A DNA stretch of 32,000 nucleotides, taken from positions 510,001 through 542,000 of the forward strand of contig NZ_CP022339.1 in the NCBI RefSeq assembly GCF_003351905.1, read 5' to 3'. Each line of letters opens with the position of its first letter. The first letter of the stretch is position 1. A program made the translations under genes and the position numbers. Of the stretch, positions 1 through 32,000 are shown piece after piece. The stretch is from Candidatus Saccharimonadota bacterium. GTDB lineage: Bacteria; Bacteroidota; Bacteroidia; Cytophagales; Amoebophilaceae. Below the pieces are notes generated by a model that saw nothing but the letters and a program-made list of their open reading frames with translations, ran no database searches and was not told the DNA's origin.

Positions 1-913
1 CTACTGGATAGATTCCGGCAAAAACCATAGGCTTTACCTCTTCAAATCCCTTAATCATTGTGCCTACCGAACGGCCTGCTTTATCTACATGGGTAACTGT
101 ATCGCCTACCTTTACCTCGCTTGCATTTTTAATGCCAGCAATCATATAGCCCACATGGCCTGCTGTTAAAAATGGCTTAGGTATTTGTTGCAATTTTAAT
201 ATCCCCACCTCTTCCACTTTATAATCTGCATCTGTACTGATGCATTTAATTTGATCCCCTGTTTTAATGGTTCCATTAAAAAGGCGAAAATAGACCTCTA
301 CCCCACGAAAAGTATTGTATAGCGAATCAAAAATCATCGCTTGCAGTGGCGCTTGTTGATCCCCTTTAGGAGCAGGTATACGGTGCACTACAGCTTCGAG
401 TATCGCATCAATACCTATACCCTGTTTAGCGCTTGCAGCAATAATATCGGCTCGATCGCACCCTATGAGTTCTACGATTTGGTCTTTTACCTCCTCTGGC
501 ATGGCCCCTGGCAAATCAATCTTATTTAATACAGGGATAATGGTTAGATTTTGCTCTAAGGCCAGATATAGATTAGAAATGGTTTGTGCTTCCACCCCCT
601 GTGCCGCATCAACTACCAAGAGTGCCCCCTCGCACGCAGCAATAGAGCGGGATACTTCATAGGTAAAGTCTACATGCCCAGGTGTATCAATTAAGTTTAG
701 TAAGTAGGGTTGACCATCGTATATATATTCCATTTGGATCGCATGACTTTTAATTGTGATGCCACGTTCACGCTCTAAGTCCATATTATCCAGTACTTGA
801 TTTTTTTGCTCCCGTATCCCCACTGTTTTGGTTGCTTCTAGTAAACGATCTGCCAAGGTGCTTTTGCCATGGTCAATGTGTGCAATGATGCAAAAATTTC
901 GAATATTTTTCAT
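1..913 (-). CDS. lepA: Elongation factor 4 (LepA), N-terminal part. The gene runs off the left edge of the window.
   Basis: The reverse complement from the ATG at 911-913 reads [31 protein letters not shown]...[11 protein letters not shown]...[18 protein letters not shown]...LLVVDAAQG. This is the canonical LepA GTPase with G1, G2 and G3 motifs. It is missing from the ORF track only because its stop codon lies outside the window. Confidence 0.92.
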
Positions 914-997
914 TAAACTTAATTAAGTCACGGAACAAAGTTTTGATCTGTTTTACCATTTATGGTACTGCAAGGTACGGAATTTAAAAAATAGTAT

Positions 998-1005
998 TAT
1001 CTTTG
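998..1005 (+). promoter_or_regulatory. Bacteroidota-type -7 promoter element (TAnnTTTG) upstream of rplS
   Basis: TATCTTTG lies 32 nt upstream of the rplS ATG and matches the sigma-A -7 consensus TAnnTTTG of Bacteroidetes. Confidence 0.3.
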
Positions 1006-1036
1006 CATTAACTTTTATGCAATTTTCTAACCGGTC

Positions 1037-1393
1037 ATGAATAACTTAATAAAATATGTTGAGGCGATGTGTAATCCTCAACCTGCCCGTATATTCCCCT
1101 CTTTTAAGGCTGGAGATACCATAAACGTACATGTAAAAATACAAGAAGGGAACAAGGTGCGTATTCAACAATTTCAAGGAGCAGTTATCCAACGGAAAAA
1201 TCCTAATACCAATGGAGAAACCTTTACCGTACGTAAAGTATCTAAGGAGGTTGGTGTGGAGCGTATTTTCCCCTTGCTTTGTCCCAACATTGATAAAATA
1301 GAAGTAAAAAGAAAAGGCCGTGTGCGTAGAGCCAGAATTTATTACCTACGTGGCAAACAAGGTAAAGCAGCACGTATTAAGGAGTTGAGATAA
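1037..1393 (+). CDS. rplS: 50S ribosomal protein L19
   Basis: The 118-aa product contains [29 protein letters not shown]...FTVRK...[24 protein letters not shown], which is diagnostic of L19. Confidence 0.95.
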
Positions 1394-1501
1394 AGCATTT
1401 TATTGTATATACCCCTAGTGGTTGTTGTTGCCTTTTTCCCCATTCAGGAATCGGCTTTTTGCTTTACTTTTTTAGATAAGTGTTACAATGCCTTTTTGGT
1501 A

Positions 1502-1509
1502 TATATTTG
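1502..1509 (+). promoter_or_regulatory. TAnnTTTG -7-like element upstream of tRNA-Thr
   Basis: TATATTTG lies 40 nt upstream of the tRNA 5' end. Confidence 0.25.
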
Positions 1510-1548
1510 TATATTCATTTGCGGTTTGTAGCAGTGCATTTTTTAGTA

Positions 1549-1621
1549 GCCTCCTTAGCTCAACTGGTAGAGCAACTGATTTGTAATCAGTAGGTTGCTG
1601 GTTCGATTCCGGCAGGGGGCA
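1549..1621 (+). tRNA. tRNA-Thr (anticodon UGU)
   Basis: A hand-folded cloverleaf fits. The acceptor is GCCTCCT/AGGGGGC, the anticodon stem is ACTGA/TCAGT with loop TTTGTAA, and the T arm is GCTGG-TTCGATT-CCGGC. It is 73 nt long and no CCA is encoded. Confidence 0.9.
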
Positions 1622-1700
1622 CGCAATGGCGGGGGCTTAAGCGCAATCTATTCTGGCACAGAGGTGCAATAGGTCAAGTCACTCCCCTCCCTAAATCACA

Positions 1701-2492
1701 TCACACCCGCTTCATCCTATTCAGATCTACTGGACCCGTAATACCTTGGACAGGTCCTCTACTATCGTATTGCCAAATGCTCCAATCACGCCAACCCCTT
1801 GGTAACTCATCTGGTAAGGGTGGCTGTTCACGCCATCTAGCAATCCATAGTGGACATTTCTGAACTATATCAGGGGTTACTGCTACATACTTGTTCCAAA
1901 AAGATGTGCTTGTATAGATGTAAGGCATAACCTTGGCATAATCGTTGAGATACCGAACACTTTGTTCTGTAACACGCTGCACTAAAGTGTAATCAGCACC
2001 GTCATGTTCCTCTACATCTAGTGCGATAATAGAGGCCTTGTCAGCCAACAGCCCTGCATTGCTTAGCTGAGATACAAAATTTTTCATTTGTGCTTCAGGA
2101 GAACTCGAGCCAAACCTTAAAAAATGATAGGCACCAGGCTGGAAACCTGCCGCACGCATCTGCGCCACATTTTGTAAGAAATTAGGATCTTGATAGGTGG
2201 CACCCTCTGTTGCCTTAGCAATAACAAACGTTTTACCACTGCGGCCAGGGGTGCATTGCTGCCAATCTATTGCGCCTTGATGATGGGAAATATCTATGCC
2301 TTCTGCATAATTAGATTGCGCTACGTTCCCTGTGGAATGCTTATACATATTCCATTCGTTAGAGGATACACATGATAGAGACAGGGCAACAATTGCCAGC
2401 TTATCTATTGTATTGATCCATAGCCTACCACTCAGGTAGCTTAAACAGGCTGCTTGCCTTTGTATTTGCATATAGTCTAAAATAATGCACAA
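1701..2492 (-). CDS. Glycoside hydrolase family 25 lysozyme (muramidase), probably secreted or a lipoprotein. The true start may be the Met at 2471.
   Basis: GIDISHHQGAIDWQQ...FVIAKATEGATYQDPNF...GAYHF...IALDVEE is GH25 (Chalaropsis-type) muramidase signature sequence. The N terminus is hydrophobic and has a lipobox-like LSLSC. Confidence 0.8.
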   Translation of the reverse strand: MCIILDYMQIQRQAACLSYLSGRLWINTIDKLAIVALSLSCVSSNEWNMYKHSTGNVAQSNYAEGIDISHHQGAIDWQQCTPGRSGKTFVIAKATEGATYQDPNFLQNVAQMRAAGFQPGAYHFLRFGSSSPEAQMKNFVSQLSNAGLLADKASIIALDVEEHDGADYTLVQRVTEQSVRYLNDYAKVMPYIYTSTSFWNKYVAVTPDIVQKCPLWIARWREQPPLPDELPRGWRDWSIWQYDSRGPVQGITGPVDLNRMKRV

Positions 2493-2779
2493 CTTGCATT
2501 TTTGCTGCTTATTTTATACGATGTTTACTATATGTATATAATTTATAATAACTAACGGTAAAAAACAAAACAATATCCAATCTTTTGAGGATATTATATG
2601 ATTCTTCTTGTTTCAATTCGCTTTACTTTCATGTCATACGTATGATTTTATAGGGCAGGTGCATATGGCACCAATTAAGGTACGATAGAAAAGAGCACTA
2701 CTGCAACTAGCCAAAGTAATGCTTTGTCCATGAAGTTGGTTATAAGTAAGGGTGCATTTAAAATAAACACTAACTTTGG

Positions 2780-3034
2780 GTATATGTTCAGCGCGATGGT
2801 TTTTTGCGTCAAAAAAACCGCCCCTGTAAAAAGCCGTGGTGTAGAAAGTGGCATCTGAGAGATGATTAGGAAAAACAGTTCATTAAAAGCCCACGCAGTG
2901 GGCGCTTTCTGTTTTTCCATCTGTAAGCTGACACTTTCAGCGACATTTTACCGAGGGCTTGATTTTTTGTCCACTTTTTTATCAAGAAAAAAGTGGAATA
3001 AAATTCATTATGAGCCAGTAACATAAACAGATAC
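2780..3034 (+). repeat. Palindromic MITE-like element, copy A (255 bp)
   Basis: It aligns over its full length with 13090-13341 and, in reverse complement, with 28505-28761. The head is GTATATGTTCA and the tail is ...AAACAGATAC. It contains nested hairpins at 2889-2903 and the TCCACTTTTTT/AAAAAAGTGGA stem. Confidence 0.85.
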
Positions 3035-3086
3035 AGATGAATCATGGATAATGATACGCATTGGGTTAATGACTAAAAATTTGCAT

Positions 3087-3689
3087 ATGAAAATCCATTC
3101 TATTGCTCTGGCATCTAGTAAGGCGAGCTATACAATGTGCCCCCAAGATACTAAACCAGAAGTTGCTTTTATAGGCCGTTCTAATGTAGGTAAATCCTCG
3201 TTAATCAATGCGCTTTTACAGCGGAAGCAATTGGCTAGGGTATCTAAAGTGCCCGGGAAAACAGCACTGATCCATCACTTCTTAGTGAACAACCAACTCT
3301 ATTTTGTAGATCTGCCAGGATATGGATGGGCACAGGTAGGGCATGCTACAAAAGTAAGGTGGGGGAAAATGTTGCGGGACTACCTCTTGCATAGGCCCAA
3401 TATGTCTACCGCCTTTTTATTAATGGATGCAAAAATTGCACCGCAAGCCATTGACCTTGCATGCATCAGCTGGCTGGGTCAGCATCATATCCCTTTTGCC
3501 ATTATACTTACAAAAGCGGATAAAAAACATAAAATAGTCGCCCATAAACACTACATGACCTTAACGCATACCTTGCAACAAGAATGGGCTACCATACCAC
3601 CTGTCTTTATGGTCTCTGCACACAATAAACTAGGCATGGAAAACGTCCTCGGATATATCCAAGCGGTTACGCAACCTAAAGATGAATGA
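3087..3689 (+). CDS. engB: Ribosome-biogenesis GTPase EngB (YihA/YsxC)
   Basis: PEVAFIGRSNVGKSSLINALL is the G1 motif, DLPGYG is G3 and TKADK is G4. I chose the start at MKIHS (3087) to match the usual family N terminus. The ORF is open from 3051. Confidence 0.85.
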   Translation: MKIHSIALASSKASYTMCPQDTKPEVAFIGRSNVGKSSLINALLQRKQLARVSKVPGKTALIHHFLVNNQLYFVDLPGYGWAQVGHATKVRWGKMLRDYLLHRPNMSTAFLLMDAKIAPQAIDLACISWLGQHHIPFAIILTKADKKHKIVAHKHYMTLTHTLQQEWATIPPVFMVSAHNKLGMENVLGYIQAVTQPKDE

Positions 3690-3704
3690 ATCTATCTAAT
3701 CTTT

Positions 3705-6700
3705 TTACCAAAGCTGCTTCGTATAAGCAAAGCTAATACCAAAAAGCGCCAGATCAGCCCGCGCACTACTTAAGGGTTGTTGATACAGTTTAACATGCAT
3801 ACGGTGGGCTGTTGAAATGCGATAGGAAATTTCCCAATCATTAATGAAACGAGAATTCCTCCCAACTGTACTTGAAAGCTTAAGGTGCTCTGATAACAAC
3901 AGATAACTTACTTTAATACTGGTTTTTTTCCATATACTTTGATGATCCGATTGATTCATGCCTAAATCAGTTTCTATTTCTAGATTATCGTCAATCTTAG
4001 ATACTAAATTTTGTATTCTTTGAGAAAGGAAATCATTGATACTATTGCTTAATGCATCCCAGCCATCTATTTTTTTCTCATTATAGACCCTTTTGGCTAT
4101 TAACAGACTTAAAATCTGCTTATTGAGATAGGTTTTATCTAATAAAGCCTTTGCGGCACACTCCTCTAACGCAGTATTGAGTTCAAAATCCATACTTTTT
4201 ACTGGGAAGAAAAGCTGATAAGCAATATGTGGATGGGCTAGTGTGCCATATGCAGAAAGCAGAATCTCTACTGGAAGGGGTCGCTTATCATTACTTTGGG
4301 GATAAAGCTCTGCTACAGCGGCAACCTGTTTGTAAGATGCGCCAATATGAGCGATCCCTTCTTGGGGATAGCCGTTAAAGTTAACTTGACTATTAGGTGT
4401 AATCGTAAATGTTTTTTGAATGAGATTATAAACAGAAACCGTATACGTGCCACTTTGAAAGAGGTAATTGCCCATCATATAAGGCTTGCGATTGGTACCT
4501 ACTTCTAGTTGAATGGCTCCGGAACCTTGGCCTTGTAAACTATCGCTCATATGGTTATACCCGCCAAATAATATCTGGGTCTTTATAGTAGGCAGTATGG
4601 TTAGGTCAAGGATGAGTTTAATGGCTGACCTATCTTCGTTTGTAGCCAATTGATCTGACTGATCTTTAGGCTTATTATAGATAATCTCTACCAACTTTGT
4701 GGTATTCTCCATGTCTTCTTTATCGTGTGCAACAATGGTAAAGGTCCCTTGATCGGCTGTGACTTTCATTTTAAGGAGTAAATCATAGATAGAACCTTCC
4801 ATTTGTATCGTTCCAGTGGCATATAGGTCTCCATAGAAGTCAGGATTATGTATGCGCGTGGTATGTAACAGATGAAAAGTTTGCATATGACCTGAAAGGG
4901 TCAATGGAAATCCATTTTTTATTACTATATGGCCAGATAGGGTAGCATGACCTGATGCGCCATCATGCAGCGTAAGTTGGTTAACCTGTAAGGCATTCTC
5001 CTGGACTGTAATGGCTCCAGACACTTGATAACAGGTGTTCAAATAGTTAATTTTAAATCTACCTTGATCTATGACGCCCTTACCATTTATCTTAGGTGCC
5101 GTGAGGCTACCTGTTATTTGAAACTGTCCGCTTAATTTTCCATTTATATCTGAACAGACAGATGCAAACAAAGGATTCAATAGGTCGAGATCCATTTGGT
5201 TGAATGTAGTAGTGATGGCTAGCTGATCAGTGGGTTGGAAGAGATGATACCAACCATCTATCTGTAGCAATTGCTTACCCTCTTTTTGAAGTATACCTGC
5301 TAGGGATAATTTATGCTCGAATAAGTGCCAATCTACTTTTGTGCATAAAGTGCCCATCACATAATCTTGAATCGTGGCATCTTGTAGCCGTAGTCTACCC
5401 GTGGCTATGAGCTGATCTTTGCTACGATGGACTACGAGCTTGCTGTCTACTATAGCTTTCAGCGGCCCTACGGATGAAAAATAGTTAAATGGAAAGTGGC
5501 GTATGGTGCAGTGTAAGGGATCTGTTGTGGCCGATTGGGTAAGTTGTCCCCCTAGACAAATGGATGCTTGGCCACTCGTTATAGATATATTTCCAATGGC
5601 TATGGCGGATTTAGTAATCAAACTGCTGCTTTCTGCTTGTATAGCCCATACTTGCTCCTTAGTCGTTAACCTAGAAGGGAGTAGGTTAACTTGTATGCCA
5701 TCATCTCTGAGGGTTCCGGAGCAGGCAATAGATAGGTGGTTGTGGCCATTGGATAACTGATTGGATAGGGTAAATGCATTTTTGCCCATAAGCAAACGAA
5801 GGGAGAGATGATTTGTTTGTACGATTTGTCGCCAATTTTGCTGGTTTGAAGCAATATATAACCGGATCAACCGCTTTTTAGCATCCATCAGATGACCTAC
5901 ATTCAATTTTATTTTTACATTTTCCAATCTACACTGTTTAAAACAGATGGTGGATGCGGAAGGTAAATGGAAAGAGAAATGATAGTCTCTATCATAGGCA
6001 AAATGACCCCAACAGTTTGTCGCATCGGATATGTATAAATCATCCGAAAACCATTTTAGTATTGGCAATATCTTTTTGCAGTTGATGGCGTAGTCTAGAT
6101 GCAACCTAGCAGGTATCGTCAGGCGATGCGTTGGATCTTTAAGTCGTGTGACGAGATACCTGATATGATGGGCTAAGTCACGCAGTGTAAAGGTCCCTTG
6201 TAGGCTACAGTCTATCAATGGAGCGGTGAGGAGCAATAGATCTTTGTGTCCATTTTCTATAGCCTGTATGGCCACTTGTTTACAGATCACTTTCTGGTCC
6301 ATTCCCTGAACGACACATTGGTGCAACCTAACTGAGCCTCGTGGACGACTACTTACTATATTTCTGATTTCGAGTGAAAATTTCGTACTAAGTGATAAGG
6401 GAGTTCGGGTAAAACCAAGTTTTTCTAGCTGGAGTTGTTCTATGATGCCATCTGCTTGTAAACTTTGAGTCATATGGTAACTACCTGCTACGGTTAGTTG
6501 GGCACTAGGATCTTTGCTATGTAGCTTAAAGGTTACCATCGCATCGGCAAGCCTACAGGAGGCCTCTATCTGCTTATAACTATAATGGTTGGTTGTGAGC
6601 TCTGCTAGATGGGCTACTGCATCTAGGGTATGCAGTTGGCTACCTTGTGCTTTGATCGCCACTTTTCCCGACAGGGATTGAATCGGCAGCGAGGGCAGCA

Positions 6701-7940
6701 CAGCTGCTATCGTTACCTTATGTAGGGTTACGTTACCCGTTACACTTTGTCTAGGTGTACCTAAATGGTCTACGATTAGATCGGTTTGTACCGCACCTAT
6801 ATTCGTAGCAAACGAACCAGCTAGTGTGGCCTTTTTGGTATTACCTACCACTCTGGCATTGGTGATACCGACGTATTGCAACTGAGGCGGATAATGTGCT
6901 GGCTTTTTGGGGAGGTCATGTATATAGAGTCTACCTGCTTGTACCAAGAGATCTGCATCTATTCCATTATAGCAACCTGTACTTTCAATATAGCTATCGC
7001 CAAACACGAGTGTACAGTTTTTCCATGTCGTGGCATGAGGGGTCCAGGAGATTACACCATTCAGCTTATATAACGTATGGGGCCCCTTAAAAAAATCTGT
7101 AAACTTACTAAGCTCAAGCGATGATAAGGCTGTTTGATGCAATATGGTTTCCAAGGTAATATTTTTTTCAGTGCCAAATGGTTTGGCGTACTTCAGTGTA
7201 ACATCCCCTTGTAGGTCGCTATGGTTGGTAGTCAAATGACAATCTTTGAGCACTATATTATAAGGCGTAATGCTAAATTGGGTCGATAGATTTTGTAATA
7301 CCAACGGTATAGTACTGGTTGTTTCACAAGAAAGGGTAGTGAGGTTACCTGAATAATGATTCGTAGCGTATCGGAAATGGCTTATACCTAGCTTTATATT
7401 TTCTACTTTAACCGTTTGCTGCGCTATTTGATCATGGTAGGATAGGTTGATGTCCTGTAATTGAATCTTATGAATATATAGATCTCTATTTGTTTCTGGT
7501 ACAAACGGTAAAATAACATTGCTATAAAAGCTAACTAAATTCACATCTTGGTCAAGATTTTTTTCTACATACCATTGTCCCCCTACCATTGAAACGGAAT
7601 CAATTATATCGGGCTTTAGCAAACATACACTCAATAAATTAAGCCGAGCTTTACATGCATGCATGGTCAATAGGAGCTTATCTCGAGGATCGGTAATCGT
7701 TATGCCCTCTAACGCAATATTCCGCAACCAAGTGAACCGGAACGCATCACATGTGATGCGGTAATGGGTGGCTTGATGCAAATAGTTGACTACACTGCGC
7801 AACAGTTGTTGCTGTACCACAGGGAGATGCAATAAAGCCCATATCGCTACTGGTAGTATGGCGATCGAGAGCAATAGGTACCTGAGTGGCTTCAAACACC
7901 ACTTTTTAATTTTATTAAAATATTTTTCTTTCTTTTTCAA
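3705..7940 (-). CDS. TamB/AsmA-like translocation and assembly module protein (1411 aa)
   Basis: It has a single N-terminal TM anchor (LLLSIAILPVAIWALLHL), a very long region rich in predicted beta structure, and a C-terminal DUF490-like end. Its size and architecture are typical of Bacteroidota TamB. Confidence 0.7.
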   Translation of the reverse strand: MKKKEKYFNKIKKWCLKPLRYLLLSIAILPVAIWALLHLPVVQQQLLRSVVNYLHQATHYRITCDAFRFTWLRNIALEGITITDPRDKLLLTMHACKARLNLLSVCLLKPDIIDSVSMVGGQWYVEKNLDQDVNLVSFYSNVILPFVPETNRDLYIHKIQLQDINLSYHDQIAQQTVKVENIKLGISHFRYATNHYSGNLTTLSCETTSTIPLVLQNLSTQFSITPYNIVLKDCHLTTNHSDLQGDVTLKYAKPFGTEKNITLETILHQTALSSLELSKFTDFFKGPHTLYKLNGVISWTPHATTWKNCTLVFGDSYIESTGCYNGIDADLLVQAGRLYIHDLPKKPAHYPPQLQYVGITNARVVGNTKKATLAGSFATNIGAVQTDLIVDHLGTPRQSVTGNVTLHKVTIAAVLPSLPIQSLSGKVAIKAQGSQLHTLDAVAHLAELTTNHYSYKQIEASCRLADAMVTFKLHSKDPSAQLTVAGSYHMTQSLQADGIIEQLQLEKLGFTRTPLSLSTKFSLEIRNIVSSRPRGSVRLHQCVVQGMDQKVICKQVAIQAIENGHKDLLLLTAPLIDCSLQGTFTLRDLAHHIRYLVTRLKDPTHRLTIPARLHLDYAINCKKILPILKWFSDDLYISDATNCWGHFAYDRDYHFSFHLPSASTICFKQCRLENVKIKLNVGHLMDAKKRLIRLYIASNQQNWRQIVQTNHLSLRLLMGKNAFTLSNQLSNGHNHLSIACSGTLRDDGIQVNLLPSRLTTKEQVWAIQAESSSLITKSAIAIGNISITSGQASICLGGQLTQSATTDPLHCTIRHFPFNYFSSVGPLKAIVDSKLVVHRSKDQLIATGRLRLQDATIQDYVMGTLCTKVDWHLFEHKLSLAGILQKEGKQLLQIDGWYHLFQPTDQLAITTTFNQMDLDLLNPLFASVCSDINGKLSGQFQITGSLTAPKINGKGVIDQGRFKINYLNTCYQVSGAITVQENALQVNQLTLHDGASGHATLSGHIVIKNGFPLTLSGHMQTFHLLHTTRIHNPDFYGDLYATGTIQMEGSIYDLLLKMKVTADQGTFTIVAHDKEDMENTTKLVEIIYNKPKDQSDQLATNEDRSAIKLILDLTILPTIKTQILFGGYNHMSDSLQGQGSGAIQLEVGTNRKPYMMGNYLFQSGTYTVSVYNLIQKTFTITPNSQVNFNGYPQEGIAHIGASYKQVAAVAELYPQSNDKRPLPVEILLSAYGTLAHPHIAYQLFFPVKSMDFELNTALEECAAKALLDKTYLNKQILSLLIAKRVYNEKKIDGWDALSNSINDFLSQRIQNLVSKIDDNLEIETDLGMNQSDHQSIWKKTSIKVSYLLLSEHLKLSSTVGRNSRFINDWEISYRISTAHRMHVKLYQQPLSSARADLALFGISFAYTKQLW

Positions 7941-8092
7941 AGCAAATAAAGGAGGTGGTGGGTCTACTGGAACCCTGCTAGCACATCTTTGTGGGATGTA
8001 GTAGGCAGGCTACCTTACATGATGCTACAAATATCGGAAAATTGAATAGTAATTATAAGATTAATGAGGCCTAGATCCAACCTTTGACCTAC

Positions 8093-8662
8093 TTAAGGAT
8101 GGCAGCTGTCAGCCGATTCCATACCATTTTCAACCCGATATAGGCAGAGTAGTTTGAACGCTTCATATGGATCAGGTGGTGCATCTGGTGTAGCTATTTT
8201 CGTATCAGAGGTGGCCATGATCAGTTCAAATGGGTTATCGAATCGAAGGTTACCTATTGCTTGTAAAGCATCTAATGGCTTTTTAGGCCTGCTTCTATAT
8301 GTATCTGAATGCTGATTGGATATGGATGGCATACCTGACGCAAATAGGTCTGGTCGTAATGGCATAGGTGCCATATGAACGCCATCGGTTGTGTTATGTT
8401 CTAATGACCTCTCTTGATTATAAGGCACGATTGGGGGCCCAGCTAAGATAACTAAGATACCTAATATGGCCCTTAACGTTACGCCGACTGCACTCGAATT
8501 ATATAGCAAACCACGCTTAGACGCTTTGTGCGCATTGGCTCCATCGGAGGTTACTACTTGACCTTTTACTGCATCCAAGCCTAATGCTTGCCTTGTGTTG
8601 ACACAAGAAGAGAGGGTATGAAAACCCAATACCACAATCAATAGAACTGCCTTAGCAGGCAT
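8093..8662 (-). CDS. Hypothetical lipoprotein, no family recognised
   Basis: The ORF has a signal peptide and lipobox (MPAKAVLLIVVLGFHTLSSC) and one internal hydrophobic segment. It is open to 8710. I recognise no motif. Confidence 0.45.
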   Translation of the reverse strand: MPAKAVLLIVVLGFHTLSSCVNTRQALGLDAVKGQVVTSDGANAHKASKRGLLYNSSAVGVTLRAILGILVILAGPPIVPYNQERSLEHNTTDGVHMAPMPLRPDLFASGMPSISNQHSDTYRSRPKKPLDALQAIGNLRFDNPFELIMATSDTKIATPDAPPDPYEAFKLLCLYRVENGMESADSCHP

Positions 8663-8902
8663 ATATTTTTTTTCATAAAAAGTGATAAGCCATTGCTCCA
8701 TCTTTAACAATAGCCAATAACTAACATACTTGCAATAGATAACGAATCATCGATGCACATTCTGACCTGAAGCACCAAGTATCACGCCTTACACTATGAG
8801 CCAATGCATCCGACTATTATGTATTGTATTTATAAAGTATATTTAATAGTATTATTTTATTAATTACAATGCAACTATATATTTATTTTAAATCTATTTT
8901 TT

Positions 8903-9292
8903 ATGAAGCGATTATATAGCCTATTATTATTATCCACATTAACTGGCTGCAGTCAAGTGAAGACAATTGGCATGGATGCAGCAGCAGACTTATCTATGGG
9001 TAATCCAACTTTTTTAACTACATTAAACGGAGATTTGGTTTCTTTTGCGCAAAAAAACAATAACTGGACCGCTATGGTGAGTAGCAGCCTGCCCGAGGAT
9101 TGCGCAACATTTCCGGTCTATTTTGAACAAGGATGGTCTATAAAAAAACTATCCACTTATAGTCGTGATCAACAGAAAAAGTTGATCCATATTGAGCGTA
9201 TACCTAAAATAGGTGCTATTGTTTATGTGGGCAGGGTGGGATTGCCGGGAGGGGGGGGGCAGGAGCAAGTTGTAAAGGATACAAGCGAGTAG
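8903..9292 (+). CDS. Hypothetical lipoprotein, possibly the truncated 5' part of a longer gene (see the G9 tract)
   Basis: MKRLYSLLLLSTLTGCSQ is a lipoprotein signal. The ORF stops 33 nt after a G9 run, and a second frame stays open to 9510. Confidence 0.55.
   Translation: MKRLYSLLLLSTLTGCSQVKTIGMDAAADLSMGNPTFLTTLNGDLVSFAQKNNNWTAMVSSSLPEDCATFPVYFEQGWSIKKLSTYSRDQQKKLIHIERIPKIGAIVYVGRVGLPGGGGQEQVVKDTSE
9251..9259 (+). repeat. Homopolymeric G9 tract
   Basis: Nine consecutive G residues in an AT-rich context, located at the junction of two open frames. Confidence 0.95.
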
Positions 9293-9627
9293 GTGATAAT
9301 GAAGGAGGAGAGAAATATTTTAAGTGTTTAAAATGTGGGGATTATTACAAAAGTTCTAATGATGAGGTTAGCCAATACATCTTAAAGCATACTTGCGGCA
9401 GATGCAATACATGTTTAGTGTCTAGTAATACATGTGCATGTAAATTTAGGGATTCAATAAAAAGGCACTGTAACCAATGCTGTGATCGTAACGAGCCTAG
9501 TTCCTGTTAGCCCAAAATGGTCATATCTATTCCAGTCACTGGTTTTTATGTTAAAAGAACAACGCTCCTGTAAAAATATACTGGCCTGAATTTTTCGGAC
9601 ATTTTTTTTACTTTTCTTTCCCATTTT

Positions 9628-9831
9628 CTAGGCTGCCATTTTTAAATGGTTAAGATAAACGTTGATAGGTTTTTGATAATTAATACTAGAATGAAACCTT
9701 TGGTAATTATATTTAGTAATGGAACTTCTAATTCCCTCTTTTAATGCCTTAATATTTTTAAACTCATTGATAAAGAGGTAATTATATTTTAGGGTTCTAA
9801 AAAATCTTTCCAAGCTCTTTAACTTTCCCAC
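9628..9831 (-). pseudogene. IS3-family transposase OrfB, C-terminal fragment only (DDE core deleted)
   Basis: LERFFRTLKYNY...ITKYNYQRFHSSINYQKP matches the extreme C terminus of rve-type integrase-core transposases. Nothing upstream encodes the catalytic domain. Confidence 0.7.
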
Positions 9832-9941
9832 TGCCCAATCTTACTCAACGGTAGCCTTGCCTAAGGCCTTAGCAAGTTCATCATTTTGATGCTTAAGTGT
9901 GCTAATTTCCTCCTTATATGCCCCTAACAACCTTGGATGGA

Positions 9942-10115
9942 TCAAAAGGCTGTGGAGGGATGCTCTAAAAACGGAAGTTTCCAGTTTTGAAGCGTTTGGC
10001 TCGTGACGCCATATTTGGACGGCAGCTGGGCTAGTGTTAAATCTTCTTTTGGAAAAGCTAATACTATTTTAGTCTTTTCTTCCGAACTAAAATGCCTCAT
10101 CTTTTTTCTTCCCAT
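9942..10115 (-). pseudogene. IS3-family transposase OrfA, HTH part, interrupted by a stop or frameshift
   Basis: The reverse complement reads MGRKKMRHFSSEEKTKIVLAFPKEDLTLAQLPSKYGVTSQTLQNWKLPFLEHPSTAF*. The leucine-zipper part (...KEEISTLKHQNDELAKALGKATVE*) continues in another frame. Confidence 0.7.
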
Positions 10116-10279
10116 CTGATTAATTTATTTTATGACTTTAAAACTAAAGCTTGCGAAAAATAAAGTAAAAAAATTTTGTCTTATTGTTTTAGGCCAGTAT
10201 ACTTACCAAGGTTTATATATATAACTGATGCACAATATTTATATTACAATAATTCATGTTTTACCTATCCAAAAAAGAA

Positions 10280-10477
10280 TTACAAAATAGGAATATGATA
10301 CTTTTCTGTTAACTCTTTTAATATTTCTATTGCCGGTTTAGTAATTACTTTTCCTTTTGTATCTCCCAATACAATAGACCGACTTTGATCAGCTGCTTCT
10401 TTAACCATTTTATAGTTGGCTTTATATACTCCTTCAAGGAGTTTTTTTATAGATGGACTTATTGTATAGATATTCAT
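10280..10477 (-). CDS. Small hypothetical protein (65 aa) immediately downstream of the zeta-like kinase gene
   Basis: Its start lies 4 nt after the upstream stop on the same strand. I recognise no motif. Confidence 0.35.
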   Translation of the reverse strand: MNIYTISPSIKKLLEGVYKANYKMVKEAADQSRSIVLGDTKGKVITKPAIEILKELTEKYHIPIL

Positions 10478-10481
10478 GTTT

Positions 10482-11055
10482 TTATTGTTTACTCTTTTTT
10501 AAGATACTTTCCCAAGTATGCTTATTTATAATTTGTTCTTGACCACTTATTTCTTTATAAGCAATTAGTTCAGGATGAGCATGCTCACTATTAAGAATGA
10601 TCCAATTATCACAAATAGGCAAGTATAGGGTTGTCAAATTTACTATACTCCTTTTATATCTTCTTTCTATTATATCGACAGGAATATTATGACCACCATT
10701 TTCAACTCTTTTTTGAACTCTTTGTTTGGCTATATCAACGGAGCTTAGCCAAAAGTAATATAGGGATATAAGATAATTTTTATTTTTTGCTATTTTTATC
10801 AAGGATACATAGCGCCGACTTGCTAAAGTTGTTTCCAGTGCAAAATTTACCCCTTTTTGTATCAATTCGTTAATGCGAGCGATCATTATTCTTCCCGCTT
10901 GTATAGCAACCTTATCAGGGTTGAAAGGTGATAATCCCCAGGCGATTTGATCAGCATTTACAAACTCTTTACAATGTAACATCTCAGGTAATATAGTAAA
11001 GCTTGCTGTAGTTTTTCCGGCTCCATTAGGTCCAGATATTATATATATGTTTCAT
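10482..11055 (-). pseudogene. Zeta-toxin-like P-loop kinase (COG4185-type AAA ATPase), frameshifted at its 5' end
   Basis: The Walker A sequence IISGPNGAGKTT is encoded in frame upstream of the first in-frame ATG (10982). It is preceded by an in-frame TGA at 11052-11054. The only plausible ATG (11053-11055, MKHIY) is out of frame across a (TA)n run. Confidence 0.65.
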
Positions 11056-11131
11056 TTACTTGCTAATATAATTTGCTCATATTAGATTAACCTGATATTA
11101 TTTTATACCTTCACCCATTCTTTTTTAAATA

Positions 11132-11398
11132 TTTATAGTAAGTAATGGTGCTAAATTGGATATATAAAATAAGTATGGTAATACTCCTTTACATATTGCA
11201 TCAATTAATGGGCATATAAAAATAGTTGATCAATTATTAAATAATGGTGGTAAATTAAATATACAAAATAATAATGGTGATACTCCTTTAATGATCGCAT
11301 ATGATCGTGGGCATAGAGGAATAGCTGAGCGATTAATAACTCAGGCAGCGTGGGATAGAATGTCTCAAGGCCTAAAAAATTATAATTTAAATAATTAG
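11132..11398 (+). pseudogene. Ankyrin-repeat protein gene fragment with no start codon and an internal TAA
   Basis: The translation is ...NGAKLDI*NKYGNTPLHIASINGHIKIVDQLLNNGGKLNIQNNNGDTPLMIAYDRGHRGIAERLI...*. That gives two clear ANK repeat units (G-TPLH-A---GH---V--LL--GA). A stop lies at 11165-11167 and there is no ATG upstream. Confidence 0.7.
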
Positions 11399-11829
11399 AC
11401 ACTAAAGGTTATTAGACATGGAAGAACATTATTAACAATGACTACGTTGGCTTAGTAGATTATAAAGATTTGGAGGAAAAAATTTTGTCCTCTATCCGTT
11501 TAGTTGTAGTAGTTAAGATTTACTCTGACAATTGTTAATTTGAGAAAAACTCTTCCAATCATTACCTTAAAAAGATCGATGCATACAAAACAATAATTAA
11601 ATTATTGGAAAAATAACGAAAGACCCTAACGGGGTACTGTACCATATCCCCCTTGCTTATACAAGCTATAAACAAGAACAGGCCTAGCGTAAGGCTATTT
11701 TTTTATCTCAGTTTTTTTATTAAATTCGGTTTTCCTAATTAATGGTTAAACCACCTTAGTGGTAGGTTAAATACTGGATGCATGCGCATTAAAAACATTT
11801 TATTTTTAAATTGATTATAAACGATAGAT

Positions 11830-12417
11830 ATGAAAGTAATAGAGATTTTAGGGTATAAAAGAGCAAATCTCGGTAAGGTTGAGGCTAAAAAGTTACGAAC
11901 AGCTGCACAAGTTCCGGGTGTGTTGTATGGCGGGTCAGAGCAAGTGCATTTTTATGTGCCTATGGTTTTTTTACGTGATTTGGTTTACACACCTCATGCC
12001 CACTTTGTAGATTTAAATATTGAAGGATCTGTTTACAGGTGTATTCTACAGGAAATGCAATTCCATCCTGTAAGTGAAATGATGTTGCACGTGGATTTCT
12101 TGCAAATTTTTGATGATAAAAAAATTAAAATGCAGATTCCTATTGCCTTTGTTGGTAAAGCGATAGGCGTGGCCAAAGGGGGGGTGCTCTCTAAAAAACA
12201 AAGAAAGTTAACGATTGCTGCTTATCCTAAGGATATGCCATCGATGGTCGATATCGATGTTTCTGATCTGGACTTAGGACAAATTGTACGTGTACACCAA
12301 ATTCCAGTAGAAAACTATACGATTTTAGCCTTACCTAATACACCAGTGGCTTCTATTGAAATTCCAAGGGCATTGCGTAGTGCAGCGAGTAAAGAGGAGA
12401 AAAAAGGTAAAAAGTAG
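11830..12417 (+). CDS. rplY: 50S ribosomal protein L25 / general stress protein Ctc
   Basis: The N terminus ...R...GK..AKKLR....VPGVLYGG... and a 195-aa length with a Lys-rich tail fit the L25/Ctc form. Confidence 0.9.
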   Translation: MKVIEILGYKRANLGKVEAKKLRTAAQVPGVLYGGSEQVHFYVPMVFLRDLVYTPHAHFVDLNIEGSVYRCILQEMQFHPVSEMMLHVDFLQIFDDKKIKMQIPIAFVGKAIGVAKGGVLSKKQRKLTIAAYPKDMPSMVDIDVSDLDLGQIVRVHQIPVENYTILALPNTPVASIEIPRALRSAASKEEKKGKK

Positions 12418-12509
12418 CAAATCACCTTTTGTAAGTTTCAAAAAAAGTCTAACGGAATTGGCTGGAAGGATAGCGGAGCAGCTATTGGTATCCGCGTATA
12501 AAATAGTCT

Positions 12510-13067
12510 ATGAAGGTATTGTTAGTTGGCTTGGGTAATATTGGTGCAGCATATGTTTATACCAGACATAATCTAGGCTTTTTAGTAGTGGACCATCTAG
12601 CAGCTCAACAAAAAGTTGCATTTCAAGTAGGTAGGTTGGCTGCTGTTGCCTTTTTTGCTTACAACCATCATCAAGTCTATATGATCAAGCCTACAACCTA
12701 TATGAATGACAGTGGTCGGTCCGTTAGGTATTGGTTGCATCACTTAAACATCCCTATTGAGCAGAGTTTAACGGTTGTAGATGATAGCACGCTTCCTTTC
12801 GGTACGATGCGTTTGCGGGCCAAGGGTTCTCATGCAGGCCATAATGGCTTAAAAAGTATCGCTGAGGCTTTAGTTTCAGATCACTACCCTCGTCTTCGCG
12901 TGGGTATTGGGAATGATTTCCCTAAAGGGGGGCTTGCCGATTTTGTATTGGCCAATTTTAATACAAAAGAATTACAAGATATGGATGGCCACTTAGATAG
13001 GGCAAGCCAAATATTGATGGCTTGGTGCAATAAAGGCATGGTCCATGCGATGAACCAGTTTAACTAA
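12510..13067 (+). CDS. pth: Peptidyl-tRNA hydrolase
   Basis: MKVLLVGLGNIG..Y..TRHNLGF...KP.TYMN.SG......DD..LPFG..RLR.KGS.AGHNGLKSI is classic Pth. Confidence 0.92.
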   Translation: MKVLLVGLGNIGAAYVYTRHNLGFLVVDHLAAQQKVAFQVGRLAAVAFFAYNHHQVYMIKPTTYMNDSGRSVRYWLHHLNIPIEQSLTVVDDSTLPFGTMRLRAKGSHAGHNGLKSIAEALVSDHYPRLRVGIGNDFPKGGLADFVLANFNTKELQDMDGHLDRASQILMAWCNKGMVHAMNQFN

Positions 13068-13072
13068 ATACT

Positions 13073-13341
13073 GTATGTATTCAGCGCGCGTATGTGCTCA
13101 GCGCAATGGTTTTTTGCGTCAAAAAAACCGCCCCTGTAAAAAGCCACTGAAAGTGGCATCATACAGATGATTAGGAAAAACAGTTTCCTTTGAAGCCCCC
13201 CGTAGGGGGCGCTTTCTGTTTTTCTATCTGTTAAGATGACACTTTCAGCGGATTTTTACCAAGGGCTTGATTTTTGTCCACTTTTTTATCAAGAAAAAAG
13301 TGGGATAAAATTGATTATTAACCAGTATCGTGAACAGGTAC
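13073..13341 (+). repeat. Palindromic MITE-like element, copy B (269 bp, with its 17-bp head duplicated in tandem)
   Basis: It begins 5 nt after the pth stop. The head GTATGTATTCAGCGCGC is repeated as GTATGTGCTCAGCGCA. The two arms are inverted copies around the tip hairpin at 13195-13210. The tail is ...CCAGTATCGTGAACAGGTAC. Confidence 0.85.
13195..13223 (+). terminator. Possible intrinsic terminator formed by the repeat's tip hairpin, downstream of pth
   Basis: The stem is GCCCCC-CGTA-GGGGGC and is followed by the T-rich tail GCTTTCTGTTTTT. Confidence 0.3.
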
Positions 13342-13573
13342 TAAGCATTGATCACCCCTTTATTATTGTTTCTAGCTAGTGTTGCCATACGGCTGAATGG
13401 ATATAAAATAATTAGCATAAAAAGGTTTTTGTATCTATCTATTTGATAGACTAGAACCTACCATCTACCTAAATGGATCGTGCTATATGTCCCGTATAGC
13501 TTGCTTTGTATCTTTTGTTATCGAGTACTTGGCCATATAACCCTGACCAGCTATTTATTTAGTTTTATAAAAA

Positions 13574-13861
13574 TTATACTGAACCAGCAGCTTTAATTTT
13601 TGCTGCAAAGAATTTAGAATGCTTAAAAAATGGGATGTAGTGTTCTTCTACCACGATAGCCGTATTGGTACTAATATTGCGTCCAATTTTTTTAGCTCTC
13701 TTTTTTTTAGAGAAACTACCAAATCCACTAAAATGCACCCGATGATTATCTGTTACAGCACTTTGAATCACACGAAATAATTCATCTAACGTATTTTTGA
13801 CATCTTCTTTATCAATACCCGTTTTACGGGAAATTGCTAAAATTACCTCTGCTTTAGTCAT
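13574..13861 (-). CDS. hup: HU/IHF-family DNA-binding protein
   Basis: MTKAEVILAISRKTGI.KEDV...LDELF..I......N.RV.FSGFGSF..KKRA.K.GRN..T is the HU fold signature. The product is 95 aa. Confidence 0.9.
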   Translation of the reverse strand: MTKAEVILAISRKTGIDKEDVKNTLDELFRVIQSAVTDNHRVHFSGFGSFSKKKRAKKIGRNISTNTAIVVEEHYIPFFKHSKFFAAKIKAAGSV

Positions 13862-14049
13862 AGTATATACTGATTTAAAAATGATACAGCCATTTAGGTT
13901 GATGAGTGGGTGGCTATTAGCCCAATCAACACCTTTATATAGATAACAAGTTCATTATCATGCTATGAATTTACATGAGAGAGTTTTAACTTGCAATTAT
14001 TTTTCTATATAAAACGATTATTATTTTTGATAAATAGTAATTTATGCCT

Positions 14050-14057
14050 TACATTTG
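14050..14057 (+). promoter_or_regulatory. TAnnTTTG -7-like element upstream of tRNA-Asp
   Basis: TACATTTG lies 33 nt upstream of the tRNA 5' end. Confidence 0.3.
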
Positions 14058-14089
14058 TATTCGAATGTAACACTTTATGTAAGTTTTAA

Positions 14090-14163
14090 GGTCTGGTAGT
14101 TCAGTTGGTTAGAATGCCTGCCTGTCACGTAGGAGGTCGCGGGTTCGAGTCCCGTCCAGACCG
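14090..14163 (+). tRNA. tRNA-Asp (anticodon GUC)
   Basis: The cloverleaf has acceptor GGTCTGG/CCAGACC, anticodon stem CCTGC/GTAGG with loop CTGTCAC, and T arm GCGGG-TTCGAGT-CCCGT. It is 74 nt long. Confidence 0.9.
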
Positions 14164-14313
14164 CTTCTATCCCGTATGAGATAGAAACATAGCTCCTCTT
14201 AAAAAATAATAGATATATAGTATCCTATTAAAATGGATAGGCTATTTATATGCATGCAAATTTTTGGTATGGCCTAATGCTTTAGGCTATTTTTTCTCTC
14301 TTTTATTGTCGTA

Positions 14314-14778
14314 TTGCGCATGATTCAAAGAATTCAATCCCTTTATTTGGGGGTAGTCTGTATGGCTATGGTTGCCTTCCTGAAGGTTTCAGTTTGGGTG
14401 AAAGTAGATTGGGATCATGCTTATACCATGAAGTCTTATGCACTGATCGTTTCTACGGGGCAGCATATTATATTCCCTTATGCTGCATCTGCTTTATTAG
14501 CCTGTTGTCTTTTGGTAACCGCAGCATATACCATTATACGGCATGATAATAGAAAGTTACAACTTCGTTTAGTTGCTGGTATAGGCCGTATATTGGTTCT
14601 ATTGCTTCTCTTGATCTTTATGCTGATTAAAAAAGCTGATGCAGCCTATCTACTGGGTGGATGTGGCAGCTATCCAATAGGTATTGTACTGCCTATTATC
14701 GCCTTAATAGCTACTTTATTTGCACGATATCATATTAAAAAAGACGAGCAACTCGTTAATGAAGATCGCTTAAGGTAA
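14314..14778 (+). CDS. DUF4293-like integral membrane protein
   Basis: The MIQRIQSLYL N terminus is characteristic of Bacteroidota DUF4293. It has about four hydrophobic helices. The start may be the Met at 14320. Confidence 0.65.
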   Translation: MRMIQRIQSLYLGVVCMAMVAFLKVSVWVKVDWDHAYTMKSYALIVSTGQHIIFPYAASALLACCLLVTAAYTIIRHDNRKLQLRLVAGIGRILVLLLLLIFMLIKKADAAYLLGGCGSYPIGIVLPIIALIATLFARYHIKKDEQLVNEDRLR

Positions 14779-14922
14779 GGGGATCGTACTTTTTGTTTGA
14801 TCAAAGGCATACATTGATTCAAGAGGTAAGGAAGTGTTCCCTCAATGGCGTTAACTTAAGGAATATATTTTATTGACTGTCAAATAAAAGTGTGTATTTA
14901 CGACACGGGGTAGCAAGGCAGT

Positions 14923-14981
14923 TTTATTTTTACCTTTGTCTTGATAAGAAAGTAAAAATAAATCAAGCCCTTGGCAAAAAG
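14923..14981 (-). repeat. Degenerate fragment of the palindromic element (copy E), abutting the tRNA-Arg 3' end
   Basis: TTTATTTTTACCTTTGTCTTGATAAGAAAGTAAAAATAAATCAAGCCCTTGGCAAAAAGT aligns with 28539-28597 of copy D (TTTATCCCACTTTTTTCTTGATAAAAAAGTGGACAAAAAATCAAGCCCTGGGTAAAAAGT). Confidence 0.55.
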
Positions 14982-15055
14982 TGCGCTCGGAAGGACTCGA
15001 ACCCTCAACCTTCGGAGCCGAAATCCGACGTTCTATCCGGTTGAACTACGAGCGC
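14982..15055 (-). tRNA. tRNA-Arg (anticodon UCG)
   Basis: The reverse complement folds as GCGCTCG-TA-GTTC-AACCGGATA-GAAC-G-TCGGA-TTTCGGC-TCCGA-AGGTT-GAGGG-TTCGAGT-CCTTC-CGAGCGC-A. It is 74 nt long. Confidence 0.85.
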
Positions 15056-15138
15056 TCAATCAAAATTTTATATATTGGCTATTGTTTTTAAGCTTACTTA
15101 AAAAGTAGCAATAAATATACAAAATCTTATACACATAT

Positions 15139-15795
15139 ATGCTTGTAGCCAAAGCAATTTGTAAATCTTATCATGGATATGAGCTTTTAAAGCAGATCAA
15201 TTTATCTGTCCATACTGGAGAAATGGTGGCTATTATGGGGCCCTCTGGTGCTGGTAAAACTACTTTACTACAGCTTTTATCTACCTTAGATAAGCCAGAT
15301 AGTGGTGCCTTAACACTCGATGCCATAGATCTTATAACGCTCAAGGGTAATGCCTTGGCCACCTTTAGAAATAAAAAAACAGGGTTTGTCTTTCAGTTTC
15401 ACAACCTTTTGCCCGAATTTACACTTTTTGAGAATATTTGTATCCCCGGTTATATTGCCGCCTTGCCTAAAGCGGAAGTAGTACAAAAGGCTGATGCTCT
15501 TTTGTCTTTACTAGGCATTAGCCATTGCAAAAATCACCTACCCGAGGCGGTGTCTGGCGGAGAACGGCAACGTACAGCTATCGCTAGGGCATTGATCAAC
15601 GATCCATCTATTATTTTTGCGGATGAGCCAACTGGTAACCTGGATGATAAAAATGCAGAGCGGTTGCATGCACTCTTCTTGGGGCTCTCCAAACGTTTCA
15701 AGCAAACTTTCGTTTTGGTAACGCATAATCAATCGTTGGCAGCTATTGCAGATAGAATTTTATTACTAGAAAATGGTATATTGCAGCCAGCGTAA
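15139..15795 (+). CDS. ABC transporter ATP-binding protein, LolD/MacB-ATPase-like
   Basis: Walker A is GPSGAGKTT, the signature is VSGGERQR and Walker B is IIFADEPTGNLD. FRNKKTGFVFQFHNLLPEFT is typical of the LolD-like subfamily. Confidence 0.85.
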   Translation: MLVAKAICKSYHGYELLKQINLSVHTGEMVAIMGPSGAGKTTLLQLLSTLDKPDSGALTLDAIDLITLKGNALATFRNKKTGFVFQFHNLLPEFTLFENICIPGYIAALPKAEVVQKADALLSLLGISHCKNHLPEAVSGGERQRTAIARALINDPSIIFADEPTGNLDDKNAERLHALFLGLSKRFKQTFVLVTHNQSLAAIADRILLLENGILQPA

Positions 15796-15968
15796 AGTGG
15801 CTGTATGGACAATATGGCAGGCTGTCCTGCTTTTCGCAAATCCCATTTCACCTTGTATGAAACGGTTGTTCTCCATGGTTAGGAGCATATATGTGACTCA
15901 ATAACCCGTTGCATAACCTGTTGCCAGATTATAAGGGATATAGTGTCCATTTAACTCAGTAAGCTCGT

Positions 15969-16979
15969 ATGACTCAATCTGTCCAGGCGGTTTTACAAGA
16001 CCTGCAAAAAGGGATCTATCTTCCTGTCTATTTTTTGCAAGGGGAGGAGGTATACTATATCGATGCTATTACGCAACATATCGAAGAGAAACTGCTTGCA
16101 CCAGCTGAAAAAACCTTTAACCTAACCATTGCCTATGGCAAGGAATCCAGTATGGCAGCTTTACTTACCCAAGCACGCCGTTTCCCAATGGCTGCTGCGC
16201 TACAAGTGGTTATCGTGAAAGAAGCACAAGAGATGGCAGACTTAAAAAACACGGTAGGGCAACGGTTATTGTTGCATTATTTGCAGCATCCACAGCCTAC
16301 TACGTTATTGGTTTTTGCATATAAATATAAAACTATAGATGGCCGCAGTACATTTGGTAAAGCCTTAAGTAAACATAGTATACTGATTACCTCTAAAAAA
16401 CTATATGATCAGCAACTGCCTGCTTTTATCCAAGCTTTTGTAGAAAACCTAAAGCTGTTTATAACAGAGCAAGCCATTTGCTTAGTAGAAGCCTATATAG
16501 GTAACGATCTAACACGAATCGCTAGTGAACTGCATAAATTGCATATTAACCTTACGCCAGGTAGTACCATTACGGATGGCATGGTAGAAGCCTATATAGG
16601 TCTGCAAAAACCCTTCAATGTATTTGAATTACAAAAGGCCATTATGCAAAAAGATTACCCGAAAAGCTACCAAATCATTAGCGTTTCCAAGGAACATGCT
16701 GCCCTACCTATGGTCACCATTTTATACAACCTGTTCGCTAAGCTGCTTATATTGCACCAAACAAAAGAAACCATTCCTACGAAGCTTGCGGGGCAAATTG
16801 ATATACATCCCTATTTTATACAAGGCTATCTCGATGCAGTGCAGAACTATACGTTGCACCAAACCATGGACAATATAACCTATCTGCATCAAGCTGATCT
16901 GCAATTAAAGGGCATTGATGCCAATGTAAGTGAGGAACAGATTATGAAAGCCTTAATCTTTAAGTTAATGCACCCTTAA
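15969..16979 (+). CDS. holA: DNA polymerase III subunit delta
   Basis: The product is 336 aa. The N terminus ...PVYFLQGEE.YYID.I...IE and the overall layout match HolA of Bacteroidota. Confidence 0.75.
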   Translation: MTQSVQAVLQDLQKGIYLPVYFLQGEEVYYIDAITQHIEEKLLAPAEKTFNLTIAYGKESSMAALLTQARRFPMAAALQVVIVKEAQEMADLKNTVGQRLLLHYLQHPQPTTLLVFAYKYKTIDGRSTFGKALSKHSILITSKKLYDQQLPAFIQAFVENLKLFITEQAICLVEAYIGNDLTRIASELHKLHINLTPGSTITDGMVEAYIGLQKPFNVFELQKAIMQKDYPKSYQIISVSKEHAALPMVTILYNLFAKLLILHQTKETIPTKLAGQIDIHPYFIQGYLDAVQNYTLHQTMDNITYLHQADLQLKGIDANVSEEQIMKALIFKLMHP

Positions 16980-17243
16980 TGGAAGGAGTGCAACCAATTG
17001 GAAGGGATGCAGTGGGTATGCATTTTCTTATAAAAAATGTAAAAGCGCCTGCACAACGTAGTAAGATAACCTAGAAATCCCTATTTTGGATAGGTGATAT
17101 TTTAGTCATGCGTATAGATGCGGCCAGTAAGCATCTGTCTCAACGGAGCAGCAGGGTAGCTACGCCGTTGCATGGTGGAGGATGCCTTGTCTGTGTGCCA
17201 AGACGACTACAAAAAAGTGCTTATTATTGAACCTAATGTACCG

Positions 17244-20234
17244 ATGATACAACGCATACATTCTATTCTTTGGATGGTCCTTTTGCTAGTGGCCACGCCT
17301 GATCAAGGCGTTTCTATGACCCACCATCAACCTGGTCCATATAGACAAGCTATCCTTCATGAAGGGCTATTACTTTTTGACCAGCACCAATATGCAGCCG
17401 CCCAAAAGTACTTTGAGCACTATTTAAACAGTTCAAGAAAAAAGTATCAGCAAGATGAAGCCGCCTATTATATGGTGTTATCTGCTTTAGCCAATAAACA
17501 TCCCCATATAACCATTCTTTTGCGATATTTTATAGTACAATATCCTACCAGTCCCTATGTAGAAACGATCCGTTATCATTTGGCAAAGTGTTTTGCTGAG
17601 GCAGGTTTATGGCATAAAAGTTGCGCACTATACCGCACCATTCAACCCGCTTGCTTGGCGCCTAAGGAGCGGGATTCCCTGCCCTATGCGATAGGGGAGA
17701 CGTATTTGCAATTAAAAGATTGGGTAGATGCAAAAAAATGGTTTGGATCTATTCAAAATCCCAGCCATCCTTATTACTATCCTGCACAACTACAGATGGG
17801 GTATATAGCTTGTGCGCAAGGAGATTATGATGATGCGCTTAAAGCGCTGGAAGAGGCCAAGCAAAAATATAGCGTAGAAACCAGAAGTTTAACCTTAAAA
17901 GTATACCACAAAGCGGGCAGGTTTGAAGCGTTGCTTGCCTATATACAGCATTGCCCAGCCTCCTCTTTTACCCAGCAAGATCAGTTATACATTGCTGACG
18001 CCTACTTTTTTCTCAAGCACTATCAAGCTGCCATTATCCATTATCAAGCAGCATTAGATGCGCGCACAGACCGTATGACTCGGGTTAAGTTGGGCCATGC
18101 GTTATATGCAACGGGACAACATCCTCAAGCAGTTGCTTGCTTTCAGCAGTTGTTGCCACACGATGATCATGCCAGTCAAATAGCCGCTTACTATAGTGGG
18201 CTTATCTATGAAAAAGATGGTGCCCTTCCAGCAGCAATCGTTGCTTTTGCCCAGGCAGAGCGGTTAAAGTTTGATCCGGAAATAAGCGATTTAGCCGCTA
18301 TCAAGCGGGCAAGCTTGCGTTACCAACAAGGCGCCATTCCAGAGGTTATAGAAGCGATGACTGGTTTTATTGCAACCCATCAGGAACGTAAACACCTATC
18401 TACTGCACAAGCCTTATTGGTGCAGTGTTATTATAAAACAAAAGCTTATCAATCTGCTATAGATTATATAGCAGGGCTACCCTATAAAACAGAGGCACTT
18501 TTAAAGTTATACCAAAAAGTACTTTTTTATCAGGGGTTGGAAGCTTACAATAAAGGTATCTTGGAGGTTGCAATCAATGGCTTGAAGCAATCGCTGCTTT
18601 TCCCTTTTAAACCCTCTTTAGTGCTACAGGCTCAGTTTTGGTTAGGAGAAGCTTATGCTAAACTTGGGAAATATGAAAAAGCATTAAAGTTTTATACGAA
18701 ATATATGGAACAAGGCAGTTTGAATACACTTTATTATGAGAAAAACCTATATGGCCTCGCCTATGGTTATTTTAACACAGGTCATTACACCACTGCCGCT
18801 CAAACCTTTGAGCAGTATATAGCGATGACCCAAAAACAACCTGCTGCTACCCATTATGATGCCCTCCTTCGGTTAGCTGATTGTTATTATGTAAAGAAAA
18901 ACTACGAAGCAGCACTTCGCCTATATGCCCGTGTCTATGCTGCGCATCCTGCCCATGTTCGTTACCAAGAAGCACTGATTTATCATGCATTAGGAGACAA
19001 TATGCGTGCAGAGCGTTGCCTGCAAGAAGTACTTACAAACCATACAGAAACCAAATATTATGAAAAAGCATGCTATCATAAGGCTTGTACCATATTTAAT
19101 GCAGGCCATTACGAAGCAGCCATTCAATCATTTAGTTACCTGATCCAAAGGGAGCCAGTAACTGATTTACAGCCAGATTTATTAATGAAACGAGCGCTTG
19201 CTTATGAAAATCTGCAAAAGTATGAAGCTGCCGCTGCGGACTATACGGCTATTTTAGATCAATATCCTACCCATAGCCATGCAGCAAGTGCTTTAATGGC
19301 CCTATCGCATCTATTTGCTGGAACTCCTGAAAAAGCAGATGCCTATTTAAAAAAGTATGCCCATATCGCTCAACAAGTCGCCAGCCATTCCGATGAGCGT
19401 GTCATGGATACAGCTAAGCAGCTTTTTTATAACCAGGCCTATCATAAGGTATTAGAGCAACTTACTGCTTTTGATAAGCAATATCCAGGTAGTCAGCTGC
19501 GCTCAGAAGTTTATTTTTTAATCGCAGAAAGCTATTATAGGCTACACAAGCGCAACCAAGCGATCAGTTATTATAAAAAAGTAGTAGCTGGTCCACCAGC
19601 TACTTTCCATAAAAAAGCATGGTTAAGAATGGCTGATATCGCTTACCAAGACAAACGTTTTCAAGAAGCCGTTGCCCATTACCAGCAACTACAGAACATG
19701 CAACTGACCCATAAAGAATACCATCGTACCTTACTTGGGCTTATACAAGCTAGTTTTGTGCTAAAAAAATATCACATTACAACACCAGCTTGTTTGCAAT
19801 TATTAAATAGCCCTAAAGATGCACCCATTGAAACCACACAACAAGCTGCCCTTTATCTAGGCAAAATAGCCATGCAACGATCAGAATACAAACGTGCTAG
19901 AAGCCATTTTTTGAAGGCCAGTACACCACCCCATACCCTTACTGCAGCAGAAGCACAGTATCTATGGGCCCAAGCAGAATTTATGCTAAAAGCTTATGCA
20001 TCTTCCTTAAATATTTTGTTTGACCTTGTAGAAAAGTTCTCACACAATACCGATTATATAGATGGTGCCTTTTTGCTTATGGCAGATAATTATATCCTAT
20101 TAGGTAATCTTACGCAGGCCAAAGCTACCTTAGACTCTATGATCCGTAAATCCAAAAATAAAAAGAATGTAGCACTGGCTAAGCAGAAAAGAGCTAAGGT
20201 AGTTGCTAAAATTAAATCATCTACTCGGCCTTAG
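17244..20234 (+). CDS. Large tetratricopeptide-repeat (TPR) protein with an N-terminal signal or anchor
   Basis: It has many 34-aa A/Y/L-periodic TPR units (for example AQFWLGEAYAKLGKYEKALKFYTKY and LRLADCYYVKKNYEAALRLY). The hydrophobic N terminus is MIQRIHSILWMVLLLVATP. The ORF is open from 17172. Confidence 0.75.
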   Translation: MIQRIHSILWMVLLLVATPDQGVSMTHHQPGPYRQAILHEGLLLFDQHQYAAAQKYFEHYLNSSRKKYQQDEAAYYMVLSALANKHPHITILLRYFIVQYPTSPYVETIRYHLAKCFAEAGLWHKSCALYRTIQPACLAPKERDSLPYAIGETYLQLKDWVDAKKWFGSIQNPSHPYYYPAQLQMGYIACAQGDYDDALKALEEAKQKYSVETRSLTLKVYHKAGRFEALLAYIQHCPASSFTQQDQLYIADAYFFLKHYQAAIIHYQAALDARTDRMTRVKLGHALYATGQHPQAVACFQQLLPHDDHASQIAAYYSGLIYEKDGALPAAIVAFAQAERLKFDPEISDLAAIKRASLRYQQGAIPEVIEAMTGFIATHQERKHLSTAQALLVQCYYKTKAYQSAIDYIAGLPYKTEALLKLYQKVLFYQGLEAYNKGILEVAINGLKQSLLFPFKPSLVLQAQFWLGEAYAKLGKYEKALKFYTKYMEQGSLNTLYYEKNLYGLAYGYFNTGHYTTAAQTFEQYIAMTQKQPAATHYDALLRLADCYYVKKNYEAALRLYARVYAAHPAHVRYQEALIYHALGDNMRAERCLQEVLTNHTETKYYEKACYHKACTIFNAGHYEAAIQSFSYLIQREPVTDLQPDLLMKRALAYENLQKYEAAAADYTAILDQYPTHSHAASALMALSHLFAGTPEKADAYLKKYAHIAQQVASHSDERVMDTAKQLFYNQAYHKVLEQLTAFDKQYPGSQLRSEVYFLIAESYYRLHKRNQAISYYKKVVAGPPATFHKKAWLRMADIAYQDKRFQEAVAHYQQLQNMQLTHKEYHRTLLGLIQASFVLKKYHITTPACLQLLNSPKDAPIETTQQAALYLGKIAMQRSEYKRARSHFLKASTPPHTLTAAEAQYLWAQAEFMLKAYASSLNILFDLVEKFSHNTDYIDGAFLLMADNYILLGNLTQAKATLDSMIRKSKNKKNVALAKQKRAKVVAKIKSSTRP

Positions 20235-20293
20235 CCTTGTTTTTAGAGGCGCATACTTGTATCTGTTTGCTCAGAATGCGTTTAATGTGTATA

Positions 20294-21088
20294 CTAAGGT
20301 CGTTTCCAGCTCTGCCACTTCATCTGAATAAGCCGAAAAAAACTTTCTCCTGCCATTATTAAACCCATTTTAGATTGACCTTTTACCCTGTTTGTAAAAG
20401 TAATCGGCAATTCTACTAGCTTAGCACCATGCTGATAAGCCAAAAATTTAATTTCTACTTGAAAGCTATATCCTACAGAAGCTATGTGCGTCTCCAAAGG
20501 AGACGTGAGCGCTGCTGGTACTTTTGTTGTCGAGGTTGGCTTAGGTTTTGCAAGGGTCAAAATAGCTGTTAGTATGGTGCGTCGGTAACAAACAAATCCA
20601 GCCGTAGTATCCTTAATCGGCATGCCTGTAATAGATCGTGCAAGCCAATTGGCCATGTAGGATAATAAGCGTCTAGCGCGCGGCCAATTCACCACATGTC
20701 CACCTGGGATGTAACGAGAACCAATGACCATATCAATGGTAGGTTCGGCGCACGCGTTTAAAAGTCGAGGTAAATCAACAGGCGCATGGGAAAAATCAGC
20801 ATCCATGCTGCAGATATAATCGTAACCTTGGGCCAGTGCCCAACCAAATCCTGCTACATAGGCGCGACCTAATCCCTCTTTGCGCGATCGGCGTAAAAGG
20901 TGTAATTGATCTGGGTAACATTGTTGTAGCTTGATTACCACATTGGCTGTCCCATCAGGTGAGCCATCGTCTACTACCAAAATATCTACCCCTATGTTTA
21001 ATCCAAAAATGGTGGTGACCAAAGACACAATATTTTCTCTTTCATTATAGGTAGGTATAACTACTATGGAATGAAGCAGTACGGCCAT
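20294..21088 (-). CDS. GT2 polyprenol/dolichol-phosphate mannosyltransferase-like glycosyltransferase
   Basis: VVIPTYNERENI...LVVDDGSPDGT...MDADFSH.P.DLPRL...IGSRY..GG.V.NWP..R...S......ITGMPI.DTTAGF is the Dpm1/Ppm1-type GT2 pattern. Confidence 0.85.
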   Translation of the reverse strand: MAVLLHSIVVIPTYNERENIVSLVTTIFGLNIGVDILVVDDGSPDGTANVVIKLQQCYPDQLHLLRRSRKEGLGRAYVAGFGWALAQGYDYICSMDADFSHAPVDLPRLLNACAEPTIDMVIGSRYIPGGHVVNWPRARRLLSYMANWLARSITGMPIKDTTAGFVCYRRTILTAILTLAKPKPTSTTKVPAALTSPLETHIASVGYSFQVEIKFLAYQHGAKLVELPITFTNRVKGQSKMGLIMAGESFFRLIQMKWQSWKRP

Positions 21089-22906
21089 CTATCCTCTTTT
21101 TAAGCGGTCTTTTGGCAAAGTAGGTTCCGCTAAAAAATATGCTTGCAAGCGTTTAGCCTTTGATGGCCCTACTATTGTAGCTAATGTCTCTAAAGAAGCG
21201 GTTTGCATCGTCTGAAGGCTACCCAATTGCTGCAATAGCTTAGCGAATGTTTGGGGACCAATACCTGGAATTTTCAGGGGCTCGAACGCGCCTTTGCTGC
21301 GTTGTTTTCTGTGAAAGGTAATGGCAAAACGATGGGCTTCATTGCGCAGCTGTTGGAGCAGTTTGAGGGAAGCAGATTGCTTATTTAAATACAATGGAAA
21401 TGGATCATGGGGGAAGTAGAGCGCTTCTAATCGTTTGGCTATGCTGATAATGGCTACTTGACCATAGATACCTACCGCTTCTAACGCCCGCAAGGCAGCA
21501 TTCAGTTGCCCTTTACCTCCATCTATTACAATTAGGTCAGGTAACCCTTCTTGCGTTTTTGAGCCATAACGTCGCTGGATGATTTCATACATAGAAGCAC
21601 AATCATCAGGCCCTACGACCGTTTTAATATGGTAGTGGCGGTAGTCTTTTTTAGAAGGTTTGCCATCCTTAAAGCAAACCATGGCCGCTACTGGATGGGC
21701 CCCTTGTATATTCGAATTGTCAAAACATTCGATCCAATAAGGCACCTCTTTTAACTTTAAGTCATGTTGTAATTGCACAAGCGTTAGATTGGGTTTTACT
21801 TGAAAATTAGATTTTTGATGTAAAAAGTCCTTTTTGCATAATAGAGCATTTTGGAGCGCCAATGCTACCAATTTCCGCTTGTCACCAATTTTAGGCATGG
21901 TGATGGAAAAGGGTCCTATGGTTAGGTTCAGCGGTAGATTCACCAAAACTTCTGGTGCCTGACTATCGCTGCAAGCACGGAGCGAACAGACTACCAAAGG
22001 TAGTAAATCCGTTGCCTCTTCTTCCAACTTTTTGGTTACCACACGGTGTTGGGTAAAAGAAATGGCCCCTTGTTTAATATGCAAGTAACCCACAAAGGCA
22101 TGGTTTGGATCTGAAATAATGGCTACTACATCCAAATCCCCTACCAGCGGATTGATGACTAAAGATTTCGCTTGGTATTGATCCAATAGCATTAACTTTT
22201 CCTTAAAGCGTTGCGCTTGTTTATAATCAAGTCGTTGAGCAGCTGCTAGCATTTGTTCCTTGAACTCCTTTTTTACAGAAGCAAAATTATTTTTTAGTAA
22301 GGCCTCTATCTGATCTATCTCTTGTTGATAAGTCGCTTCATCTTGAAAAGCTTCGCATGGGCCTTTACAATGGCCCAGATGGTAATCCAAACAAACCTTA
22401 AACTTATGGTTGGTGATGTTTGCTGCCGAAAGATTGTAGTTGCAGGTACGGAAGGTAAATAATTTTTTGATTACCTCTAAGGTTTGCTTAACAGCTTGGG
22501 CACTGGTAAATGGTCCGTAGTATTTCCCTAAGGGAGGGACCGTTTTACGGGTAATGATCACCTTAGGAAAGCGGTCATGGGTAATACATAGATAAGGGTA
22601 GGTTTTCCCATCTTTTAGTAAGATGTTATACCGTGGTTGTAACGCTTTAATTAGGTTGTTTTCTAAAAGAAGTGCTTCATATTCGGAATGTAAAGCGGTA
22701 TAGGCAATAGAGGCAATATGCGTAACCATACGTGCGGTTTTTAGGTTATGTACCTTGCTAACAGTAAAATAATCGCTTACCCTTTTTTTGATGTTTTTTG
22801 CTTTACCGACGTAAATCACCTCTTCTTTGTAGTTGTAGAATAGATAAATACCTGGCAATGTAGGTAGGTGTTGGATCTGATTTGGGGTATAGCGTGGCGT
22901 TTCCAT
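21089..22906 (-). CDS. uvrC: Excinuclease ABC subunit C
   Basis: It has the GIY-YIG N terminus (PGIYLFYN...VIYVGKAKNIKKRVSDYF), a UvrBC-interaction region, and the C-terminal endonuclease plus (HhH)2 domains. The product is 605 aa. Confidence 0.95.
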   Translation of the reverse strand: METPRYTPNQIQHLPTLPGIYLFYNYKEEVIYVGKAKNIKKRVSDYFTVSKVHNLKTARMVTHIASIAYTALHSEYEALLLENNLIKALQPRYNILLKDGKTYPYLCITHDRFPKVIITRKTVPPLGKYYGPFTSAQAVKQTLEVIKKLFTFRTCNYNLSAANITNHKFKVCLDYHLGHCKGPCEAFQDEATYQQEIDQIEALLKNNFASVKKEFKEQMLAAAQRLDYKQAQRFKEKLMLLDQYQAKSLVINPLVGDLDVVAIISDPNHAFVGYLHIKQGAISFTQHRVVTKKLEEEATDLLPLVVCSLRACSDSQAPEVLVNLPLNLTIGPFSITMPKIGDKRKLVALALQNALLCKKDFLHQKSNFQVKPNLTLVQLQHDLKLKEVPYWIECFDNSNIQGAHPVAAMVCFKDGKPSKKDYRHYHIKTVVGPDDCASMYEIIQRRYGSKTQEGLPDLIVIDGGKGQLNAALRALEAVGIYGQVAIISIAKRLEALYFPHDPFPLYLNKQSASLKLLQQLRNEAHRFAITFHRKQRSKGAFEPLKIPGIGPQTFAKLLQQLGSLQTMQTASLETLATIVGPSKAKRLQAYFLAEPTLPKDRLKRG

Positions 22907-22979
22907 AGGTTAAAGCTACAAAATTCCTTACGGCAATTCTTTGTATTAAACTTTAGTATGCTTTTTATTTAAAAATATT

Positions 22980-23015
22980 ATTTGTATAATTAAAACTAGA
23001 TTTAATTATACAAAT
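22980..23015. promoter_or_regulatory. Perfect 15-bp inverted repeat with a 6-bp spacer, a candidate operator in the uvrC/lipoprotein divergent region
   Basis: The sequence is ATTTGTATAATTAAA-ACTAGA-TTTAATTATACAAAT. It lies 74 bp upstream of the uvrC start and 51 bp upstream of the ATG at 23066. Confidence 0.4.
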
Positions 23016-23065
23016 CTGTTTTTATCAAGTTGTTTTTAGCTGTGTCATACGCGCAGATTTATTTA

Positions 23066-23509
23066 ATGAAAGCTATGAAATATAAGAAAGTGTTGATACT
23101 ATGGTTGCTCACATTAGGGGGATGTAATACCTTATCTAAGCAACATCAAAATCCTTACCATCCAGTCTTGACTCATTATATCCCTGTTTATTCTGCTGTT
23201 CAGCATACTTATTCTTCTCATTGTCTCGATGCTACGCTTTGTTATAGGCATGCTTGTGATCCTGTTATCCGTTTCCCTGCTGATTATCCTGCTTCTGTTG
23301 CTGATTATAGGTACTCCTTTGTTCCTCCTGATGCATACACCCACTCCTCTTGTTGTATGGTTAACCAGAATGAGGTGGATGATTCTGTTTGTTCTGCTAT
23401 TTCTGCTTACCCTCCTAGTGCTGTTTGTCCAGTTGTTATACAGGCCAGTGTTACTAGTTGTGCACCGTTTTGCTTCATCGGGTGGTTTGGGTGCTTTTGC
23501 TATCCCTGA
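23066..23509 (+). CDS. Cys/Tyr/Pro-rich hypothetical lipoprotein
   Basis: MKAMKYKKVLILWLLTLGGCNT is a signal peptide plus lipobox. This is the only one of three overlapping open frames with a recognisable N-terminal signal. The family is unknown. Confidence 0.5.
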   Translation: MKAMKYKKVLILWLLTLGGCNTLSKQHQNPYHPVLTHYIPVYSAVQHTYSSHCLDATLCYRHACDPVIRFPADYPASVADYRYSFVPPDAYTHSSCCMVNQNEVDDSVCSAISAYPPSAVCPVVIQASVTSCAPFCFIGWFGCFCYP

Positions 23510-23568
23510 TTGTTGTATGCAAAAGGCCTTAAAGCATCTATAGTAGACCTTTTGGTTCATCTAAAATG

Positions 23569-23731
23569 GTATTTGTTCATGATACTGGTTAATAATGAAT
23601 TGTATCCCACTTTTTTTTGATAAAAAAGTGGACAAAAAATCAAGCCCTCGATAAAATGCCAATTTCTACACCTCGACTTTTTTCAGGGGCGTTGTTCTTT
23701 TAACGCAAAAACCACTGCGCTGAACACATAC
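23569..23731 (-). repeat. Palindromic MITE-like element, copy C (163 bp, central palindrome tip deleted)
   Basis: The ends GTATTTGTTCATGATACTGG... and ...GCGCTGAACACATAC match the tail and head of copies B and D. About 94 nt present in copy D (around 28586-28679) are missing. Confidence 0.8.
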
Positions 23732-23760
23732 TCATTTCTTCAGTTCGTAGCCTCTACTTT

Positions 23761-24123
23761 TTAATCAGCTTCCAATTGGTCTATCAAAGCAGTCACACGT
23801 GCGCCTTGCATCACCGAACGATCGATGATAAACTTTAAATTGGGTATTTTATGCATTTTCCCCGCCACCCTTTTGCCTAATAACCTTCTCATCGTACTTT
23901 TATGGCCATCAATCTTTTGCAATAAGGTTGCCTGCTCCTCATTCAGGGAAAAGCTGAGATATACTTTTGCCAGACTCAGGTCACTGCTTAAGTCAACCGT
24001 TGTAACTGAGATCACTGCACCCCCAAACAACCGAGCGGTTTCTATTAAGAATAGTATGCCCAGCTCCCTTTGCACGAGCTTAGCCATTTGTTTTATTTTA
24101 ATCGCATGAGTAGCCTGTACCAT
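23761..24123 (-). CDS. rbfA: Ribosome-binding factor A
   Basis: ...QMAKLVQRELGILF......ISVT.VDLS.DLS.AKVYLS....EE......L..H....R..L..R....K.IP.L.F..D matches the RbfA pattern. I chose the start at MVQ to avoid overlapping tpiA. The ORF is open to 24147. Confidence 0.85.
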   Translation of the reverse strand: MVQATHAIKIKQMAKLVQRELGILFLIETARLFGGAVISVTTVDLSSDLSLAKVYLSFSLNEEQATLLQKIDGHKSTMRRLLGKRVAGKMHKIPNLKFIIDRSVMQGARVTALIDQLEAD

Positions 24124-24127
24124 CTTT

Positions 24128-24886
24128 TTATTCAAGTAATGCAGCAACTATTTGCATAAATGCATCCACCTGCAGCGAAGCCCCTCCAATCAGCCCACCC
24201 GCTACGTTAGGAGAGCGCAATATAGCGTTTGCATTTTGTGGATTGCAGCTCCCACCATATAGGATAGGAACGTTTTCGCCTGCACATAGCTCCGATAACA
24301 CCTCCCTTATAAAGGCGTGCATTTCTGTAACCACTGCTAAGCTAGCTACTTGTCCAGTGCCAATTGCCCAAACCGGCTCGTAAGCAATCGCTACTGTTTC
24401 TATTTCCTTTGATGTTAAGCCCATTAAGCTTTCTTGCAACTGTTGTTGCACCATTGTTTTGTGGTTGCCATGCTTGCGTGCTGCTAAACTTTCACCACAG
24501 CAAAGAAAAGGTTGCATACCAGCCTCCAATACCCTTTTTATTTTTTGAGCCAACAGTCGATGATCCTCCTTTTGGTAGTTTCTGCGTTCACTATGCCCAA
24601 TCAGTACACCCTTTACACCTATAGCGGCTAGCATAGCCGCTGATACTTCTCCCGTAAAAGCACCCTCTGCCTCATGGTGACAATTTTGAGCAATGAGTTG
24701 AATAGCGTGTTGATCACCTATTAAGTCAGCTATAGCCGACAAATGGACAAAGGAAGGGGCAATGTATAGCGCTAATGAACCCGCGTTTATGGCCTTTAAC
24801 TCAGGCAACAATGCCCCCATAAAGCCGATGACCTCTTGGGCCGTTTTGTACATTTTCCAATTACCTATAAGGTATTTTTTTTGCAT
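24128..24886 (-). CDS. tpiA: Triosephosphate isomerase
   Basis: GNWKMYKT, IGHSERR, AYEPVWAIGTG and YGGS are the TIM catalytic and signature motifs. Confidence 0.95.
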   Translation of the reverse strand: MQKKYLIGNWKMYKTAQEVIGFMGALLPELKAINAGSLALYIAPSFVHLSAIADLIGDQHAIQLIAQNCHHEAEGAFTGEVSAAMLAAIGVKGVLIGHSERRNYQKEDHRLLAQKIKRVLEAGMQPFLCCGESLAARKHGNHKTMVQQQLQESLMGLTSKEIETVAIAYEPVWAIGTGQVASLAVVTEMHAFIREVLSELCAGENVPILYGGSCNPQNANAILRSPNVAGGLIGGASLQVDAFMQIVAALLE

Positions 24887-24901
24887 GGCTGTGTGTGCTA
24901 T

Positions 24902-25882
24902 TTACGTTAGATATAAAACCCGCTTAAGCGCCGCTACGGTTTGGGCTACGTTGGGTAAGATGGCCTCTATTAGAGTAGGTGCATAGGGAAGAGGCACATC
25001 TAAGTTATTTATTTTTTGAATCGGCGCGTCTAAATAGTCGAAAGCATGCTTTTGAACCTGGTAAGCTATTTCAGACGCGATCGAAGCCAGTGGCCAGGCT
25101 TCTTCTACGATTACCAAGCGATTGGTTTTTTTTACCGACGCAATAACGGTCGATAGGTCTAGTGGACGAATCGTACGTAAGTCAATTAGTTCCACTGAAA
25201 CACCTTGCTTTTGCATGACCTGTACGGCTTCCTCTGCTGTTTTAATCATTTTCCCAAAAGAAACCAAGGTTACATCCGTGCCCTCTTGCCTCAGATGCGC
25301 CTTCCCTATGGGCAACAAATAGGTGTCTGCGGGTACTTCTCCTAAGTCACCATACATTAATTCCGACTCCATAAATAGGACCGGGTCATCGTCTCTAATG
25401 GCACTTTTCAGCAATCCCTTTGCATCATAGGGGTTAGAAGGAACAATTACTTTTAGCCCTGGACAGTTGGCATACCAACTCTCAAAGCTTTGAGAGTGTT
25501 GGGCACCTAACATGCCCGCATTACCAGTTGGTCCCCTGAATACAATAGGCACATGGTATTGCCCACCCGACATCGCATACATTTTAGCCGCTCCATTTAC
25601 AATCTGATCTATCGCTACTAGGGAAAAATTAAACGTCATCAACTCTATAATGGGGCGTAAACCATTCATAGCAGCTCCTACACCCAATCCCGTAAAGCCT
25701 AATTCACTAATAGGCGTATCTATTACCCTTTTTGCTCCAAACCGTTCCAGCATACCTTGACTTACTTTGTAGGCACCATTGTATGCCGCTACTTCCTCCC
25801 CCATTAAAAAGACCATTGCATCTCTTTCCATTTCCTCTATCATTGCCTCGCGCAATGCTGCTCTAAATTGTATCGTCCGCAT
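24902..25882 (-). CDS. pdhB: Pyruvate (2-oxoacid) dehydrogenase E1 component, beta subunit
   Basis: ...A..EAM.EEMERD..VFLMGEEV..Y.GAYKVS.G....FG..RV.DTPI.E.GF.G.GVGAA..GLRPI.E fits the transketolase-like Pyr and C-terminal domains. The product is 326 aa. Confidence 0.9.
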   Translation of the reverse strand: MRTIQFRAALREAMIEEMERDAMVFLMGEEVAAYNGAYKVSQGMLERFGAKRVIDTPISELGFTGLGVGAAMNGLRPIIELMTFNFSLVAIDQIVNGAAKMYAMSGGQYHVPIVFRGPTGNAGMLGAQHSQSFESWYANCPGLKVIVPSNPYDAKGLLKSAIRDDDPVLFMESELMYGDLGEVPADTYLLPIGKAHLRQEGTDVTLVSFGKMIKTAEEAVQVMQKQGVSVELIDLRTIRPLDLSTVIASVKKTNRLVIVEEAWPLASIASEIAYQVQKHAFDYLDAPIQKINNLDVPLPYAPTLIEAILPNVAQTVAALKRVLYLT

Positions 25883-25964
25883 CTCCTAGCATTTTATTAA
25901 ATAACCATACGTCTCATCAAAGATAGGGTATATCAAGAAAAAATATTAACGCCCTAAGCGCTGG

Positions 25965-32000: not shown

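Follow-up and report, generated by a model that had tools for sequence, protein, structure and literature searches.

The stretch of DNA analysed here (32,000 nt, referred to throughout as the window) carries a repeat of about 255 bp in three full copies and one with an internal deletion, together with at least two truncated fragments, all of them intergenic (Table 1). The genes that adjoin these pieces encode a GH25 lysozyme, EngB, Pth, an HU/IHF-like protein, RbfA, a UCH-type ubiquitin protease and a DUF4293 protein; the sites occupied by the window copies, which include gene 3′ ends and tRNA flanks, can be described as intergenic "safe" sites. The window is DNA of Candidatus Cardinium, a symbiont of insects and mites; it is 92-95% identical to Cardinium sp. 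TP and syntenic with loci L022 and L023 of that strain, with 87-96% identity in genes, while the Pth protein of a Cardinium MAG is 96% identical to that encoded in the window.

A preliminary description had listed full copies at 2780-3034 (+), 13073-13341 (+) and 28505-28761 (-), a shortened copy at 23569-23731 (-) and a fragment at 14923-14981, all between genes. BLASTN of each copy against the window recovered the first four, and both their gene contexts (GH25 lysozyme/engB, pth, the UCH-type USP gene and rbfA) and the intergenic placement of every copy hold; the three full copies are 84-86% identical to one another over ~255 nt (E 1e-74 to 1e-83). At the second of these loci, however, the core is 13090-13341 and the nucleotides at 13073-13089 duplicate part of the head. 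The listed fragment at 14923-14981 does exist but was drawn too small, its true span being ~14830-14987, and the list had missed a head fragment (9523-9576), further family sequence at 28762-28843 and a weak remnant (1620-1663) that lies directly 3′ of tRNA-Thr.

Table 1. Pieces of the repeat family and related features in the window
Feature	Position	Strand	Match or sequence detail	Context
Empty target site	1537..1544	+	single CATTTTTT	4 nt upstream of tRNA-Thr
Tentative weak remnant, like inner end repeat + X module	1620..1663	+	76% over 42 nt, E 0.001	
Full-length MITE copy, 255 nt	2780..3034	+	nhmmer profile positions 1-258, E 1e-79	GH25 lysozyme gene (1701-2492, -) on one side, engB (3051-3689, +) on the other
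Head-only fragment	9523..9576	+	profile positions 2-55, E 1e-6	
Partial duplicate of element head, 17 nt	13073..13089	+	GTATGTATTCAGCGCGC	5 nt past pth stop codon
Full-length MITE copy, 252 nt	13090..13341	+	E 1e-77	pth (12510-13067) upstream; convergent with HU/IHF-like gene (13574-13861, -)
Apical GC hairpin	13195..13225	+	GCCCCC-loop-GGGGGC, then GCTTTCTGTTTTTC; top terminator-like match in scan	
Truncated long-tail copy	14830..14987 (approx.)	-	nhmmer 14982-14894, profile positions 167-254	
Internally deleted copy	23569..23731	-	head (profile positions 2-81) and tail (166-257) kept; central palindrome lost	ORF 23030-23509 and rbfA (23761-24147, -) on either side
Full-length MITE core, 257 nt	28505..28761	-	E 3e-82	between convergent genes; start 6 nt past stop of UCH/USP gene (27212-28498)
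Partial "X module"	28762..28843	-	outer end repeat missing	joined to head of 28505 copy

The incomplete copies retain recognisable parts of the family. In the truncated long-tail copy, next to the outer 31-nt end repeat (14830-14861) come a short subterminal module of IS origin, the tail and the region of the second hairpin, and the copy is broken off at the 3′ end of tRNA-Arg (14981-15055, -). In the deleted copy the centre of the palindrome (profile positions ~82-165) is missing, and the same deletion is found again in several TP copies. The full copy at 2780 has its ortholog in TP (L022:4664-4919, 90.2% identical), and a composite element of 486 nt (L003:3281-3766) matches window 28833-28502 at 86% through its positions 94-429. 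There is no transposase gene within the window, the ORF that overlaps the element has no Pfam match, and none of the window copies has a target-site duplication.

Alignment of 33-34 copies places sharp boundaries at inverted ends of ~20 bp, GTATCTGTTCA(N4-5)AnTGG, with unrelated flanks. The 11-bp terminal inverted repeat recognised earlier is therefore correct but too short: the repeats read GTAT[C/G]TGTTCA...TGAACAGATAC and reach ~20 bp, or 31 bp in long variants. Two head variants, GTATGTGTTCAGCGCAGTGG and GTATCTGTTCCAGTCACTGG, face a tail that reads GTATCTGTTCACGATACTGG on the opposite strand. Longer forms comprise "double-head" units of 287-338 nt, which are frequent and move as a whole, a "long-tail" unit of 313 nt and the 486-nt composite, the outermost ends of the last two being the 31-nt repeat GTATCTGTTCAGCCAATGGCGTCAACTTAAG. 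As had been noted within the window, no reading frame is conserved, and this extends to 34 copies. With respect to the interior, the L026 copy has its central ~55 nt inverted, and the copies split about evenly between an AAA and a TTT tip loop.

The family is restricted to one genus, Cardinium. A search of 185,579 genomes, one per species, for the exact 30-nt core that surrounds the second hairpin found it in 32 stretches, every one of them from Candidatus Cardinium, mostly in TP and also in cBcalN2 and the Nabis limbatus symbiont. By profile search, the TP loci contain 33 near-full copies; a close MAG also has copies, and cOegib has diverged ones. These copies occur in both orientations at dozens of unrelated loci, and they have conserved termini without co-duplicated flanks, as opposed to a gene 3′ UTR segment duplicated together with its neighbours. 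The 30-nt core had no match in plasmid or phage collections, and carriage of the element by plasmids or phages was rejected on this ground.

The preliminary description had seen no target-site duplication, which holds within the window but not across the family. When all facing end pairs 100-700 nt apart were collected (63 candidate pairs) and the 8 nt outside each end compared, 9 of the 63 in other Cardinium genomes were perfect 8-bp duplications and a further 3 agreed at 7 of 8 positions, against 0.24 and 0.17, respectively, expected from shuffled pairing. The units that bear duplications measure 103, 179, 255-258, 287-338, 313 and 486 nt. They include basic units at L001:5550-5806 (AATTTTGG, scored on the + strand of the locus) and L028:142-399 (TCCTATTC), as well as variants at L004:5124-5436 (CTTATTAC) and L003:3281-3766 (GGGAAATA). 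Of the 31-nt insertion-sequence end described below, the basic 255-nt element has only ~20 nt, and because duplications flank basic units we infer that this short end is recognised by the transposase.

An empty site was also found. Alignment of window 1500-1720 with L022:2930-3610 shows that the site upstream of tRNA-Thr, which holds a single, uninterrupted CATTTTTT in the window, is filled in TP by a 103-nt deleted MITE (L022:2977-3079) lying between CATTTTTT and CATTTTTA. Presence/absence polymorphism at orthologous sites extends to the position downstream of pth, which is empty in cOegib (L035). At the same position the close MAG (L033) carries a different variant, only 70-78% identical while pth is 95% identical, which points to turnover or conversion between copies, and cBtQ1 (L036) carries a very diverged relative of ~250 nt with the ends GTATCTATTCAG and GTATATTTGTTCA. 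The family shows signs of recent activity, at least in strain TP. Those in the window are old copies, since no duplications are left and their mutual identity is ~85%.

None of the loci first examined contained an insertion sequence with the ends of the MITE. A metagenome scan for TGTTCANNNAATRGCGTYAACTTAAG returned 30 contigs (GC 0.32-0.47), in which GTA[A/T][C/G]TGTTCA(N3)AATGGCGTCAACTTAAG is followed by unrelated interiors; the 30-nt core is absent from all 30 of these contigs, which were fetched for their end repeats. Many of the elements with this end are tiny (95-274 nt), and three of the small ones have 8-bp duplications (L043 TTGATGGC, L059 GGATTTTT and L064 CAATGTAG). One contig, L056, carries at positions 58-1466 a complete insertion sequence of 1,409 bp with 33-bp inverted ends, GTAACTGTTCACGCAATGGCGTCAACTTAAGGA, and a single ORF of 421 aa. 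This ORF matches the IS4-family model NF033592 (E 7.9e-55, 186 bits against a cut-off of 115) and Pfam DDE_Tnp_1 (PF01609; 56.5 bits against a cut-off of 23), and contains a complete YREK motif, Y-2-R-3-E-6-K, in YIMRWHIEECYKRLK. The long MITE variants agree with the L056 ends at 29-30 of 32 positions. The full-length insertion sequence with the same ends, which the preliminary description had proposed to look for, does exist.

Homologues of the L056 ORF, named "IS4 family transposase" and 69% identical to it, are present in Cardinium sp. TP (P0153) and in cOegib, the symbiont of O. gibbosus (P0150), and a partial homologue in Cardinium strain DF from D. farinae. At the TP locus L068 the transposase gene is preceded by GAATCTGGTCTCTCAATGGCGTCAACTTAAGGGATATTTATATTGATTTT, which is ~84% identical over 50 nt to the MITE long-tail end and has in common with it the same end repeat and 16 identical subterminal bases. 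L068 is the sole Cardinium insertion-sequence copy with an end matching the MITE; its ORF is 405 aa as against 421-424, and its right end is interrupted by an IS481-like insertion, the sequence beyond which is full of N. The cOegib insertion-sequence copy keeps AATGGCGTCAACTTAAGG at its right end, with a diverged tip (GGAGGTGCACAAG...). Several environmental copies have untidy tips, and those of L070-L076 are obscured by contig ends and fold-back assemblies. A duplication of 8 bp falls within the ranges of IS4 subgroups (IS4Sa, IS50, ISPepr1), while the terminal GTA differs from the CA, CAT or CT ends tabulated for these subgroups (PMC2266710). The IS4-family ISCca13 has been listed in cOegib with four intact copies (Halter et al. 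2022, PMC9769881), and the parent in Cardinium is probably ISCca13 or a close relative, P0150 presumably being ISCca13 itself.

Based on these comparisons of sequence, the element is very probably a noncoding Cardinium MITE, derived from the IS4 family and moved in trans by an IS4-family DDE transposase. The initial reading as a non-autonomous transposon accordingly gains from several sides: the inverted ends are sharp, there is no transposase and no conserved ORF, the copies are dispersed, duplications and a filled/empty site pair exist, and so does an insertion sequence with the same ends. The transposase identified here would bind the inverted ends of ~20-31 bp, GTATCTGTTCA...AnTGG(CGTCAACTTAAG), excise or copy the element (by a cut-and-paste or copy-and-paste mode) and insert it by way of 8-bp staggered cuts, which would give the 8-bp target-site duplications. 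That longer variants keep ~50 nt of the left end of the insertion sequence suggests that the family arose as an internal-deletion derivative, later diversification probably having involved nesting, recombination and deletion of the central palindrome. The 31-bp end is near-invariant across hosts with a GC content of 0.32-0.47, and homologues are found in Bacteroidota symbionts and gammaproteobacterial MAGs. A broader and rather unlikely extension of this reading would make the Cardinium element one local product of a widespread IS4-family clade that repeatedly spawns unrelated MITEs, its palindromic derivative being kept at gene ends because the GC hairpin with its T-run provides terminators in a decaying genome.

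The palindromic interior and the second hairpin with its 11-bp stem, both anticipated in the preliminary description, are borne out by folding: each strand forms a long, imperfect hairpin that is GC-rich at its tip, and the second hairpin, at an MFE of -94.7 kcal/mol (z -7.6) for the + strand and -94.6 kcal/mol (z -9.6) for the - strand. It is conceivable, as the preliminary description had suggested, although we are doubtful, that the element has also been co-opted as an intrinsic terminator or structured-RNA module at gene ends in the reduced genome. Such a role would agree with the very stable fold and with the ranking of the apical GCCCCC/GGGGGC hairpin followed by a T-run, GCTTTCTGTTTTT, which with the equivalent sites at 2889-2903 (+) and 28650-28636 (-) makes up the three highest-ranked terminator-like sites in the window. 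It would also agree with orientation at two loci, the 13090 copy being correctly placed for pth and the 28505 copy for an rlmB-like gene on the - strand. Across 34 copies, 97.4% of cells at 62 consensus pairs are paired, with one compensatory change from CCCCC/GGGGG to CCCAC/GTGGG. However, this pairing is maintained mostly through sequence conservation, and the covariation signal is too weak to be accepted as proof of a functional RNA: double changes occur in 5 pairs compared with 2.0 +/- 1.2 in shuffles, 16 of 500 of which reach 5. Furthermore, both strands fold equally well, as a DNA palindrome should, orientation to neighbouring genes varies (the 2780 copy lies between divergent genes), and copies that have lost the hairpin by deletion persist. 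The only full copy with a clean ortholog has diverged between the window and TP at about the same rate as adjacent intergenic DNA (90.2% identity compared with 87.2%). Membership of a known RNA family was rejected, since in Rfam 15 only tRNAs pass the gathering threshold and the best sub-threshold scores are 26 against 80 and 20 against 57 bits. The central inversion, the AAA/TTT split of the loop and the repeated loss of the palindrome are the behaviour of a palindrome at the DNA level, not of a selected RNA.

Mobilisation by another Cardinium transposase, either that of the IS6-family ISCca2 or that of the IS256-family ISCca9/10, is improbable. Both families make 8-bp duplications. They are abundant in Cardinium (PMC9769881), and their first ten bases are like those of the MITE (GGATCTGTCG in ISCca2 of cBtQ1 and GGAAGTGTTC in the IS256-family copy of cOegib, against GTATCTGTTC or GTATGTGTTC). 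The likeness nonetheless ends after ~10 nt, and the long MITE variants instead share their ends with L056 and ~50 nt with L068. The ends of two ISCca2 copies from cBtQ1, GGATCTGTCGCATCTAC, are alike over only ~10 nt, and the 24-bp ends of the cOegib IS256-family copy, GGAAGTGTTCTATAAACTGTGTCA, only at the tip; both were rejected as parents. In the 243 kb of MITE-rich TP loci, tblastn with an IS26 transposase query, which may be inexact in places, found no IS6 transposase. The IS3, IS481-like and Transposase_31 genes in L033 were rejected as parents on account of their unrelated ends.

A palindromic repeat not derived from a DDE transposon, whether of the Rickettsia type (an alternative that had been raised at the outset), a REP/BIME moved by a RAYT or an IS200/IS605-type element, would account for the long imperfect palindrome inside the element, the intergenic position of the copies and the lack of duplications in the window. 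We regard this as highly improbable, because the family has terminal inverted repeats of 20-31 bp and 8-bp duplications, both of which are absent from those classes, there is a DDE insertion sequence that carries the same ends, and no copy lies in frame inside a gene. Segmental duplication of gene 3′ regions, which might be suggested by the two copies that begin 5-6 nt past stop codons, has next to no probability and is refuted by flank alignments, in which the similarity breaks off precisely at the terminal repeats and the neighbouring genes show no relation; the copies also lie in both orientations at dozens of unrelated loci.

The IS4-derived MITE proposed here has counterparts among several known systems. 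MIC231 elements of the Bacillus cereus group are non-autonomous, bounded by IS231 ends and trans-mobilised by an IS4-family transposase; they are larger than the present element and carry passenger genes. Being bounded by IS4-family ends and presumably moved in trans, the Cardinium element resembles MIC231/IS231 in kind. IS231 itself has CAT ends and makes 10-12-bp duplications (PMC2266710). Within Cardinium, MITECca01 is a ~240 bp element present in 169 copies, derived from the IS982-family ISCca4 and absent in other strains (Halter et al. 2022, PMC9769881), with inverted repeats of ACGTGAATTCGGGATT then AGMTTGTW and an AT-rich body (Fig. S1, PMC9769881). The two elements have in common the host genus, a similar size (240 and 255 nt), a non-autonomous, multicopy and mostly intergenic character and an origin from a Cardinium-resident insertion sequence. 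In contrast to MITECca01, which is AT-rich, non-palindromic, reported from one lineage and derived from an IS982-family element, the present element is a strong palindrome found in several Cardinium lineages and probably derived from an IS4-family insertion sequence. Identity with MITECca01 or MITECca02 was rejected on the published sequences, there being no BLASTN similarity. True relatives of MITECca01 occur in TP at L030:3509-3749.

Outside the genus, the Correia elements of Neisseria and other MITEs with terminators or promoters are similarly short, have terminal inverted repeats and stable hairpins and can affect transcription of their neighbours (PMC10969869), a likeness in possible mode of action. 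Correia elements differ in length (100-155 bp), in their TA duplications and in having experimentally shown effects, the putative terminator in the present element being a consensus match. Palindromic repeats have also proliferated in other obligate intracellular bacteria, as QMITE1 and QMITE2 in Coxiella burnetii and as the Rickettsia palindromic elements (PMC10969869). The present element has no sequence or parent in common with QMITE1/QMITE2, judging by a core that has no matches outside Cardinium. The Rickettsia elements insert within genes in frame and have neither terminal inverted repeats nor duplications, and the present element is the opposite on each count.

The family appears to be undescribed: no published description of it turned up in full-text searches on Cardinium MITEs or on the end sequences, the latter returning only chance primer matches. 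The kind of element, a MITE and hence selfish DNA, is ordinary, and the understanding of how MITEs work is unchanged by these findings. For Cardinium it is a second MITE family; only one had been described before, and that was reported as strain-specific, whereas the new family is common to several lineages. On a practical level, repeats make Cardinium genomes difficult to assemble and annotate, and the family profile can be used for masking, while insertion polymorphisms provide markers for strain typing. The family may also explain local rearrangements, such as the presence in the window of a gene that TP lacks at a MITE site. Should the central hairpin terminate transcription, the element would shape the expression of neighbouring housekeeping genes.

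The gene and MITE content of the window differs from that of Cardinium sp. TP at the deleted copy (positions of all features are collected in the table). The ORF beside this copy, described preliminarily as a Cys-rich lipoprotein gene and without a match in Pfam, is present in the window and absent from strain TP, which instead carries a full-length MITE oriented opposite to the deleted window copy; together these differences suggest that a rearrangement or deletion linked to the element took place. One MITE copy (L026) differs from all the others in that its central ~55 nt are inverted. Across the copies, the GC tip hairpin has a loop (columns 125-127 of the full-copy alignment A2) that is divided about equally between AAA and TTT, as if the palindrome tip flips.

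Positions of elements, insertions and neighbouring features in the window and related genomes
Feature	Sequence	Position
Region differing from TP	window	23030-23731
ORF absent from TP	window	23030-23509
TP counterpart of this region	L023	2926-3205
MITE copy with inverted centre	L026	924-1173
Insert in long-tail module	L012 (-)	4707-5445
IS481-like element	L068	4240-5430
End type as in the IS481-like element (close Cardinium MAG)	L033	15866-17065
MITECca01 relative, full length	L030	3509-3749
MITECca01 relative	L029	7462-7626
tRNA-Arg and tRNA-Thr genes adjoined by MITE copies or remnants	window	14981-15055, 1549-1622
MITE copy beside tRNA-Thr (TP)	L022	2977-3079
Site with a copy or remnant beside another tRNA (TP)	L012	5474-5564
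Diverged element	L036	10571-~10820
UCH gene	window	27212-28498
Tandem units	window	11136-11333
Zeta-toxin ORF	window	10482-10982
MITE head fragment	window	9523-9576

MITE copies and their parent insertion sequence have in turn received insertions. An insert of ~740 nt within the long-tail module of one TP copy gave no Rfam call at the gathering threshold; it starts with GTGCG and has a domain-V-like motif close to its 3' end, suggestive of a group II intron that would be ORF-less or decayed. In TP, the IS4-family element has an IS481-like element (ends TGTCAGATTAAATC...) inserted into its right end repeat, at CCTTAAGTTG^; ends of this type recur in L033. MITECca01, of which the O. gibbosus symbiont was reported as the sole carrier (PMC9769881), has two relatives in TP, the full-length one (68% identity, ends ACGTGAGTTTTGGATT...AATCCAGAACTCACGT) being nested inside a copy of the IS4-derived MITE.

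Direct adjacency to tRNA genes recurs among copies and remnants: they adjoin tRNA-Arg at its 3' end, tRNA-Thr on either side, and another tRNA in TP. Such sites may be preferred as targets, or copies may survive better there. Downstream of pth, the corresponding position in Cardinium cBtQ1 is occupied by a very diverged element of ~250 nt (ends GTATCTATTCAG / GTATATTTGTTCA) that the profile search for the MITE family misses.

Among other window features, the UCH gene, which encodes a eukaryote-like ubiquitin protease, shares only 84% identity with the orthologue in TP, compared with ~95% for neighbouring genes. Two 99-nt tandem units (75% identity), where the list of ORFs of 80 aa or more holds no gene, look like a decayed repeat-protein gene. 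A Zeta-toxin domain (E 4e-7) occurs in an ORF lying next to 1.2 kb of sequence devoid of ORFs of 80 aa or more, into which a MITE head fragment falls.

Among 30 metagenome contigs (L038-L067; GC 0.32-0.47) that include tiny elements of 95-274 nt and have unrelated interiors, the 31-nt end repeat hardly varies, and some transposase homologues (P0169, P0187) come from gammaproteobacterial MAGs; the insertion-sequence clade thus spans very different hosts.
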